Program-made: the position numbers and the translations under genes
Shown: positions 1 through 64,000 of the stretch, one piece after another
How positions within the stretch are numbered: the stretch's first letter is position 1
Layout of the letters: each line of letters begins with the position of its first letter
Origin: an uncultured Chlamydiae bacterium
Lineage (GTDB): Bacteria; Chlamydiota; Chlamydiia; Chlamydiales; JAJFMA01
Assembly: GCA_963713615.1 (NCBI GenBank)
Contig: CAVQMM010000001.1
Coordinates: 864,001 to 928,000, forward strand
Length of the DNA: 64,000 nt
Direction of reading: 5' to 3'
Notes under the pieces: model-generated
The model's input: only the letters and a program-made list of their open reading frames with translations
Databases searched by the model: none
Told to the model about the DNA's origin: nothing

Positions 1-597
1 GGCATCGGATTCAGTGATTAGAGCGGCAAAAACCTCAGACTTAACGGTAACAGCCGCAACGCCAATCTGAGCGCAACGAACAACATCGTCTGGCGAGCGC
101 AGTGATGCTGCCAAGATGCTGGCTGGAAATGCGTATTTTTGCAGGATGCACTGCATCTGTTGTAGTACATGGAAAGGGTCTTCACCAACATAATCGTGAA
201 TCCCACGCAGGTAGGGCGCGAGATAGTTCGCTCCGGCCATAGCGGCTACTAACACCTGCCTGGGATGAAAGATAGCTGTGGCCATCACGGGGATGTTGGC
301 CTTTTTGAGCTGGTGAATTGTCTGCAAACCTTCTGTGGTCACAGGTACTTTAATAATCAAACGATGAGAAAAGGCATAAAGTCTCTGAGCTTGCATCACC
401 TGACCTGTGGTAAATTCGGAGGTCACCTGTACGGCTACTGGCCCAGGTTGAAGCTCTAGAAGCTCTTCTAAAATACTGTCAAGGTGATGTTTTGAATGAG
501 ATAATAGGGATGGATTCGTAGTCACACCGTGGAGTAAACCTAGCGCATAGGCCTTGGTTATGGTATCAGCGTCTAGCGTGTCGAGCCATAATTCCAT
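1..597 (-). CDS. Transaldolase / fructose-6-phosphate aldolase (FSA/TalC type), runs off the window start
   Basis: Not in the ORF track. My translation from ATG 597 gives MELWLDTLDADTITKAYALGLLHGVTTNPSLL; GVTTNPS is the family signature. GGAGG RBS upstream. Confidence 0.9.
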   Translation of the reverse strand, partial: MELWLDTLDADTITKAYALGLLHGVTTNPSLLSHSKHHLDSILEELLELQPGPVAVQVTSEFTTGQVMQAQRLYAFSHRLIIKVPVTTEGLQTIHQLKKANIPVMATAIFHPRQVLVAAMAGANYLAPYLRGIHDYVGEDPFHVLQQMQCILQKYAFPASILAASLRSPDDVVRCAQIGVAAVTVKSEVFAALITESDA

Positions 598-671
598 CGA
601 AGTCCCCTCCGTCATCGTTTAAAACGTCAACTTTACGCAACCCTGCAGCCATTGTCAATATGGGTACGGTA

Positions 672-761
672 TAGCAACGGTTCGAGCGATTTTTAGGAGT
701 AACACGGATACACACGGATCTAGGAGGATTTACTCCTAAAAAACGACACGAACCGTTGCTA
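672..761. repeat. Palindromic MITE-like repeat, family E (short copy)
   Basis: Inverted ends tagcaacggttcg..tttttaggagtaa / ttactcctaaaaaacgacacgaaccgttgcta, with internal aacacggatacacacggat. Longer copy at 20574-20787. Confidence 0.8.
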
Positions 762-2936
762 CGATTTTACGCGAGCTTTACCTTTAGCTAGCTCAGTGCT
801 ATAGAAGGCCGCAACTTTCTCAAGGCCAGGAACGTCTGCCCGACTCATATAGTCAAACGAGTGGAATTTCGGTTCTTCATGCCGTTTAAGAATTTTTATG
901 TTGTTCTCAAGTGTTTTAAGGGCATTGCGGAGTTCGAAATCGCTCATATCGCTAACCTGTTTTTGGAGATCGTCGGCTTCCAAACCTGGCATCTCATCTA
1001 GAAGATCCCAATCCTTGCCAACCTGCATAGCTTGAACAAAATCGTCCGTGTTTGACTTTGCAGATGCTATCTTCGCGGCTGGGTCAGCATGTCCTGAATT
1101 GGTGAGTTGCTTTTGGATTTCACCCAGCAACATCGGCAGTCTCATGACATATGTTGAATGGGCGGTAGCCGCATCCTTATTGGTCAAAGTCTTAGCTAGA
1201 TCGTTTGGTGACTTACCGACTTCTGCAGCTAAATTTTGAAACCAAGGTTCAGACACCTGCTGGCTAGTCCAGTTTTGCTTCCCTTTTGTACGCTTTGCAT
1301 CGGCTTTCTCGAGCAACTCAGAGTGATCTCCGATGTCACTTGCTACACGTATGTAATCACTAAATTTCGAAGATTCAGCTCCGAAGGTTCTCTCTATCGT
1401 AGCAGCCGCAGCATAGTAGTCTCCCTTAGCGAGATGGCCTTCTATCTCCGCCATACTGTCCGCCATCTCAGTCTCAAATTTATTAGCTTCTTCCAGTAAC
1501 TCTATGGTTTTCTCAAGTTCCTCTTCATCCAGCCCATGAACCCCTTGATGTTTGAGAATTTCCAATTTCACATGAACATTTGTTTGATGATTATGCGGTA
1601 CGGCAACAGCTTCCATCATAGCCCCATGCAGTCCTTTTGCTCGGAGTAGAGCTTTGTTTGCCGCCGCAGCCTCTACCCCTTCTCCGGCACTTTTTAAGAT
1701 CGCATCGGCTTCTTTCAAGTCACTAGTTGAAGCTCTGTTTATCAATGCCTGAGCGAATTCAATTTTCTGCTCTGGTGGTGATTGGTCTGTTATGGCGCCT
1801 CTTAAATTTTCTATCTGTGCAGATAAAGTGCTTAGTCGAACCTGACTCTGAGCTTGTGCAGCCTGTAAAGCTTCAGCCTGTGCAGCAGCTGCTTGGGCTT
1901 GTGCTGCCTGTTGCGCAGCTTCTACAGCAACTCTAGATTCCTCAGCTAGTTTTTTTAATCCTGTCTCTAATCTGTAGGTAGCGATAACCGAGGGGAATTC
2001 CTCAACCTCTACACTTATCTTTTTAAGATTCTCCTGCATCTCATTGCTAATCTTTTCTGCAAGGTCCAAATCTCCGTTCTCCACGGCAAATTTAACGTTT
2101 TTATTGTCCTTGTTAAAGCCTTTCACTGCTTCCTCAGCCGCAATGCTCACCTGAACTTGTTTGATTTTAAACTCGAGGGTATTCAACTCTTTTGTAGCCA
2201 AGGGATTATTTATTGATCGTTCCCGCAACTTGTTGAGCTTTTCGCCTAAGAGCCGTAGTTTCTCAGGGGTATTTTCATCAGGCTTATAATTTACTTCATT
2301 TTCCACAGCCTTTTTTAACTCATGAACTTCAACAGCTTCAGCACCGCTTTGCGCTATTGCCTTCAATTTTTCTAATCCCTCGGTAGCTTCATTCGAGGGA
2401 TAGCTCTTTGCCTTCTCTTCCCATTTGGAAATCTGCTTGTTCATGTTCGCAAGAATTTGCTTTGCTTCTTTTGGGTTGTTGTTTGTAATTGCCGATTCTA
2501 GCTTCACAGCATCCTTGTCGAAAGTTTTCTTCAGATTTGAAATTTGGTCCTGTACCCACATCGTGCTGGTAGAGTCTGACCCATGGCTCGCTGGGATCGC
2601 AGCCATCGCTAATGCACCTGTTGCTCTTAGAGTAGCTGTGACAGCATTGCCTAAACGTCCTGTCCAACGCGAGACTTTCTTGCCAAGTTTCGAACCTTTG
2701 TTAGACGAATCCGATTGCTCTAGATGTTTGGATTTATCGATTTTTTCTTCAGTCCCTTGCGACTTCGCCGGGGGACCTTTGCGGACACTTTCCCCCCCCA
2801 CAGCGTGACCCTTTTTTTCAACGCCCTGCTTATTTTGAGCGGCAGGCTGGTTCTGTATAGATTCAAGCTGGGACTGGTCAAGCGGTTTATTGTCAGCTTT
2901 TTCAAACATATACACCTCGCTATGCTGTTTAATCAT
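759..2936 (-). CDS. Hypothetical coiled-coil protein, candidate secreted effector
   Basis: 725-aa ORF with a polar low-complexity N-terminus, one moderately hydrophobic segment and long A/E/K/Q-rich helices. No recognised domain. Confidence 0.6.
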   Translation of the reverse strand: MIKQHSEVYMFEKADNKPLDQSQLESIQNQPAAQNKQGVEKKGHAVGGESVRKGPPAKSQGTEEKIDKSKHLEQSDSSNKGSKLGKKVSRWTGRLGNAVTATLRATGALAMAAIPASHGSDSTSTMWVQDQISNLKKTFDKDAVKLESAITNNNPKEAKQILANMNKQISKWEEKAKSYPSNEATEGLEKLKAIAQSGAEAVEVHELKKAVENEVNYKPDENTPEKLRLLGEKLNKLRERSINNPLATKELNTLEFKIKQVQVSIAAEEAVKGFNKDNKNVKFAVENGDLDLAEKISNEMQENLKKISVEVEEFPSVIATYRLETGLKKLAEESRVAVEAAQQAAQAQAAAAQAEALQAAQAQSQVRLSTLSAQIENLRGAITDQSPPEQKIEFAQALINRASTSDLKEADAILKSAGEGVEAAAANKALLRAKGLHGAMMEAVAVPHNHQTNVHVKLEILKHQGVHGLDEEELEKTIELLEEANKFETEMADSMAEIEGHLAKGDYYAAAATIERTFGAESSKFSDYIRVASDIGDHSELLEKADAKRTKGKQNWTSQQVSEPWFQNLAAEVGKSPNDLAKTLTNKDAATAHSTYVMRLPMLLGEIQKQLTNSGHADPAAKIASAKSNTDDFVQAMQVGKDWDLLDEMPGLEADDLQKQVSDMSDFELRNALKTLENNIKILKRHEEPKFHSFDYMSRADVPGLEKVAAFYSTELAKGKARVKS

Positions 2937-3519
2937 TATAATTCATTATATCAACTTGTTGTTTAGAATTGTAAATAATTAATTGCAGTTAACTTAAACA
3001 ACTAAATTGATGAGAGAATTCTTGTAAAAAATTGGGGGTATATCGCATGGCTATGGGCGAACTGGACTAATTGAGGTCGTTGCAGAAGTATTTGGGCTCT
3101 CATGGATCGATTCTTTGGAAAAAAAATCACTTTTTTTTGTGAGAAGGCGATTCTGGAGAGCTTAGGTGGTATGGCACTATCCAGTCTGGAAAGACAGGTT
3201 TTTCTCCCTTCCCAGGCCCGAAGGGTCGATATGGCAACAGGCCATGGCATCGCCATAGTATATGCCAGGAAGGGATTTCGCAGTCTGAAGGACTGCTACA
3301 AGACGCCAGTTTACGAACACCATTTATGCATGCGCTTTATGGCAGCCCGACAGGCTGCTAAAACCGTTTTGGCATATACCATGGCGATGCCACATAGGCC
3401 TCAACCTAAGCCTAACAATCGTATCTCGGCGCGCAGCGCTTTGGAGTGCGGTCGCTTGCGACGTAAGCGTCAATTGAAGCCACCTTTTTCGTAATTCCGC
3501 GAGGTTCTAAGTTTTCTCC

Positions 3520-4101
3520 ATGACCCTAACCATGGAGATACTAATGGATTTCAAAAGGAAGCGTTCTGAGTGGGCTCGACGCATAGACCAATGGATGGCG
3601 AGCGGTCAGAGTGGCCGCAGGTGGTGCCTAGAGAACAATATAAGCTACCAGCAGCTCTTGTACTGGTACCAACGCTTTAAAGTTAGCCCGCCCGACCACA
3701 TTTCCTCGACGGGTTGGATAGACATTACCCTGCCCGAGCTCAAGCTTTCGCTTGATCAGAAGAGCGTCTATCTAACCCTAAAGTCTGCGAGCAAAACTCT
3801 GAGGTCGTCATATCAGAAAAACAAGGGTGTCTTTCTCTATCAAGAGCCGATCGATATGCGAAAGGGATTTGAGTGCTTGAGCAATCTTGTTGACAGTTCG
3901 TTCTCGGGCGAATTTACCTGCGGGGCCTACTTCGTTTTTTTAAATCGTCGTAGAAATCTAGTGAAGGTCTTTTACTGGGATGGTAATGGTCATGCCGTCT
4001 GGTACAAGCGACTTGAAAAAGGAAGTTTTCGCAATGGAAGCATTCCAGATTCCGCTATCGATCGTCGAGAATTTCTAATGTTGTTGGAGAGTAGTCATTG
4101 A
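3520..4101 (+). CDS. IS66 TnpA-TnpB fusion accessory protein
   Basis: N-terminal TnpA-type HTH (WMASGQSGRRWCLENNISYQQLLYW) in frame with TnpB motifs (IDMRKGF, FVFLNRRRNLVKVFYWDGNG, YKRLEKGSF). Confidence 0.85.
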   Translation: MTLTMEILMDFKRKRSEWARRIDQWMASGQSGRRWCLENNISYQQLLYWYQRFKVSPPDHISSTGWIDITLPELKLSLDQKSVYLTLKSASKTLRSSYQKNKGVFLYQEPIDMRKGFECLSNLVDSSFSGEFTCGAYFVFLNRRRNLVKVFYWDGNGHAVWYKRLEKGSFRNGSIPDSAIDRREFLMLLESSH

Positions 4102-4145
4102 GCCTAAAATCCTAAAAACAATGTGCATTTTATTAGATAAAATAC

Positions 4146-4174
4146 TTGATAATAGAGGGGGTCTGTGATATGAT
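4146..4174 (+). promoter_or_regulatory. Putative sigma70-type promoter for tnpC
   Basis: TTGATA-17 bp-TATGAT with an extended TG, about 10 bp upstream of the tnpC ATG. Confidence 0.45.
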
Positions 4175-4183
4175 TTAGAGCAT

Positions 4184-5728
4184 ATGGAAACCTCAACACT
4201 ATCACTAGAACAGCTTCAATCGGAAATTTATTCCCTGCGAAATGAGAATAGCTTTCTCAAGGAGCAGCTTGAATGGTTTAGGCGTCAGATTTTTGGGAAA
4301 CGTTCGGAAAAAGTAGTCGACGATGGCGGTCAACAACTCTACCTGGAAGGTTTCGAAAATCTTGGTTCCGAAGAGCAAAAAGAGACAATAAATGTGCCTG
4401 CTCATCGACGGGTTAAGCAGGGGCGCAATGGCAAAGATAAAATTACGCTTCCAGACAATATTCCCGTTCAACGCTGTATTTTAGATTTGCCAGAGGATCA
4501 AAAAGTTTGCCCTACAACGGGTGAAGCCCTCGTCAAAATTGGCGAAGAAGTCACTCACAAAATAGCGCATACGCCAGGTAGCTACTACGTCAAGGAGCTA
4601 GTACGTCCCAAGTATGCATGTAGAGCACATAGTGAAGAGGGCGTTTTTATCGCAGATTTACCAGATAGCATTTTTCCTCGCTGTCAAGCCGATGAGAGTC
4701 TTTTAGCCAGTGTGATCGTGAAAAAATTCGCCGATCACCTTCCTTTATTTCGTCAATCGGAAATCTTAGCTCGCGAGGGCATTCTCATCAGCCGACAAAT
4801 ACTTTGCAAGTGGGTAATGCGCTGTGGATATGCCTTAAAGGCGCTATATGAAGAAATGATTGCTCGCGTGCTCAGCAGCAACAATGTTTTTGTGGACGAA
4901 TCTCCTGTGGACATGCTTGTCCCTGGTAAGGGAAAGGTGCACCAGGCTTTTATGTGGGTGATCGTTGGAGGGCAGGAAAAAAATCCGCCTTATCGAGTCT
5001 ATCATTTTCGCACGGACCGCTGCCACAAGCATGCTGTGGAAATACTAGCTGGATATAAAGGTGTTGTCCATTCGGATAAATATGGAGCCTATGAAGCACT
5101 GGCTAATAAGAAGCAATTCACTTGGTGTCCATGCTGGAGTCACATTCGGCGCAAGTTTTTCGACGCTGTAGGTGGCGATAAAAAATTTGTTAGCTGGGTA
5201 CTGCGCAAGATAAAATATCTATTTATGTTAGAGAGAGTTGCTTGGGAACGTTCTCCAGAGGAACGTCTGCGGATAAGACAAGAGAAAGAAGCTCCAATAA
5301 TAGATGAGCTGACTGCACGCATCAAGGACCGGCTGGTTAATGGCAAGGCTCTTCCCAAATCGAATCTAAGGGAGGCTCTAGGCTATTATTGCAGCTTAAT
5401 TCCCCATCTGAAAAACTACACCCAACATGCATTTGCGCGTCTCGACAACAATGTAGCGGAGCGAGCGATACGCCCTCTAGCTATTGGCCGCAAGAACTGG
5501 ATGTTTATTGGAAGCGAGGAGGGTGGGGAAGCTTCCGCCGTACTGCTAAGCCTGGTACAGACCTGCCGCGCGATAGGAGTCAACCCCCACGAATACCTAG
5601 AGGATGTGATGAGGCGCCTGCCAGCCCATAATTCTCAAAAACTTCACGAGCTTCTGCCCGACGCTTGGGCTGCCGCCAGGCGACAAGCAAAGGCCTCATC
5701 CACCTCATCAGCCCCCACTGCCGAATAA
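4184..5728 (+). CDS. tnpC: IS66 transposase TnpC (DDE)
   Basis: FGKRSEK leucine-zipper end, zinc-finger region, KFADHLPLFRQ, DES, HSDKY, CWSHIRRKF, DNNVAERAIR motifs. Confidence 0.97.
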   Translation: METSTLSLEQLQSEIYSLRNENSFLKEQLEWFRRQIFGKRSEKVVDDGGQQLYLEGFENLGSEEQKETINVPAHRRVKQGRNGKDKITLPDNIPVQRCILDLPEDQKVCPTTGEALVKIGEEVTHKIAHTPGSYYVKELVRPKYACRAHSEEGVFIADLPDSIFPRCQADESLLASVIVKKFADHLPLFRQSEILAREGILISRQILCKWVMRCGYALKALYEEMIARVLSSNNVFVDESPVDMLVPGKGKVHQAFMWVIVGGQEKNPPYRVYHFRTDRCHKHAVEILAGYKGVVHSDKYGAYEALANKKQFTWCPCWSHIRRKFFDAVGGDKKFVSWVLRKIKYLFMLERVAWERSPEERLRIRQEKEAPIIDELTARIKDRLVNGKALPKSNLREALGYYCSLIPHLKNYTQHAFARLDNNVAERAIRPLAIGRKNWMFIGSEEGGEASAVLLSLVQTCRAIGVNPHEYLEDVMRRLPAHNSQKLHELLPDAWAAARRQAKASSTSSAPTAE

Positions 5729-6216
5729 ATCGCCAGATGGCCTCAATTGACGCTTACCTTGCGACCGCTTTGGGTTCCTTGCGACGGTCGTGTGCAACGG
5801 CATCACTATAATTCCCTAAGGGTAAAATAGTTAGTACATGCAGCCTTCGACGAATCCATACAATGCCGTTTAGCATTGCCGTCCCAAGGAACGAAAAGCG
5901 GTCGCAAGCGACCGCACTCCAAAGCGCTGCGCGCCGAGATACGATTGTGAAGTCCTAAGTCATTGAGATATAAGCTCAAAAGACCTGTTAGGTTGAGGCC
6001 TATGTGGCGATGCCATGGCCTGTTGCCATATCGACCCTTCGGGCCTAGGAAGGGAAAGACTCTCTCTTCACCGGCATCCGATTTTCAGGAAATTGACTTC
6101 GGAAAATCGGACTTTTGCAATTACCTCAATTAGTCCAGTTCGTCCATGGAGGACTTTAGGATATTGGCGACGCAGTCAGTTGGAGCTCCAAAGCTCCCTA
6201 GTTCTTCAGAAGAACC

Positions 6217-6254
6217 AAAAAAAGCCCTAAATCATCAAAGACGATTTAGGGCTT
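6217..6254 (-). terminator. Intrinsic terminator of the 6296-6802 gene
   Basis: 12-bp stem aagccctaaatc/gatttagggctt followed by a T run on the minus strand. Confidence 0.7.
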
Positions 6255-6295
6255 ATACCTCGCGTGGTATAAAATCGTGAGATCTGCCGGCAAGC

Positions 6296-6802
6296 TTACT
6301 TTACGCTGTAGTGAACGACACGCCAACGTCCGCCACATGCACAGTCAGCTTCACAACGCACACCGACGCTTTCGCATACAGGGTCGCCGCATTCAAAACA
6401 GGTATGATAGGTCACCCAAGAGTATTGTCCTTCGGGCATGTTAGGGACTTCACAACAGTATTCGCTATCTACTAATTCGCGAGAGACAACTTTTCCTCGG
6501 CATTTGCGCTTTTCAGACAAGTGCTTTTGCCATTTACATACATCATGGCGACAGCGCACCACCTCGGAAGCTGCAATCCAGCTCTGACGGTAGTCGCCAC
6601 TATCCACTAAGCGCAACCAAGCCTGAACAGCGCTTTGCACATGGCAATCCTGGCCCAGACCTTCACAACTTACACGCTTTGCTGGTGTTTTAGCAGGAGT
6701 TACTACGGGCTTTGTCGCTTGAGCTGCCAAATCATCAGCAAACACCCCAGCCAACATCGCTAAGCATAGCCCAATTACAATACTTTTTTTCATGAATGTC
6801 AT
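6296..6802 (-). CDS. Exported cysteine-rich DUF4019-like protein
   Basis: Signal peptide; AWLRLVDSGDYRQSW, GKVVSR, PEGQY and WRVVHY pattern resembles DUF4019; 14 Cys. Confidence 0.7.
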   Translation of the reverse strand: MTFMKKSIVIGLCLAMLAGVFADDLAAQATKPVVTPAKTPAKRVSCEGLGQDCHVQSAVQAWLRLVDSGDYRQSWIAASEVVRCRHDVCKWQKHLSEKRKCRGKVVSRELVDSEYCCEVPNMPEGQYSWVTYHTCFECGDPVCESVGVRCEADCACGGRWRVVHYSVK

Positions 6803-7068
6803 CCCCTAATAGTGTAGCACGGGACCCCTTGCCCGCTAGCCTCATTTGGCCGGGATCATATCAACTCATTTTTTTGTTCCCAAAGATTTTCCTTACATTT
6901 TCTACGAAAGTTTGAAATAGTTTATACCATGCGGTAACCGTTCGCGGGCTCGGGCTCGGATTCCAAGTATTTAGTTGAATTATTAAATGGTTTATCTTTA
7001 AAATTATATTGTAATAGACAATATATTATTGAATGTCAAAAACATCAATCAATTAAGTAAACAGGAAT

Positions 7069-7671
7069 GTGAAAATGAAAAAATTCATTATTGTTGGATT
7101 ATGCGCATTAAGCTATGTAATTCCTTGGGGGGCTTATGCTGCATCAGCGGAACCGGTACAAAGCTGGCCTGTTTCATTCGAAACGCTATCCTATCATGTG
7201 AATGCCATATTTCCTGTTCCTTCACGAGAAGCCAAACAAGCTAATTCAGCAAATCACTTCTATATGGCGCAAGCTCAGTCTGAGCCGAACAGTCTTGGGC
7301 ACCGTCTAAAAGAAACCTTTAGTTTGGTATACCAAGAGACCTCTGCGATCGCGACATCAGGTGATTCTTTAAAGGCCAAAGATGTGGCTGACCAGTTTGT
7401 AGCATCCCTCAAAGCTCATAAGGAAGTTCAATTCAAAGAAATACCAGTCACCCATGCGTACAAGGATAGCACCCTAAACCAACAGTACAGGATTCTAGAA
7501 GTCACAGAAAGCGGTCGAACCGACTATTATCTCATGCGTGTGGTGATGACTAGCGAAGGCATTGTGGTGGCCATCCAAACGATTCAAAAGGACGAAAAAG
7601 CTCCTTTGGACTGGCAATCAGCCGACCTTTGGGCCTTCATTGACTCCGTCAAGTTTGTGAAGGAAGGCTAG
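7069..7671 (+). CDS. Hypothetical exported protein
   Basis: 200-aa ORF with signal peptide MKKFIIVGLCALSY...AYA (likely ATG 7075). Confidence 0.65.
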   Translation: MKMKKFIIVGLCALSYVIPWGAYAASAEPVQSWPVSFETLSYHVNAIFPVPSREAKQANSANHFYMAQAQSEPNSLGHRLKETFSLVYQETSAIATSGDSLKAKDVADQFVASLKAHKEVQFKEIPVTHAYKDSTLNQQYRILEVTESGRTDYYLMRVVMTSEGIVVAIQTIQKDEKAPLDWQSADLWAFIDSVKFVKEG

Positions 7672-8360
7672 AACGTATAGCCTATTCCTACGCGAAGACC
7701 TGCAGCGCGGAAGCCGTGCAGTTCCTGACTAAGCATGCGGTTGTAAGCACCGGCCATATTGACCGACCAAGTGGGGGTAAAGTAGTAGTCAACCATAAGC
7801 GAATAGCTAGGACCACTACTCTTGCCCTTGCTGTTTCCGATAACCTCTAGATCAGTTCTAGTATTTGCCCAGCCATATTGCATGGACCCCGATACTAACC
7901 AACGTGGAGAAATGGTCCAGTAGGCCTCTAACCCCACATAGGGGGTGGTACCCCAGGTTTTTTGTCGAAGATCCGTGAGACCAAAAGCTGGGATATTGGT
8001 GTGCGTGGTCAGACGGCTATACATGACACCTACAATCCCCGCTAGGGTTAGGCTATCACAGACAGGTATAGCCTGACCGACACCGAGCCCAGTTGTAAAA
8101 TAGCGCCCATCGCCGTCGGCAAAGGTCACGCTAGGTTTCAGTAGCAAACCGCATAGCCAGGGATGATCAGGGCATACTTGAAGGGTCGCATCAGCTCGGG
8201 CACCACCCATATTGAGAATCTGCGTAGTCTTGCCATAGTTAAGTACATGCATGTTGATATAGACGGGACCGACATCAACTTTGTTCGTGGCCTGTATTGA
8301 GGATGTCGCTAGAAGAGTCCATAAACTCATCCAAGCACGAAATACAAACTTACATGACAT
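7668..8360 (-). CDS. Outer-membrane beta-barrel protein
   Basis: Signal peptide, alternating amphipathic strands rich in G/Y, C-terminal beta signal LRVGIGYTF. Confidence 0.75.
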   Translation of the reverse strand: MSCKFVFRAWMSLWTLLATSSIQATNKVDVGPVYINMHVLNYGKTTQILNMGGARADATLQVCPDHPWLCGLLLKPSVTFADGDGRYFTTGLGVGQAIPVCDSLTLAGIVGVMYSRLTTHTNIPAFGLTDLRQKTWGTTPYVGLEAYWTISPRWLVSGSMQYGWANTRTDLEVIGNSKGKSSGPSYSLMVDYYFTPTWSVNMAGAYNRMLSQELHGFRAAGLRVGIGYTF

Positions 8361-8480
8361 GATCCCTCCTGGGTTGGAGGGTTATTATACCAAAGATGCG
8401 GATCCTGTGACAAGGATTAGAGCTTTTTAGACCATGTGCCTTTCAGACCCAAGTAACTCAAAAGGTTGGCTAGGCGCAAT

Positions 8481-8626
8481 TTCCTATGTGGCGCAGTCAT
8501 TCCATGGCATTCCATGACTGCGAAAACGGTTGAAACAGCTTCCGTTTGCATCACATGGGACGTTGTTTTGCACGTCTCCACAATTGCAACGGATTGCAGT
8601 CATGGAATGACTGCGCCACATAGGAA
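8481..8626. repeat. REP doublet (REPIN-like), family C
   Basis: Inverted ends ttcctatgtggcgcagtcattccatg / catggaatgactgcgccacataggaa. Copies at 16929-17070, 61542-61675, and split across 35901-35937 / 39097-39134. Confidence 0.85.
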
Positions 8627-8964
8627 GCCTTGTTACTTTAGGATATTGGCGACGCAGTCGGTTGGGGCTCCAAAGCGCTTCGCGCCGAGTGACGATTGTG
8701 ACTCCAAAGCGCAGCCCATCTATTCGATGGTTTGTGGAAGCAAAAAGCGCCCCCAATTCTTCCCAAGAACCAATAATTTTGCAATTGTCTCCTTTAGTCC
8801 TTTGGTCTAAGAACTAAAAAATATCATATTTATTAATTTAACTAATATTGTAAGTAAAATCTTTATTGCCTAAAATCTCGCGGCCTACTAATCTTTAGAA
8901 ATTTCAAGGATTCTTGTTGAAGAATTGGGAATCCTCACCATCACTTCAAAGCGCTTCGCATTGA

Positions 8965-11900
8965 GTGACCATTTCGAGTTTAAAAAAAGAGGTATTACAT
9001 ACGATGGAGAGGATCAAACCGGATAGTTCAGTCGCCTTGTTGAGTAGTCCCGTAGTATCCAAGGAACCAAAACAAGCATCTCCCTTTGTTGAAGCCTTAG
9101 AAGTGTTGGCTAACCAGGATGTTGTGGCGGCATCAAAGAAACTGCTGTCCTGTGCTCAGAATCTCTCCCAAACTAGTTCGGAGCTATGGCAAGGTTATCT
9201 AGTAGCAGTCGCTTCCGCTATTAGCATAAAGATGGAGGCACCGGAATTAGCCCTTATGGTCGATTTGGGTCATCTTGGAGAGAGGCTTCTGAAAGATGAT
9301 ACCTGCAGCTTTCAGACTTCCGCAAAAAGTAGGCCACCCGAATTTCTCTATCGTCATATTCTAATCCTATTAGACTCTGGAAATCCTGTTTTGGCCAAGG
9401 CTCTCTTAGAGGCATTGGTGAGGAAAAAGCTATTTAAAGGCAAACATGACTCCAACCGTCTGTCTAACCTTTGGGTGCGTGCCACGACCGAATCGATGGA
9501 CTCTTTGCATTCAGGACTCGAGGCATATAGACAGTCACTAGAACTCGGGATATCCTGGATAGGAATAAGTCCCGAATTATTCGATGAGTATTGTGGTCGG
9601 CTGGTTGAGTTGAGTAAACAAGCTCAGCTGGATGCCAAAACAGCTCGCCTGATGCTGAACTTTCTTTCGCAGCGCAATCTAGCGATTTCTCAACGCGATA
9701 CTTTGGAAACCGCCATACGAAATTACCTACGAGATCAGAACGATCAAGAGGTGGATAAACGGTTTGAGGCACCATTCAAACAAATGCACTGGCAAACCCA
9801 GACTCCTTCTGTCGAGAATTTGCAAACGCATATTCAGAACAAGCGTTGGTTGCCAGCTATAAGCCTATTGACCCAATTACTAGCTCTCAATCCCTCGCCA
9901 ATAGCACCAGAAGACGCGCGTACATACATCCATCAAATGATAACAGCTGCGCGAATGAGCGAAAAGGCGCACATTAAGCAGATGGCTAATAGCCTGCTTA
10001 AAGATACCCATGTGCGCAAATATGTCGCAGAAGTGGGTTTGTGGCTTGTCGATCAAGCCCGGAACCGAGAAGCCCAGGAGTGGTTCGACCTAGTCATAAG
10101 CTTAAAACTTGAACTTCCAGATGCATCACGACAGGCTTTTGCTAGGCTTGCTTGTGACCTAACATGGAAAAGCTTACAGGACAAAGATAGTGAAAATTGT
10201 TTTAGGAATGCCATCGATAATGGCCTAGTTAGTTACAGCGATATCGTTGAAGCGGATCCTGAACTATTGATTGAGCTAGCGGAAGCCTTGTTAGGTGGTG
10301 GCAAGTACATGCGCACGTGCGAATGGTTGTATAGCGATAACTTTGCAGGCCACATCAATACACGCAATAGCCTATTCATCAAGGCTGTCACGTTACTTAT
10401 TCAAGAAGAAGAATACGACCAAGCTCAAAAAGCCCTGACTACTTGGGATGGACCTGAAGACCTATTAGACCCTGTGTGGGAAGACCTGGTATCTAAAGTG
10501 GCTACATACTCTCCTGGCAACCTCGTCAAAGTACTATCCTGCGCGCCCCCTAATGCACCTCCTGAAGAATTCGTTAAGTCCCTTTTAATTAAAGCCTTAA
10601 ACACGAACGACCTGAAAACGTGTTTTATGCTCGTAAAGCGCTTTCCATGTGCCTACCAACTGCTCTGTAAACGCGAATTTTCGCTGCAGGACAAAAACTC
10701 TCAGGCTAATGCATGGATTGTGTTAATCGAATACCTCGCGGAAAAGCGCTCTTCTATTCTGTTAGAGATGATTAAGCAGGCTCCCCATGAAGTAGCTGAG
10801 GGATTTTTTTCATCCTTCGACACATTGCCCAAAAAGCAAAGCCAGTTTTTTAGAAGGCTTATCATAGGGGCTGCGAAGATCATCCCGGATGATGACGACG
10901 CCAGTTTTTTTGCCTTAATACGCTTTCGAAAAAGCCTAGAGCCTTTGTTCATCAATTTCGAACTCATGCACCAGCGATTTTACTGCGACACAATATTGGG
11001 CTATCACCTTACTCGCTCTAATTGTCCCGACATCTTCACCACAGGAATACTAGCAGCCTCTGACGTTACGTCTAAGCAGATGTTGCTTTTAAGCTCTTTG
11101 GAGGAGATCACGGATAATTGGGATCGAATTATGGGCAACAGACTCAAAGATGAAAATACTCCAATATTCATCCCTGAACAGCCCTCCAAGGAACGTCTAG
11201 CAGAGATAATTCCTCATTGTACAAATTGCCTTGGTAGTACCGATACGTATCAAATGGTTCTACAAATAATCCATCGAACCAGTCAGATAGGTTCAATACT
11301 TGTCAAAGAGGAGCACCAAGATATCTTAGGGGACGTATGGAACTGGATTGAGCCTTATGAAATTCCGAAATCTCAACTCATGATGTTCGCCACTGATATT
11401 GCAAAAACGGGGGCTAGAAATCACCTTCCCTACGTTCGAGAAGCCATAGACTTTTTACTCAAAAAATGTTCTTCGGTAGAGCTGATGTCTGATGACGAAA
11501 AGGAGGCGTTATATCCCGCTCTTCGCTTGCTGGTAAAGCATGACCGTTTGGATAGTGATGGCACTCTTGCCGAAATCCTTCGTGGAACACTCGTCAAGGA
11601 TGTTTTGACCGAATCACAACTGGCAAAACTATGGAACACTTATTTTACAAATGTGTTAATGACAGACCAGGAGATCTCAAGTATTGTAGACCAGCTGCAA
11701 GCCCTAAGCTCACATATCCCTGCAATCCTGCGACATCGTTCTCCCCCGACCAAAGAAAAGCCCTTTCCATTCTCTGTTGATGCGGCTTTAAGCAAAGTTG
11801 CATGTCTTGTTCACCTTGATCCAAACTTAAAATCCCTTGAAAAGCAAGCAAAGGAGATCTTCTTCTCTGCTCTACCCGAACCCTATTATAAAGGCAGGCA

Positions 11901-12912
11901 AGCCTACAAGCGTGTCGTTGATGTTAACAATGGCTACGACTATTCGCTCTATCTAAGATATATCGAAAAAATTATTCAGTTCGCTAATGTGCCCTCCGAC
12001 GAAAAGACTTATGCGCGAGACTCAGCATGGGTATGCCTATGGGAGCTCCTAAAAGTGATTCCTGCAAAGAAAGAGGCCGATCGCAAGAACGTTGGCGATT
12101 TAGTGAGTAAATATATCGTGAGCACCTGTAGCCTTGATTCTAACCCAACTAATGATGGCATAACCCCAACCCCAATAGGGTTATGGCAATTGGCATTTGG
12201 AAATGTGCTGAATCATCTTCCCTATAAAGGATATGAACTTCATCTTCTTGCTACCGGAAAGATGCCCAAGAGACATGTATATACAGGTTCAGCGCTAGTA
12301 GCTCTCTACGCAACCGCAATACAGCAAGCTGCTGCTGTAGGATCTCAAGAAAGCCTTGAAATGGCCCACCATTTAGCCCAAGAAGCAGATCAGCTCAAGA
12401 AAAGTAAGGACCACTATGCCCTGTTAGTCCCTTGTATTAAGCCTTTGATCGCTGCTAATCAACATCGATCGCTCAACTTGAGGGAAGGAGGCAGGTTTCT
12501 AGATATCTTGTTCACGCTGGGAAATAAATGGCTGGTGGGTCAGCCCTACGATGTTCGTATAGACAACTATGTGGCCTTATTAGCTAGTACACGAAAGGGG
12601 GTTTCAATGACTGAGATTAATATTCTTCCAAACACAAAGATGTTTACGCATTCAACATCGGCATGGGTCATTCCTGCGGCTGGAAATTTCGAAGAGGCTA
12701 TGGAATCTGGGCTGGCAAGTGGCTTTTATGATAGCAATCCAGCACTCTTCTATACGCATCTAAGTGAGTCATTGGATTTTTTTGCCAAACTATTCAAGCA
12801 GGGCTGTGAAAGGACCTATGTCATTAATCTTCTCAACCTTGCAAAAACTAGATTCCCCGTAATACCTGAACACAGACAAACGATGGGGGAATGGGTCTCT
12901 CTGATTCGATGA
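8965..12912 (+). CDS. Large alpha-helical hypothetical protein, paralog 1 (likely start ATG 9004)
   Basis: 1315-aa ORF colinear with 12931-16899 and 41655-45174 (DPELLIELA, MIKQAPHEVA, DYSLYL motifs). Confidence 0.85.
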   Translation: MTISSLKKEVLHTMERIKPDSSVALLSSPVVSKEPKQASPFVEALEVLANQDVVAASKKLLSCAQNLSQTSSELWQGYLVAVASAISIKMEAPELALMVDLGHLGERLLKDDTCSFQTSAKSRPPEFLYRHILILLDSGNPVLAKALLEALVRKKLFKGKHDSNRLSNLWVRATTESMDSLHSGLEAYRQSLELGISWIGISPELFDEYCGRLVELSKQAQLDAKTARLMLNFLSQRNLAISQRDTLETAIRNYLRDQNDQEVDKRFEAPFKQMHWQTQTPSVENLQTHIQNKRWLPAISLLTQLLALNPSPIAPEDARTYIHQMITAARMSEKAHIKQMANSLLKDTHVRKYVAEVGLWLVDQARNREAQEWFDLVISLKLELPDASRQAFARLACDLTWKSLQDKDSENCFRNAIDNGLVSYSDIVEADPELLIELAEALLGGGKYMRTCEWLYSDNFAGHINTRNSLFIKAVTLLIQEEEYDQAQKALTTWDGPEDLLDPVWEDLVSKVATYSPGNLVKVLSCAPPNAPPEEFVKSLLIKALNTNDLKTCFMLVKRFPCAYQLLCKREFSLQDKNSQANAWIVLIEYLAEKRSSILLEMIKQAPHEVAEGFFSSFDTLPKKQSQFFRRLIIGAAKIIPDDDDASFFALIRFRKSLEPLFINFELMHQRFYCDTILGYHLTRSNCPDIFTTGILAASDVTSKQMLLLSSLEEITDNWDRIMGNRLKDENTPIFIPEQPSKERLAEIIPHCTNCLGSTDTYQMVLQIIHRTSQIGSILVKEEHQDILGDVWNWIEPYEIPKSQLMMFATDIAKTGARNHLPYVREAIDFLLKKCSSVELMSDDEKEALYPALRLLVKHDRLDSDGTLAEILRGTLVKDVLTESQLAKLWNTYFTNVLMTDQEISSIVDQLQALSSHIPAILRHRSPPTKEKPFPFSVDAALSKVACLVHLDPNLKSLEKQAKEIFFSALPEPYYKGRQAYKRVVDVNNGYDYSLYLRYIEKIIQFANVPSDEKTYARDSAWVCLWELLKVIPAKKEADRKNVGDLVSKYIVSTCSLDSNPTNDGITPTPIGLWQLAFGNVLNHLPYKGYELHLLATGKMPKRHVYTGSALVALYATAIQQAAAVGSQESLEMAHHLAQEADQLKKSKDHYALLVPCIKPLIAANQHRSLNLREGGRFLDILFTLGNKWLVGQPYDVRIDNYVALLASTRKGVSMTEINILPNTKMFTHSTSAWVIPAAGNFEEAMESGLASGFYDSNPALFYTHLSESLDFFAKLFKQGCERTYVINLLNLAKTRFPVIPEHRQTMGEWVSLIR

Positions 12913-12930
12913 TGGAAAGGACAATGAGGA

Positions 12931-15900
12931 TTGTTTAAACGAAATCATAAGAACCCACCCAATTTTAAAAAGGTATTACACTTTATGGAGAGAGTCAACC
13001 AAGACAGTTCAGTCGCTTTGTTGAGTAGGCCCGTACCGAAGGAACCAAAACGAATATCTCCCTTTGTTGAAGCCTTAGAAGTGTTGGCTAACCAGGATGT
13101 CGTGGCGGCATCAAAGGAACTGCTGTCCTGTGCTCAGAATCTCTCACAAAGTAGTTCGGAGCTATGGCAAGGCTATCTAGCAGTCATTTGCGCTATTGAC
13201 CCAAAGAAGGAAAAACCGGAGCTGTCAGCCTCTACTACTTTAGCCTTGGGACGGCTCGCCAAGCGGTTACTAAAGGATGTTGCCTGTAGCGTGCAGTTTT
13301 CCGCAAAAAATAACCCTGCCAAAGCTCTATCCCATCACATTAGAGTCCTATTAGCGGCTGGAAAATCTCGATTGGCCAAAGCCCTGCTGGAGCCATTGAT
13401 GAAACAAAAACTTTCCTTAGTCAGCCATCAATCCACTGATCTAGCCAACCTTTGGGTGCAAGCTACCACTGAATCGATGGCATCCTTGCATTTGGGACTC
13501 GATGCATATAAACAATCAGGGGAATTTCGGTTACCGTGGAGAGATATAAATCACGAAATTTTTGATGCTTATTGCCTTCGGCTGACTGAGCTGAGTGAAC
13601 ATGCTGTACTCGATGCCAAAACAGCTAAGATAATGAACGACTTTCTTGCGCATGGCAACCTAGCCGTTTCTCACCGCGAAATTCTGTCTGCTAAGCTACT
13701 GAATTACTCACAAAGTCAGGACAAGCAAGCGGTGCAAAAGCACTTCGATGCGCTGTCCAAACAAACAAACCTGCAGCCCCTGGCTGGTTCTATCGAGGAG
13801 AATCTGAAAACCTATATCGAGAAAGAGCGTTGGTTGCCTGCTATGGGTCTATTGGTCCGATCGCTCGCTCTTGATCCCTTGCCAGTATCACTAGAGGCTG
13901 CTCGTGCATACATTCATCAACTGGTAGCTGTTGCGCACAAGAGCGAAAGGTCCCTCATTAAGCAGACGGCTAAAAGCATGCTTAATAATATCCACGTGCG
14001 TAAATGCATCGCAAATGTAGGCTCGTGGCTTGTCGATAGTAAGCAGGACAAGGACGCCCAGCAATGGTTCGATTTTGTGATAAGCTTAAAACTTGAGCTC
14101 CCACCAGAATCACGACAGGCTTTTGCTAAGCTCGCTTGTTATTTGACCTGGAACACTTTAGACGAAGACGATTGTGAAGGAATGCTTAAGGATGCCATAG
14201 AACACACTGGCACAGGATATAGCGATCTCGTGCAGGCAGACCCTGAATTATTGATTGAGCTGGCCCGTACTCTTATATCCCGCAAAGCGGAAAGCAATGC
14301 CTATGTTTGGCTTAGCAAACCAAACTTTGATGACCATCTGAAATCGCGAAATGACTTATTCACAATGGCTATAGAAAAGCTTATTGGGCGAGACAAGTAT
14401 GACGACGCTCAAAAAGCCCTCATTGTCTTTGAGGAGAATGAGAAAGTATTGAGCCCTCTCTGGCAGAAACTTATCGACAAGGTAGCTAAAAATGCTCCTG
14501 ATCATCTTAGCAAAGTGCTATCTTGCTCACCACCCTCATGCACTTCAGAAGAAGTTGTTGGCGAAGCATTAACAAAAGCATTACAAGACGACCTAGAAAC
14601 GTGTTTTATGCTCGTAGAGCGCTTTCCATGTGGCTATCGACTGTTATGTGAGCGTGGTGGATTTCCCAAAGAAACCGAAGAGATTCAAGCTAAAGCATGG
14701 ATCCTATTAATCAATCACCTCACAGAAAAGCGCTCCCCTATTCTGTTAGAGATGATTAAGCAGGCTCCTCATGAAGTCGCTGGAGGATTTTTTTCCTCGT
14801 TTAACACATTACCTGAAAAACAAAGCCTTTTTTTTAGAAGGCTCATAGCAGGGGCTGCGCAGATCATTCAGGATGATGACGATACGAGCTTTTTTGCGTT
14901 GATCACTCTTCGACAGCGCCTTGAACCTCTGTTTACTATTTTCACCCTCATCACACAACGCTTTGAATGTGATATGGCCTTAGGCTATCACCTCGCCCGC
15001 TCTAGCCACCCCGAAATTTTCACTACTGCTGTGCTTTCGGCTTCAGATGCCATTACTAAGCTTACATTCCTTGCAAATTGCGACAAGGGGAGCGACATCA
15101 TGGAGCTTTGGCCAATGATGATGACCAATAAAATTAAAATTGCGGGTAGCCTTCCCCTTACGCCAGAATATCCCGGAGAGGAGGCTCTTATTGCAATAGC
15201 GCCCAATTGTTATACACGCCTTGAGGCCGCTAACACCAAACAAATGGCGTTACACATTGGTGAGCGAGCGCCTGCGATGAAAGCGAAATTTACAATTCCT
15301 GAACAGACCCATTCCTTGAGTCAGTTCTGGACTTCCGGTGGTGCCTGTGGTATTTCCCGCGCCGAGCACATGACTTTAGCGTCCAATCTTGCTCAAGCAG
15401 GAGCGATCAGCCATATCCCTCGTGTTCGCGCAGCGGTAGAAACCATGCGAAAAAACTATTTAGAGACGGGGAACATCTCTGATGATGAACGAGAGTGCCT
15501 GTATCCAGCCCTTCAATTGATCGTCAGTTATAGTGCTGATGCCAAAGTTGGTGAAATGCTCAATTACTGCTTTGTAATCGCTGTGTTGAGCGAGTCTCAA
15601 TTAGCTCAGCTGTGGAGCACTTATTTAGCAAAGACCTTAATACAAGGGGGAAATGCCGAAGACCTTGTCCATAAGATAAATATTCTGAGTGCACAGCTCC
15701 CTATAATCTTACAACATTGCTCGCCCACTGATGCTGAACAAATTTTTCCATCGTCTGTGGAAGCTGCTTTAGAAACGTTGATACGTTTGACCTACACCGG
15801 ACCTAGTTTAGACTATTTTAAGGAAGCACAAAATACGTTTTTTTCCGCCATGCCCGAACGCTATTTTAAGGGACATGGATCGAAAATTGATCGTTCCATA

Positions 15901-16899
15901 GATTATGATTACTCACTCTATCTGATGTATATCGATAAATTGATTCTGGGCATTACTAGAGCTTCCGCTAATGAGTGTGTTCAAGTAATAGCCACGACAT
16001 GTGTATGTCTATGGGAAATTGTCAAGAACGTTCCCCAAAAAAATGACATCGATCGCAGAAAAGTCGGCGATTTGGTCAGTAGGTATATCAAAGCTGTCTG
16101 CAACCCTGCTTGGGCATTAGAAAAAATGAATAGTGATTATCAACCGATGGCGATAGGCAAAAAGGCGTTTAGTGAAGGGATACTGAAGCACCTTCCCTTT
16201 AACGGATATCTAGAACTTCTGCTGGCAAATGGAAAAATGCCTAAGATGCACACTTTCCGTGGGTCGAAGCTGATAGAACTCTATGTCACCGCTATTCAGG
16301 AGGCGGCGAAGGTAGGCTCTGAGGAAAGCCTTGAAATGGCCTATCATCTAGCCCTAGGAGCAGATGGTCTTCGAGAGAGTAAAGACAACCATGCCCTATT
16401 GATACCTTGCTTAGATGCTTTAATAACGGCTAATGAGCGTCACCCCATTCACTTACGCCAAGGGGACCTAGCGTCAAACGGATTGCTCAAGCTTCGACAA
16501 AAGTGGTTGCAGAATCAGCCTCTCAACTCACGCGTAGAGTCGCATAAAAAACATGTTGCGCTGTTAGCTCTCACGCGTAATGGCTACCCTCTGACCCAAC
16601 TAACCGTGGTTAAAGGTTACTACACAGTGCATACAACAGCACAATGGACTTTGTACGCTGCTGATGGTTTGTTTGAGGTCTTAAAGGATGGGCTTGAAAC
16701 GGGCCTGTACACCCATAATTCAGCACTTTTCTATAAACATCTAGAGGATTCCTTGGCTTTCTATGCCCAACTACACAAGCAGGGCGAGACCATTACCCAT
16801 GTGAACAATCTGTTAGAGATTGCTGAAGCTAAGTTTAGCACTCGCACACGTAGACATACTACCCTGCAAAAAAAATGGAAAGATTTGCTTAAACCATAG
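12931..16899 (+). CDS. Large alpha-helical hypothetical protein, paralog 2 (likely start ATG 12985)
   Basis: 1322-aa ORF, tandem paralog of 8965-12912. Confidence 0.85.
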   Translation: MFKRNHKNPPNFKKVLHFMERVNQDSSVALLSRPVPKEPKRISPFVEALEVLANQDVVAASKELLSCAQNLSQSSSELWQGYLAVICAIDPKKEKPELSASTTLALGRLAKRLLKDVACSVQFSAKNNPAKALSHHIRVLLAAGKSRLAKALLEPLMKQKLSLVSHQSTDLANLWVQATTESMASLHLGLDAYKQSGEFRLPWRDINHEIFDAYCLRLTELSEHAVLDAKTAKIMNDFLAHGNLAVSHREILSAKLLNYSQSQDKQAVQKHFDALSKQTNLQPLAGSIEENLKTYIEKERWLPAMGLLVRSLALDPLPVSLEAARAYIHQLVAVAHKSERSLIKQTAKSMLNNIHVRKCIANVGSWLVDSKQDKDAQQWFDFVISLKLELPPESRQAFAKLACYLTWNTLDEDDCEGMLKDAIEHTGTGYSDLVQADPELLIELARTLISRKAESNAYVWLSKPNFDDHLKSRNDLFTMAIEKLIGRDKYDDAQKALIVFEENEKVLSPLWQKLIDKVAKNAPDHLSKVLSCSPPSCTSEEVVGEALTKALQDDLETCFMLVERFPCGYRLLCERGGFPKETEEIQAKAWILLINHLTEKRSPILLEMIKQAPHEVAGGFFSSFNTLPEKQSLFFRRLIAGAAQIIQDDDDTSFFALITLRQRLEPLFTIFTLITQRFECDMALGYHLARSSHPEIFTTAVLSASDAITKLTFLANCDKGSDIMELWPMMMTNKIKIAGSLPLTPEYPGEEALIAIAPNCYTRLEAANTKQMALHIGERAPAMKAKFTIPEQTHSLSQFWTSGGACGISRAEHMTLASNLAQAGAISHIPRVRAAVETMRKNYLETGNISDDERECLYPALQLIVSYSADAKVGEMLNYCFVIAVLSESQLAQLWSTYLAKTLIQGGNAEDLVHKINILSAQLPIILQHCSPTDAEQIFPSSVEAALETLIRLTYTGPSLDYFKEAQNTFFSAMPERYFKGHGSKIDRSIDYDYSLYLMYIDKLILGITRASANECVQVIATTCVCLWEIVKNVPQKNDIDRRKVGDLVSRYIKAVCNPAWALEKMNSDYQPMAIGKKAFSEGILKHLPFNGYLELLLANGKMPKMHTFRGSKLIELYVTAIQEAAKVGSEESLEMAYHLALGADGLRESKDNHALLIPCLDALITANERHPIHLRQGDLASNGLLKLRQKWLQNQPLNSRVESHKKHVALLALTRNGYPLTQLTVVKGYYTVHTTAQWTLYAADGLFEVLKDGLETGLYTHNSALFYKHLEDSLAFYAQLHKQGETITHVNNLLEIAEAKFSTRTRRHTTLQKKWKDLLKP

Positions 16900-16928
16900 G
16901 CCCAAACTTAGCTATTTTACGTTGGCGT

Positions 16929-17070
16929 GCTGTGTGGAGCAGTCATGCCATGACTGTGGAAGGGGCCCACCGTCGTAAGTGTGGAGACGTGCAAAACAAA
17001 CGTCCCATGTGATGCAAACAGAAGCTGTTTCAACCGTTCTCGCAGTCATGGAATGACAGCCCCACACAGC
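16929..17070. repeat. REP doublet family C (inverted, diverged)
   Basis: gctgtgtggagcagtcat ... catggaatgacagccccacacagc; internal part is the reverse complement of 8481-8626; lies between convergent genes. Confidence 0.8.
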
Positions 17071-17073
17071 GAT

Positions 17074-18747
17074 TTAATCACCGTCGGCCACAGGAAGCTC
17101 CTCGGCAGCCATGGACAGTGTGAGAGGTACTGTCAGAGTCAGCCCCTCTGGTCCAAAGAACTGGATAGGTCCAGGGTAGAGGTAAGCATCATCTACAACC
17201 CACCGTGAGCGTTGTTCTTCAAAAACGGTGAACACTCTGCTGTCGAGGTCAATGAGCGTCTTTGCAAGGACAGGTTTTTGCTTGCCACTGCGCTCTTCAA
17301 GGTGCATCAGCGACGTAAGTGGAACACCCCCTAGCACCCATTCGTCAACCGAGAGGATTAGACCTCTGACACAGGCGATATACCCTGTCGCTTTCGCCTC
17401 AATGAGGAGTGCACAGATATAACCCAATGTATAACAGTAATTGCTATCGAAGTGGCTAGGGAAGCAGGAACGTCCTTCATAACCTAAGAAATGAGGCTGT
17501 GCGCTAAATTTGCCCTTATATAGCCCTTTAGCTGCTCGCCGTTTCAGCTCCTCTTCTACAACCGCGATAAACAAGCGCTCGGTTTCAATTTTGGACACTT
17601 GCACATTGCCATGAGGATCTCTATCCAACAACAATTGCATTTGTACGACAATGGGCAACATACGAAAACAAGCCATTGCTTCAGTGCTAAGAAACTGCGC
17701 CAGATGTTTGGCAAGCTCTTGGGCCGACTCTAGATGCTTGATGACCTCGGCATGACCAGTCTCTGGAAGTAAAAGCGCATTCAACTCCGTGATCAACTTG
17801 CGGCAATCCGGAATAAATTCTATAACGCCTTCCGGAATCAAAATAACGCCATAGTTTTTGCCCGCTTGCGCTCGCTGACAAATGACATCGGCCAATTCCT
17901 CTGCAATCTGAGTCAGGGTAGCTCCCCTTTTGGCTAACTGTTCACCAATTAGCACAGAGTTGGGATGTGTCTGAAGGGCGCATTCCAAGGCAATATGCGA
18001 TGCGGAACGACCCATCACCTTGATGAAGTGATAGTATTTTTTTGCGGACAATGCATCGCGAGCGATACTGCCGATGATTCCCGAATAGGTTTTGCACGCG
18101 GTATCAAACCCAAATGAAATCTCGATGTCTTCACTTCTAAGGTCGCCGTCAACAGTCTTAGGAGCCCCCACAACCCGACAGGAAGACCCCTTGGCCTTTA
18201 GGTATTCTGCCAATAGAGCTGCATTGGTATTTGAATCATCGCCACCAATAATCACGAGGCCATCGAGGGCAAGAGCTTCTAGGGTCTGTTGAGCCACGGC
18301 AAACTGCTCAGGGGTTTCTAGCTTGGTCCTTCCTGATCCTATCAAGTCAAAGCCACCCGTATTGCGATAGGTGTCTAAGACGTCTGCAGTCAATACGCGA
18401 AATTCATTCTTAAGAATGCCACTGGGTCCATTCAGGAAGCCGAATAGCTCCGATCCCTGGTACAATTTTTGCAGAGCATCAAAAAGGCCGATGATCACAT
18501 TATGCCCACCAGCAGCTTGGCCACCGGAGAGGACGACACCCACGCGATAGGGGCGTGTAGCTAAAGTGCGTTCATGGTCGGAGAGCACTAACTTAGTTTG
18601 TCGCCACGTTTCGGGGAAAAGGTCGCGAATTTGAGGTGAAACCTGCGGTTCGATATTCGTAGGCAGCATTGCCACTCGACTCAGATCGTGAAGAACAGTC
18701 GGCAACAGTGGACGTTCCGTACGACGAAGTTCCTGTAGGCCTGTCAT
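17074..18747 (-). CDS. pfp: Pyrophosphate-dependent phosphofructokinase
   Basis: SGGQAAGGHNV, GGDDSNTNA, PKTVDGDL, MGRSASH, DPHGN and GYEGR motifs. Confidence 0.96.
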   Translation of the reverse strand: MTGLQELRRTERPLLPTVLHDLSRVAMLPTNIEPQVSPQIRDLFPETWRQTKLVLSDHERTLATRPYRVGVVLSGGQAAGGHNVIIGLFDALQKLYQGSELFGFLNGPSGILKNEFRVLTADVLDTYRNTGGFDLIGSGRTKLETPEQFAVAQQTLEALALDGLVIIGGDDSNTNAALLAEYLKAKGSSCRVVGAPKTVDGDLRSEDIEISFGFDTACKTYSGIIGSIARDALSAKKYYHFIKVMGRSASHIALECALQTHPNSVLIGEQLAKRGATLTQIAEELADVICQRAQAGKNYGVILIPEGVIEFIPDCRKLITELNALLLPETGHAEVIKHLESAQELAKHLAQFLSTEAMACFRMLPIVVQMQLLLDRDPHGNVQVSKIETERLFIAVVEEELKRRAAKGLYKGKFSAQPHFLGYEGRSCFPSHFDSNYCYTLGYICALLIEAKATGYIACVRGLILSVDEWVLGGVPLTSLMHLEERSGKQKPVLAKTLIDLDSRVFTVFEEQRSRWVVDDAYLYPGPIQFFGPEGLTLTVPLTLSMAAEELPVADGD

Positions 18748-18750
18748 TGG

Positions 18751-19629
18751 CTAACTCCCTAAGGGTGTGTGCAATCCTAGCGTTTCTACATACCACTCTG
18801 TTGTTTCCTTGAGGGTCATCTCCTGCTCCTGATGATCGGAAAAATCATGGGTGCTACGTTGCAATCGGATAAAGTCGGATCGGGCTGTAGACCTTTCACG
18901 TACTTGCCGATAGCGGTCAGCGTGGGAGTATGCTACCACCTCGTCTTTATCGCTATGCACACACATAAACGGAAGCTCAGATAATTTGTCCAGCTCCTGA
19001 GCCATATTTAGCTTAATGAGCTGCATAAATAGCTCGGGGTTTGTCATGCTACCCTGAAAAAGAAATGGAGCAGGTTTCCCAGTAGGGCCTTTGCTACTCT
19101 TACTAGTCTCTTCCCAGGTTTTTAGCCATGGATCTCCATGATAAACGGCAGCCCATAAGACCAAACTCTTAATATGACCAGCTTCCCGAGCAGCGAGCAC
19201 AGCAACAGGACCGCCCAGGGAACGTCCTAGCAACCCTATACGGGAAACATCGATTCCGGGAAGTCCTTCCAGATACTTCAAACCCAGCAAGGCATCATCA
19301 ACCTGATCTCGAAGAGTTGAGTTAACAAAATCGCCTTCGCTGTCACCGCAGCCGCGAAAATCAAGGCGCAGTGAAGCGATACCTACTGCTGCCAGAGCCT
19401 CCGAAAGGCGCACATACATGCGATAGCGCCCCACTTTAGTGCCGGCAAATCCGTGACACATTAAGACAGCAGGAACTTTGCGATCCGTAATGGGTTGATG
19501 TAACACACCAAAAATTTTGTGCCCTTTACTATCAATAGTGATGCACCGACGCTCTTCGACTCGACTCACAATAACCACCTGCTGGAAATGAATTACTACT
19601 AGTTTGAAGGTTTTTGGCTCAAAACACAA
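18751..19629 (-). CDS. Alpha/beta hydrolase
   Basis: HGFAG oxyanion motif, DFRGCGDSEG, GRSLGG nucleophile elbow, C-terminal D and H. True start probably downstream of 19629. Confidence 0.9.
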   Translation of the reverse strand: MCFEPKTFKLVVIHFQQVVIVSRVEERRCITIDSKGHKIFGVLHQPITDRKVPAVLMCHGFAGTKVGRYRMYVRLSEALAAVGIASLRLDFRGCGDSEGDFVNSTLRDQVDDALLGLKYLEGLPGIDVSRIGLLGRSLGGPVAVLAAREAGHIKSLVLWAAVYHGDPWLKTWEETSKSSKGPTGKPAPFLFQGSMTNPELFMQLIKLNMAQELDKLSELPFMCVHSDKDEVVAYSHADRYRQVRERSTARSDFIRLQRSTHDFSDHQEQEMTLKETTEWYVETLGLHTPLGS

Positions 19630-19730
19630 GCTTTGTTGAGCAAAAAATGCCTGTCATTGATCAATCTGCACCACACTTCTTGGATTTTTAGCAGGTCTTT
19701 GGTATGTGAAGTAACAAACGAGGAGTCTTT

Positions 19731-20579
19731 ATGCGCCTACTCTTTACCCTCTTTGCTCTTTTTCTTCCGCTTTGCTGTCCTGCTCAGCCGCAAATGATCG
19801 CTGCTCAATATTCTCTCGATGATATCATGGGCGCAGGAGACCAAAATGCGGCAGGTATCAATACTCTTAATGCGCAGCAATTAGCGAATCTAGAAGAGTG
19901 GATCAACCTCTGGACAGTCAAGACAATTAATCAGGTCCTGTTGATGGGTTGCAAATGCACAACTCAGGACTGCCTAACAGCCTTAGTAGGACGTATGCCC
20001 ACATCACAGATGTATGCACAGCAACAGGAGTCGCCACAGCAGCCAGCACCAGTTCAGGAGCAACGCTCTAATAACCCTTACGTAAACCAAGAGCAAGGTA
20101 ACTATAGTCTGCTTACCGAAAACTTACGTAATGGAGGACTACTTCGCCTCGACGATGGTTCTATGTGGCAAGTATCTCCAACAGATCAAACGCGAGCAGC
20201 CGCATGGCATCGTGCAGACCGCATTCAGGTGCAGCCAGGACAAAGCTATGGGCAATTTACTCTATTTAATCTAACCAGAAATAGTCAGGTAAATGCAGCC
20301 CGACCTGGAGAAGCCATACGACCAGGCAATCCATTCTTAGGCGATACCTTTCGCCAAACACATACTTTTAGTGTACGTCAGAACCTGAATGATGGGGAAG
20401 TGCTGATCTTAGATGATGGGAATGCCTATGTGGTAAGATTGCCGGATCGATACAAATATTCTAAATTTTGGGCCCCAGGTACCCCTGTTGTGGTGACACG
20501 CCAAGGCGGCTTATATCCCTATTCACTCAAAAACTCTCAGACGGGAAACTTTGTTCAAGCTGACCTGCAGCATCAATAA
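19731..20579 (+). CDS. Hypothetical exported protein with two repeated small beta domains
   Basis: Signal peptide, GAGGAG RBS; repeated LRLDDGSMWQV / LILDDGNAYVV units. Confidence 0.7.
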   Translation: MRLLFTLFALFLPLCCPAQPQMIAAQYSLDDIMGAGDQNAAGINTLNAQQLANLEEWINLWTVKTINQVLLMGCKCTTQDCLTALVGRMPTSQMYAQQQESPQQPAPVQEQRSNNPYVNQEQGNYSLLTENLRNGGLLRLDDGSMWQVSPTDQTRAAAWHRADRIQVQPGQSYGQFTLFNLTRNSQVNAARPGEAIRPGNPFLGDTFRQTHTFSVRQNLNDGEVLILDDGNAYVVRLPDRYKYSKFWAPGTPVVVTRQGGLYPYSLKNSQTGNFVQADLQHQ

Positions 20580-20787
20580 CGGTTCGTGTCGTTTTTAGGA
20601 GCAACACGGATGCACACGGATCTAGGAGGATTTAGGAGGATAGGATGGAAAAAACTAAATCACCATTCTAAAACGGTAAAAATGCTTTTAGGATGGAATG
20701 GATTAATATGAGTTCTATTCCTAAATCCTATCCTCCTAAATCCGTGTGCATCCGTGTTGCTCCTAAAAACGACACGCACTGTTGCTA
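20574..20787. repeat. Palindromic MITE-like repeat, family E (long copy)
   Basis: aacggttcgtgtcgtttttaggagcaacacggatgcacacggat ... atccgtgtgcatccgtgttgctcctaaaaacgacacgcactgttgcta; between convergent genes. Confidence 0.85.
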
Positions 20788-20818
20788 CACTTCTCACTCT
20801 CCAAAGAGCTGCGTATGA

Positions 20819-22768
20819 TTAGGCATCCACACCGAGGTCGTCCTGTTGGCGCACGGCCTCTTCCCATCGCGTCACACACTGGTGCAGTTGCGTTTCCAGA
20901 GTTTTCTTACGTTGTACTGCCTCACTAATGACTTGATCATCTTTGGAATAAAAGCCCTCAACACTCATTTCAGCTTCGAGCACTGCTAGATCCTTCTCGA
21001 GCTGCTCTGACTTTTTTTCAAGCGCCAAAACGTCTTTCTTAAGTTGATTGCGTCGATTGCGCAAGCGTCTACGTTCTTCGTGATCCATACCCCCCTTAGG
21101 GGTTCCTCGCTCTGTTTCACCTGAAGGCACTTGCAAAGCTCGTGTACTTGTCTCTCTGGAGAGATAGTCAACTTCATTGATCGCCAAATATTCAGCGTAG
21201 GTACCCCTGAAGTCCTTAATGCCATGAGGTTGAATCTCCAGAACCCTTCCGGCAAGCTTTTCAACAAAATAGGCGTTGTGACTGACGAATAGAATCGTCC
21301 CTGGGTATTCCTGTAAGGCAATGACCAACGATTCGATGGCTTCCATATCCAAGTGGTTAGTGGGTTCATCAAAGACGAGTACATTGTGCTTTTGCAGCAT
21401 CATTTTACTAAGAATAAGGCGCGCTTTTTCTCCACCACTAAGGGATGAGATCTTTTTTAGGGCATCATCACCACTAAACAGAGCACGTCCCAACACATCT
21501 CTTCTAGACTGTTCTGTCGAGTCAGAGACTACCAAAGCCAGCCAATCCACTAATGTGAGATCCCCCTGGAGCTGGCTATCGTGATCCTGAGAGAAATAAG
21601 CAAATGCTACAGCATGTCCCCAAGCAAACGATCCTGAGTCAGCATCTAAATCACCGACGAGTAGCTTCAGGAGTGTCGACTTACCAATACCGTTGGGACC
21701 GATGACAGCGATTTTTTCACCTCTTTCGACTTCAAAGGTGATATCATTCAGCACTTGACGGTCTCCATAGGATTTACACAGGCTGTGAACCTTTAAGGCA
21801 ATGACTCCTGAAGGGCGTACCAGGGTAAAATGAAGGTTTGGAGTGGAGCGAGAGCTAGGGCGGAGATCCAACTGCTCCATCTCTACTTCAAGCTTCTCGA
21901 TCATGCGCACACGTGACTGGGCTTGCTTTGCCTTAGATGCCTTGGCACCAAAGCGGTCTACAAAGCCTTGCATATCCTCTTTGCGCTTTTCGTGCTTGGA
22001 GAGCTGAGCTTCTTGAAGCTCACGCTGCAAGGCTTTGGCTTCGACAAATTTATCGTAATTGCCAGGATATAGCCTGATGTTTCCATAATCCACATCAGCG
22101 ATATCTGTGCAAACACTGTTTAGAAAACCGCGGTCATGAGAGCTAACCAGCACAGTGCCAGGAAATTGACATAAATACTGTTCTAACCACCGAATAGAGA
22201 CAATATCCAAGTGGTTGTTGGGTTCATCTAGTAACAACACATCAGGCGCTGAGAAGAGCAGCTGCGCCAATAAGACGCGAAGCTTAAATCCTCCAGACAA
22301 CGTGCTCATGGGCTGGTGATGAGTTTCTTGCCGAAGTCCCAAACCAACAAGCAGCCGCGATGCTTGGCTCTCGGCAGCATACCCCTGATGAAGCTGTAAC
22401 ACCTTCTCAACTTCAGCAAACTCGTTACAGTTGTCCTCAGTGAGAACCTCCATAGCGAGCAACTCCTCCTTGCGGTGAAGCGCCTTCCATAAGACTTCGT
22501 TACCACGCAGAACAGTATTGACAAGAGTCTCCTTGTCGTACAGGTAATGGTCCTGTTTTAATGCGGCTACACGGGTGTCTTTGGCTATTGAGACAGTCCC
22601 CGAATCGGAACTCTCATCACCCACCAGAATGCGCAGCAACGTGGTTTTACCCGTACCATTGGCTCCTACCAGGCCATATCGATGACCACGTAGGAGTTGA
22701 ATAGAGACACGGCGGAAGAGTGAACGTCCGCCGTAGGCTATGCTAAGATCCGAAATATTGATCATCAC
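20819..22768 (-). CDS. ABC-F family ATPase
   Basis: Two Walker A motifs (GANGTGKT, GPNGIGKS), two LSGG signatures, DEPNNHLD/DEPTNHLD, no TM segments, C-terminal coiled coil. Confidence 0.95.
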   Translation of the reverse strand: MMINISDLSIAYGGRSLFRRVSIQLLRGHRYGLVGANGTGKTTLLRILVGDESSDSGTVSIAKDTRVAALKQDHYLYDKETLVNTVLRGNEVLWKALHRKEELLAMEVLTEDNCNEFAEVEKVLQLHQGYAAESQASRLLVGLGLRQETHHQPMSTLSGGFKLRVLLAQLLFSAPDVLLLDEPNNHLDIVSIRWLEQYLCQFPGTVLVSSHDRGFLNSVCTDIADVDYGNIRLYPGNYDKFVEAKALQRELQEAQLSKHEKRKEDMQGFVDRFGAKASKAKQAQSRVRMIEKLEVEMEQLDLRPSSRSTPNLHFTLVRPSGVIALKVHSLCKSYGDRQVLNDITFEVERGEKIAVIGPNGIGKSTLLKLLVGDLDADSGSFAWGHAVAFAYFSQDHDSQLQGDLTLVDWLALVVSDSTEQSRRDVLGRALFSGDDALKKISSLSGGEKARLILSKMMLQKHNVLVFDEPTNHLDMEAIESLVIALQEYPGTILFVSHNAYFVEKLAGRVLEIQPHGIKDFRGTYAEYLAINEVDYLSRETSTRALQVPSGETERGTPKGGMDHEERRRLRNRRNQLKKDVLALEKKSEQLEKDLAVLEAEMSVEGFYSKDDQVISEAVQRKKTLETQLHQCVTRWEEAVRQQDDLGVDA

Positions 22769-22777
22769 TGAACCAAA

Positions 22778-23383
22778 TTATGAACCCTGCACGACTCTCG
22801 CTTCTTTAATGATCACAGGTTCAACTGGAACATTCTGATGCATGCCTTGGGTACTTGTAGGGACTTTGCGAATGGCATCAACAACATCCATGCCTTTCGT
22901 CACTTCTGCAAACACGCAATAGCCGTAGTCTGCACGCGTTTTGGCCCGATGATCTAAGAAAGAATTATCGACCACATTGATGAAGAATTGCGACGATGCA
23001 CTATCAACTTCGGATGTGCGAGCCATGCCTAGCGTCCCACGTTTGTTCAAGAGGCCGTTATCAGCTTCATTCTTGATTGTCGCATGTGTGGGCTTTTGCG
23101 CCATATCAGGAGTAAATCCACCGCCCTGAACCATAAAACCATCGATGACACGATGAAAGATGGTCCCGTTGTAAAAGCCTTCATTAACATACTGCAAAAA
23201 ATTGGCGACCGTCTTTGGGGCTTTGTCGGCGTACAATCTAATTGTGATATCACCCTTATTGGTACTTAACACAACAGTGGGATCCTTGGAAGCGGGAGCT
23301 TGCTCCGGTGTCTTGGGATCAGCAAAACAGGCTGATGCTATCAAGCATCCGCCAAGAGTCAGTAATAGAAATCCGTGCATCAT
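22778..23383 (-). CDS. ppiA: Exported cyclophilin-type peptidyl-prolyl isomerase
   Basis: FHRVIDGFMVQGG, MART, SQFFIN motifs; signal peptide. Confidence 0.93.
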   Translation of the reverse strand: MMHGFLLLTLGGCLIASACFADPKTPEQAPASKDPTVVLSTNKGDITIRLYADKAPKTVANFLQYVNEGFYNGTIFHRVIDGFMVQGGGFTPDMAQKPTHATIKNEADNGLLNKRGTLGMARTSEVDSASSQFFINVVDNSFLDHRAKTRADYGYCVFAEVTKGMDVVDAIRKVPTSTQGMHQNVPVEPVIIKEARVVQGS

Positions 23384-23578
23384 TGCTAAATTCCTCCTTA
23401 GCTAACGCGTGGTATAAACCAATGAAAAAGAGTATAGCTGGCATGTACTAAAATACCAAGGATATCGAAATCCAAAGCAATCGATCAAAACTCTTGGATG
23501 GACTAAAGGACGAAAAGGACATAAAACGCATAAAGAGGTAATTGCAGAAGTCCTTGCGACGCCGAAACAGCCATTAAA

Positions 23579-23808
23579 GCCCTCATAATCGTGTCTCGGC
23601 GCGAAGCGCTTGGAGTGCGGTCGCTCGCGACCGCTTCGGATTTGGGCGAAGTTGGCGTGACAGAAGCGTGACTTCCCGCTCTGGGGATACCTTGAGAGTC
23701 TGAGGCCTCCAAAGAACGGCGGGCGATTCAATAGGCTCGCCCAAACCCAAAGCGGTCGCGAGCGACCGCACTCCAAAGCGCTGCGCGCCGAGACACGATT
23801 CTGAGGGC
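23579..23808. repeat. REP doublet (REPIN-like), family A
   Basis: gccctcataatcg..ggagtgcggtcgctcgcgaccgc ... gcggtcgcgagcgaccgcactccaaagcgctgcgcgccgagacacgattctgagggc. Confidence 0.9.
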
Positions 23809-23846
23809 TTTATTAATCATCTGACATTTTGACGATGTGTATGCAG

Positions 23847-24050
23847 CTAAACTAAAATTTGCTCTTGTTGCGGTTCGAGGTCAAGCTGGATCTGATAGGG
23901 ATGGACATGAATAACTTGCTCATCGTGAGCAGTCTCCAATGAAAATTGACGTCCACACTCCAAACAGCGATGGTTTTGTTTGCCGTGTCGTGTGAAACCA
24001 TTTCGTTTAAAAGCTTTGGAACCACATTTTGGACAGCATTGTTCGGTCAT
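23847..24050 (-). CDS. Stand-alone IS1 InsA-like zinc-ribbon protein
   Basis: CPKCGS..KRNG..HGKQNHRCLECGRQF; GGAAGG RBS; no adjacent transposase catalytic domain. Confidence 0.65.
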   Translation of the reverse strand: MTEQCCPKCGSKAFKRNGFTRHGKQNHRCLECGRQFSLETAHDEQVIHVHPYQIQLDLEPQQEQILV

Positions 24051-24397
24051 TTTATTTCCTTCCAATCGAGTTTCGCGATGTCATATGGGGTTTGCGTGTT
24101 TAGGATCGGGTAGAATATACTAAAAATATTAAGGTTACAACCAAAAACTTACAAAAAGTTAAAAATGCCCTCACAGTATGTTTTGAGCATCTGAGGGTAA
24201 ATCATACCACACTCGGACACAAAGTTGGATTTGGGCCTGCTTGTGGTATACCACGCACGCGTTGTATAGATCGCATAGAAAGACCATCTTGATTCTAGCC
24301 TAGATGCAAACCGTTATGATATATATAGCACCGCGGGTAATTTTCATGCTGCAAAGAGCAGCAAACGCTATTAAATCCTAAGAAAAACCTAGGTAGT

Positions 24398-25501
24398 ATG
24401 CATCACACGCATGAAAGATGGATGAAATGTGCCCTGGACCTTGGGGAAAAAGCCCTGTTTCATTCTGCCCCTAATCCTTGGGTTGGGTGTGTTCTGGTCA
24501 AAGACTTTAAAGTCGTTGGAGAAGGCTTTACGCAGCCTCCTGGAGGCAATCATGCTGAAATCGAGGCTATCAAAAATTCTAATGGCAATGCCAAAGACGC
24601 TACGGCATATGTCACACTAGAGCCTTGCTGTCACCATGGCCGTACCCCTCCCTGTGTCGATGCGATCATTCGGGCTGGCATCTCCAGCGTTATCGTAGCT
24701 ACTGAAGATCCTGATCCACGAGTGAGTGGTCATGGCATCGCACAATTACGCGCGGCTGGTATCGTTGTCGAGGTAGGGGTCCTAGGCAAGGAAGCTCGGC
24801 AGTCTCTGGGCCCCTATATTCATCAACGCACCACGGGTCGAGCCTATTGTTTGGCAAAGGCAGCTGTAACCATAGATGGTCGCATGGCCGCCGCTGATGG
24901 CACTTCTCAATGGATTAGTGGTGAAAGTGCACGTGCGGACACGCATCGTCTGCGGGCAGAGTCCCAAGCAGTCATGGTAGGTATTGGAACAGCTATTAAA
25001 GATTGGCCTTCTCTGAACGTGCGCAATTTTCAATGCGAGACCTTAAGGCAGCCTCTAAGGGTAGTTTTGGACTCCCAAGGTCGTCTACCAGCGGAAGGTC
25101 CATTATTCGATACAAGCCTAGCATCGACGCTCATCTTCACCAGCGACCATTGTTCACCAGACGCTCTTGCCCGCTGGAAAGACGCTGGTGTGGAGGTTCA
25201 AGTGGTCCCTAGCATAGCTGATAGGCTGGATCTCAAGGAAGTTTTAACAGCTTTGGGGTCGCGAGGCATCCTTCAGGTGCTGGTGGAAGGAGGACCTACC
25301 CTATTGGGGTCACTATGGAAGCAGAGCCTCATTGATCAGCTTATTCTGTATATTGGTCCTCGAATTCTCGGAGATAAGGGACTACCATTGTTTGCTGGAC
25401 TCGATATTGCAAGCATTGCCCAGGCGCCTATTTTAACGCTAAGAGGTTCACAGGTACTGGGCGATACCATCCGAGCCGATTATAGCAAACGGTTCGTGTA
25501 A
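24398..25501 (+). CDS. ribD: Riboflavin biosynthesis deaminase/reductase
   Basis: PNPWVGC, HAE, TLEPCCHHGRTPPC, VLVEGG motifs. Confidence 0.96.
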   Translation: MHHTHERWMKCALDLGEKALFHSAPNPWVGCVLVKDFKVVGEGFTQPPGGNHAEIEAIKNSNGNAKDATAYVTLEPCCHHGRTPPCVDAIIRAGISSVIVATEDPDPRVSGHGIAQLRAAGIVVEVGVLGKEARQSLGPYIHQRTTGRAYCLAKAAVTIDGRMAAADGTSQWISGESARADTHRLRAESQAVMVGIGTAIKDWPSLNVRNFQCETLRQPLRVVLDSQGRLPAEGPLFDTSLASTLIFTSDHCSPDALARWKDAGVEVQVVPSIADRLDLKEVLTALGSRGILQVLVEGGPTLLGSLWKQSLIDQLILYIGPRILGDKGLPLFAGLDIASIAQAPILTLRGSQVLGDTIRADYSKRFV

Positions 25502-25509
25502 TTGTGATA

Positions 25510-25585
25510 CACAGCATAAGCCGTTATTCGCCCTACTTATGCTGTGTATTACACTTTTGGGTGGGTTATTCGCCCTACTTATGCT
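25510..25585. repeat. Short REP-like remnant with 21-bp direct repeat
   Basis: gttattcgccctacttatgct occurs twice; hairpin acacagcataag/cttatgctgtgt; between convergent genes. Confidence 0.55.
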
Positions 25586-25633
25586 TTGTACCACAACGGT
25601 GAGCTCTTCTTTACACGAATCGTTGCCGTTACA

Positions 25634-26824
25634 TTAATCAATCCAGAGCAGAAGGCTCTTCAGATAGTGGCCTTCAGGATGAAAGATGTTCTCAGGGTGA
25701 TCAGCAGCATAATGGTGCCTATCGATAATGCGGACACGGCGACCGGCTTCTGTGGAAGCTTGAAAGACGACCTTCTGAAAGAGATTGTCATCTACAAAAT
25801 GAGAGCAAGAGGATGTCAACAGTAATGACCCCTTAGGCATGCCTTTTATGGCTAGGCGATTGATATCCTTGTAGCCTCTGCAAGCTTTCACCACATCACT
25901 TCGTCGCTTTACGAATGCTGGAGGATCCAGGATGACCAGATCATAGTCCAAGCTACCCCGACGAAGATACTCAAAGACATCGGCAGCGATGAATTGCTGT
26001 TGATCAGCTTTAAACCCATTCAAGGTGATGTGTTCCTGAGCTAAATCGATAGCTTTGGAGGAGATGTCGACCGACGTCGTTTCTTTAGCACCACCGGCTA
26101 ATGCGGCAACAGAAAAGGCCCCTGAATAACTGAAACAGTTCAATACGCGTCTATCCTTCGCCAACGCACGCACCTGTTGGCGCATCTCTCGCTGATCCAG
26201 GAAGAATCCTGTTTTCTGCCCATCAACAAGGTCAGCAATATACTGGAGGCCGTTTTCACAAAACACAACTTTAGCTACAGGCGCTCCATGTAGCCATCGC
26301 TGAATAGGCTCCAGCCCTTCTTCCCCACGCGCTCCCATGGTCGATTTTTCAAGCACACTGGTGACACCTAATTCATTCACTAATTGGTTGATGATGTCTT
26401 CCTGCAATAGCGTCATACCCAGGGTCGACACCTGCACAACCAATACACTGTCGTAACGATCAACAATGATCCCAGGAAGAAAGTCTCCCTCTCCATTGAT
26501 AACGCGATAACCTGTCGTCTGAGAGCCATCAAGTAACCGATGACGTAATGCAACCGCTTTACCTACATTATCGGCAATGGCTGCTAACGGATCAGAAGGT
26601 CCAAAGCTGACCATACGCCCAGCTATCGAACATTTAGAGTTAAAATAACCCCAACCAAGTAGGCGATCGCTGGAGTCATGAACGGGACGAAGGTCTCCTG
26701 CAGCCTTTTCTAAGTCTGTGGCGATGGCGCCGGAAAAAATCCAGGGGTGTCCTTGACGGACAGCCTTGTCCTTACCTGGACGTAGAATGATGGGTACTGT
26801 CACCGCGCTAGCTCCTCCAGGCAC
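25634..26824 (-). CDS. rlmI: RlmI-like 23S rRNA m5C methyltransferase
   Basis: GHPWIFSGAI PUA start, GEGDFLPG, GQKTGFFLDQR, LNCFSYSG, DPPAF, catalytic SSCS, YLK. Confidence 0.88.
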   Translation of the reverse strand: MPGGASAVTVPIILRPGKDKAVRQGHPWIFSGAIATDLEKAAGDLRPVHDSSDRLLGWGYFNSKCSIAGRMVSFGPSDPLAAIADNVGKAVALRHRLLDGSQTTGYRVINGEGDFLPGIIVDRYDSVLVVQVSTLGMTLLQEDIINQLVNELGVTSVLEKSTMGARGEEGLEPIQRWLHGAPVAKVVFCENGLQYIADLVDGQKTGFFLDQREMRQQVRALAKDRRVLNCFSYSGAFSVAALAGGAKETTSVDISSKAIDLAQEHITLNGFKADQQQFIAADVFEYLRRGSLDYDLVILDPPAFVKRRSDVVKACRGYKDINRLAIKGMPKGSLLLTSSCSHFVDDNLFQKVVFQASTEAGRRVRIIDRHHYAADHPENIFHPEGHYLKSLLLWID

Positions 26825-27179
26825 CGATTAGCATGGATAGCCAACCGCCTAGAAGTAATAGACCCCCTATCGGGGTCAACATGCCCCAAGTTGTCAGCTG
26901 GGTAAAGGCCAATAGGTATAGGCTTCCGGAAAAAAACAGAGAGCCCGTGATGAACAGCCAGCCAGCCCCTAACATAAAGCCACTATGGAACGAACCCACA
27001 GCGATAGCAGCTGCGACGGCAGCCAGGGCGTGATACATCTGATAACGAACGCCCACCTCATAGAGCGATAACATCGCCGGTGCCAGACGATCTTTCAAAG
27101 CGTGCGATCCGAAAGCTCCTAGCGCTACTCCCAAAAAGGCAAGCAATGCAGCAGCAGCTAGAAGAGTTTTTTGAGGCAT
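26808..27179 (-). CDS. DUF423 (YgdD/TMEM256) membrane protein
   Basis: GAFGSH, YQMYHA, FSGSLY, TPIGG motifs; start set to ATG 27179 (GGAG RBS). Confidence 0.9.
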   Translation of the reverse strand: MPQKTLLAAAALLAFLGVALGAFGSHALKDRLAPAMLSLYEVGVRYQMYHALAAVAAAIAVGSFHSGFMLGAGWLFITGSLFFSGSLYLLAFTQLTTWGMLTPIGGLLLLGGWLSMLIGAWRS

Positions 27180-27248
27180 ATAGATCTCCTTAAAGTTGAA
27201 TAAAATAGTACCTAAAACGTACATTATCGTAAACTGCCTCCATGAGAT

Positions 27249-27821
27249 ATGCCAATGCCTATAGAACCCTACCTTCCCGATACAGCCTATCCCCTTCCAG
27301 AATCCCTGCATGCCTCCCGTTGTGTCTTTAAGGGACGACGCTTTGATGTGTGTTCCCTAGAGGTAAAGGTCGATGAAGCCCACTCAGTCCGACGCGAGGC
27401 CGTTGTGCACCCCGGATCGGTTGTTATCCTGCCGATTTTGGATCGCGAAACGATCCTCTTGATCCGTAACCAACGCTTTGCTGTAGGCGAGAGACTATGG
27501 GAGCTACCTGCTGGAACCTTAGAACCCCAAGAACCACCGCTCGAAACCGCTAAACGCGAGATTATTGAGGAAACCGGATATCGCGCTGATCAAGTTGATC
27601 CGTTGCTGACTTTTTACACTACGCCAGGCTTCTGCACAGAAAAAATGTATGCCTTTGTTGCCCAAGGATTGCACCTTATCGGGCAGAAGCTGGATGAAGG
27701 TGAAGATATTCTGGTAGAGACGGTCTCCTGGAAAAAAGCGTTAGCTATGATCGATGATGGTACTATTCGCGATGCTAAAACCCTCGTGACACTTCTGTAT
27801 TATAACAATCAAAAGCGCTAG
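27249..27821 (+). CDS. NUDIX hydrolase (ADP-ribose pyrophosphatase-like)
   Basis: ELPAGTLEPQEPPLETAKREIIEETGY Nudix box; HPGSV, TPGF and DAKT motifs. Confidence 0.92.
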   Translation: MPMPIEPYLPDTAYPLPESLHASRCVFKGRRFDVCSLEVKVDEAHSVRREAVVHPGSVVILPILDRETILLIRNQRFAVGERLWELPAGTLEPQEPPLETAKREIIEETGYRADQVDPLLTFYTTPGFCTEKMYAFVAQGLHLIGQKLDEGEDILVETVSWKKALAMIDDGTIRDAKTLVTLLYYNNQKR

Positions 27822-27926
27822 CTTTTAGTTATAATAGTCTTTTTTACGTTTGATATAATAAAGTTTTAATGTAAAATTTAGTTAGATAACGTAACTAAGC
27901 TCTCACGCGAGACAAAAGGGGGACCC

Positions 27927-28358
27927 ATGCGACCACACATGGATGATATTTCAACACTCCTGTGGTGTACAGATAGCGATCTCAAGGCATTCCGTGAAAA
28001 GGCTAGCAAGCCTGAGGAAAGAATTACCGATCAGGATCTTTCCAACGTCGTAGAGAATCTGATCAGACGTGAACATGCCCTAGAGCGAAGTCTGGCCAAG
28101 GAGTTGCATCAAAATCAAAAATACCGTATGCCTGAGAACTGGATACAGGACATTCAGGAGCAGATTGATTTCTTTCAAACCGACACTCAGGTGCGTGCCA
28201 AAGTTGAGGCGGTGGCTGGGCAGCAGGCAATATTCTATGGGCTGCTAAGCAGGATACACGAAGTGATTTTAAAGCCACACGAGGTGGTCATCAAAGCACC
28301 TAAGATTAAGCTTGATGTTTCCAAGACGGAAACAGATGACAGCCACTCTGGAGGCTAA
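27927..28358 (+). CDS. Hypothetical protein
   Basis: 143-aa helical ORF with AAGGGG RBS after an AT-rich intergenic region. Confidence 0.6.
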   Translation: MRPHMDDISTLLWCTDSDLKAFREKASKPEERITDQDLSNVVENLIRREHALERSLAKELHQNQKYRMPENWIQDIQEQIDFFQTDTQVRAKVEAVAGQQAIFYGLLSRIHEVILKPHEVVIKAPKIKLDVSKTETDDSHSGG

Positions 28359-28386
28359 CCATTCCTTTTAGGCAAGAGGTGAGTCT

Positions 28387-28899
28387 ATGCTAACGATAGC
28401 TGCAAAGTCTATTGCTTATATGATGGCATGTGGGGTCCTGTGTTTTGCTGACGGTGCCTATGCGATGACGGTTACTAGCAGTGACTTCGCTGAGGGAGCA
28501 TCTATTCCGATAAAATTTGGCTGTAAAGGAGATAATGTACCGCCAACACTGTCAGTCAAAGCCATACCCGCAAAAGCCGCCTCCTTAGCTCTGACTGTGG
28601 TAGATCCCGATGCACCTAGCGGACACTATGTTCATTGGGTCGTATGGAATATCCCAATCAATAAGGAGTTCTCTGAAGCACTCAAAGAGGGCATCCAAGG
28701 AATTAACGACGCTGGAGGCTTAGGCTACCACGGTCCATGCCCACCTGCTGGCCAAGCTCATCGCTATAACTTTCGCGTCTATGCCCTAGATACGGTGGTC
28801 AGCTTACCGGATACTTCGACACGCGAGCAGCTCGAAGGTGCTATTAAAGGGCATATCATCGATACAGCCGATTTGAATGGTACTTTTAGAGGCCAGTAG
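28387..28899 (+). CDS. YbhB/YbcL (PEBP) family protein
   Basis: DPDAP, HWVVWNI, GYHGPCPP, HRYNF.VYALD motifs. Confidence 0.93.
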   Translation: MLTIAAKSIAYMMACGVLCFADGAYAMTVTSSDFAEGASIPIKFGCKGDNVPPTLSVKAIPAKAASLALTVVDPDAPSGHYVHWVVWNIPINKEFSEALKEGIQGINDAGGLGYHGPCPPAGQAHRYNFRVYALDTVVSLPDTSTREQLEGAIKGHIIDTADLNGTFRGQ

Positions 28900-28982
28900 C
28901 GGGACAATCCTCAAGGCCCTTTCCTAGGCGTACGTAGCAAAAGTCCTTGAAATGAAAGAGTTCGGAAACGATAATTTGGGGC

Positions 28983-29774
28983 ATGAATCGAAGACCACCA
29001 CGCCGCGAGGCAAATACTTCCTGGGAGCCTGTCGAAGACTGGTACAAGAGCAGTGTCGGCAAAGAAGGTCACGTCTATCACCAGACAGTCGTCCTTCCTG
29101 GTATTCAACGCATCCTAAAGGCTCATGTGCCCAACTGCAAGTCTCTGCTAGACCTCGCATGCGGGCAAGGCGTCTTGGCGCGGCAGCTGCCTAAACAGAT
29201 GCGCTATACCGGGGTAGACATCTCCCCGAGCTTGATCGACTTTGCGCAAAAACATGATCAGAGCCGACAGCATCGCTACCTCGTTCATGACATCACAGAC
29301 CCCGCCTTAGATGTCGGACAAACACCATTCGACTGCGCTACCGTTGTATTAGCCCTGCAGAATGTGGAACATCCTCAAGCCGTTTTTGCCAATGCCTCCA
29401 AAGCATTGATGGATGATGGTCGTTTACTGCTGGTCCTCAACCACCCCTGTTTTCGCATTCCGCGTCAGACTTTTTGGGGTGTCGATGAACAAAAGAAATG
29501 CCGCTATCGACGGCTGGAGAGCTATCAGTCTCCGATGAAGATCCCCATCGCCATGGCCCCCTCTCAAGGCAAGGATTCTCCAGTGACCTGGTCCTTTCAT
29601 TATCCTTTATCCTCATATGCGCAGTGGCTTTGTTCCACAGGATTTGCTATAGAGACAATGGAAGAGTGGTGTTCTCCTAAAGAAAGCTACGGTAGGACCG
29701 CTAAAATGGAAAATCGTAGTCGTAAGGAATTCCCTCTCTTTCTGATGATCTTGGCGCGTAAACTGGCGAAGTAA
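28983..29774 (+). CDS. Class I SAM-dependent methyltransferase
   Basis: LLDLACGQG motif I, GVDIS, LNHPCF. Confidence 0.88.
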   Translation: MNRRPPRREANTSWEPVEDWYKSSVGKEGHVYHQTVVLPGIQRILKAHVPNCKSLLDLACGQGVLARQLPKQMRYTGVDISPSLIDFAQKHDQSRQHRYLVHDITDPALDVGQTPFDCATVVLALQNVEHPQAVFANASKALMDDGRLLLVLNHPCFRIPRQTFWGVDEQKKCRYRRLESYQSPMKIPIAMAPSQGKDSPVTWSFHYPLSSYAQWLCSTGFAIETMEEWCSPKESYGRTAKMENRSRKEFPLFLMILARKLAK

Positions 29775-31276
29775 TGTCTGGTGTCGACCCAATTGTATTA
29801 GATGGACAAAGCCTCTCCTCGGCTCAAGCAAGGGCTATTGCCGCCGGTGCGTCCGTAAAAATAGCGCCTCAGGCATCTGAAGCCGTTAAGGCAGATCGTA
29901 CGATCGTCGAAGAGATCATCCATGGTAAAAAAGCGGTTTATGGCATTAACACCGGCCTTGGCTTCTTCGCCAATAAGCGCATTGGCGCTGCTGATCTGAT
30001 AAAGCTGCAAGAAAACATCGTTCAGAGCCACGCCGCTGGCTATGGAAATCCCCTGTCCATTCCTGAAACACGCCTTGTGATGGCGCTACGTCTAAATACT
30101 TTTGTCAAAGGGTTCTCTGGTGTGCGCTTTGAGCTTTGCCAAGCCCTTCTAGACCTTATTAACGCAAATATCTATCCCCTCATTCCCGAATATGGATCGG
30201 TTGGTGCGAGTGGTGATCTCGCACCTTTGGCGCATCTAGCGCTAACTCTGACTGGCCGAGGACGCGTACGGTACAATAACGAAGAAATGACCAGTGCTGA
30301 AGCTCTCAGGCATGCCAACCTTAAGCCCTTTGTTCTAGCGGAAAAAGAGGCTCTGGGTCTGATCAATGGCACCCAGGTCATGCTTGCTGTGGGAGGCCTT
30401 GCCCTGTGCGATGCGCATGACTTATGTGACCTTGCAAACCTGGTCGCGGCCTTAACCTATGAAGGCCTTGGTGCATGTACGGATCCTCTAGATGCACGCA
30501 TCCACGAAGCTAGGGGGCAGCGAGGGCAGATAGCCTGTGCTACGCTCATTCGAAAACACCTTACGGGGTCTTATCTGTGGGGTAAGGTGGAACGACAGCG
30601 CGTTCAGGATCCCTACAGCATTCGTTGTGCGCCACAAATTCATGGTCCTAGTCGCGATGCGTTGGAATTTTGCGAAGGCATTATTGTGCGCGAACTCAAT
30701 GCGGCAACGGATAACCCTTTGGTATTCGCTGATACGCATGAAGCTCTCAGTGGAGGCAATTTCCATGGTCAGCCGTTAGCGATGGCCTTTGATTTTGCAG
30801 CTATAGCCTTGGCAGAGCTCGGTAGTGTTTCGGAGAGACGCCTAGAATTGCTTCTAAATCCACATTTAAGCGGTCTTAATGCGTTTCTGTCTGCTAATGA
30901 AGGCTTGGAATCGGGATATATGGCATCGCAATATCTGAGTGCCTCTTTGGTTAACGAGGATAAGCTCCTTGCCAACCCAGCCTGCACAGATTCCATTCCT
31001 GGAAATGTTGGCATCGAAGATCACGTTTCCATGGGAATGACATCAGCGCGTAAGCTAAGGCAGATTGTCATCAACTGCCGCGCTGTGCTTGCTGTGGAAG
31101 CCATGGCCGCAGCGGCTGCGGTGGATAGGCGCAAGGCCACTCCTTTGGGACAAGGCTCACAACAACTCTATGATGCCCTTCGAAGCCGCATTCCACCACT
31201 CGACACGGATCACATCGTTGCTGACGATGTACAGCATGCCGTCGATGCCTTGCAGAGCCTCCACCTCATCATGTGA
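29774..31276 (+). CDS. hutH: Histidine ammonia-lyase
   Basis: YGINTG, GSVGASGDL (MIO-forming ASG), QDPYSIRC, DNP, GGNFHG, EDHVSMG; other hut genes nearby. Confidence 0.95.
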   Translation: MSGVDPIVLDGQSLSSAQARAIAAGASVKIAPQASEAVKADRTIVEEIIHGKKAVYGINTGLGFFANKRIGAADLIKLQENIVQSHAAGYGNPLSIPETRLVMALRLNTFVKGFSGVRFELCQALLDLINANIYPLIPEYGSVGASGDLAPLAHLALTLTGRGRVRYNNEEMTSAEALRHANLKPFVLAEKEALGLINGTQVMLAVGGLALCDAHDLCDLANLVAALTYEGLGACTDPLDARIHEARGQRGQIACATLIRKHLTGSYLWGKVERQRVQDPYSIRCAPQIHGPSRDALEFCEGIIVRELNAATDNPLVFADTHEALSGGNFHGQPLAMAFDFAAIALAELGSVSERRLELLLNPHLSGLNAFLSANEGLESGYMASQYLSASLVNEDKLLANPACTDSIPGNVGIEDHVSMGMTSARKLRQIVINCRAVLAVEAMAAAAAVDRRKATPLGQGSQQLYDALRSRIPPLDTDHIVADDVQHAVDALQSLHLIM

Positions 31277-31285
31277 TAGGAAATA

Positions 31286-32545
31286 ATGCCTACTAACCTA
31301 GCAAAAAGTGTGTCTAAAGAATCAGAAAATTCACCTTCTTTTTCGAATGTTCGAATTGATACAGTAATTTTACTTACGCTACTATTAGCATTGCCTATCA
31401 TATCCACGGACATCTACCTGCCATCACTCAATGAAATTAGTCTCTTTTTTGGTGCAAGTCATGAAGAAATTCAATTTACGCTAACCGTATATTTTTTCAT
31501 GTTTGCTTTAGTTCAGCTCATTTATGGAGCTCTGTCAGATTACTTTGGAAGACGACCAGTTTTGTTATTCAGTCTCTTGATCTATCTGACAGCAACTATG
31601 CTCTGCATAGGTTCTAACTCTATCCAGACTCTTATTTTTGCACGTGGTCTACAAGCCCTCGGCACAGGGAGCGCAATATTGACATTTGCAATTATTCGAG
31701 ATCTCTATGAGGGTGAGCGCGTGGCAAAAATGATTGCTTATATGAGTGCTGTAGTTGCCCTATCACCAATTATTGCTCCAATCTTTGGAGGATATATCCA
31801 GCACTCATTGTCTTGGCAGTGGAATTTTATTGTGTTGTTTTTTTTCGGATCACTATTGTTCATAATGACTTACTACATGCTACCTGAAACAAATAAATAT
31901 AGAAGCGCGCAGAGTCCTCTATTTAAGCCTTTGTTATCAAGTTATCGAAAATTATTAATGGATAAAAATTATATGGGGAACGCCTTAGGCGCCGCTTTCG
32001 CGTTCGGAGCATTGTTTTCCTATATTAGCGGATCTCACTATGTATTTTTAAATCTAATGGGTTATTCACCTCAAATATTTGGATGGATATTTGCTGTAGC
32101 TGCCATTGGCTATGTTCTCGGCGCATTTGCAAGTGGCCGATTAATATCCCGCTTTGGCATGGATTCAATCTTTCGCATTGGAATTATAAGTCTTGTAAGT
32201 GGGGGAATGATCATGACGCTGTCGTGTTACTATTTCCCTCTTAATGCCTTAGCCATTGTAATGCCACAACTTGTGTGCGAATTTGGTATTTCCATTGTCG
32301 TTCCAATAGCTGTTACCAAAGCTTTGCAGCCAATACCGCAATATGCAGGTGCTGGTTCTGCATTAATCGGTTTTCTACGATTTCTGTTGGCTGCAATGGG
32401 TAGTTATTTTTCACTGCTAATTCGAAATGAGACTGCCATGCCATTGGCGGTAGTCATATTGGGATTTTCTTTATGTTCGTTAGTGGCTTCAGCATTTCCC
32501 ACATATTTGGCTGTATATCGTCTAAGACGTAATCAAAGCTGTTAA
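31286..32545 (+). CDS. Bcr/CflA-family MFS efflux transporter
   Basis: DIYLPSL, GALSDYFGRRPVL, LPET, about 12 TM segments; visibly more AT-rich than its neighbours. Confidence 0.9.
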   Translation: MPTNLAKSVSKESENSPSFSNVRIDTVILLTLLLALPIISTDIYLPSLNEISLFFGASHEEIQFTLTVYFFMFALVQLIYGALSDYFGRRPVLLFSLLIYLTATMLCIGSNSIQTLIFARGLQALGTGSAILTFAIIRDLYEGERVAKMIAYMSAVVALSPIIAPIFGGYIQHSLSWQWNFIVLFFFGSLLFIMTYYMLPETNKYRSAQSPLFKPLLSSYRKLLMDKNYMGNALGAAFAFGALFSYISGSHYVFLNLMGYSPQIFGWIFAVAAIGYVLGAFASGRLISRFGMDSIFRIGIISLVSGGMIMTLSCYYFPLNALAIVMPQLVCEFGISIVVPIAVTKALQPIPQYAGAGSALIGFLRFLLAAMGSYFSLLIRNETAMPLAVVILGFSLCSLVASAFPTYLAVYRLRRNQSC

Positions 32546-32600
32546 ACAACCTCGATGCTGAGTTTCTGTTGCTGAAGATCCTGAACATCTGGTTTTCTAT
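32539..32600 (+). pseudogene. Remnant of a second hutU copy
   Basis: Encodes LLNNLDAE-(5-nt insertion)-VAEDPEHLVFY, matching hutU 33114-33170 ([19 protein letters not shown]). Confidence 0.75.
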
Positions 32601-32663
32601 TTTGGATTGGTCCATTCCTAAGTCCATCCAAGAATAGGTCTAGTGGACGATATGGACAGTAAT

Positions 32664-32887
32664 GAGGTAATTGCAGAAGTCCGATTCTCCGAAGTCAATT
32701 TCCTGAAAATCGGATGCCGGTGAAGAGAGAGTCATTCCCTTCCCAGGCCCGAAGGGTCGATATTGCAACAGGCCATGGCATCGCCATGGTATATGCCAGG
32801 AGAGGATTTCGCAGTCTGAAAGACTGCCACAAGAGGCTGGTTTGCATAGACCATTTATGCATGCCTTTTATCGCAGTCTTTCAGACC
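32664..32887. repeat. Family B element, truncated, without the IS231-like insert
   Basis: gaggtaattgcagaagtccg...ggcccgaagggtcgatattgcaacaggccatggcatcgccatgg; a single copy of the 11-bp target at 32776-32786. Confidence 0.85.
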
Positions 32888-32945
32888 TAGCGATGCTACA
32901 TGTCTGCGTGAAACTTTCAATCACACCCCGCATCCAGCACAATGT

Positions 32946-32974
32946 TTGACAGGAGCGCTTCATACCAGTATGTT
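32946..32974 (+). promoter_or_regulatory. Putative sigma70/sigma66 promoter of hutU
   Basis: TTGACA-17 bp-TATGTT upstream of the AAGGGGG RBS and ATG 32997. Confidence 0.6.
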
Positions 32975-32996
32975 GAAATCTTTAAGGGGGTTGCTT

Positions 32997-34682
32997 ATGC
33001 CTACAATATTATCTGAATTTTTGGCTAACTACGCATCGCATCCGCATTATCGGGCGCCTCGTGGTAGCGACCTTAATGCACATTCCTGGCAGACAGAAGC
33101 CCCCCTTAGGATGCTTTTAAACAACCTAGATGCTGAGGTTGCTGAAGATCCCGAAAATCTGATCGTTTACGGCGGCACAGGGCAAGCTGCCCGCGATGTG
33201 CCCAGCTTACGTAAGATTATTGAAGCTCTCCTCAATCTGCATGACGATGAAAGTCTACTCATACAATCTGGTAAGCCGGTAGCGATCCTTCCAACCCACC
33301 ATGAGGCTCCGCGGGTATTGATCGCTAACAGCAACCTGGTCCCTCATTGGGCCACCTGGGAGCACTTCCATCAACTGCGCGAGCGTGGGCTGATCATGTT
33401 TGGTCAAATGACCGCTGGAAGCTGGATCTACATCGGCACTCAGGGTATCCTACAGGGCACCTATGAGACCTTTGGATCGTTAGCACATCGTCATTTTGAT
33501 GGTTCTCTGCGCGGACGCCTCATTGTCTCCGGCGGGCTCGGGGGTATGGGCGGAGCCCAACCTCTCGCTGCCACGCTTAACGATGCCGTATTTCTTGGGG
33601 TGGACGTCGATGCAGCCCGCATTGAGAAGCGTCTAAAAACACGCTATCTCGACCGCATGACGCATAGTTATGCGGAAGCTCTCGCCTGGATTCTCGATGC
33701 CAAGAAGGCCAAAAAGGCTCTTTCAGTAGGTCTAGTAGGAAATATTGGCACCACCTTAAATCATTTGTTGACGGACCAGGTATCTGTGGATGTGGTGACA
33801 GACCAAACCGCCGCCCATGACCCTCTAAATGGTTATGTGCCCAGTGGCTTGTCGCTTGAGAACGCTGCAACCCTGCGAAAGAATAATCCAGAAGAATATC
33901 AACGTCAGTCGTTGCAAAGTATGGCGCGCCATGTGGAAGCCATTCTCGAGTTCAAAAAGCGCGGAGCGATCGTCTTTGAGTATGGTAATAACCTACGTCA
34001 GTTTGCCAAAAAAGGAGGAGCACAGGACGCCTTCACAATTCCAGGATTCGTTCCCGAGTACATCCGACCACTTTTTTGCGAAGGCAAGGGACCTTTCCGT
34101 TGGGCGGCTTTATCGGGAGATCCTGAGGATATTTACCGCACCGACGAAGCCCTAACTAAGCTCTTTCCCTATGATGCGCGCCTGATTAATTGGCTAGAGG
34201 AAGCTGGAAAAAAAGTGGCTTTTCAGGGATTACCCGCACGTATCTGTTGGCTAGGATTAGGAGACAGAGTAAAAGCTGGCCTAGCCTTTAACGAACTCGT
34301 TCGCAGTGGAGTACTAAAAGCCCCGGTGGTCATCGGGCGCGACCACCTCGACTGCGGTTCGGTAGCTTCGCCCTTTCGAGAGACCGAGGGGATGAAGGAT
34401 GGCAGTGACGCTATCTCTGATTGGCCATTGTTGAATCTCTTGGCAAACTGTTCGGGAGGCGCCACCTGGGTGTCCTTTCATCATGGAGGAGGCGTTGGGA
34501 TGGGATATTCCCAGCATGCCGGTATGGTCATAGTGGCCGATGGCTCACAGCGCGCGGAGCACTGCCTACGACGTGTATTGCATAACGATCCCGCCTTAGG
34601 CGTCATTCGTCATGCTGATGCCGGTTATGAAGAAGCGCAAAGGGTTGCCGATGCAGCGAAACTCAAAACGTTCAATAAATAG
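32997..34682 (+). CDS. hutU: Urocanate hydratase
   Basis: [64 protein letters not shown]. Confidence 0.98.
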
Positions 34683-34777
34683 GTAAGAATTGGTTTTGGG
34701 CAGAGAAAATACGTGTTAAGTTTTCGGTAGAGTACTAGCTGACGTTCTTGCTAGACTTATAGCTAAAAGGACGTGCA

Positions 34778-35839
34778 ATGACCGAATTCCCGAAGAATAC
34801 TAAACTTTTCTATGCCGCATTGGTTCGCAAAGACCCTGCATTTGAAGGGCAATTCATTGCTGCCGTAAAAACAACGGGAATTTTCTGCCGTCCTACCTGC
34901 ACCGCACGAAAGCCAAAAATCGACAACGTAGAGTTCTTTGCTACTGCACAAGGAGCCCTAACCAATGGCTATAGGCCCTGCAAAATCTGTAAGCCCCTGG
35001 AAAGCGCTGGTGAAGTTCCAGAGGAAATCAAGAGTCTTCTGCTTGAGCTCGACATACATCCACAAGACAAAATTTCCGATTATGCTCTCTCTCAAAGAGG
35101 CATCGAGCCCAACCGAATCCGACGTTGGTTTCAACGAAATCATGGCATGACCTTTCAGGCTTATCAGAGGCTTCTAAGAATCAACGGGGCATTAAAACAA
35201 ATCAAAAGTGGAGCCAAAGTGATCGATGCTGCATTCGACTCAGGTTATGAGTCGCTGAGCGGTTTTAATCATTCATTTAAAAGGGCCACTTCCAAAAAGC
35301 CCAATGAAAGCCGAGATGCTGCTTGCTTGACCTTTCTCCGTTTTGCGACACCCATTGGGCCAATGATAACGGTTGCCACTGAGGAAGGAATCGGCCTTTT
35401 AGAGTTTACTGACCGACGTATGCTTGAGACCGAACTGAAATTTCTCGAAAAGCATTTTCAATCGACCATTCTGCCTGGCACCAACTCACATATTGAAAAA
35501 TTACAAACTCAGTTGGCTGAGTATTTTCTAGGAACACGAAAAGACTTCAATATTGCGCTGGTCACTCCAGGAACAGACTTCCAACGAAAAACCTGGATGG
35601 TTCTGCAAGACATCCCCTATGGCATGACACGTTCCTATAAAGAACAGGCGGTAGCAATTGGAAACCCCGCGGCAGTGCGGGCTGTCGCTAAAGCTAATGG
35701 AGATAATCGCATCTCTATCCTCATTCCATGCCATCGTGTGATTGGGTCAGACGGAAAGTTAACTGGCTATGGGGGTGGACTCTGGAGAAAGAAATGGCTC
35801 CTAGAACTCGAAGGCCAGAAGATGGGGCAAGGACAATGA
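34778..35839 (+). CDS. ada: Ada-type regulator / O6-methylguanine-DNA methyltransferase
   Basis: TTGIFCRPTC..RPCKIC zinc site, AraC-type HTH, IPCHRV active site. Confidence 0.95.
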   Translation: MTEFPKNTKLFYAALVRKDPAFEGQFIAAVKTTGIFCRPTCTARKPKIDNVEFFATAQGALTNGYRPCKICKPLESAGEVPEEIKSLLLELDIHPQDKISDYALSQRGIEPNRIRRWFQRNHGMTFQAYQRLLRINGALKQIKSGAKVIDAAFDSGYESLSGFNHSFKRATSKKPNESRDAACLTFLRFATPIGPMITVATEEGIGLLEFTDRRMLETELKFLEKHFQSTILPGTNSHIEKLQTQLAEYFLGTRKDFNIALVTPGTDFQRKTWMVLQDIPYGMTRSYKEQAVAIGNPAAVRAVAKANGDNRISILIPCHRVIGSDGKLTGYGGGLWRKKWLLELEGQKMGQGQ

Positions 35840-36082
35840 AAGCCCTCACAATCGTATATCGGCGCGCAGCGCTTTGGAGCCCCAAAAGTAATAAGGCCTC
35901 CTATGTGGCGCAGTCATTCCATGCATAGAGTGTTGCCTCACAATCGTTACTCGGCGCGCAGCGCTTTAGTAGGTAAGGGGCAGGGTTTCCCCAGCCCCTC
36001 CCTGTTATCGCAATAGGGTCAATTCCCTATATTTACCGGTATGCATCTTTCTCGCACCGGGCGATGCCCCACTGGTTGCCTA

Positions 36083-36894
36083 TTAGGGAACACAACCGAC
36101 ATTCATCCTCTTTCGACACAACTGAATACAACTCAGTATTCCAAGGCGGCGTAGATGCTTCAATTTCAACCGCAGGTTGTCACGCTTGCTGATACGTTTG
36201 TATTTCATGCAGCGCAAGCGTTTCCTGAGCCAACAGTCAGTGGTTACAAAGAACTTTTTGACTGCTGCTAACGGATGACTGAAGTAATTCACCGTCCCAC
36301 GCACTACTTGGTTTAGTTTCTCAACGGCCTTAGCATCTAAGTTCCGACTTCGGATCGTACAATTCCGTACTGCATCGCGCAATTTCTCCTTGGACTTTTC
36401 TCTTATGGTGATATGTCTGGAGGTAAAATGAAAACCTAGGAAGTCAAAGCCCTCTGAAGCATGACAAATCTTCGTCTTCTCGGGGCTTAACTCCAAAGAC
36501 ATCTCATCTTCCAGTATTCTCCTGGATAAGTCTAGGGCCTCCTTTGCCTGCATTTCAGTTCGACACAGAATAACAAAATCATCCGCATAGCGAACGAATT
36601 TGTAGCCATGACGTTCCAATTCGTGATCAAGGCGATTAAGAACAATATTGGCAAGCAGAGGAGAGATGACACCTCCCTGCGGCGTACCTTTTATGGTTGG
36701 CCGTAATTGTCCTTCCTCCATCACGCCAGACTTAAGAAATCGTTCGATGAGTTGTAGAATGTTACCATCAGCGATTTCGGAGGCTACTTCTGCCATCATC
36801 AGTTTGTGTGGAATGTTATCAAAGAAACCCTTGATATCGGCATCCACAACATATTTGTAACCCTGTGAAAGATATTCTTTCACCAGAGAGACAG
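36083..36894 (-). pseudogene. Group II intron reverse transcriptase/maturase, C-terminal part (no En domain)
   Basis: VVDADIKGFFDNIPH, GTPQGGVISPLLANI, VRYADDF, GFDFLGF, thumb/X domain. The preceding codons AGRNCHQA lie at about 38555-38579. Confidence 0.93.
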
Positions 36895-37214
36895 TCTTGG
36901 GTAGCCAACACGTAGCAGCCTTCCACAACTCGTAACAGCAATACCTTAAGTGACCTATGCATGACCAACATGTTGCAATTTCCAGTGCTTGATTGCCAAA
37001 CATTGTAGTCATTTGCACCAAAATTGCACCAAAAAAAAGAAAGCCCAGGAGGCCACGTCAAAAAAGATAAGGACTAGGTGTAAGAGAAAATTTAAAAGAA
37101 GCCGGATGCCATCAGGGTCGTTTTGGATACTGAAAAGATGTATACAAAAATTAGCATCACTTTTCATTGATTTTCTATCCCAACTTATCTAAAATAATGG
37201 AAAACGGAGACCTG

Positions 37215-37448
37215 ATGACATACAAGCCCATGGATCCGAAGATATTTAAAAAATACCTAAGACTATTGGGTTGGTCGATTCGCAAGTCTCGTGTTGATTG
37301 GTCTGTATACGATGAAAATGGAGACTTCGTATGTTCCATAATAATTTCTCATGGAAACACCAAGTCTGAAGTAGTTGCTCACAGCGTCCACAAGGTAAAG
37401 ACAAAAGTTATTGAAAAGGGGAAAACATGGCCGCCAACAAAGAGTTAG
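37215..37448 (+). CDS. HicA-like small basic protein (putative toxin)
   Basis: Alpha-beta-beta-beta-alpha pattern (FKKYLRLLGWSI...IIISHG...SVHKV); overlaps the downstream HicB-like gene; canonical GSH motif absent. Confidence 0.5.
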   Translation: MTYKPMDPKIFKKYLRLLGWSIRKSRVDWSVYDENGDFVCSIIISHGNTKSEVVAHSVHKVKTKVIEKGKTWPPTKS

Positions 37449-37834
37449 CCGAACACTTGGCTTTGGCCCTAGGAGAGGTTGGGGAAATACAGCCATGGTA
37501 TGATCGCAAATTCAAGGCTTGGGTATTCTCTCATAAGCTTTACCCAAACGTAGAATATGCCGGTCAATCCAAGCAGGAGGTCATCGAAAGATATCCTCTC
37601 TATTTAAAAGAATTTATTTATCATCGCCTAAACGACACTTTAAGCCCTTTATCCGAACGCGGAACCCGTGGCAAAGGGGGTTACCGAATTGGGGCCGGTC
37701 GCCCGAAAGGTTCAACGACAGAGCCCAAAAAACGAGTCTATCTTCCCGCTGAACTTGCAGACTGGATTTCTGAGTATTCTCACTTGGAGATGGTTCGTAA
37801 AATGATGCTTAAAGATAAATCCAAAGCATCTTGA
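37427..37834 (+). CDS. HicB-like protein with GGxRxGAGRPKG motif and RHH-like tail (putative antitoxin)
   Basis: WVF...YPNVEYAGQSKQEVIE HicB-like core; GAGRPKG; KRVYLPAELADWI. Confidence 0.55.
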   Translation: MAANKELAEHLALALGEVGEIQPWYDRKFKAWVFSHKLYPNVEYAGQSKQEVIERYPLYLKEFIYHRLNDTLSPLSERGTRGKGGYRIGAGRPKGSTTEPKKRVYLPAELADWISEYSHLEMVRKMMLKDKSKAS

Positions 37835-37904
37835 TGAATACCGCCAAAATTATCGCCTGTAAGCCTCAGCCAGGGTATAAGGTGTGGATTCGCTTTGATG
37901 ATGG

Positions 37905-38105
37905 TTAGGCTAGACAATAGATAACGTCGGTGTCCCTTGGGTGTACGCTCAACCTGGATTTTGCCAGCAGCCTCCCAACGACGGAGTGTAGCCTCGTGTA
38001 CGCCAAGTTCCTGAGCTGCTTTCTTGATACTCACCTTCATGCGCTAAAATCTATGCAATTTGCATAGAGTTGTCAAGAAATATATAGATTTTTGGCAGCT
38101 GCTGC
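37905..38105 (-). pseudogene. IS607-family left end and truncated TnpA (MerR-like HTH only)
   Basis: MKVSIKKAAQELGVHEATLRRWEAAGKIQVERTPKGHRRY; TTGACA-17-TAGATT upstream; resolvase domain missing. Boundaries approximate. Confidence 0.7.
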
Positions 38106-38106
38106 C

Positions 38107-38160
38107 AACCCTATAATTGACGCTACCGTCCTTCCGTTGCCTTGCTTCTATGATAGCCAT
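38107..38160 (-). pseudogene. N-terminal remnant of a tyrosine integrase
   Basis: GGAGG RBS then MAIIEARQRKDGSVNYRV, resembling the start of an integrase arm-binding domain; cut by the IS607 end. Confidence 0.5.
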
Positions 38161-38506
38161 GTTGTTGGTCCTCCAATTTGTGTTGAGCCTGTCAGCAGTC
38201 CGCGAAAGCCTACCATCACAGGCAAAAAAATACCACATCAGATTAGCATTCTGATGTGGCTTAGTTCGTAAAAGTCGTTTGTATCGACACTTAGATGTAA
38301 TTCGTTGGGTGGATAAACCCGATTTGGTGCACTTTTGGTGCAGTACAGAAAACAATTGGCACTTTTGAGGATCGATCAAGTGTTGTCTTGTGTTGGGAGC
38401 AAGTGCACCAAAATTGCACCATTTTCGGGACAGCACAAAGTGCAGTCCGATGGGACGTGTCAGGCGATAGGCTTGTGGATGTAGTGTCAGAGGGAAAGGG
38501 AAAGAG

Positions 38507-38557
38507 TGGGGGTGGTTGGAGTCGAACCAACGTAGACCGAAGTCGTCAGATTTACAG
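38507..38557 (-). tRNA. tRNA-Tyr(GTA) 3' fragment (att site, not a full tRNA)
   Basis: CTGTAAATCTGACGACTTCGGTCTACGTTGGTTCGACTCCAACCACCCCCA: anticodon loop, long variable arm, T arm and acceptor 3' strand. Confidence 0.88.
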
Positions 38558-39373
38558 CCTGATGACAGTTTCTGCCAGCGCCCCTATAGCACATGCTGTC
38601 TATTTGCTACGGGAAAGTCTTGCGACTCCAGCGCTTCGGCTCACTCCAGTGCTTGGCGCGCTAACGTCGGCTGAAACGTGACCCCCCCCATGGTAACGCT
38701 ACCTGACACCTTAACAGCCACACTTACGCATGGTCCTGTCTGCCTCCTCTTTCGAGGCTGGTAACGTCTTCTGCACGGGAAACAGTCCCGCACAGGTAGG
38801 CTTTGGTTGTATTTTACTGCATAAATTACTACCTCATCCGTTTGTGACTTAGTTCTAACATACCCGCGACTCGCGCGGAGTGCGGTCGCTTGCGACCGCT
38901 TTTCGTTCCTTGCGATGGTCATGTGAAACGGCATCACTATCATTCGCTAAGGGTAAAGGGTTAGTACATGCAGCCTAACCGAATCCATACGATGCCGTTT
39001 AGCACTGCCGTCGCAAGGAACCCAAAGCGGTCGCAAGCGACCGCACTCCAAAGCGCTGCGCGCCGAGATACGATTGTGAGTCAAGAAAAAGATGTGTGCA
39101 ACACTATGCATGGAATGACTGCGCCACATAGGAAATTGCGCCAGCCAACCTTTTGAATTACTTGGAAGAGCGTGTCGCTCGCGACCGCTTTGGATTTGGG
39201 TGGCTAGATATTTTACGATCTTGGCTTTATACCGCTCGCTATAGCATTTTATACCATAATCGGCCTAAAACATCGACTGTGGTATACAACAGATTCGCCC
39301 AAATCCAAAGCGCTGCGCGCCGAGCAACGATTGTGAGGGCCTGAATGACCATCGAAACTAAACAGTAAATACT

Positions 39374-40621
39374 ATGCCACCGTTTTCCTCAAAAGGCCAA
39401 AGTCCCACGAAAGTGCTAGGCCCCTTCGCGCAGGTTGTTACCATGGAGGCTTCGCCTTCCAATGGACCGATAAAAGACTCACAACTTCACATCTTCGAAA
39501 ATGTGGGCATCAGCATTTCTGATGGCAAAATACAGGCCATTGCTCCGCTTTCGGATCTATCAGGGCCTCTGGAGGAAATCCCCCAACCTGCTGTGGCACT
39601 GCCGGGTTTTATCGATGCCCATACACACCTCTGCTTTGCGGGATCGCGCTGTCACGACTATGCCATGCGTCTTAACGGTATCGGCTATGAAGAGATTGCA
39701 GCATCGGGCGGAGGAATCCTAGACACTGTTCGCCAAACACGCAATGCTTCTCTAGAAGAACTCACGGCACTGACCAGCGCCCGACTACTACAAGTGGCTG
39801 GTCATGGAGTAACCACCTGCGAGGTCAAAAGCGGGTATGGTCTTTCACTTGAATCAGAGCTCAAAATTCTGAGGTCTATCGCTAAAGCCTCTAAGGAACA
39901 ATGTGTCTCTGTGATTCCGACTTGTTTAGCAGCTCACACTCTACCTCCCGAATTCAACAGTACAACAACCTATCTAAATTATATTCTGGAGCATATCCTC
40001 CCTATCATCCAGGCTGAAGGACTAGCCCAGCGTGTCGACATCTTTGTCGACGACAGTGCCTTTGGTGTTGCGGAAGCAATCGAATACCTCAAAAAAGCCA
40101 AGCACATAGGCTTTGCCGTCTGTGTTCATGCGGATCAGTTTTCCCGCGGCGGCGTTCAAGTAGCTACGGCGGTCAACGCCTTGAGCGCCGACCATCTCGA
40201 GCAATCAAAATCCGCTGACTTCACTGCAATGCAAAAAGCTGGGGTTATCCCTATAGTGCTACCAGGAGCCTCTCTGGGTCTTGGTATGCCGTTTCCACCG
40301 GCGCGTGCGATCCTAGATCATCACTTACCCCTAGTTATCGCTTCAGACTGGAATCCTGGTTCAGGGCCCATGGGAGATCTGCTGACGCAAGCGGCTCTGC
40401 TAGGTGCGGCTCAGTGCCTCACAATGGCTGAAACGTTGGCAGCCATAACCGTACGTGCCGCTAGAGCTTTGGCACTGACAGACCGAGGAGCTTTAGTTTC
40501 TGGTTTGCGTGCCGATCTGGCGCTGTTCCCCTGTTCCGACTACCGTGAAATCCTCTACCACCAAGGTAGCCTAAAACCTTTTGCCACCTACATCCATGGG
40601 AGTCGCACCGATGGCTTTTGA
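39374..40621 (+). CDS. hutI: Imidazolonepropionase
   Basis: PGFIDAHTH, GGGI..TV, EVKSGYGL, HADQ, SADHLE, SDWNPGS. Confidence 0.96.
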   Translation: MPPFSSKGQSPTKVLGPFAQVVTMEASPSNGPIKDSQLHIFENVGISISDGKIQAIAPLSDLSGPLEEIPQPAVALPGFIDAHTHLCFAGSRCHDYAMRLNGIGYEEIAASGGGILDTVRQTRNASLEELTALTSARLLQVAGHGVTTCEVKSGYGLSLESELKILRSIAKASKEQCVSVIPTCLAAHTLPPEFNSTTTYLNYILEHILPIIQAEGLAQRVDIFVDDSAFGVAEAIEYLKKAKHIGFAVCVHADQFSRGGVQVATAVNALSADHLEQSKSADFTAMQKAGVIPIVLPGASLGLGMPFPPARAILDHHLPLVIASDWNPGSGPMGDLLTQAALLGAAQCLTMAETLAAITVRAARALALTDRGALVSGLRADLALFPCSDYREILYHQGSLKPFATYIHGSRTDGF

Positions 40622-41582
40622 GCGATCCGATTGGCACGAACGTTATCACACGACCTCTCCAAATGTCTGGCATGGACGAAAGGATGGTCCCGGCGCTCCG
40701 CGCTTCCATGAGGTCGTGCAGGTCCTCAACCTGAATAATGGTCTTTCATCTCTACAAAAAGGCATTGCCCTCATCGGCTTTGCTTGTGACGAAGGAATCA
40801 AAAGAAATCAAGGTCGCGTAGGAGCAGCTAAAGGCCCCGAAGCCCTGAGAGAAGCTCTGGGCAAGCTTGCGTTTCATGGGAACGCGCCTGTCTATGACCT
40901 CGGGGATGTAGTCTGTACCGATGGCCATCTAGAAGCCTCTCAGATCGCCCTTGCTGCTATAGTAGCAAAAACCTGGGACGCTGGATTGATGCCGATCGTT
41001 CTTGGAGGGGGTCATGAAGTCGCTTGGGGACACTACCAAGGGCTTGCGTCTGCTTACCCCTCCCAACGCATGGGCATTATTAACATCGATGCACACTATG
41101 ATCTAAGACCCTGTTTAGCAGGGCAAGGGTCATCAGGCACCTCTTTCACACAAATTGCCCAACATCGTCAGGCACTGGGATTACCATTCGAGTACGCGTG
41201 CATTGGCATTCAGCCCTTGGGAAACACTCAAGCCCTTTTTGAAACAGCCCTCCAATTGGGCGTTGAGACAGTGACAGCATCAGACATTTATCAGCAAGGT
41301 ATTGGACAAGCCTTAGCAACTGTCGACTACCTCATTAGTAAGTGCGAGGTCATTTACCTAACCTTGTGCATGGATGTTTTTGGATCTGCGTTCGCCCCAG
41401 GGGTAAGCGCTCCGCAACCGCTAGGAATGATGCCTTGGCAAGTACAAGCGATCGTCGCTCACGTTCGTACCAGCGGCAAACTCATAGGGTTCGATGTGGC
41501 AGAGTTATCGCCACCGTTCGACCGCGACTCTCATACGGCGATGTTAGCAGCGGCTATGGTTGCTACCATCACGCTCGTGTAA
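40611..41582 (+). CDS. hutG: Formimidoylglutamase (arginase family)
   Basis: GFACDEG..RNQGR.GA, GGGHE, NIDAHYDLR, SSGT, APGVSAP, AELSP; overlaps the hutI stop. Confidence 0.93.
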   Translation: MAFERSDWHERYHTTSPNVWHGRKDGPGAPRFHEVVQVLNLNNGLSSLQKGIALIGFACDEGIKRNQGRVGAAKGPEALREALGKLAFHGNAPVYDLGDVVCTDGHLEASQIALAAIVAKTWDAGLMPIVLGGGHEVAWGHYQGLASAYPSQRMGIINIDAHYDLRPCLAGQGSSGTSFTQIAQHRQALGLPFEYACIGIQPLGNTQALFETALQLGVETVTASDIYQQGIGQALATVDYLISKCEVIYLTLCMDVFGSAFAPGVSAPQPLGMMPWQVQAIVAHVRTSGKLIGFDVAELSPPFDRDSHTAMLAAAMVATITLV

Positions 41583-41654
41583 ATATTTAATGCACAGCCC
41601 CATGGTCTGTCGCGCACAATCACCAGAAAATGGATTTTTCTCTATTCACCAAAG

Positions 41655-44600
41655 TTATACTTTATTTAAATCAATCCAAGCTTTGAGTACTTCTGTTTGT
41701 AGGGGCAGAGTGTTCACCCATTTACGATCTGCTGGAAGCGTTTTTATCAATTTTACGACATAGTTTTCGCTTTTATCCGTCTTGTAAAGGTTACTGAAGA
41801 AGAATAGCGATGCTTTAGTCTGATCGTAGTAGAGAGTGGGATTCTCATCGTAGAAGCCTGTCTCAAGGAGCTGTTTCATAGCATCGAAAAAGCCAGTTGC
41901 CAATTTTTTGGCGATAACATTCGAGCTGTTTACGTTCTTATGCATGGCTTGCACGTAAAGGCTAACTAGGTCAATTCCAGCACAGGTGTGGCCAGGCGGA
42001 AGTTCTCCATTAGCTAGCAAGGAATGCATTAAGCCTTTACCGGGAGCTGTCCCAAGAAGGCCACCTACTTTTGCTTGTCTCCATAGCTTTATTGGAGTAT
42101 TTGCTAAATCGACAGGAAGGCCTCTTAGGTTGCAACAACAATAAGGAAGTCGCCATTATTTCTTCCCAAGTTGGTTCTTTTAGATTGTCAGGAGGCATGG
42201 AAGCGCGTAGCTCGATATATTGCAGGATAAGATCTCTAAGCTTTTCTCGGCTTGTTGTTTGCTGAAAAGGGATAGCTTTGATGAGATTAGAGAGTATTGT
42301 TGAAGCCGCTCGACAGGCAGTATTAATTCCCAAGGGCGTTCGTACTTGTAGATCATCAGGACTTGCTTTGTTTAAACAAACGCTGAAAAGTTGTGCAACA
42401 TATTCTAGATGAAGCGAGTAATCCATGTTGCGATTTCTCGATTTACTAGAATAGAATGACTCGGGAAGCGAATTAAAAAAATCACTTTGGACTGACAAGA
42501 ATTCTTCTCTAGGGCGTAAATCAGCTTGTTGCCATAAAGTTCTCAATCCAAATTTAATTACAGATGGAAAGCTCTCGCCGTTCTGGGGAGAAATTTCCCT
42601 GGCCAATCCGGGGAGTTGATCAATAAAATAGCTCATTACTTGCTTTAAATCGCTTGCATGCAGATCGAAATTCAAAGTATTCATAAAGTATGTATCCCAG
42701 ATCTGCATGAGTTGAAAGTCGGTCAAGTGGCGTTTTAACCTGACGGAGCAATCGGTGAGAAACTTGGCAAGTATTAAGTTATCATCGTTAGCGTAGCCAG
42801 AGAATAGCTGTAGCGCGTCATACATGGCCGTCTTATTCTCACTGGACATCTCCTTCGATTCATGTTCTGTTAGGAAACTCTTGAATCCAATAAGGAGTTC
42901 TTCTAAAAAGCTTCTACTTTTTGGAAAAACCTTACTAGCAAAGGACACCCATAATGGGAAATCAAGCTTACATTCATTAATTCCTGGCCAAAGCCTGGCG
43001 AGGATGCGATTCTGTTGTTGGGTAAGCTCATGGTTGTCGAGATGCTCATTGATGGATTGTATTAATTGCTGCAAAGCATTCTTGGTGTGATTTGAGATTT
43101 CTCCCCACTTGAGGATGGTGTCTGCGGCTATCTTCACCCCTGCCAAAAACGGCTCCATATGGTCTGCTGTAACCAAGTAATTACCCAGCACGATGTCGGA
43201 ATCGAATTTTTCGTTTAGATCCCCACTACTAGCAAAAAGAGGCTCGAGTCGTTGCTTTAGGGTTAATAGATCCATAAAGGTATCATAGTCGTCTCTTTTG
43301 GTTAGAGCTGCAGCAGCTTGTATCAACTCTTTAAAAAATGTGAATTGCTTGTCTGAGCAATGTTCGAAAGAGGTAAAGATTCCACCCGCCATCTCATGAG
43401 GCGCTTGCTTGACCATCACACGCAACACTCTAGACCGATTTGCAATGAGGTATTGCAGAAGTTCTATCCATTGGTCCACAGCGTCTTTATTTAGCAATTC
43501 TCCACCGCATAGGATCCGATAGGCTGATGAAATACGGTCCAAGATGAGTGCACAGATTTCTAGATTGCCATGCTCTACTGCCCTCTTTAGCGCGTTGTTG
43601 ACCACAGCGTCAGGGATGTCTATCTGCATGGGACAGGCGTTCAATACTTGAACGAAAGCTTCATGACTCCTATTTGCATGTTGTATTGCATCGATGACCA
43701 AGCCCCCCCACAGCTTCGCTATGGTATCTTTAGATTCTTCACATTGATTGAGAGCTTCTTGAACTGCGACATATTCTCCTTCTGCAATCAGAGGCTGTGC
43801 GATTTTTTTGATAAGAGCATTGCGTTGACTCGTAAAAGCTCCGAAGTTGGCACTGCGAAGCCAATGGATATCGCTTTCTCTAGCTTCTCTAGCCAGTTCT
43901 AGAATCAGCTCGGGAGCCAGTTTCACAATCTCTTCATATGTTAAAATGCCATGACCTATGGCTTCTAGAAGTGGTTTACCAGCCTTGTTATCGTTAATCT
44001 TATCCCATGTGTAGGCGATCAAAGCGTCAGCAAAGGCTGTCTTCGCTTCATGAGGGATGGCGATATTTTCTCTTGTTAAGGACTCTAGCCAACTCTGTAC
44101 TTCAGATAATCGCTTTTGTTCTACAAGCCAATGGGTGACATTAGTAATCAATGTGGCACCATGAGGCCCTTTTAGAGTATTGCAAATGAACTTCAGGTTG
44201 AATTTCGTTTGTGATCGTTGAGCCTCAGAATATAATTCGTATACAAGGGAGGGAAGGGTTTCAGGTGTGAATGGGATGGGGTCGAGGTCAAGAGCTTGAA
44301 TGAAGAGCCGTATAGCCGACCCCAACTTTCCATGATCAAGATATATTCTCGCTTGATTTTCAATTTTCGATGCGAGAGATGGCAATCCGACAGTATTGGC
44401 AATTGCCGGAAACTGCTTGCTGATTTTTTCATCACCTAGCGTTTTCAGGTTTGCTCTCACGCTAGCCGCAAATGTTTCTCGGTAAGATACCGAACAGCAG
44501 CGTGTTGCTAAAAATTCAATCATTATATTTGTCATTTTGGAGTCTAGCTTGTCGTTTCTCTCTAAAGTGTTCGCTAGTTGTCTGCAAAAAGAAATCAAAA

Positions 44601-45174
44601 ATGCGCGAGTCACATTTCCCCAATCGATTCTGAGGTCCTTGCCTTCAGTAAATGATTTAAGTCCTGCTTCAGCAGAGTCCATGCATGCCGTTTCAACACG
44701 AACCCACAGCGTAGCCACATCATTATCGGATAGAGCAAAAACCCCTCGTTCAATAAGCGTACTCAAAAGAATCTTTGCCAGCTGGGGTTGGTTGGAATAC
44801 AACAACAACTCAACATGTGTGATGATAGCATTGAGTTGACTTCCTTTGGCCGTCGCGGAAAATCTTGGTGTACACTTTCTATCGTTAAGTAAGCTGGAAA
44901 CCATCCTGCCCAGCCGGATAAGGCTTAGCTCGTCACAACTCTCATTCTTTAGGAGGGAGTGAATTACTATTGTATAGCCTTCCCATAGATCGTTATTGCT
45001 AATTTGTTTTCTCGTATAATTAAGTAATAGATTTGTGCTGGATTTTATAGGATCTGCTTGAGCTATTTGAGATAATTGATTAGCAAACCTTGATGGATTT
45101 AATATAAGAGGATTTTTTAGAATTGATACTTGATCTTTAATATTTACTTGTGGTCTATTGCTAATATTTTCCAT
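41655..45174 (-). pseudogene. Large alpha-helical hypothetical protein, paralog 3, frameshifted near 42110-42190
   Basis: The 1045-aa and 124-aa ORFs are both colinear with paralogs 1 and 2; the second frame reads NTPIKLWRQA...LLANGELP upstream of and into the small ORF. Confidence 0.8.
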
Positions 45175-45348
45175 TTTACTCCAAACAATCTAAGTGTTAT
45201 AAGTGATACAATATTTAAAGTCAGATTGTATATAATTTTATTTTTTTTGGCAATTTATTTTTATTGCTTTTATTTAATGAGTACAAAATAGAAGCTTCCG
45301 ATGCAACATAACAACCGACTTGAAACATCGATTGTGGTTCCAAATCTA

Positions 45349-45508
45349 GGCATTGTTCACCTTTACGGTCAGAATTTCGGTCGGACGAAAAAGGTCGGAT
45401 GTCGTGGTTTGTGACGAGGGCATAGCGCCAGCTATGTCCGAGGAGCAAAACGCGACAGACGATCCTTTTGCAGTCGACCGAAAACTGACCGCAAAGGTGA
45501 ATAAGGCC
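45349..45508. mobile_element. 160-bp MITE with IS1595-like ends
   Basis: TIRs GGCATTGTTCACCTTTACGGTCAG / CTGACCGCAAAGGTGAATAAGGCC; TSD CAAATCTA at 45341-45348 and 45509-45516. Confidence 0.85.
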
Positions 45509-45619
45509 CAAATCTATAGCGCTCGCGAACGACATGAACTCCAAAGCGCTGGTTACTTTCTAAGCTATGGAAAAAAAAAGTGCGACCCATTACATATTAA
45601 CCTTTGATATGCATGATGG

Positions 45620-47635
45620 ATGGCTATGACGACAGCGACACAACAGATTGGTATTTCCTATCCTTTTGGCGCAACTTGGACTCCCCGTGGGACAGGCTTT
45701 GCTGTACACGTCAAAAACGCTATTGCTGTAAGCGTATGTCTATTTCGAGCTGAAGGCGATTCCGCTGCCGAAGAAGTTCAATTAGATTCACAAAGAAATC
45801 GAACAGGTAGCGTGTGGCATATTCATCTCGAAGGTCTTAATGATTTTGTTGGTTACGCCTACCGCGTAACCAATTCCAAAGGAGAACGAAGCAGCTATCT
45901 CCTGGACCCCTATGCCAAAGGTGTCATTGCTCGCTATTTGCCGCCTTTTGATACCTATAGTCCTATCGGTACCCTACCTAAACAAGACACATTTGACTGG
46001 GAAGGTGATATTCGACCAAATATTAAAATAGCCGATCTGGTGATCTATGAAATGCATGTGGGTGGTTTTACTCAGGATCCCAGTAGTCAGGTAAAACACC
46101 CAGGGACCTATCTAGGATTGATCGAGAAGATCCCCTATTTGACAAGCCTTGGCGTTAACGCTATCGAACTCCTGCCAGTGTTTGAGTTCAATCCCCGCGA
46201 AAATGAACATGGAGTCACCGCTAGCAAAGTGATCGTAGGAAACTACTGGGGCTATTCTACCGCCAACTTCTTTGCTCCAACACCATTTTTTGCTGCCAAC
46301 AAGTCCCCTGGAGCCGCCGTAAATGAATTTCGCGAAATGGTTAAGGCGTTACACAAAGCTGGCATCGAAGTCATTCTAGACGTTGTCTACAACCACACTC
46401 TTGAAGGCAATGAAAAGGGTCCGACACTGTCGTTTAAAGGTCTTGATAATGCTGCGTATTATATCCTAGAGCCTCAAGGTCTCTATGCGAACTATAGCGG
46501 GTGTGGCAATACGTTTAACTGCAACAATCCCATCGCCAGACACCTCATTCTGGAGAGCTTGCGGTATTGGGTTGTTCACATGCATGTGGATGGCTTTCGA
46601 TTTGACCTGGCATCTATTTTAACGCGAGATCGACGCGGGCACCCCCAGGGCTATTCTCCCCTTCTCGAGTCAATCGGCGAAGATCCCGTCTTAGCAAATG
46701 TCAAGCTGATCGCAGAGCCTTGGGACGCTGGAGGTCTCTATCAGGTGGGATCCTTTTGCCCCTTGGGACGCCGATGGTCTGAGTGGAACGGAAAATACCG
46801 CGATACGATGCGCCGTTTTATCAAAGGCGACGCATTCACTCTTGGCGAATTCGCCACGAGGTTATGTGGCTCTGAAGATCTTTATGGAGACCAAGGTTCC
46901 CCTGATAATAGCATTAATTTTATTACAGCTCACGACGGCTTTACGTTGGTCGACTTAGTTTCTTATAATATCAAACATAATGACGACAATGGCGAAGGCA
47001 ACCGGGATGGCACCAATGACAACTACAGCTGGAACTGTGGCGTCGAAGGTGTGACTACCGATCCAATCGTAGTGGCACGTCGACAGCGCCAAGTGCGCAA
47101 TTTTTTGATAGCCATGATGGTTTCTCGCGGCGTTCCTATGCTACTCATGGGCGATGAATATGGTCATACCAAACAAGGCAACAATAACACATGGTGCCTC
47201 AACGATGTTCGTAACTGGTTTCAATGGTCCCGACTTCATGAACAAGAACCGCTATTTCGCTTTTTCAAAGGGATGTTAGCCTTTCGTAAGGCTTATCCAG
47301 TGCTACGACGCAATGCCTTCTATACCCGTCATGACATTGAGTGGCATGGAGTAAAGCCCAATCAAGCGGAATGGGGCCAAGGAGCTCCACTGATAGCTTT
47401 CACTCTGCGCGACCACCAGAGCGGTGATAAAATATATGTGGCCTTTAACGCTACGGACAAGACTAGGGAGTTCACACTGCCGGAACTATCCTATGGACAG
47501 CGTTGGGGATGGGTGGCAAATACTGCCGAAGCCCCACCCAAGGATTTCATCAGCAATAACTCTCCACCCGTTGACTTGCCTTCTGTGCGCTTACCAGAGC
47601 ATTCAGCTGTCATTCTTAAGAGCATTCCAGCCTAA
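45620..47635 (+). CDS. glgX: Glycogen debranching enzyme / isoamylase (GH13)
   Basis: NYWGY, DVVYNHT, DGFRFDLAS, IAEPWD, FITAHDGFTL, SWNCG. Confidence 0.97.
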   Translation: MAMTTATQQIGISYPFGATWTPRGTGFAVHVKNAIAVSVCLFRAEGDSAAEEVQLDSQRNRTGSVWHIHLEGLNDFVGYAYRVTNSKGERSSYLLDPYAKGVIARYLPPFDTYSPIGTLPKQDTFDWEGDIRPNIKIADLVIYEMHVGGFTQDPSSQVKHPGTYLGLIEKIPYLTSLGVNAIELLPVFEFNPRENEHGVTASKVIVGNYWGYSTANFFAPTPFFAANKSPGAAVNEFREMVKALHKAGIEVILDVVYNHTLEGNEKGPTLSFKGLDNAAYYILEPQGLYANYSGCGNTFNCNNPIARHLILESLRYWVVHMHVDGFRFDLASILTRDRRGHPQGYSPLLESIGEDPVLANVKLIAEPWDAGGLYQVGSFCPLGRRWSEWNGKYRDTMRRFIKGDAFTLGEFATRLCGSEDLYGDQGSPDNSINFITAHDGFTLVDLVSYNIKHNDDNGEGNRDGTNDNYSWNCGVEGVTTDPIVVARRQRQVRNFLIAMMVSRGVPMLLMGDEYGHTKQGNNNTWCLNDVRNWFQWSRLHEQEPLFRFFKGMLAFRKAYPVLRRNAFYTRHDIEWHGVKPNQAEWGQGAPLIAFTLRDHQSGDKIYVAFNATDKTREFTLPELSYGQRWGWVANTAEAPPKDFISNNSPPVDLPSVRLPEHSAVILKSIPA

Positions 47636-47668
47636 CACATTTTCTAAGTGAGTCGTAAACCGTGAGCC

Positions 47669-48703
47669 CTATAGAATGAGCATCGCATCACCATAGGAAA
47701 AGAAGCGGTAACGTCGCTCCACTGCTTTGCGATAGGCTTCCATGATAAGGTCATATCCAGCGAATGCAGTCACTAACATGAGCAGTGTTGAAGAGGGAAA
47801 GTGAAAGTTCGTAAGCAGGTTTTGGACATACTGAAATTCGTATCCCGGGTAAATGAATATGTCCGTCTCATAGTCACCAGCCTGAAATCCTCCCTTGCAC
47901 GCAGATTCCAAGGTTCGACAACATGTGGTGCCTACAACGATCTGACGCTTGTTAAGAGTCCGATTATTGAGACTATGGGTTGCTTCAGGAGTAATTGAAA
48001 AGCGCTCCGTGTGCATTTTGTGATCGCGAATGTCCTGGACTTGGACAGGCTGAAACGTACCTAAACCAACATGCAGAGTGATTTTTGTGGAATGAACTCC
48101 TCGATCATCCAGGCTTTTTAAAAGCTCAGGCGTGAAGTGCAATCCAGCAGTAGGTGCTGCAGCAGCACCAGGACGCGCAGCAAAAACAGTTTGGTAGCGC
48201 TCAAGGTCTTCGGGATGAGACTCTCGTTCGATATAATGGGGCAAGGGCATCTGACCGCATTCGTGAAGGGCTGCCATAAAGTCGCCCGTGTATAAAAACT
48301 GCACCAATTTGGTGCCGTCGGGATAGGTTTCTAAGATCTCACACGATAGCCTTTCGCTGAAGTGTACGCGGATACCTGGTCGCAACTTACGTCCAGGACG
48401 CGCCATAGCGACCCATTGATCACCGCCCTGAGGCTTCAGCAACAGAATTTCACACCGGCCTCCACCGCTATCTCTGATGCCATATAGACGTGCTGGAAGA
48501 ACCTGAGTATCGTTGAGGACTAGACTATCCCCCGATTCAAGAATGTCCTTAAGATCGCGGAATACGGCATCCCGAATTTCTCCCGTGGAGCGATAGACAA
48601 TCATCAAACGAGAGGAGTCTCGCTGCGTCAGTGGGGCCTGGGCTATGAGATCTTTAGGCAAGTCGTAGGCATAGGCCTCGAGTGAAAATAGGTCACGTGT
48701 CAT
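47669..48703 (-). CDS. queA: SAM:tRNA ribosyltransferase-isomerase
   Basis: LIAQ.P, PLPHYI, YQTVFA, AAPTAGLHFT, LHVGLGTF, TNFH, FFSYGDAMLI. Confidence 0.98.
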   Translation of the reverse strand: MTRDLFSLEAYAYDLPKDLIAQAPLTQRDSSRLMIVYRSTGEIRDAVFRDLKDILESGDSLVLNDTQVLPARLYGIRDSGGGRCEILLLKPQGGDQWVAMARPGRKLRPGIRVHFSERLSCEILETYPDGTKLVQFLYTGDFMAALHECGQMPLPHYIERESHPEDLERYQTVFAARPGAAAAPTAGLHFTPELLKSLDDRGVHSTKITLHVGLGTFQPVQVQDIRDHKMHTERFSITPEATHSLNNRTLNKRQIVVGTTCCRTLESACKGGFQAGDYETDIFIYPGYEFQYVQNLLTNFHFPSSTLLMLVTAFAGYDLIMEAYRKAVERRYRFFSYGDAMLIL

Positions 48704-48707
48704 TTAA

Positions 48708-48951
48708 GACCCTCACAACAGTCTCTCGGCGCGTAGCGCTTTGGAGTGCGGTCGCTTGCGACCGCTTTTCGTTCCTTGCGACGATTATGTCAAACGACAT
48801 GATTAGGAATTCGGTCAGGTTGCATATACTAACTACTTTACCCCTAGCGAATGATTGTGGCGCTATTTCACACGACCGTCGCAAGGAACGAAAAGCGGTC
48901 GCAAGCGACCGCACTCCAAAGCGCTGCGCGCCGAGCGACGATTGTTTGGTC
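48708..48951. repeat. REP doublet family A
   Basis: Two inverted gcgctttggagtgcggtcgcttgcgaccgcttttcgttccttgcgac arms fill the gap between the SpoIID-like gene and queA. Confidence 0.92.
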
Positions 48952-48953
48952 CA

Positions 48954-49847
48954 TTAGTCAACCTGGAACATGCGCTGAACGGTAACGCCAGGAAAAGCGC
49001 GGTTGAGAATCTGGGCCGCATTCTGCCCCTGCACTGCAGCCGTTTCGGCTTCACTAAGCACAAGCGTTGGACGGCGCTCGGTCGTCTTTTTGGCTCCTTG
49101 AGATAAAGGCTCTACCACCCAATGAGCGGGGAAAAGGGCAACCTCTTTATTGGAATCGGTATCTGTCTTGGCAGTAATATCGCTAGCACTCATCACCATG
49201 TAACTAGTGGCATCAACGGCTTTTTCAGCTTCTTCATAGTGTTGACTAGGACTTACTCCAGCATACCGGAACTTTAAACCATCGATGTCCCAATATTTAT
49301 TCTTTGAAAACGAGGAACGGTAATAGGCGTCGGTACGTTGGGCAATAGCAACAGCAGCTAGAGCCTCTTTAGGAACCTGACGATCGATCTTTGCCGCCAA
49401 TACTGAAGCCACATAGTCTTCAATGTCTACCTCATTGACAATGCTGATCATTCCGTCGACATCATAAACACTAATGATGCCCGAATAAGGTGTGCCATTC
49501 ACATACATGATTGTTTCTGGAGCCGTAGGCACAAGCTTAAGCTGGCGCATATCAGGAAACTCTTCGCCCCACTTAAGTCCATGCTTTGTCACAAGGATAT
49601 CGCGTTGCTTACCGCTCACTCTTCGCGATAACACTTCGTGGTGCACAGGATCAACGACAGCATACTTACCGTCAACACGCAGCAAAGCGGATTTAGCATC
49701 GTGTACAATCAGCACACGTACGCTAGGTGCCGATGGACGATGATTCCCCATCATCGCATAGGCATAGCGATCAATTACTCCAGCTTCAGCAGCGGAGGTC
49801 ATCCCCACAGCTAGCCCTAAAGCTGTCATCATACTTCGAATAAACAT
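48954..49847 (-). CDS. SpoIID/LytB-domain exported protein
   Basis: Signal peptide; VNEVDIEDYVASVL and EALAAVAIAQRT resemble the SpoIID core; follows ruvB as in chlamydiae. Confidence 0.8.
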   Translation of the reverse strand: MFIRSMMTALGLAVGMTSAAEAGVIDRYAYAMMGNHRPSAPSVRVLIVHDAKSALLRVDGKYAVVDPVHHEVLSRRVSGKQRDILVTKHGLKWGEEFPDMRQLKLVPTAPETIMYVNGTPYSGIISVYDVDGMISIVNEVDIEDYVASVLAAKIDRQVPKEALAAVAIAQRTDAYYRSSFSKNKYWDIDGLKFRYAGVSPSQHYEEAEKAVDATSYMVMSASDITAKTDTDSNKEVALFPAHWVVEPLSQGAKKTTERRPTLVLSEAETAAVQGQNAAQILNRAFPGVTVQRMFQVD

Positions 49848-50866
49848 GGCTCCACTCCCTCGTTGAATTTGGCGGGTAACGACCGGCCTAGGTGTTGGTA
49901 GGCTCGAGCTGTCGCCTCACGCCCCCGCAAGGTTCGCTTAATAAAACCCTGTAGAATCAGGTAAGGTTCATAAACCTCCTCGACAGTGGACTTTTCCTCT
50001 CCAATCGCTACGGATAAGGTTCCAACTCCCACCGGACCACCTTGATAATGGTCTATAATAGTCTCTAAGATCTTTTTATCCAACTCATCTAATCCGATAG
50101 GATCGATGGCCAGCATATCCAATGCCTCGGAAACAACCTGGCGATCAACGCGGTTGCCCTTGCGCATTAAGGCAAAATCACGCACCCAACGGACCAAATT
50201 GTTAGCAATCCGCGGTGTTCCGCGCGACCGCAAAGCGATTTCGTTAGCGGCACCCTCGTCGATATCTAGATTGAGGATGCGCGCAGTACGTTGAATCATT
50301 TTCGTCAGGATCTCAGGGGTGTAGTAATCTAAACGGCAGGTCAAGCCAAAGCGTGAACGCAGTGGACTCGTCAGCAGCCCCATTCTTGTGGTAGCACCCA
50401 CCAAAGTAAAACGGTTGAGCTTAACCTGAACGCTGCGCGCGCTAGGACCACTATCGATTATGAGATCGAGGGTGAAATCCTCCATGGCCGGATATAAGTA
50501 CTCCTCGATGGTTCGCGACAGCCGATGGATTTCATCGATGAACAGGATATCACCGGGCTGCAGATTAGTCAGCAACCCCGCGAGGTCACCGGCCTTGTCG
50601 ATGACAGCCCCTGAAGTAACAGTAATATTTGTCCCCATCGCTTTAGCGAGGATATTCGCCAGCGTGGTTTTGCCAAGTCCGGGGGGGCCGCTGAAAAGAC
50701 TGTGTCCTAAAGGCTCGCCACGCTGCTTGGCAGCGCCGATGTAAACCTCGAGCCTTTCGCGGATCTTATCTTGGCCCAAAAAGTCGCCTAACGACTGCGG
50801 ACGAAGTGGAACCTCGAAGACTTCGTCTTCCTTAGACAATGATGATTCAATAAATCGTGACGTCAT
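49829..50866 (-). CDS. ruvB: Holliday junction branch-migration helicase
   Basis: LRPQSL, GPPGLGKTT, FIDEIHR, GATTR, SRGTPRIAN, GGPVG, YEPYL. Confidence 0.98.
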   Translation of the reverse strand: MTSRFIESSLSKEDEVFEVPLRPQSLGDFLGQDKIRERLEVYIGAAKQRGEPLGHSLFSGPPGLGKTTLANILAKAMGTNITVTSGAVIDKAGDLAGLLTNLQPGDILFIDEIHRLSRTIEEYLYPAMEDFTLDLIIDSGPSARSVQVKLNRFTLVGATTRMGLLTSPLRSRFGLTCRLDYYTPEILTKMIQRTARILNLDIDEGAANEIALRSRGTPRIANNLVRWVRDFALMRKGNRVDRQVVSEALDMLAIDPIGLDELDKKILETIIDHYQGGPVGVGTLSVAIGEEKSTVEEVYEPYLILQGFIKRTLRGREATARAYQHLGRSLPAKFNEGVEPCLFEV

Positions 50867-50869
50867 AAA

Positions 50870-52264
50870 CTAGAGCAACAATCCAATGACATGTAGGAAA
50901 ACCATCAACATTAAAAGGGGCGAGAGATATTTAAAGCAAAACCAAAAATAAGTCTTTAACCACGGACAGCGCTCAAACAAGTTGGTAGCGCCTAACTGCA
51001 AGTGCTTTAACGCTCCATTCACTCCCCACACCCAACCAACCATTAAAAGAGCCGCAAAGCCTCCTAATGGAATCAATATGTGAGTGGCAAAAAAGTCTAC
51101 CAGGTCGAGGAAATGAAGACCAAAAAGCGTCATGCCGCTGAAAACACTATACGACAGTGCCGCAGGAATGCCTAGAACAAAAGCAGCAAGACCAGAGACC
51201 ACTACGGCGCCGTGCCGTGATAAGCCCCATTCATCGAGCAGATAAGCGATTGTGGGTTCCAAGGCAGAAATCTCTGATGTCAAGGCCGCCAGAAAAACCA
51301 ACAGAAAGAATAGAAAGCCAAAGAACGCCCCACCCGGAATCTGATTAAATGCCAGGGGTAACGTCTGAAAGACCAACCCTGGGCCCGAGTCAGGCTCCAT
51401 CCCTACGGAAAACACAATGCAAAAGACGGCTACAGCAGCCAATAAGGAGGCCATGGTATCCATAATGACAGCAGGAAAGCAACTTGCAGTAACGTTCTCA
51501 TGCCTCTCCAGGTAGCTTCCGTAGGTCACCATCGTGCCCTGCCCTAAGCTGAGAGTAAAGAAGGATTGCCCCAAAGCGGCAAGGACAACGCCAGGAGTAA
51601 TAGACGTCCAATCTGGCTGAAAGAGATATCCCAAACCAATGGAAGCCTGCGGCATCGTCAGAGCCCTCCACACTAATGCCAGCAACATGATGAACAATAG
51701 AGGCATGAAAATCTTGTTGCACCTTTCAATCCCTGAACGCACACCAAGAAACAGAACTGAGCAGGATAAAAACATAAAGATCGCATGAAAACCAAGGCCC
51801 CACCACCAGGTGCTGATCAGACCATCAAAATGCTGAGAAGCCTCGTGAATGGTATGCAGCTCCGATAGCAGCCCTCGCCCAGCTTGGACAAGATATCCCA
51901 GAACCCAACCAGCAACCGCACTGTAGAAAGAGCTGACGATAAAGCCCGTGATGATTGTCCCAGCACCTATGTAGGACCAGGCTGGTCCACCGAGCTTTTC
52001 GAAGGCTGTTTTGGGATTTGCCTGTGAATTGCGACCGATAAGTACTTCGGCGATAAAGGTCGGGAAGCCGATAACGATCAGGGAAATGAGGTAGATGATG
52101 ATGAATGCCGCCCCACCGTGGCGTCCGACCATGAAGGGAAACTTCCAGATGTTTGCCAGGCCGATAGACGAGCCGGCAACCGCCAAGATAAAGCCTAAAC
52201 GTGTACCCCAATGTGCTCTTGTCATAACTAAGGAGTATAGTCCATCAACATTATTTTTGACCAA
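50870..52264 (-). CDS. Sodium-dependent transporter (NSS/SNF family)
   Basis: W.TRLGFILAVAGSSIGLANIWKFP, GGAAF, GIER, QSFFTLSLG, GPGLVF. Start may be ATG 52225. Confidence 0.94.
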   Translation of the reverse strand: MVKNNVDGLYSLVMTRAHWGTRLGFILAVAGSSIGLANIWKFPFMVGRHGGAAFIIIYLISLIVIGFPTFIAEVLIGRNSQANPKTAFEKLGGPAWSYIGAGTIITGFIVSSFYSAVAGWVLGYLVQAGRGLLSELHTIHEASQHFDGLISTWWWGLGFHAIFMFLSCSVLFLGVRSGIERCNKIFMPLLFIMLLALVWRALTMPQASIGLGYLFQPDWTSITPGVVLAALGQSFFTLSLGQGTMVTYGSYLERHENVTASCFPAVIMDTMASLLAAVAVFCIVFSVGMEPDSGPGLVFQTLPLAFNQIPGGAFFGFLFFLLVFLAALTSEISALEPTIAYLLDEWGLSRHGAVVVSGLAAFVLGIPAALSYSVFSGMTLFGLHFLDLVDFFATHILIPLGGFAALLMVGWVWGVNGALKHLQLGATNLFERCPWLKTYFWFCFKYLSPLLMLMVFLHVIGLLL

Positions 52265-52287
52265 GACTGTTCGCTTTAGCTATTAAA

Positions 52288-52373
52288 TCCCTCACAATCC
52301 TATCTAGGCGCGCAGCGCTTTGGAGTGCGGTCGCTTGCGACCGCTTTGGCTGCGCGCCGAATGGCGATTGTGA
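52288..52373. repeat. Family A REP, internally deleted single-hairpin copy
   Basis: ccctcacaatc..ggcgcgcagcgctttggagtgcggtcgcttgcgaccgctttggctgcgcgccg..cgattgtga. Confidence 0.85.
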
Positions 52374-52539
52374 TCCCAGCGCTCCCCCAATTCTTTCCAA
52401 GAACCCAAATTCTTTCCCCTCTATCCTATCTCAACGTTCTCTGCTATCAGAGAAGAAGTGTTGAACATATTTCCAAATCCTTCTAAACCCTAGAACAAGC
52501 TTAGAAATCATGTGATCGTTCCTTGCGTAAGGCAATAGG

Positions 52540-53685
52540 ATGAAACGCCGATATTTGATCGTTATTGTCACCATCCTCATCCTTTTCGGTGTTGCGTATT
52601 GCTTTGTTTTTGGGAGTTCTACCAACACCACCACGGAGGCAATACCGGCTGTTCCTGTGGTCGTCAAGACGGTACAAGCTAAACAAATTCACCTTTGGTA
52701 TGAGTTTTCAGGTCGTCTACAAGCTGTCGACAGTGTGGAAATTAGGCATGAAGTCAGTGGACGTATCACTCAAGTACGTTTTCAAGATGGCAATCGCGTA
52801 AAGGTTGGAGACATTCTCTTTGTTATTGATCCTAGACCCTACGAAGCTGCTGTAGCGCGTGCAGAAGCAACCCTAGCCACGGCCATTTCCGATGCACATT
52901 TTGCTAAAATCGAACTGGAACGCGCAGAGAATATGGTCAAAACAGAAGCCGTTGCACAGCGTATTTTTGATGAGCGTTCTAAAGATAACGATACCGCTGT
53001 GGCTGCAGTTAAGTCTGCTGAAGCTCAGCTTAAGCAGGCTAATTTGGATCTTGAACATGCCTACGTCCGATCTCCTATCGCTGGTCGTGCGGGTCGCGTA
53101 GAAATAACGCTTGGTAACTTGGTGCAGGCTGGACCTAATGCACCCTTGATGACTCGGGTCAATTCCAGCGACCCCATCTACGCGGACTTTGATGTCGACG
53201 AACAGACCTACATTCAAAGCATTCGGCACGCTGCTGACAATCAAAGTTTGGAACGGCATGTTCCAGTAGAACTCTCTGTACAGGGAGATAAGGAATACAG
53301 CTATATAGGGACGATTTACAGCTTTGACAATCGTTTAGATCCCTCCAGTGGGACAATTCGCGCGCGTGCTAAGTTCACTAATACCGATGGTGTGTTGGTC
53401 CCGGGGATGTTTGTCACCGTAAAGATCGCCAGTGGTGATAAAAAAGACGTCTTCTTGATACCACAACGTGCTATCGGTTACGATCAAAACAAAAAATATG
53501 TGTACATCGTGGACAAAGATCAAAAGGCTGAATATCGTCCCATTGAACTGGGACCCGAAGTAGAGAACCAACGCGTTGTTTTGAAGGGACTAAGCGCAGG
53601 AGACCGCGTGATTGTCAACGGCCTGCAGCATGTCAAACCTGGATCAGTCGTAACTGCCAAAGAAGAAGGCGCAAATGACGGCTAA
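52540..53685 (+). CDS. RND efflux periplasmic adaptor (MFP)
   Basis: N-terminal anchor, VSGRI, G.RVKVGD.LFVIDPRPY, SPIAGR, GTIRARA, PGMFV. Confidence 0.95.
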   Translation: MKRRYLIVIVTILILFGVAYCFVFGSSTNTTTEAIPAVPVVVKTVQAKQIHLWYEFSGRLQAVDSVEIRHEVSGRITQVRFQDGNRVKVGDILFVIDPRPYEAAVARAEATLATAISDAHFAKIELERAENMVKTEAVAQRIFDERSKDNDTAVAAVKSAEAQLKQANLDLEHAYVRSPIAGRAGRVEITLGNLVQAGPNAPLMTRVNSSDPIYADFDVDEQTYIQSIRHAADNQSLERHVPVELSVQGDKEYSYIGTIYSFDNRLDPSSGTIRARAKFTNTDGVLVPGMFVTVKIASGDKKDVFLIPQRAIGYDQNKKYVYIVDKDQKAEYRPIELGPEVENQRVVLKGLSAGDRVIVNGLQHVKPGSVVTAKEEGANDG

Positions 53686-56600
53686 CATTGGCAGTAGCAA
53701 ATCCTTAAATATTTCCCGCTTCTTCATCGATCGCCCCATCTTTGCTGGTGTCATTTCCTTCATGATCTTTCTGGCAGGTCTACTTTCGGTATTTCAGCTA
53801 CCCGTGTCAGAGTATCCTCAAGTGGTCCCTCCAACAGTCGTTGTAACGGCAAGTTTTCCTGGTGCTAATCCCAAAGTCATTGCCGAAACCGTTGCCACAC
53901 CTCTTGAGGAACAGATTAACGGCACCGAAAACATGCTCTATATGACCTCACAATCCTCTAATGATGGTGTATTGACTTTAACAATCACCTTTCGACTGGG
54001 GACTGATCCTGATCTTGCCACACAGCTTGTGCAAAACCGGGTTAACCAAGCGCTACCGCGCTTGCCCGAGGTCACTAGAGAGCTCGGAGTGACAACCACC
54101 AAAAGCTCTCCTGACTTAACGATGGTCGTTCACCTCAATTCGCCAAATGATCGCTATGACATGCTTTATTTGCGCAATTATGCCCTGCTTAACGTCAAGG
54201 ACCAGTTAGCCAAAATTCAGGGCGTAGGCAATGTCGGACTATTTGGTTCGGGCGACTACGCCATGCGCATTTGGTTGAATCCACAGAAAATCGCTGAGCG
54301 CAAACTTAACGCTCAGGAAGTTGTCAATGCCGTTAGAAGGCAAAACGTGCAGGTGTCAGCAGGCGTCATCGGAGGCCCGCCATACGCAAAAGGTGTTGAG
54401 CTACAATTACCCGTCAACGTGCTGGGAAGGCTGCAAGATCCGGAGGAGTTTGGAGAAATCATCGTCAAGCAGGAGGGTGGGGTTGTTACCAAACTGAAGG
54501 ATATTGCGGGAATCGATATTGACGCCTCTGAATATGGGCTTCGTTCCTTATTAAACAATAAAGCGGCTGTTGCCATTCCCATTTTTCAGACTCCAGGCGC
54601 CAATGCCATTCAGATATCTAATCAGGTACGTCAAACAATGGCGCAACTCAAGGCTAATTTTCCCGATGGGGTAGACTATGACATTGTTTATGATCCTACC
54701 ATCTTTGTACGAGATTCCATCACAGCAGTGATTCACACGTTACTCGAGGCCTTGGCTTTGGTGGTTCTCGTCGTGATCGTCTTTTTGCAAACATGGCGCG
54801 CTTCAATCATCCCGCTTTTGGCGGTACCTGTGTCGATCGTAGGAACATTCGCGATCATGCATCTCTTTGGTTTTTCCATTAATGCCCTGTCTTTGTTTGG
54901 GCTCGTTCTTGCCATCGGTATCGTGGTGGATGATGCCATTGTCGTCGTCGAGAATGTCGAACGGCATATTGAAGATGGCATGAAACCTCGCGAAGCCACG
55001 ATACAAGCCATGAGCGAAGTGACAAGCCCTATTATCGCTATCACGCTGGTCCTATGCGCTGTATTTATCCCTGTCAGCTTCATTAGTGGGTTGACGGGAC
55101 AATTCTATCGACAATTTGCTTTAACAATAGCCTTTTCGACGGTCATTTCTGCATTTAATTCTCTGACCCTCAGCCCAGCACTCGCTTGCATCCTCTTAAA
55201 AGAACGCGATGCTCCCAAAGACAAGCTGACATCTATGATGGATTCCCTATTTGGGTTCTTTTTTAAGTGGTTCAATAGTTTTTTCCATCAGAGCTCTAAG
55301 CGCTATGGAAAGGGCGTTTTTAAAACACTGCGCCACACCAAATTCGCCTTTGGATTTTATGTGGTCTTGATGGTGGCTACCTATACACTCTTCCATCTTG
55401 TCCCCACAGGCTTTGTACCTACCCAGGACAAACAATATTTGGTGAGTTTTGCTCAGCTTCCCGAAGGAGCCACCCTAGACCGTACAGAGAAGGTGATTCG
55501 CGAAATGTCTGAGATAGCCCTAAAGGAACCAGGGGTGCAAAGTGCCGTCGCTTTTCCTGGTCTTTCCATTAATGGTTTTATCAATAATGCGAGCTCGGGC
55601 ATTGTATTTGTCACATTAAAACCTTTTGATGAGCGAAAGTCATCCGATCTTTCAGGCTTTGCTATTTCTCAAAAGCTGCAGAACAAGTTTTCGGGCATGC
55701 AAGATGCCTTCATAGCCATCTTTCCCCCTCCAGCCGTTGAGGGACTTGGCACTATAGGAGGCTTTAAATTACAACTCGAAGATCGTGCTGACTTGGGATA
55801 TGATGCCCTAGATAGCGCTGTGAAAGAGATTATTGCTAAGGCCAATACCGCTCCGGAACTTGAAGGCGCCTTCTCCAGTTTTAAAAATAATACACCTCAG
55901 CTTTTTGTTGATTTGGATCGAACCAAAGCCATGCAGCTAGGCGTCGATGTGCAGGATATCTTCGACGCCATGCAAATCTATTTGGGGTCTCTTTACATCA
56001 ACGACTTCAATAAATTTGGGCGCACCTTCCAAGTGATTGCGCAGGCCGATAAGCAATTTCGCTCTAAAGCAAGTGACATATTGAAATTACAGACACGTAA
56101 TCGCGATGGAAATATGGTGCCTCTCGGCTCTGTACTACATGTCACGGATGTCACGGGTCCTGAAACAGCCATCCGTTACAATGCTTTTCTTTCTGCAGAT
56201 ATCAACGGAGCTCCAGCTTCAGGGTACTCCACCGGCCAGGCACAGCAAGCCATCGTTAAAATCCTCAATGAAACACTCCCAAAAGGCATAAGTTATGAGT
56301 GGACAGAACTCACCTATCAACAAATCCTTGCTGGCAATACAACCATGTACGTGTTCCCACTCTGCATTCTGTTGGTGTTTTTGGTGTTGTCAGCGAAATA
56401 TGAAAGCCTATTCTTACCGCTAATTATCATTTTAATTGTTCCACTATGCCTGCTATGCGCCATTGCCGGAGTGCGAATCTCTGGTGGTGACAACAACGTC
56501 TTCACCCAAATCGGCTTCTTTGTCCTTGCAGGATTGGCCTGCAAAAATGCCATTCTAATTGTTGAGTTTGCTCGCGAATTAGAATTTCATGGCGCTAGAA

Positions 56601-56866
56601 CAGTCCCTGCAGCATTAGAGGCGGCACGCTTGCGACTCAGGCCCATCCTGATGACTTCATTTGCGTTCATCATGGGAGTGGTGCCTTTAGTCCTATCAAC
56701 CGGTGCTGGGGCAGAAATGCGGCATGCTATGGGCGTCGCAGTTTTTTCAGGGATGCTCGGTGTGACCTGCTTTGGACTATTTTTTACTCCGGTCTTCTAC
56801 GTCATCCTACGCACTTTGGAGAAAAAAATTACTAGAACGGAAAAGGTTCATCACCATGCAGAATAG
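53675..56866 (+). CDS. RND efflux permease (HAE1; MexF/OqxB-like)
   Basis: FFIDRPIFA, AIGIVVDDAIVVVENV, LTLSPAL, KNAILIVEFA, RLRPILMTS. Confidence 0.96.
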   Translation: MTANIGSSKSLNISRFFIDRPIFAGVISFMIFLAGLLSVFQLPVSEYPQVVPPTVVVTASFPGANPKVIAETVATPLEEQINGTENMLYMTSQSSNDGVLTLTITFRLGTDPDLATQLVQNRVNQALPRLPEVTRELGVTTTKSSPDLTMVVHLNSPNDRYDMLYLRNYALLNVKDQLAKIQGVGNVGLFGSGDYAMRIWLNPQKIAERKLNAQEVVNAVRRQNVQVSAGVIGGPPYAKGVELQLPVNVLGRLQDPEEFGEIIVKQEGGVVTKLKDIAGIDIDASEYGLRSLLNNKAAVAIPIFQTPGANAIQISNQVRQTMAQLKANFPDGVDYDIVYDPTIFVRDSITAVIHTLLEALALVVLVVIVFLQTWRASIIPLLAVPVSIVGTFAIMHLFGFSINALSLFGLVLAIGIVVDDAIVVVENVERHIEDGMKPREATIQAMSEVTSPIIAITLVLCAVFIPVSFISGLTGQFYRQFALTIAFSTVISAFNSLTLSPALACILLKERDAPKDKLTSMMDSLFGFFFKWFNSFFHQSSKRYGKGVFKTLRHTKFAFGFYVVLMVATYTLFHLVPTGFVPTQDKQYLVSFAQLPEGATLDRTEKVIREMSEIALKEPGVQSAVAFPGLSINGFINNASSGIVFVTLKPFDERKSSDLSGFAISQKLQNKFSGMQDAFIAIFPPPAVEGLGTIGGFKLQLEDRADLGYDALDSAVKEIIAKANTAPELEGAFSSFKNNTPQLFVDLDRTKAMQLGVDVQDIFDAMQIYLGSLYINDFNKFGRTFQVIAQADKQFRSKASDILKLQTRNRDGNMVPLGSVLHVTDVTGPETAIRYNAFLSADINGAPASGYSTGQAQQAIVKILNETLPKGISYEWTELTYQQILAGNTTMYVFPLCILLVFLVLSAKYESLFLPLIIILIVPLCLLCAIAGVRISGGDNNVFTQIGFFVLAGLACKNAILIVEFARELEFHGARTVPAALEAARLRLRPILMTSFAFIMGVVPLVLSTGAGAEMRHAMGVAVFSGMLGVTCFGLFFTPVFYVILRTLEKKITRTEKVHHHAE

Positions 56867-58262
56867 GATACCACACGCGTTCACATTCACCTTTTCGTTG
56901 GCCCTCATGCTGCTTTCTGCGTGCAACACACCATCCACTCGAGACTCCGATATCGACATTCCATGCTTGTGGAATAGCTTTAAAGACATGTCAGAAGATC
57001 TCCCGCTCGTTGTCGATGATTGCGCTGCTGTCGAACAACGTTGGTGGTCTGGTTTTGGAGACCCTATCTTAAACACTCTCATCGCCAAGGCCCTGGAGCA
57101 AAATAGAACCATCGCAATTGCAGCGACGCGTATTCAAGAAGCTCGAGCCGTCCGTGTTGCAGCCTTCTCCATTCTTTTTCCAAAGCTAAACCTAACAGCA
57201 GATGCCAACTATGGGAACCAAGGGTTTTACACGAATGGAAACACTCTAGCTTATGATGATGCAGCCATCCAAGCAACCTGGGAATTTGACCTTTTCGGTA
57301 AGAATCGAGAACGCCTAGATTCCGCAAATGCCCTTGTAGAGGCGGCTGTTATCATGCGACAAGCCGCTATAGTCTCTCTACTTGCAGAGGTTGCCAACGC
57401 GTATTTTGACCTCCATAACTATCGCACCCAAATTGTTATCACGAAAGAAAACCTGGAAAGCCAACAGAGAACTTATGAACTCACCCAGGAGCAGATGAAG
57501 GGAGCCTTAGCTAGCGATTTCGACGTTCAAAGAGCCGGAGCATTAGTATCCACTACAGAAGCACGGATCCCCTTGTTACAAATTGGCTATGATATGGCGC
57601 GCAATCGTTTGAATGTCCTCCTAGGCAGCACTCCCACCGATAACAGTGATCTTTTTGAAATAGAGGAAAAATTACGCCCCCTTGATCAGCATATCCTTAT
57701 TTCGGCACCAGCAACGGTTTTAGCGACTCGCCCCGATGTTCGAGCTGCAGAGCGACAGTTTGCTGCAAGTATCTCCGAAACGAATGCTGCCATCAGAGAA
57801 CTCTTCCCAAACATCAGCTTACTGGCCTTCTTTGGGGCGCAAGGAATGACCCTATTTAACACTGCCCCCACCTGGAACCTTGTGGCTAATCTGGTGCAAC
57901 CCTTGCTAAATTTTGGAAACATCGAAGCCGATATCATCAACGCCGACGCACGCGAATGGAGAGCTTATCTTGAATACCAAGAGACCACTCTGAATGCATT
58001 AGAAGAAATGGAAAATGCTCTAACCAGCTACCTTCGCGAGATCGTGCGTAACGGGTCATTACGAAAAGCCACAGAACAAAACCTCAGGGCTGTGGACTTG
58101 GCTCAGCAACAATATGTTAATGGCTACACAGGTCTTCTCGATGTGTTGGTCGTAAAACGCAATGCCTTAGACATCGAGTCCAACCTAGCAGAGTCTGATA
58201 TTAAGCTTAGAAAGAGCTTGGTGGATATCTATACTGCCGCCGGTGGAGGCTGGGCCTACTAA
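56856..58262 (+). CDS. Outer-membrane efflux lipoprotein (OprM/NodT family)
   Basis: Lipobox LLSAC, WWSGFGDP.L, WEFDLFG, RPDVRAAE, AGGGW; start set to ATG 56856. Confidence 0.93.
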   Translation: MQNRIPHAFTFTFSLALMLLSACNTPSTRDSDIDIPCLWNSFKDMSEDLPLVVDDCAAVEQRWWSGFGDPILNTLIAKALEQNRTIAIAATRIQEARAVRVAAFSILFPKLNLTADANYGNQGFYTNGNTLAYDDAAIQATWEFDLFGKNRERLDSANALVEAAVIMRQAAIVSLLAEVANAYFDLHNYRTQIVITKENLESQQRTYELTQEQMKGALASDFDVQRAGALVSTTEARIPLLQIGYDMARNRLNVLLGSTPTDNSDLFEIEEKLRPLDQHILISAPATVLATRPDVRAAERQFAASISETNAAIRELFPNISLLAFFGAQGMTLFNTAPTWNLVANLVQPLLNFGNIEADIINADAREWRAYLEYQETTLNALEEMENALTSYLREIVRNGSLRKATEQNLRAVDLAQQQYVNGYTGLLDVLVVKRNALDIESNLAESDIKLRKSLVDIYTAAGGGWAY

Positions 58263-58345
58263 ATTAGATAGCTTCCAAACAATAGGCCACTTATGCTATG
58301 GTGACCGCGTATTTGTTGAAATGGAGAGATTTCACTTAAATACTT

Positions 58346-58459
58346 GATGGACTAAATGGACATAAGTGGACCTAGTGGACAAAGAGTTAAGAGTAACAAA
58401 TCCAAACTGTGGTTTTGTCCATATTGTCCAGTCAGTCCATGATGTCCATTAAGTCCATC
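58346..58459. repeat. Short-period TGGAC / GTCCA inverted array
   Basis: Four TGGAC units at 9-10 nt spacing followed by five GTCCA units. Confidence 0.75.
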
Positions 58460-58596
58460 GGCTTCCAGACGAAGAAGCCTTACAAGCATCTTTAATAGAT
58501 CTTAATGCTGTTAGTATCTAATAGCGGCGAAAAAAGACTATGATGGCTGACAAGACATCGTAGGAACATAAGACCTAATGGAGAGGAGGGTTTTCC

Positions 58597-59433
58597 ATGG
58601 GTAACGAAGGGGCATATGATACGATTGCTGAAATCGCCGGCAATCAAGAAGCCTACAATTCATGCGATCTGAAAGAGCTTTCGCTAGAACAAGCCATTCG
58701 CCTCATGCAATTGCACAAAATGCATAAGGCTCAAAAAGAGATGGTTTCGATGAGCCAAGACCTCAAGGACCGTCATCGCAAGGTCCATGAGCTTCATAAG
58801 CTGCTGCAACTCATTCAGAAAAATACCATTCAAGAAGATGGCCCAGACCGCGGTAAGCTCAAGCTCACGCACCCTAACCTCAAAAATCCACATGTTGAGC
58901 TAGCTGCAGACCTCAGCCGAGCCCTTAAGGGTCAAACCAAGCAAGTCTTGGCAAAGGATGGTTCCAAACAATTGCGCATTGACCTCACGGATGATGCCAA
59001 CCAATCCATCCGCGATCTACTCGTTAAGGCCAAGGTAAACGGCTTGGAAGTCGAACTCAAAGACGTCTACGAGGGTGAAGAGGTCCAAAAGCTTCAAGAT
59101 GCCATCAAAGCTATGACCGGTATCCAAAGTGATGATGCCTGGAACAAAGTTAAAGATATCCTCGAACTGCGCATACGCCTGCAACAAGCCAAAGAAGTTT
59201 ATGGCATCGAATTCAAATGGCCCGCAGACGAATATCCTCGCGAAGATCGCGAAGCTCTCACAACGGCCATTGACACGACGTGCAAAGACTTAAATCTGCA
59301 AAATGACATGCAGATGCATGATATCAACCGCGCCTATCAGGAAAGACTGGAAATCTTGCAGATGGCACGTTCCATCATCAAGACTTTACATGACGACAAG
59401 ATCCACAAATCGCGCTCATCAGGTTCACGTTAA
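58597..59433 (+). CDS. Putative T3SS tip/filament protein (Bsp22/EspA-like termini)
   Basis: Coiled-coil N-terminus LSLEQAIRLMQ..VHELHKLL and C-terminus DLNLQNDMQMHDINRAYQERLEILQMARSIIKTLHDDK; directly upstream of translocator-like genes. Confidence 0.5.
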   Translation: MGNEGAYDTIAEIAGNQEAYNSCDLKELSLEQAIRLMQLHKMHKAQKEMVSMSQDLKDRHRKVHELHKLLQLIQKNTIQEDGPDRGKLKLTHPNLKNPHVELAADLSRALKGQTKQVLAKDGSKQLRIDLTDDANQSIRDLLVKAKVNGLEVELKDVYEGEEVQKLQDAIKAMTGIQSDDAWNKVKDILELRIRLQQAKEVYGIEFKWPADEYPREDREALTTAIDTTCKDLNLQNDMQMHDINRAYQERLEILQMARSIIKTLHDDKIHKSRSSGSR

Positions 59434-59439
59434 GGATAA

Positions 59440-60891
59440 GTGATGTCGGGAATAGAAATTGATAATGATGTTGGCCGCCTAGATCACGGGTACATTCCTG
59501 CTGATTGGGGCATTCAGGACTACCATACTGGGATTCCTTCGAAGGAAGAACAGGAAAAAAAATCCGCAAGCTTGCCGGCTAGCTGGTATGCCGATTCTAT
59601 CGCTACCCATCCCAAGAACATTGTGCATGGTGCGGCAGAATCCACTAACTCCATCGTGCCTTCAAAACAGGTGCTGTTTGGTTGGTCGAGCAGCGATACG
59701 CAATCGAGTGCTGAAGGCACTGAGAAAACAGAAGAATCCTCCAGCTCCTGGTGGGGATCTATGATTGGTGGGCTTAAAAACCTGATGGGACTATCTTCTG
59801 CTGAAGAATCTCAGGCAGCCGTTCAAGTTGACGAAAGCCAAGCTGTATCTTCATCGTGGTATGAGTACCTGAATCCTTCAGGGGTCATGACGGGTGTCTC
59901 AGATATGGTCAAAGGGCTATGGGGAACCATTACCTTCGCTGAAACAGCCTTCAGCGACCCTAATGTCAAAAGCGTAGAAATCCCCGTTACCAATCCAGAC
60001 GGCACTGCAAATCCCTTTGGTGGACGTCGCATCACGCGTGACGACTACCGTGAGCTCCTACGCTTCCGAGATGACACCCAAGAGCTGATGGATAGACTCA
60101 CCGCCGCTGAAAAAGATGGAAACTTGGAAGCTCTAATCGTTGCTTTGACCAAGGCATTGGCAACCGATAAAGAAGACGAATTCGACTACCAAAAGAAGAA
60201 GCTTGCAGAGAGCCATAAGGAACGCGATGCAGACCTCAAGCTGCGCGATAAGGCCTCTGTTCAACTGTTGAGCCGAATCAAAGACAACCGTTGGTGGGAC
60301 TGGTTCTACGAATCCACAACACAAACATCGCTAGCTTTTGGTGGCTTAGCACTAGGGGTAGCGTCGGGAGTATGGGGTTGGGCTCTTCCCATGATCGCCT
60401 TCTCGGGCGTTGGCTTGGTGAACTCATACCTTAACAGTGGCATAGAAAAGTCTGCTGCTAGCGTTACTGCAAAACCCACCAGCTGGATCTTTGGTAGTGA
60501 CTACCAAGAAACAGTCTCTAGGCATACCGAAAAGTGGAAGACTGCCCACAAGGTATTTTGGTGGGCTATGACCCTTGCGGCGCCTGGTATGATTGCTGCG
60601 AGTAATATCGGAGCCGTCGGCGAGGGCTTGGTAAAAGCTCTCTTTGGGGGCTTCGGCATCATGCAAAACTTAGGCCAAAGCCGGAAAGTCTACCTGCACG
60701 ACCAAACACGTAAGTTACAAGCTGAAATAGACTACCGTCACGATCGTCTGAGAGAGGCTGAAAAGTCCATTAGCTCGGGAATTTCGGGGCTGACAAGCAC
60801 TTATAAAAGTTATTCCTCCACTTGGAAGGAAGGGCAACGCATGCTCAAACAGACAGCGCGCCTCGTTAAAAGTTTTTTCATGAAAAATTAA
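59440..60891 (+). CDS. CopB/YopB-like major translocator
   Basis: Ser-rich N-terminus, coiled coil, hydrophobic hairpin (LAFGGLALGVASGVWGWALPMIAFSGVGLV), second hydrophobic block, C-terminal coiled coil. Confidence 0.6.
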   Translation: MMSGIEIDNDVGRLDHGYIPADWGIQDYHTGIPSKEEQEKKSASLPASWYADSIATHPKNIVHGAAESTNSIVPSKQVLFGWSSSDTQSSAEGTEKTEESSSSWWGSMIGGLKNLMGLSSAEESQAAVQVDESQAVSSSWYEYLNPSGVMTGVSDMVKGLWGTITFAETAFSDPNVKSVEIPVTNPDGTANPFGGRRITRDDYRELLRFRDDTQELMDRLTAAEKDGNLEALIVALTKALATDKEDEFDYQKKKLAESHKERDADLKLRDKASVQLLSRIKDNRWWDWFYESTTQTSLAFGGLALGVASGVWGWALPMIAFSGVGLVNSYLNSGIEKSAASVTAKPTSWIFGSDYQETVSRHTEKWKTAHKVFWWAMTLAAPGMIAASNIGAVGEGLVKALFGGFGIMQNLGQSRKVYLHDQTRKLQAEIDYRHDRLREAEKSISSGISGLTSTYKSYSSTWKEGQRMLKQTARLVKSFFMKN

Positions 60892-60916
60892 ATGGGTACA
60901 TACTAGGAGCATCCCT

Positions 60917-61534
60917 ATGGAAATTACAGACTATAATGATCAAACCTCCGCTACTTATTACAATGATGAATCGGACATCAAGGCACATGGCTATGCATCT
61001 GATGCGATCATGTCCCAGCTCGATGCCATGAACCTCGAAAACATGGATCCCCTGTCATTGGTTTCTTGGCTGGGCAAGCTGTGCCTAACGACAAACCATG
61101 ATTCCAACAAGATCGCCACTCGTGAAGCGGAGTTCAAAAAGAAGACGGCCATCCAATTGCGCTTTAGCATTAAGGAATGTGCCAATACTGTCGGTTGGTT
61201 GTTTTGCTCAGCTGTTAGCGTAGCCGTTAATGCTGGAGGCCTTGTTTGGTTCGGTACTACTGTGATGAAAGATGGTAGCGCTGCTGCTGGTCAGTCCGCC
61301 ATTACAGCGACGCAGCAAATGTCCACCATGTTGCAGCCTGGAACAGCTTATTGCCAACAGCGTGATGAAGCTGCTAAGACATCCATGTCGTCAGATCAAC
61401 AAGTGGTTAATAGCGACCGCGACAACCAAAAGCAAAATCTGAGTGCTCGCGAGCAAACGATGGAGACAATGAAGGGCCAATTGCAGCAACTTCTCGATAA
61501 AGCGGCTCAAGTCATTAACGCCATCTGGGGTTAA
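60917..61534 (+). CDS. CopD/YopD-like minor translocator
   Basis: Single hydrophobic segment, C-terminal amphipathic helix ending QLLDKAAQVINAIWG; follows the CopB-like gene. Confidence 0.55.
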   Translation: MEITDYNDQTSATYYNDESDIKAHGYASDAIMSQLDAMNLENMDPLSLVSWLGKLCLTTNHDSNKIATREAEFKKKTAIQLRFSIKECANTVGWLFCSAVSVAVNAGGLVWFGTTVMKDGSAAAGQSAITATQQMSTMLQPGTAYCQQRDEAAKTSMSSDQQVVNSDRDNQKQNLSAREQTMETMKGQLQQLLDKAAQVINAIWG

Positions 61535-61541
61535 TTAGAAA

Positions 61542-61675
61542 GCAGTCATGGAAATCATTCCATGACTGCAAAAACAATTGAAACAGATTCCATTTGCATC
61601 ACATCGGACGTTGTTTTGCACGTCTCCACAATTGCAACGGGTCCGCAGTCATGGAATGACTGCGCCACATAGGAA
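61542..61675. repeat. REP doublet family C
   Basis: Matches 8481-8626; between convergent genes. Confidence 0.85.
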
Positions 61676-61696
61676 GCCAAAAAGCACAGATCTCAC

Positions 61697-62602
61697 TTAT
61701 TGAACCTCAACCGCTTTCGCTATGCGTTTCTTTCGGTCTTCCACACGCCACTCTACGGTTCCTACGCTCCAATAGTGAGTGGATAGTTCATGTGCCGTCG
61801 TCTTCAATTCCTTTGCAGCGCGCTCCATGATCCCTGGAATGGTCTCAGCTCTTGCCATGAATTCGCATAGGCGTCTAATGCCATCATCTGGTGAGTATTG
61901 GTTTTTCCATTGAAAGTCCACGAGGCTGACTCCTTGGCCATCGCTACGCAATAGAGTATTGGTAAACCCAATATCCCAGTAACCCGTCTTCAGAATAAAT
62001 ACTTCTAGTTCACCCACGATAGCATCTATTTTGGTGCGCAGTTCTAGGTTCCCATTATCTGCCTGATAGACCAATTTATTCCAAATATCATCAGGAGCAC
62101 CATAACCATGTGCGACAGCTTCCACCTTCTCCTCGATAAGTAGGTACATCTGGCCCTGGTATTTATCAATGATGCCCTCTAGCAGGATCTTCGCCGAACG
62201 TGGAATGTGAATGTACTGCAGATGATTGTCCACCACTGCCCGTCTCGCTAATTCAGCCGTTGAAATGCGCTCGTTTGCTTGGCCTTCATCCACTATTTTT
62301 AAAATCAAGTTTGGGTAGTCCGCATGCACAAAGGCCGCAGTGTATTTCCCCTTATATAATGCGGAAATATTTGGTCCTGGATTCTCTCTGTCAAAATGTG
62401 AGTAGTCTTTCTTTACCGTATCATAGATAGCCGCTAAGCCAGCCTTTGAAAACCATAGATCTAAAGACTTGGATGACGAACGAACCACATCGCCACAGTA
62501 GTCATCGCTGCAATACACTGTCTCAAAAATGGTTTGGAAGTCTGGGGTAGACGCAGTCGCTTCGAACGGGCTAAAGAATAGGGTTAATAACAAAAGAAAC
62601 AT
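61697..62602 (-). CDS. Exported hypothetical protein, possible kinase-like fold
   Basis: Signal peptide; LILKI, LIEEKV, WDIGFTN and VSLVDF in kinase-subdomain order. Confidence 0.55.
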   Translation of the reverse strand: MFLLLLTLFFSPFEATASTPDFQTIFETVYCSDDYCGDVVRSSSKSLDLWFSKAGLAAIYDTVKKDYSHFDRENPGPNISALYKGKYTAAFVHADYPNLILKIVDEGQANERISTAELARRAVVDNHLQYIHIPRSAKILLEGIIDKYQGQMYLLIEEKVEAVAHGYGAPDDIWNKLVYQADNGNLELRTKIDAIVGELEVFILKTGYWDIGFTNTLLRSDGQGVSLVDFQWKNQYSPDDGIRRLCEFMARAETIPGIMERAAKELKTTAHELSTHYWSVGTVEWRVEDRKKRIAKAVEVQ

Positions 62603-62695
62603 TTTTATTACTCCTTAAGCATATATGTTACTTACGAATCACGAATTTTATCATGTTTAATTATTTTTTTCAAGTTTATTTTATATTGTGCATGT

Positions 62696-63457
62696 GACGT
62701 AATTGCAGAAGTCCGATTTCCCGAAGTCAATTTCCTGAAAATCGTATGCTGATGAAAAGAGAGCCATTCCCTTTCCAGGCCCGAAGGGTCGATATTGCAA
62801 CAGGCCAGGGCATCGCCCCATAGGCCTCAACCTAACAGGTCTTTTGAGCTTATATCTCAATGACTTAGGACTTCACAATCGTATCTCGGCGCGCAGCGCT
62901 TTGGAGTGCGGTCGCTTGCGACCGCTTTTCGTTCCTTGGGACGGCAATGCTAAACGGCATTGTATGGATTCGTCGAAGGCTGCATGTACTAACTATTTTA
63001 CCCTTAGGGAATTATAGTAATGCCGTTGCACACGACCGTCGCAAGGAACCCAAAGCGGTCGCAAGCGACCGCACTCCAAAGCGCTGCGCGCCGAGATACG
63101 ATTGTTAGGCTTAGGTTGAGGCCTATGGGGCATCGCCCTGGTATATTCCAGGAAGGGATTTCGCAGTCTGAAAGACTGCCATAAAGCGCTTGCATAAATA
63201 GCGTGTGAATACAGACGTCTTGTGGCAGTCTTTCAGACTGCGAAATCCCCCTTGGCATATACCAGGGCATCGCCGGGCGATGCCCCGGCCTGTTGCAATA
63301 TCGACCCTTCGGGCCTAGAAAGGGATAAAAGCCTGTCTCTCCAGACTAGATAGTGCCATGCCATTTGAGCTCTCCAGAATCGCCTTCTCGCATAAAAAGG
63401 TAACCTTTTTTTCTGAGAATCGATTCTCAAGGGCTCAAATAATTTTGCAATTACCTC
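62696..63457. mobile_element. Family B composite element (inverted relative to 3073-6127)
   Basis: gacgtaattgcagaagt ... ttttgcaattacctc ends; both terminal segments match the 3073-6127 copy. Confidence 0.85.
62819..63127. mobile_element. Intact 309-bp IS231-like mini-element carrying a family A REP doublet
   Basis: 17-bp perfect TIRs; 11-bp TSD GGGCATCGCCC at 62808-62818 and 63128-63138. Confidence 0.9.
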
Positions 63458-63633
63458 TCATGGACGGTATGGACGAATCCAAAACACCCTCTATTGCAAC
63501 AATTTAACCTGACCTTTATTTAGCCTTTAAAGTTAATACTTAAAATTAAAGTTGATTAAAAAGAATTATCTTTGGTAAAATATATATCAAGTGATACAAT
63601 TAACATTGTTAAACTAATAAAGGTCTTAAAGCT

Positions 63634-64000
63634 ATGGCAGAGCCACAATATAAAGATACAATAGCTGATATAGCCGGTAATCCGGAACTTTATCGTGCTA
63701 CAGATTTCAGAAAGCTGTCATTGGAACAAGTCATTCGTCTCATGCAGTTGCATTACATGAAGACGGCCGAAGGCAAGATGAAGGATCTGGCACAAACGCT
63801 TAAAAAAGGGCACAGAGACGTACAAGAACTCCATAAACTCCAAGCCCTCATCAATGCATTGACTAATCAAGTAGAAGGCGAGACGCGTGGCACACTAGAC
63901 CTTACCCACACAAGCCTGAATGACAAGACCCATAAATATTTCGACCTAATACGTAAGATCAGGAGTGGGATCAAGACGACGGCTAGCGATAAAGATGGCA
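63634..64000 (+). CDS. Paralog of 58597-59433, runs off the window end
   Basis: Not in the ORF track. My translation: MAEPQYKDTIADIAGNPELYRATDFRKLSLEQVIRLMQLHYMKTAEGKMKDLAQTLKKGHRDVQELHKL. Confidence 0.85.
   Translation, partial: MAEPQYKDTIADIAGNPELYRATDFRKLSLEQVIRLMQLHYMKTAEGKMKDLAQTLKKGHRDVQELHKLQALINALTNQVEGETRGTLDLTHTSLNDKTHKYFDLIRKIRSGIKTTASDKDG

Follow-up and report, generated by a model that had tools for sequence, protein, structure and literature searches.

What brought a group II intron into the arm of a REP, and does its RNA read the repeat? These questions were raised by a 64,000-nt stretch of DNA from an uncultured Chlamydiae bacterium (the window), for which a sequence-only reading had proposed that the intron homes into the REP through EBS1.

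The intron copy and the repeat it interrupts

The features considered here are as follows, in the order in which the intron is read.
39019..39080, plus strand: opposite, empty arm of the ~240-nt two-armed repeat (sequence comparison)
38882..38899, minus strand: hairpin of the targeted REP arm (5′ exon), which stops 5 nt short of the junction (sequence and DNA fold, −8.7 kcal)
38877..38883, minus strand: IBS1 (CACTCC, −6 to −1) and the G at −7; on the opposite strand these bases make up the hairpin foot (GGAG-TG) of the REP
38579..38876, minus strand: surviving 5′ part of intron domain I, starting GCGCG and ending before delta′/EBS3
38677..38683, minus strand: 5′ strand of a domain I stem, previously the EBS2 candidate (alignment fold)
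38649..38649, minus strand: C located two positions 5′ of EBS1, which may pair with exon −7 (putative "EBS1a")
38642..38647, minus strand: EBS1, GGAGUG (Watson-Crick fraction 0.78-0.95, z 6.5-8.8, 41 clusters)
38631..38659, minus strand: d3 stem-loop with EBS1 (consensus fold, compensatory pairs)
38554..38578, minus strand: 25-nt scrap of the RT reading frame, matching L073/L074 RT DNA and left by a ~750-nt deletion
36891..38553, no strand: foreign insertion, 1663 bp (tRNA-Tyr 3′ half, IS607-like fragment, two ORFs)
36083..36890, minus strand: 3′ part of the RT/maturase gene (YADD, domain X; RVT_1, GIIM and TIGR04416 matches)
36007..36065, minus strand: domain V, predicted three-way junction, with an inserted hairpin preceding the 3′ strand of the triad
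36013..36030, minus strand: the inserted 6-bp hairpin, 3′ strand of domain V (covariation)
35968..36003, minus strand: domain VI, with a bulged A at −7 (35974) and a non-canonical 3′ end, CU
35939..35967, minus strand: 3′ exon, which starts with AAAGCG (IBS3 = A) and completes the REP arm

The intron runs on the minus strand from 38876 (GCGCG) to 35968 (..CCTACT); the earlier span had been 35968..38900. As previously claimed, the REP arm is interrupted with no base gained or lost: excision in silico joined GCACTCC to AAAGCG, and the empty version of this junction occurs 348 times in the same genome. The claimed spacing of 5 nt from the REP hairpin held as well.

Judged by its sequence, the window copy is a dead relic, with a deletion of ~750 nt at 38579/38578 and the 1663-bp insertion at 38553-36891. 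The surviving 5′ part shares 67-75% DNA identity with intact relatives. In sequencing run X1, a ~99% identical, uninterrupted form of the intron runs on beyond 38579 and joins the 25-nt scrap directly to 36890; both its junctions lie at the same REP position, and its EBS3 is U. Host genes had no coverage in this run, which says nothing about the X1 host. None of the RNA sequencing runs listed carried the intron. The RT/maturase reading frame retains YADD and domain X, and intact relatives scored above the TIGR04416 cut-off. In the window protein, RVT_1 and GIIM were the Pfam domains present and no endonuclease (En) domain was found, in agreement with the description of the intron as En-less.

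Within the insertion, the tRNA-Tyr 3′ half is att-like, the IS607-like fragment (37905-38114, 210 bp) has seven identical copies elsewhere, and the two ORFs had no Pfam match. The 25-nt scrap resembles a tRNA-Tyr anticodon arm, and ARAGORN called a tRNA at 38506-38585. This call was rejected as a genuine gene, being a chimera; the true tRNA-Tyr gene lies at C1:18966-19049. The deletion and insertion, the branched domain V, the CU 3′ end, the two-armed repeat and the RAYT gene had all gone unseen in the sequence-only reading.

The target is a RAYT-associated REP with 348 copies in the genome, 336 of them intergenic, i.e. outside ORFs of at least 150 aa, which take up 78% of the genome. The window itself holds 12 REP hairpins (22 matches over both strands against 0.03 expected), in line with the previous count of about a dozen arms. 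The repeat is a two-armed, REPIN-like element of ~240 nt. A RAYT gene (NF047646, 83.7 bits, cut-off 80) lies elsewhere in the genome, flanked by inverted REP copies, three per side. The tetranucleotide GT[AG]G, an expected feature of the REP hairpin foot (10.1101/279083), is absent here; the foot reads GGAG-T instead, so the target is an atypical REP. The string GGAG does not occur in the main text of that source.

Base pairing between intron and target

The d3 stem-loop was recovered by an alignment fold, with compensatory pairs at 38659-38631, 38658-38632, 38657-38633, 38652-38639, and 38651-38640; a single-sequence fold of domain I of relative L075 missed it. Across 41 non-redundant relatives with 28 different hexamers, the EBS1 loop paired with the exon end at 5.71 of 6 bases compared to 2.91 ± 0.20 after shuffling, in permutation tests that ignore phylogeny. 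All six positions covaried, and pairing was poor in two of the 41 introns. The assignment of GGAGUG in d3 to EBS1 is thus borne out by covariation. EBS3-IBS3 pairing with exon +1 was found in 93% of 31 introns.

The proposal that an upstream GGUCAC serves as EBS2 failed. This motif did not track the exon (3.51 versus 3.47 shuffled, p = 0.27) and pairs within domain I in 95-100% of 40 relatives. No other run of alignment columns qualified as EBS2; the best run for the exon beyond −6 scored 8.8 versus 32.7 for EBS1. Possibly, exon −7 is read by the C at 38649, since the two are Watson-Crick partners in 37 of 39 cases (permutation p = 1.5 × 10−4, with only three compensatory cases). We regard this pair as a candidate new contact. 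It was ruled out as the published EBS2a, whose pair reads −14.

Relatives, hosts and competing explanations

Alignment of copies and homologs by their flanks placed the second genomic copy and eight relatives (L013, L074-L078, L134, L142) at the same REP position, the relatives being inserted after GCACTCC behind hairpins that differ in their stems. In all, nine members of the GGAGUG subgroup share this position. Host G008 contains 102 empty copies of the window REP, and four hosts of introns with other EBS1s contain none. The chlamydial bin G007 carries 12 full copies (mean identity 99.4%) with differing flanks at one position of another REP, which has 92 empty copies there; their sequences point to recent multi-copy spread in this bin. 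No replication-strand bias was seen in G007 (5 versus 9), and the skew is opposite for the two copies of the present genome. Of 12 host genomes tested, only five contained the intron's own target motif in at least 20 copies; the other seven (G705, G707, G708, G009, G010, G012, and G710) contained it 0-3 times. Six of the seven introns with low motif counts are on contigs shorter than 4 kb, which may be misbinned. At 13 of 15 testable sites no frame of 100 or more codons was broken; the other two sites lie within stop-free frames of 124 and 195 codons.

Six genomes of the same family had no match to the intron. Samples of the phylum yielded 8/401 by protein and 3/351 and 2/351 by the domain V pattern, and the new loci added no 5′ junctions. 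Viral contigs contained no member by the domain V pattern (best RT identity 45%), and on plasmids the best RT identity was 39.7% among the best 40 of at least 5000 records.

Several alternatives to homing by a re-aimed EBS1 were weighed. One is recognition of structure as in class C, requiring a DNA hairpin 4-5 nt upstream and a short IBS1, in which case REPs would be hit merely as the most frequent hairpins of this kind. In its favor, class C is the sister group of the RT, and all nine GGAGUG members as well as the G007 copies follow a strong hairpin with a variable stem. Furthermore, 341 kb of G007 contain eight matches to the 8-base code inside the REP and 18 outside it, and 12 of 12 full copies are in the REP. 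However, just 12 of 41 sites have an upstream hairpin with a fold energy of −4 kcal or lower, many relatives sit in 7-nt tandem arrays or unstructured repeats, EBS1 comprises a full six bases, and the hairpin may be kept for RAYT rather than for the intron. We consider this account unlikely for the lineage; the earlier suggestion of a IIC-like hairpin rule fails lineage-wide.

It is still less probable that insertion occurs at any match to the ~8-base code and that only insertions into intergenic repeats persist. The code is indeed short, and in this genome 133 of its matches fall elsewhere than in REPs, as do most of those in the G007 sample; yet 349 of the 482 genome matches are in the REP, which indicates a fit of the EBS1 sequence itself to the repeat. 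Across hosts with a common REP family, the introns also keep the same EBS1, and selection would account for absence from genes but not for an EBS1 that matches the most conserved bases of the repeat. A more local possibility, to be taken seriously although we do not favor it, is that a single insertion took place in this genome and that duplication or inversion of a composite REP, perhaps aided by RAYT, produced the second copy. Both genomic copies, which lie in a rare REP subfamily, and the X1 form carry a rare outer extension (8/313 arms), and the two copies adjoin opposite outer flanks of one composite. Against this, the copies decayed separately, the small one retaining 50 nt lost from the window copy, and relatives with unrelated flanks and the G007 copies are left unexplained.

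The reading we favor, with a probability of roughly 0.78, is that the locus holds a dead En-less group II intron whose lineage is distinct and sister to class C, that RNA-DNA pairing likely guides homing in this lineage, and that the re-aiming of EBS1 likely accounts for its persistence. Homing to the REP through EBS1, as first proposed, is supported by the shared REP position of relatives and by the covarying EBS1 loop. Recognition would comprise the six-base EBS1, the one-base EBS3 and possibly the −7 pair, with no EBS2. EBS1 would be re-aimed at multicopy intergenic repeats, here at the conserved foot of the RAYT-associated REP. The spliced RNA-protein particle would reverse-splice into the REP at a stage when the target strand is single-stranded and, by analogy with other En-less introns, may use a replication primer. 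Something beyond the 8-base code, i.e. the hairpin, flanks read by the protein, or selection against gene hits, would narrow the choice to REPs. As for the "renewable" target proposed earlier, the window copy is a relic (two dead copies among ~350 sites), so that renewal is shown by the relatives and not by this copy; "safe" appears apt from the intergenic position.

The predicted branched domain V and known systems

In the predicted fold of domain V, the triad CGC (36063-36061) pairs with GCG (36011-36009), which follows the inserted hairpin. All cells of this hairpin were paired, and four of its six pairs showed compensatory change (28 sequences). The branched form was present in 83 of 86 close loci and in none of 125 others, and departs from the simple stem-loop. 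Rfam (Intron_gpII) gave no domain V match in the window and five relatives, and two class C controls matched. Nor does the lineage have the canonical boundaries GUGYG...AY: across 86 loci, introns start with GCGTG (36), GCGCG (21), GTGCG (17), GTGTG (7), or GTACG (2) and end with ACT (43), TCT (42), or CTC (1). Neither the CU end nor the three-way-junction domain V was found described in the literature. The branched domain V would keep a normal two-metal site through stacking of the triad helix on the upper stem.

A broader proposal is tentative, and we rate it slightly below even odds: an unnamed mobile group II class that is frequent in uncultured bacteria and has class C as its sister. It would target REPs and other intergenic repeats by rewriting EBS1, rely on an EBS1a-IBS1a pair at −7 instead of EBS2 for opening its DNA target, and perform catalysis with a three-way-junction domain V arranged like the U6 stem-loop, U2/U6 helix II, and helix Ib. 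A 2015 review, in the part available, names three bacterial target strategies, i.e. homing sites, terminators, and attC (PMC4424553). A lineage that re-aims its guide at host repeats would be a fourth and would tie retroelements to REP/RAYT biology. An ~8-base RNA-read code lacking EBS2, with 28 natural reprogrammings, offers a test set for targeting rules and possibly a simple targetron. The branched domain V provides a natural ribozyme in which to ask whether the group II active site tolerates the U2-U6 strand break and, if true, a single-RNA natural model of domain V splitting into U2 and U6. Domain V searches overlook a family of many members.

Class C is the nearest group in both RT trees. 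The lineage forms a separate clade outside class C (support 100 in both trees), and its sister group consists of class C and two divergent RTs (91 and 97), in quick IQ-TREE and FastTree runs with only three class C references, whose class was assigned from context and domain V. References of D, g1, g2, and g3 from PMC3552965 fell elsewhere, in trees that had no labelled A, E, g4, or basal F sequence and no c-Ku.st.I1 (an intron of 2018 nt that Table S2 of the same source leaves unclassified). The best structural matches are also class C (GsI-IIC, PDB 6ar1; maturase, 7uim). Both groups have no En domain, no EBS2, a CGC triad, and a branch A at −7, and many sites of class C introns, attC-type introns and the lineage follow a hairpin. 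In contrast to class C, RT identity is ~35-40% (plasmid matches among the best 40 of at least 5000 records) with a long separate stem, and the lineage has a six-base EBS1, a longer domain I, a branched domain V, a CU end, and no Rfam match where class C controls score. Neither the shortened EBS1 nor the obligatory upstream stem-loop of class C was found, a hairpin being present at only the 12 of 41 sites given above.

The IIB-like classes D, E, and F/g1-g4 are described as having EBS2-IBS2 in the part of PMC3753933 available, unlike the lineage. According to the available part of PMC4615759, the class D intron RmInt2 is likewise En-less and gains many targets through a repeated DNA end, the inverted repeats of ISRm17, but it uses EBS2 and one IS family, whereas the lineage lacks EBS2 and has moved between many families of repeats. 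The IS elements ISPpu9, ISPa11, and ISRm22 also have a fixed insertion point inside REPs but, unlike the intron, are DNA transposases (PMC1525189); in a table of that source, 2 of 9 P. putida group II introns lie near REPs, and the portion available proposes no guide-RNA match. With EBS2a-IBS2a of IIB1/IIB2 introns, as the available part of PMC8643678 presents it, the lineage candidate shares a geometry in which the base two 5′ of the EBS pairs with the exon base just before the IBS; EBS2a is part of the EBS2 loop and pairs with −14, whereas the candidate is in the EBS1 loop and would pair with −7.

The inserted hairpin of domain V presumably occupies the position of U2/U6 helix II. In the U2/U6 core, too, the triad pairs with a strand that does not directly continue the upper stem, as described in the parts available of PMC6294511 and PMC4424553 (section 27). 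Compared with U2/U6, the lineage has one continuous RNA and a CGC triad and is bacterial, and the likeness would be one of topology.

Intron boundaries and the REP target

The positions of the intron and of its main guide are as follows.
38876-35968, minus strand: group II intron, 5′ end at 38876 (GCGCG), 3′ end at 35968 (..CCTACT)
38647-38642, minus strand: EBS1, GGAGUG

Taking the intron out restores GCACTCC|AAAGCG, which occurs 348 times in the genome and bears out the clean split of a REP claimed by the sequence-only reading. In total, 336 of the 348 copies lie outside ORFs of at least 150 aa, although such ORFs make up 78% of the genome. The window holds 12 REP hairpins (22 two-strand matches versus 0.03 expected), in line with the earlier estimate of about a dozen arms. 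Its usual form is a ~240-nt element carrying a pair of inverted arms. It was classified as RAYT-associated because the gene for a REP-associated tyrosine transposase (NF047646, 83.7 bits, cut-off 80) has three repeat copies on either side. This gene (contig C1 of the genome containing the window, 3256585-3257175; L193:1306-1896) encodes an HYH motif and a proline-rich start, and the REPs around it have the foot GGAG, not GTAG/GTGG. A GGAG foot is atypical for a REP, and the intron junction falls at the exact 5′ edge of this foot, on the opposite strand. The host is probably an environmental chlamydia, as bins named Chlamydiae belong to its order.

Guide-exon pairing and targets across relatives

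Genome and metagenome scans yielded 145 loci, 109 of them with an RT identity of at least 50%. A 5′ boundary plus 20 nt of exon was available for 78 sequences, including the window copy, which formed 43 clusters. Two clusters were left out because their exon is the end of another intron, leaving 41 (the start of L088 was set by hand). At L082, L103, and L143, an intron copy starts directly at the 3′ end of another copy, and at L106 and L109 a few bases downstream of it, reflecting either tandem insertion or an assembly loop.

When 20 exon positions were scanned without bias against every alignment column, the top six pairs joined exon positions -1 to -6 to window positions 38647-38642 (Watson-Crick fraction 0.78-0.95, z 6.5-8.8). 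Mean pairing was 5.71 of 6, versus 2.91 ± 0.20 after shuffling (2000 shuffles, maximum 3.61), and at least five pairs formed in 39 of the 41 introns, with 28 distinct hexamers. GGAGUG is thereby confirmed as EBS1. One further column, EBS3, pairs with exon +1 in 93% of 31 introns (z 6.8). The same scan showed no EBS2 run (best 8.8 vs. 32.7 for EBS1). The previously proposed EBS2, GGUCAC, is ruled out: it fails to follow the exon (p = 0.27), and its pairing partner, with compensatory changes, lies inside domain I.

The pair ranking seventh joins exon -7 to a base lying 2 nt 5′ of EBS1 (in 41 introns: C-G 34, A-T 2, G-C 1, mismatch 4). It is present in 37 of 39 well-paired introns (p = 1.5 × 10−4, phylogeny ignored). 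With three compensatory cases and a statistic uncorrected for phylogeny, we regard this contact as a lead. Its geometry is that of EBS2a-IBS2a, which differs in lying within the EBS2 loop and reading exon -14; outside the subgroups that have it, no homologue was found by its authors (PMC8643678).

Nine members, including the window copy, are inserted after GCACTCC, behind hairpins of differing stems. This motif has 102 empty copies in the genome of L013 and none in four hosts whose introns carry other EBS1s. Target copies numbered 55 for L012 and 20 for L016, but only 0-3 in seven hosts. Six of these seven introns lie on contigs <4 kb, which makes misbinning and collapsed repeats likely, if unproven.

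Recognition of the hairpin itself might direct insertion, as the earlier appeal to IIC introns implied. Hairpins of ≤-4 kcal precede only 12 of 41 sites, so the lineage as a whole does not follow such a rule, and many other insertion sites are visible 7-nt tandem arrays. A hairpin may nevertheless help in REP-targeting subgroups. Arrays rather than hairpins form the 5′ exons of L008, L009, L100, L110, L131, and others, and one array motif has 55 copies in genome G706. Of 15 testable sites, 13 interrupt no frame of 100 codons.

Hitch-hiking of the intron with its repeat would be limited to this genome. The chlamydial bin G007 has 15 loci, with 12 full copies that are 97.1-100% identical and have different flanks; all 12 sit at a single position of another REP, which has 92 empty copies. 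Survivor bias would account for copies at repeat sites through what was retained. In 341 kb of G007, there are 18 matches to the minimal code outside the REP and 8 inside. Since copies are confined to REPs despite the 18 outside matches, a further determinant or selection is at work.

Reverse transcriptase lineage and domain V

The RTs form a clade with support of 100 and a long stem, and its sister group consists of class C together with two divergent RTs (91 in a quick IQ-TREE run, 97 in FastTree). In these trees, whose references covered class C, D, g1, g2, and g3, the clade is separate from the last four (references from PMC3552965). Close homologues are short, with RVT_1 and GIIM but no endonuclease domain, and most are found on ~2-kb contigs. 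The RTs of L164 and L035 group beside class C; their domain V has class-C length and an AGC triad.

Domain V has the order RY-CGC-CCGG-upper stem-CCGG-UAAAU-hairpin-U-GCG-RY. Across 28 sequences, 97.6% of cells were paired and 15 pairs showed compensatory change; none of 500 shuffles was as good, slid controls reached 41-50%, and RNAalifold recovered the same junction unaided. The inserted hairpin is paired throughout, with covariation in four of six pairs. Because the three triad pairs are invariant, their assignment rests on the fold and the covarying pair below (G-C 17, A-U 11). The branched form occurs in 83 of 86 close loci but in none of the 125 distant or reference ones, and 85 of 86 close loci end in ACT or TCT. 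Rfam gave no match in the window or five relatives, while two class C controls matched. Possibly, the lineage represents a new class. U2 and the triad of U6 are paired in helix Ib of the spliceosome, where the U6 3′ end is linked to the U2 5′ end by helix II (PMC6294511). By analogy, the inserted hairpin would occupy the place matching helix II.

Decay of the window copy and comparison with known systems

Judged by its sequence, the window copy is a dead relic.
38876-~38600 and ~36885-35968: homology to intact ~2.0-kb relatives, confined to these parts
36891-38553: 1663-bp insertion, putatively an integrative-element remnant that landed at a tRNA-Tyr mimic
37167-37448 and 37427-37834: ORFs without a Pfam match even at E ≤ 1; on visual inspection, a possible HicA/HicB-like pair
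37905-38114: 210-bp IS607-like fragment, MITE-like in behaviour, with seven further identical copies in the genome

Sequencing run X1 contains a ~99% identical form with both ends at the same REP position. One of its contigs joins 36890 straight to 38554, lacking the 1663 bp; in another, domain I runs on beyond 38579 and takes in the EBS3 region, whose U matches the A at +1. These junctions and the limited homology therefore indicate two lesions, a ~750-nt deletion and the 1663-bp insertion. The latter lies at a tRNA-Tyr-like spot within the RT gene and contains a tRNA-Tyr 3′ half; the true gene is at C1:18966-19049, and parts of the insertion match the island behind it (C1:18991-19156, 19816-20006).

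A second remnant of 267 nt (C1:2449379-2449645) occupies the same REP position. Its 3′ end differs from the window copy at 1 of 128 bases, and it retains 50 nt missing there. Independence of the two copies is weakened because the REP arms that hold them, and the one that holds the X1 form, belong to a rare subfamily (8 of 313 arms; C1:285339-285514) with an outer extension; the two copies could derive from one insertion. Further group II-type RT fragments, degenerate and with 31-52% identity, are present in this genome at C1:2938839-2939417 and 2881886-2883766.

The core of the sequence-only reading, homing into the REP through EBS1, stands; its EBS2 does not, and the copy it described is a relic. 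Most likely, a spliced RNA-maturase particle would reverse-splice into the REP strand, reading the target through the 6 bp of EBS1, through EBS3, and perhaps through a pair at -7. With EBS1 fitted to the most conserved bases of the repeat, each genome would offer hundreds of intergenic targets, and other hosts carrying that repeat family would present the same site. Priming of cDNA would come from replication, as in other En-less introns; no strand bias was seen in G007.

Among the papers listed in our literature search, none concerned group II introns that home into REPs or an insertion within domain V. Earlier descriptions may already include a member such as c-Ku.st.I1. Replication-primed reverse splicing is described for the En-less RmInt1 in the cited parts of PMC4615759 and PMC8632793, and three target strategies are named in that of PMC4424553. 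IS elements that target REPs are shown in PMC1525189, which also places two of nine P. putida group II introns near REPs.

Follow-up and report, generated by a model that had tools for sequence, protein, structure and literature searches.

As summarized in Table 1, the 64,000-nt stretch of DNA from an uncultured Chlamydiae bacterium that was analysed here (the window; its genome is referred to as G000) carries on its minus strand the separated parts of a group II intron, namely a 5' segment of domain I (DI), the 3' part of a reverse transcriptase (RT)/maturase ORF, domain V (DV) and domain VI (DVI), together with a foreign island lying within the ORF. The intron interrupts a REP-like palindromic repeat, and both of its ends, which the initial annotation had placed at a GCGCG start and a CU terminus, were fixed by 220 exact empty sites of this target repeat in G000 and by a second filled site (C1:2449379-2449645) having the identical two junctions, both exact. 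The remnant at the latter site consisted of 30 nt of the intron 5' end, approximately 60 nt of another multicopy repeat, 47 nt of unique sequence and 131 nt of the 3' end, and showed one difference from the window copy.

Table 1. Positions in the window of the intron parts, the flanking exons and the island.
Feature	Position	Strand	Remark
5' exon, hairpin of REP-like palindromic repeat	38877..38899	-	ends at the insertion site
5' intron part, 298 nt (domain I up to the alpha-prime hairpin)	38579..38876	-	GCGCG at 38876
EBS1	38642..38647	-	can pair with the terminal 6 nt of the 5' exon
Stranded RT codons 103-110	38554..38578	-	fused to domain I by deletion
Foreign island, 1663 nt, within RT ORF	36891..38553	-	entry site resembles a tRNA-Tyr anticodon arm
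RT/maturase ORF, 3' part	36083..36890	-	about residues 111-378 of P0001; YADD, RVT_1 and GIIM
Domain V, 59 nt	36007..36065	-	insert in the 3' strand
CGC catalytic triad	36063-36061	-	two-base bulge 5 bp above the triad
DV insert, 24 nt	36012..36035	-	predicted three-way junction
Domain VI	35968..36003	-	bulged A at 35974 (-7); intron end CU at 35968
3' exon, rest of the same REP-like repeat	35937..35967	-

The 5' 298 nt of the window intron matched domain I of its closest relative and were followed by RT codons 103-110, the ORF resuming at around residue 111. The copy is without the end of DI, DII, DIII, J2/3 and the RT N-terminus (to about codon 102); of the intron structure, only a portion of DI remains, together with the end of DIV, DV and DVI, and the copy is dead. 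The initial annotation, which had argued against decay, is supported for DV but made no mention of the decay of the same copy elsewhere. The protein P0001, an intact RT/maturase of 378 aa, is 99% identical to the window RT, and contigs of the run X1, which may share its source with the window, continue without the deletion or the island, indicating that intact versions of the window intron exist. No RNA dataset appeared among the sequencing runs listed as carrying the sequence. The island, of tRNA-Tyr type, entered the RT gene at a stretch that resembles the tRNA-Tyr anticodon arm by chance. It starts with the 3' half of a tRNA-Tyr, and its arms and small ORFs are common to the DNA beside the native tRNA-Tyr (C1:18966 onward). 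It also contains a 208-bp multicopy repeat (approximately 37905-38114) that overlaps a MerR-type HTH ORF and has seven 100%-identical copies elsewhere in G000.

When a slightly shorter motif was used, 341 empty sites were counted on C1, 12 of them inside ORFs of at least 150 aa, against a genome coverage of 78%. One of the six Y1-transposase genes (L302, C1:3256780-3256998; a weak Y1-transposase match in a 197-aa frame) is accompanied by three copies of the target repeat on each side, an arrangement of Y1 gene and flanking palindromes that we take to be of the REP/RAYT type, and it is likely the source gene of this family of over 340 extragenic repeats. Palindromes of other families flank two further Y1 genes. 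The repeat/intron/island block breaks up a set of histidine-utilisation-like genes at 29774-41582 of the window, which by sequence resemblance encode an ammonia-lyase, a urocanate hydratase, an imidazolonepropionase and a formimidoylglutamase, and in which an MFS transporter and an Ada-type repair gene were also recognized with Pfam.

The catalytic centre of group II introns is domain V, usually one uninterrupted stem-loop with a G-U pair at the triad; in the spliceosome it is generally equated with the U6 stem-loop and U2/U6 helix Ib taken together. On the minus strand from 36065 to 35968, the initially annotated DV with its 10-bp helix, CGC triad and paired 24-nt insert was confirmed, as was the bulged A of DVI at -7 (35974). 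The ten pairs of the basal helix (36065-36007) were all Watson-Crick, and DV was laid out as 2 bp plus the CGC triad helix, a 5-bp stem, a 2-nt bulge (36042-36041) and a short distal stem-loop. The insert, made up of a 5-nt linker, a 6-bp stem (36030-36025 with 36018-36013), a 6-nt loop and a 1-nt linker, interrupts the DV 3' strand precisely where the triad helix meets the 5-bp stem. Its hairpin was present in 8/8 of the near-optimal DV folds listed, none of which offered an alternative canonical DV, and was also recovered by RNAalifold on 70 homologs. A search with Rfam gave no group II intron in the window at gathering score, nor around the locus at E-values up to 5.

In order to assess the insert among relatives, a set of 181 homologous loci was assembled, for which two collection scans covered 12/64 and 4/64 of their collections; in 97 of these loci, the window included as one, the RT was at least 47% identical to P0001. 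With the DV type assigned by an nhmmer profile, DV was assembled in place in 80 of the 97, and the insert was found in all 80. Fifteen others end before or inside DV, and in another, L050, the position of the insert is occupied by a longer one. The last one, L044, was considered as an exception to the rule and rejected, as it is a twintron, its ORF being followed directly by a second, nested group II intron. No close homolog had a normal DV. A parser for canonical DVs likewise came up empty in 78 of 79 clade loci; its match in L127 was a spurious one upstream of the insert-bearing DV. Immediately behind the RT ORF, the sister loci L050 and L052 carry a longer, A/U-rich hairpin at the corresponding place in DV, and L052 has an apparent AAC triad. 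Rfam models (including RF00029) missed 15/15 clade or sister loci tested and matched 5/5 outgroup loci.

The covariation among homologs that the initial annotation had proposed to look for was clearly evident. Over 70 distinct DVs, the insert helix was paired in 420/420 cells; five of its six pairs exhibited compensatory changes, and 73 cells were altered on both sides. The covariation score was 0.568 as compared with 0.212±0.016 after shuffling, with 0/500 shuffles reaching 0.568 and slid controls at 0.25 or below. Although such shuffle tests are inflated by the relatedness among the sequences, 14 further pair types without any mismatch would be hard to get otherwise. The insert was 24 nt long in 69/70 distinct DVs, in which six of its bases (A33, U35, G41, A42, A43 and C48) were invariant, and both the insert and these bases were kept among RTs only 50-64% identical to P0001. 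Furthermore, the central G of the triad was paired with C in 70/70 lineage DVs and not in the usual G-U pair, which was observed in all 67 parsed outgroup loci (of 83; 16 unparsed) and in 11/12 reference introns, the twelfth having G-A. The triad itself was CGC in 69/70, the sole AGC member, L047 (DV at 2671-2727), having a compensated A-U pair and a J2/3 that is still AGC. Mutual information among lineage members gave no long-range RNA partner (kissing loop) of the insert.

The RT/maturase contains no endonuclease domain, which classes B, ML and CL normally carry, and its YADD motif was retained in 65/65 clade ORFs checked. In a 48-row maximum-likelihood tree (LG+G4, drawn with midpoint rooting), with which FastTree agreed, the 14 insert-bearing RT rows formed one clade (100/98), which was joined by three sister rows (99/97), two of them with a different insert. 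Eleven class-labelled references (A, C, D, E, g1 twice, g2, g3/F, g6, CL1A and one Unclassified), all with uninterrupted DV, fell outside this clade; their labels were taken from PMC3552965 Table S2 and PMC8919778 Table 3. Of the RT classes against which the initial annotation had suggested placing the protein, A, C, D, E, F, g1, g2, g3, g6 and CL1A are represented by one or two labelled references each, none of them within the clade, and B, ML, CL2, g4 and g5 are without labelled rows in this tree. The individual U1-U3 groups likewise lack labelled rows; they are defined in PMC8919778 only among introns having an Rfam DV match. The insert clade shares a node (96/95) with C, g6 and unlabelled lineages, and the C+g6 clade (100/97; one labelled C reference plus C-like loci) excludes it. 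The nearest solved proteins were the class C maturases GsI-IIC RT (6ar1) and 7uim. G000 itself also contains ordinary class C-type intron fragments at C1:2938370-2939690 and 2881660-2882125, the first with a canonical CGC domain V.

The remaining parts of the ribozyme were examined in 52 full-length members (1961-2152 nt), in which mutual information recovered the stems of DI to DVI, i.e. the six-domain fold, together with the alpha-alpha' kissing pair. A long-range DI pair was Watson-Crick in 52/52 and J2/3 was AGC in 51/52; since the last intron base is U, the A of J2/3 can pair with it (γ–γ′). The 5' ends of 68 loci, counted after the doubtful L044, L045 and L142 were dropped and seven rows were added by eye, read GCGUG (41), GUGUG (17), GCGCG (6), GUGCG (3) and GGGUG (1), whereas 75 of 76 3' ends were complete and all 75 were CU. 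Of the non-canonical ends initially described, the 3' CU is therefore fixed lineage-wide, but the 5' end is only partly non-canonical, with GUGYG in 20/68 and C at position 2 in 47/68; as a whole, the lineage does not follow the GUGYG...AY termini of group II introns. The EBS1-IBS1 pairing extended over a mean of 6.6 nt, against 3.3±0.18 when shuffled (47 loci), and EBS3 was Watson-Crick with exon +1 in 78%. A splice site shifted by +1 scored higher in the EBS1 count (7.6), owing to a possible pair between the first G and the base that precedes EBS1, and the 5' boundary thus rests on the empty sites. The predicted EBS1, EBS3 and γ–γ′ pairings support the GYGYG…CU ends. The lineage accordingly has the six domains, the triad 5 bp from a 2-nt bulge, J2/3, the bulged DVI A and the EBS and gamma pairings by which a group II intron is recognized, but not the uninterrupted DV with a G-U triad, the insert being present in 80/80 and the G-C pair in 70/70.

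Several genomes were found to harbour the lineage in multiple copies, with insert-motif counts of 19 in G305, 14 in G302, 17 in G304, 7 in G303 and 4 in G301 (one or two chance matches per genome excluded), as compared with 0-1 in controls. Full-length copies with exact ends at separate sites accounted for 15 of the 18 fetched from G305, 12/13 from G302 and 7/7 from G303. The seven G303 copies were 99.8-100% alike with intact ORFs; shortened ORFs occurred in 6/15 and 2/12 of the full-length copies in G305 and G302, respectively. On contigs C48 and C57 of G304, insert-type DVs occur in pairs 2086 nt apart, which suggests tandem intron copies. As retrohoming requires reverse splicing by DV (PMC9294222), the near-identical copies at many sites indicated that the branched DV is likely catalytic; it would then catalyse retrohoming, and the lineage probably still splices. 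The initial view of a structurally distinct lineage and not a decayed one was thereby borne out by an insert that is constant and covarying, by monophyletic RTs and by multiple copies with precise ends.

The insertion sites in these multicopy genomes follow hairpin repeats, and insertion after a hairpin was clear in G000, G302, G303 and G305. Only 29% of 42 5' exons folded at z<-2 (7% of 28 controls), and hairpin targeting is thus not universal; the post-hairpin sites may reflect either hairpin recognition or homing into abundant repeats. Judged by record titles, on which the distribution outside the host phylum rests, the lineage spans Chlamydiota, Planctomycetota, Verrucomicrobiota/Lentisphaerota, Nitrospinota, Nitrospirota, Gemmatimonadota and Pseudomonadota, and the core-clade records from the collection scan were all metagenome-assembled. 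A motif tally of 91/401 was mostly due to chance, as a reversed-pattern control matched at a similar rate; among the motif matches listed, about 11 genomes were judged by eye to be real. Plasmid records gave nothing above 44% identity among the best 40 rows listed and nothing reaching 60% among the 5000 records retained, and viral contigs gave no exact motif match.

Among known systems, class C (IIC) introns share with the lineage the CGC triad, the AGC J2/3, a small protein lacking the endonuclease domain and, for part of its sites, insertion after hairpins. They differ in that the insert lineage stands outside the C+g6 clade, possesses the DV insert, the G-C triad pair and the CU end, is missed by the Rfam models that match class C loci, and has an EBS1 of about 6 nt, whereas the IIC EBS1 pairs about 4 nt. 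The classes A, D, E, F (g2, g3), g1, g6, Unclassified and CL1A, with one or two references each, have in common with it the six domains, EBS1/EBS3, the branch A at -7 and an RT-maturase ORF in DIV; in contrast, their DV is uninterrupted, and the labelled references, class C included, are only 32-41% identical to P0001. Class B introns likewise possess a conserved additional stem-loop, domain VII, towards their 3' end, but it sits, as described in PMC9294222 and PMC4424553, between DVI and the 3' splice site and not within DV. The G2L3-5 RTs are of the group II type with a DV missed by standard searches, according to the accounts in PMC2602772 and PMC4244168; identity with G2L3 or G2L5 was rejected, since the lineage has YADD in 65/65, and not YVDD (G2L3) or DN (G2L5), and, unlike the G2L RTs, is associated with an intron RNA, a complete ribozyme with mobility. 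No description of the lineage was found in the literature covered, mainly open papers, and it is apparently undescribed so far; the Toro 2019 set or the Wu 2018 thesis may hold these RTs. Since the pipeline of PMC8919778 demands an Rfam DV match, the insert clade was likely missed there.

All these observations make it quite likely that the locus represents a mobile, endonuclease-less group II lineage with a conserved 24-nt DV hairpin, which would splice and retrohome with the predicted three-way junction and of which the window copy is a broken member. As the DV 5' strand is continuous, the triad helix would stack on the distal stem, and the triad would keep the two-metal active site together with the J2/3 AGC and the bulge at a distance of 5 bp. 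The insert would project sideways from the 3' side, with its invariant linker and loop bases docking on RNA or on the maturase as a fixed contact, and the G-C triad pair would stiffen the junction. The lariat would then reverse-splice into short repeats by means of the roughly 6-bp EBS1 and EBS3, often just after a hairpin. One member does not fit this explanation, namely L047 with its assigned AGC triad and unchanged J2/3 AGC.

That the insert is a private mutation or a decay product of the copy in the window genome might be thought of in view of the decay of that copy elsewhere; however, the insert recurs in 79 other loci with compensatory changes and in mobile, intact copies, and this reading of DV was rejected with hardly any residual probability, the insert being lineage-wide and covarying. 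It is somewhat less improbable, yet still improbable, that the insert is a tolerated passenger that folds away and has no function of its own. The failure to find a covarying partner agrees with such a passenger, as does the longer insert of different sequence in the sister rows L050 and L052; the length fixed in 69/70, the six bases invariant among RTs of only 50-64% identity to P0001 and the fact that no clade member has lost the insert argue against it. We consider that the insert is a conserved and probably functional remodelling of the group II active-site domain.

The contact made by the insert bears on another reading, in which the branched DV would be active only when its maturase, bound to the insert, clamps the junction in the way that proteins act on U2/U6. 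The invariant unpaired bases that have no RNA partner and the YADD kept in 65/65 clade ORFs would suit such a dependence, and the U2/U6 core interactions are stated to need protein (PMC6294511). On the other hand, the other ribozyme contacts are all kept and covarying, and a stabilising effect on the junction is expected of the G-C triad pair. A strict maturase dependence thus seems rather unlikely, and it is partly compatible with the explanation preferred above.

The position of the junction was further compared with the spliceosomal active site. There U2 is the pairing partner of the triad (helix Ib), the bulge of the U6 ISL is 5 bp away from the triad, and helix II is the third arm, with U6 84-90 and U2 14-19 single-stranded (PMC5688998); U6-G60 pairs with U2-C22 (PMC6294511), and the break into helix Ib and the ISL is called a perplexing difference from group II introns (PMC4424553). 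At the level of secondary structure, the lineage and U2/U6 both have, on the 3' side, an additional helix that parts the triad helix from the bulged stem-loop, and in both the triad lies 5 bp from the bulge with its central G paired with C. They differ in that the lineage is one RNA in cis, has CGC and not AGC, is without an equivalent of helix Ia, and has linkers of 5 and 1 nt as compared with about 7 and 6 nt in yeast U2/U6.

These likenesses could be read as descent, with the lineage derived from an intron type ancestral to U2/U6 and with helix II and the insert as homologs; the same break register and the Watson-Crick pair at the triad centre could be cited for this, as could the description of the break as perplexing (PMC4424553). 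This reading is, however, highly improbable, given that the lineage combines a CGC triad with an AGC J2/3, rather than AGC and GA, that the linker lengths differ, and that the relatives around the lineage have an ordinary DV, so that the insertion looks derived. The different linkers, the CGC triad and the ordinary-DV neighbours favour convergence, and a junction at the register of U2/U6 helix II probably arose independently. A bolder proposal is that the lineage constitutes a structurally new class of group II ribozyme, its active site having the U2/U6 three-helix architecture in three dimensions, which, once opened at the insert and DVI loops, would give working U6-like and U2-like RNAs in trans; we put this forward tentatively, as an outcome less expected than its opposite.

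The immediate consequence is that Rfam-based surveys are blind to this lineage, as seen in the 15/15 loci missed, and that catalogues so built are without this clade, whose copy number amounts to 14-19 in each of three genomes examined. The EBS1 of about 6 bp follows different repeats from host to host, which is suggestive of natural retargeting. With respect to the spliceosome, a mobile lineage bearing a helix at the same register indicates that a group II core can accommodate the break, and the fragmentation model becomes testable within a single ribozyme. If the three-helix proposal is true, the lineage would be a living model of domain V splitting into two snRNAs.
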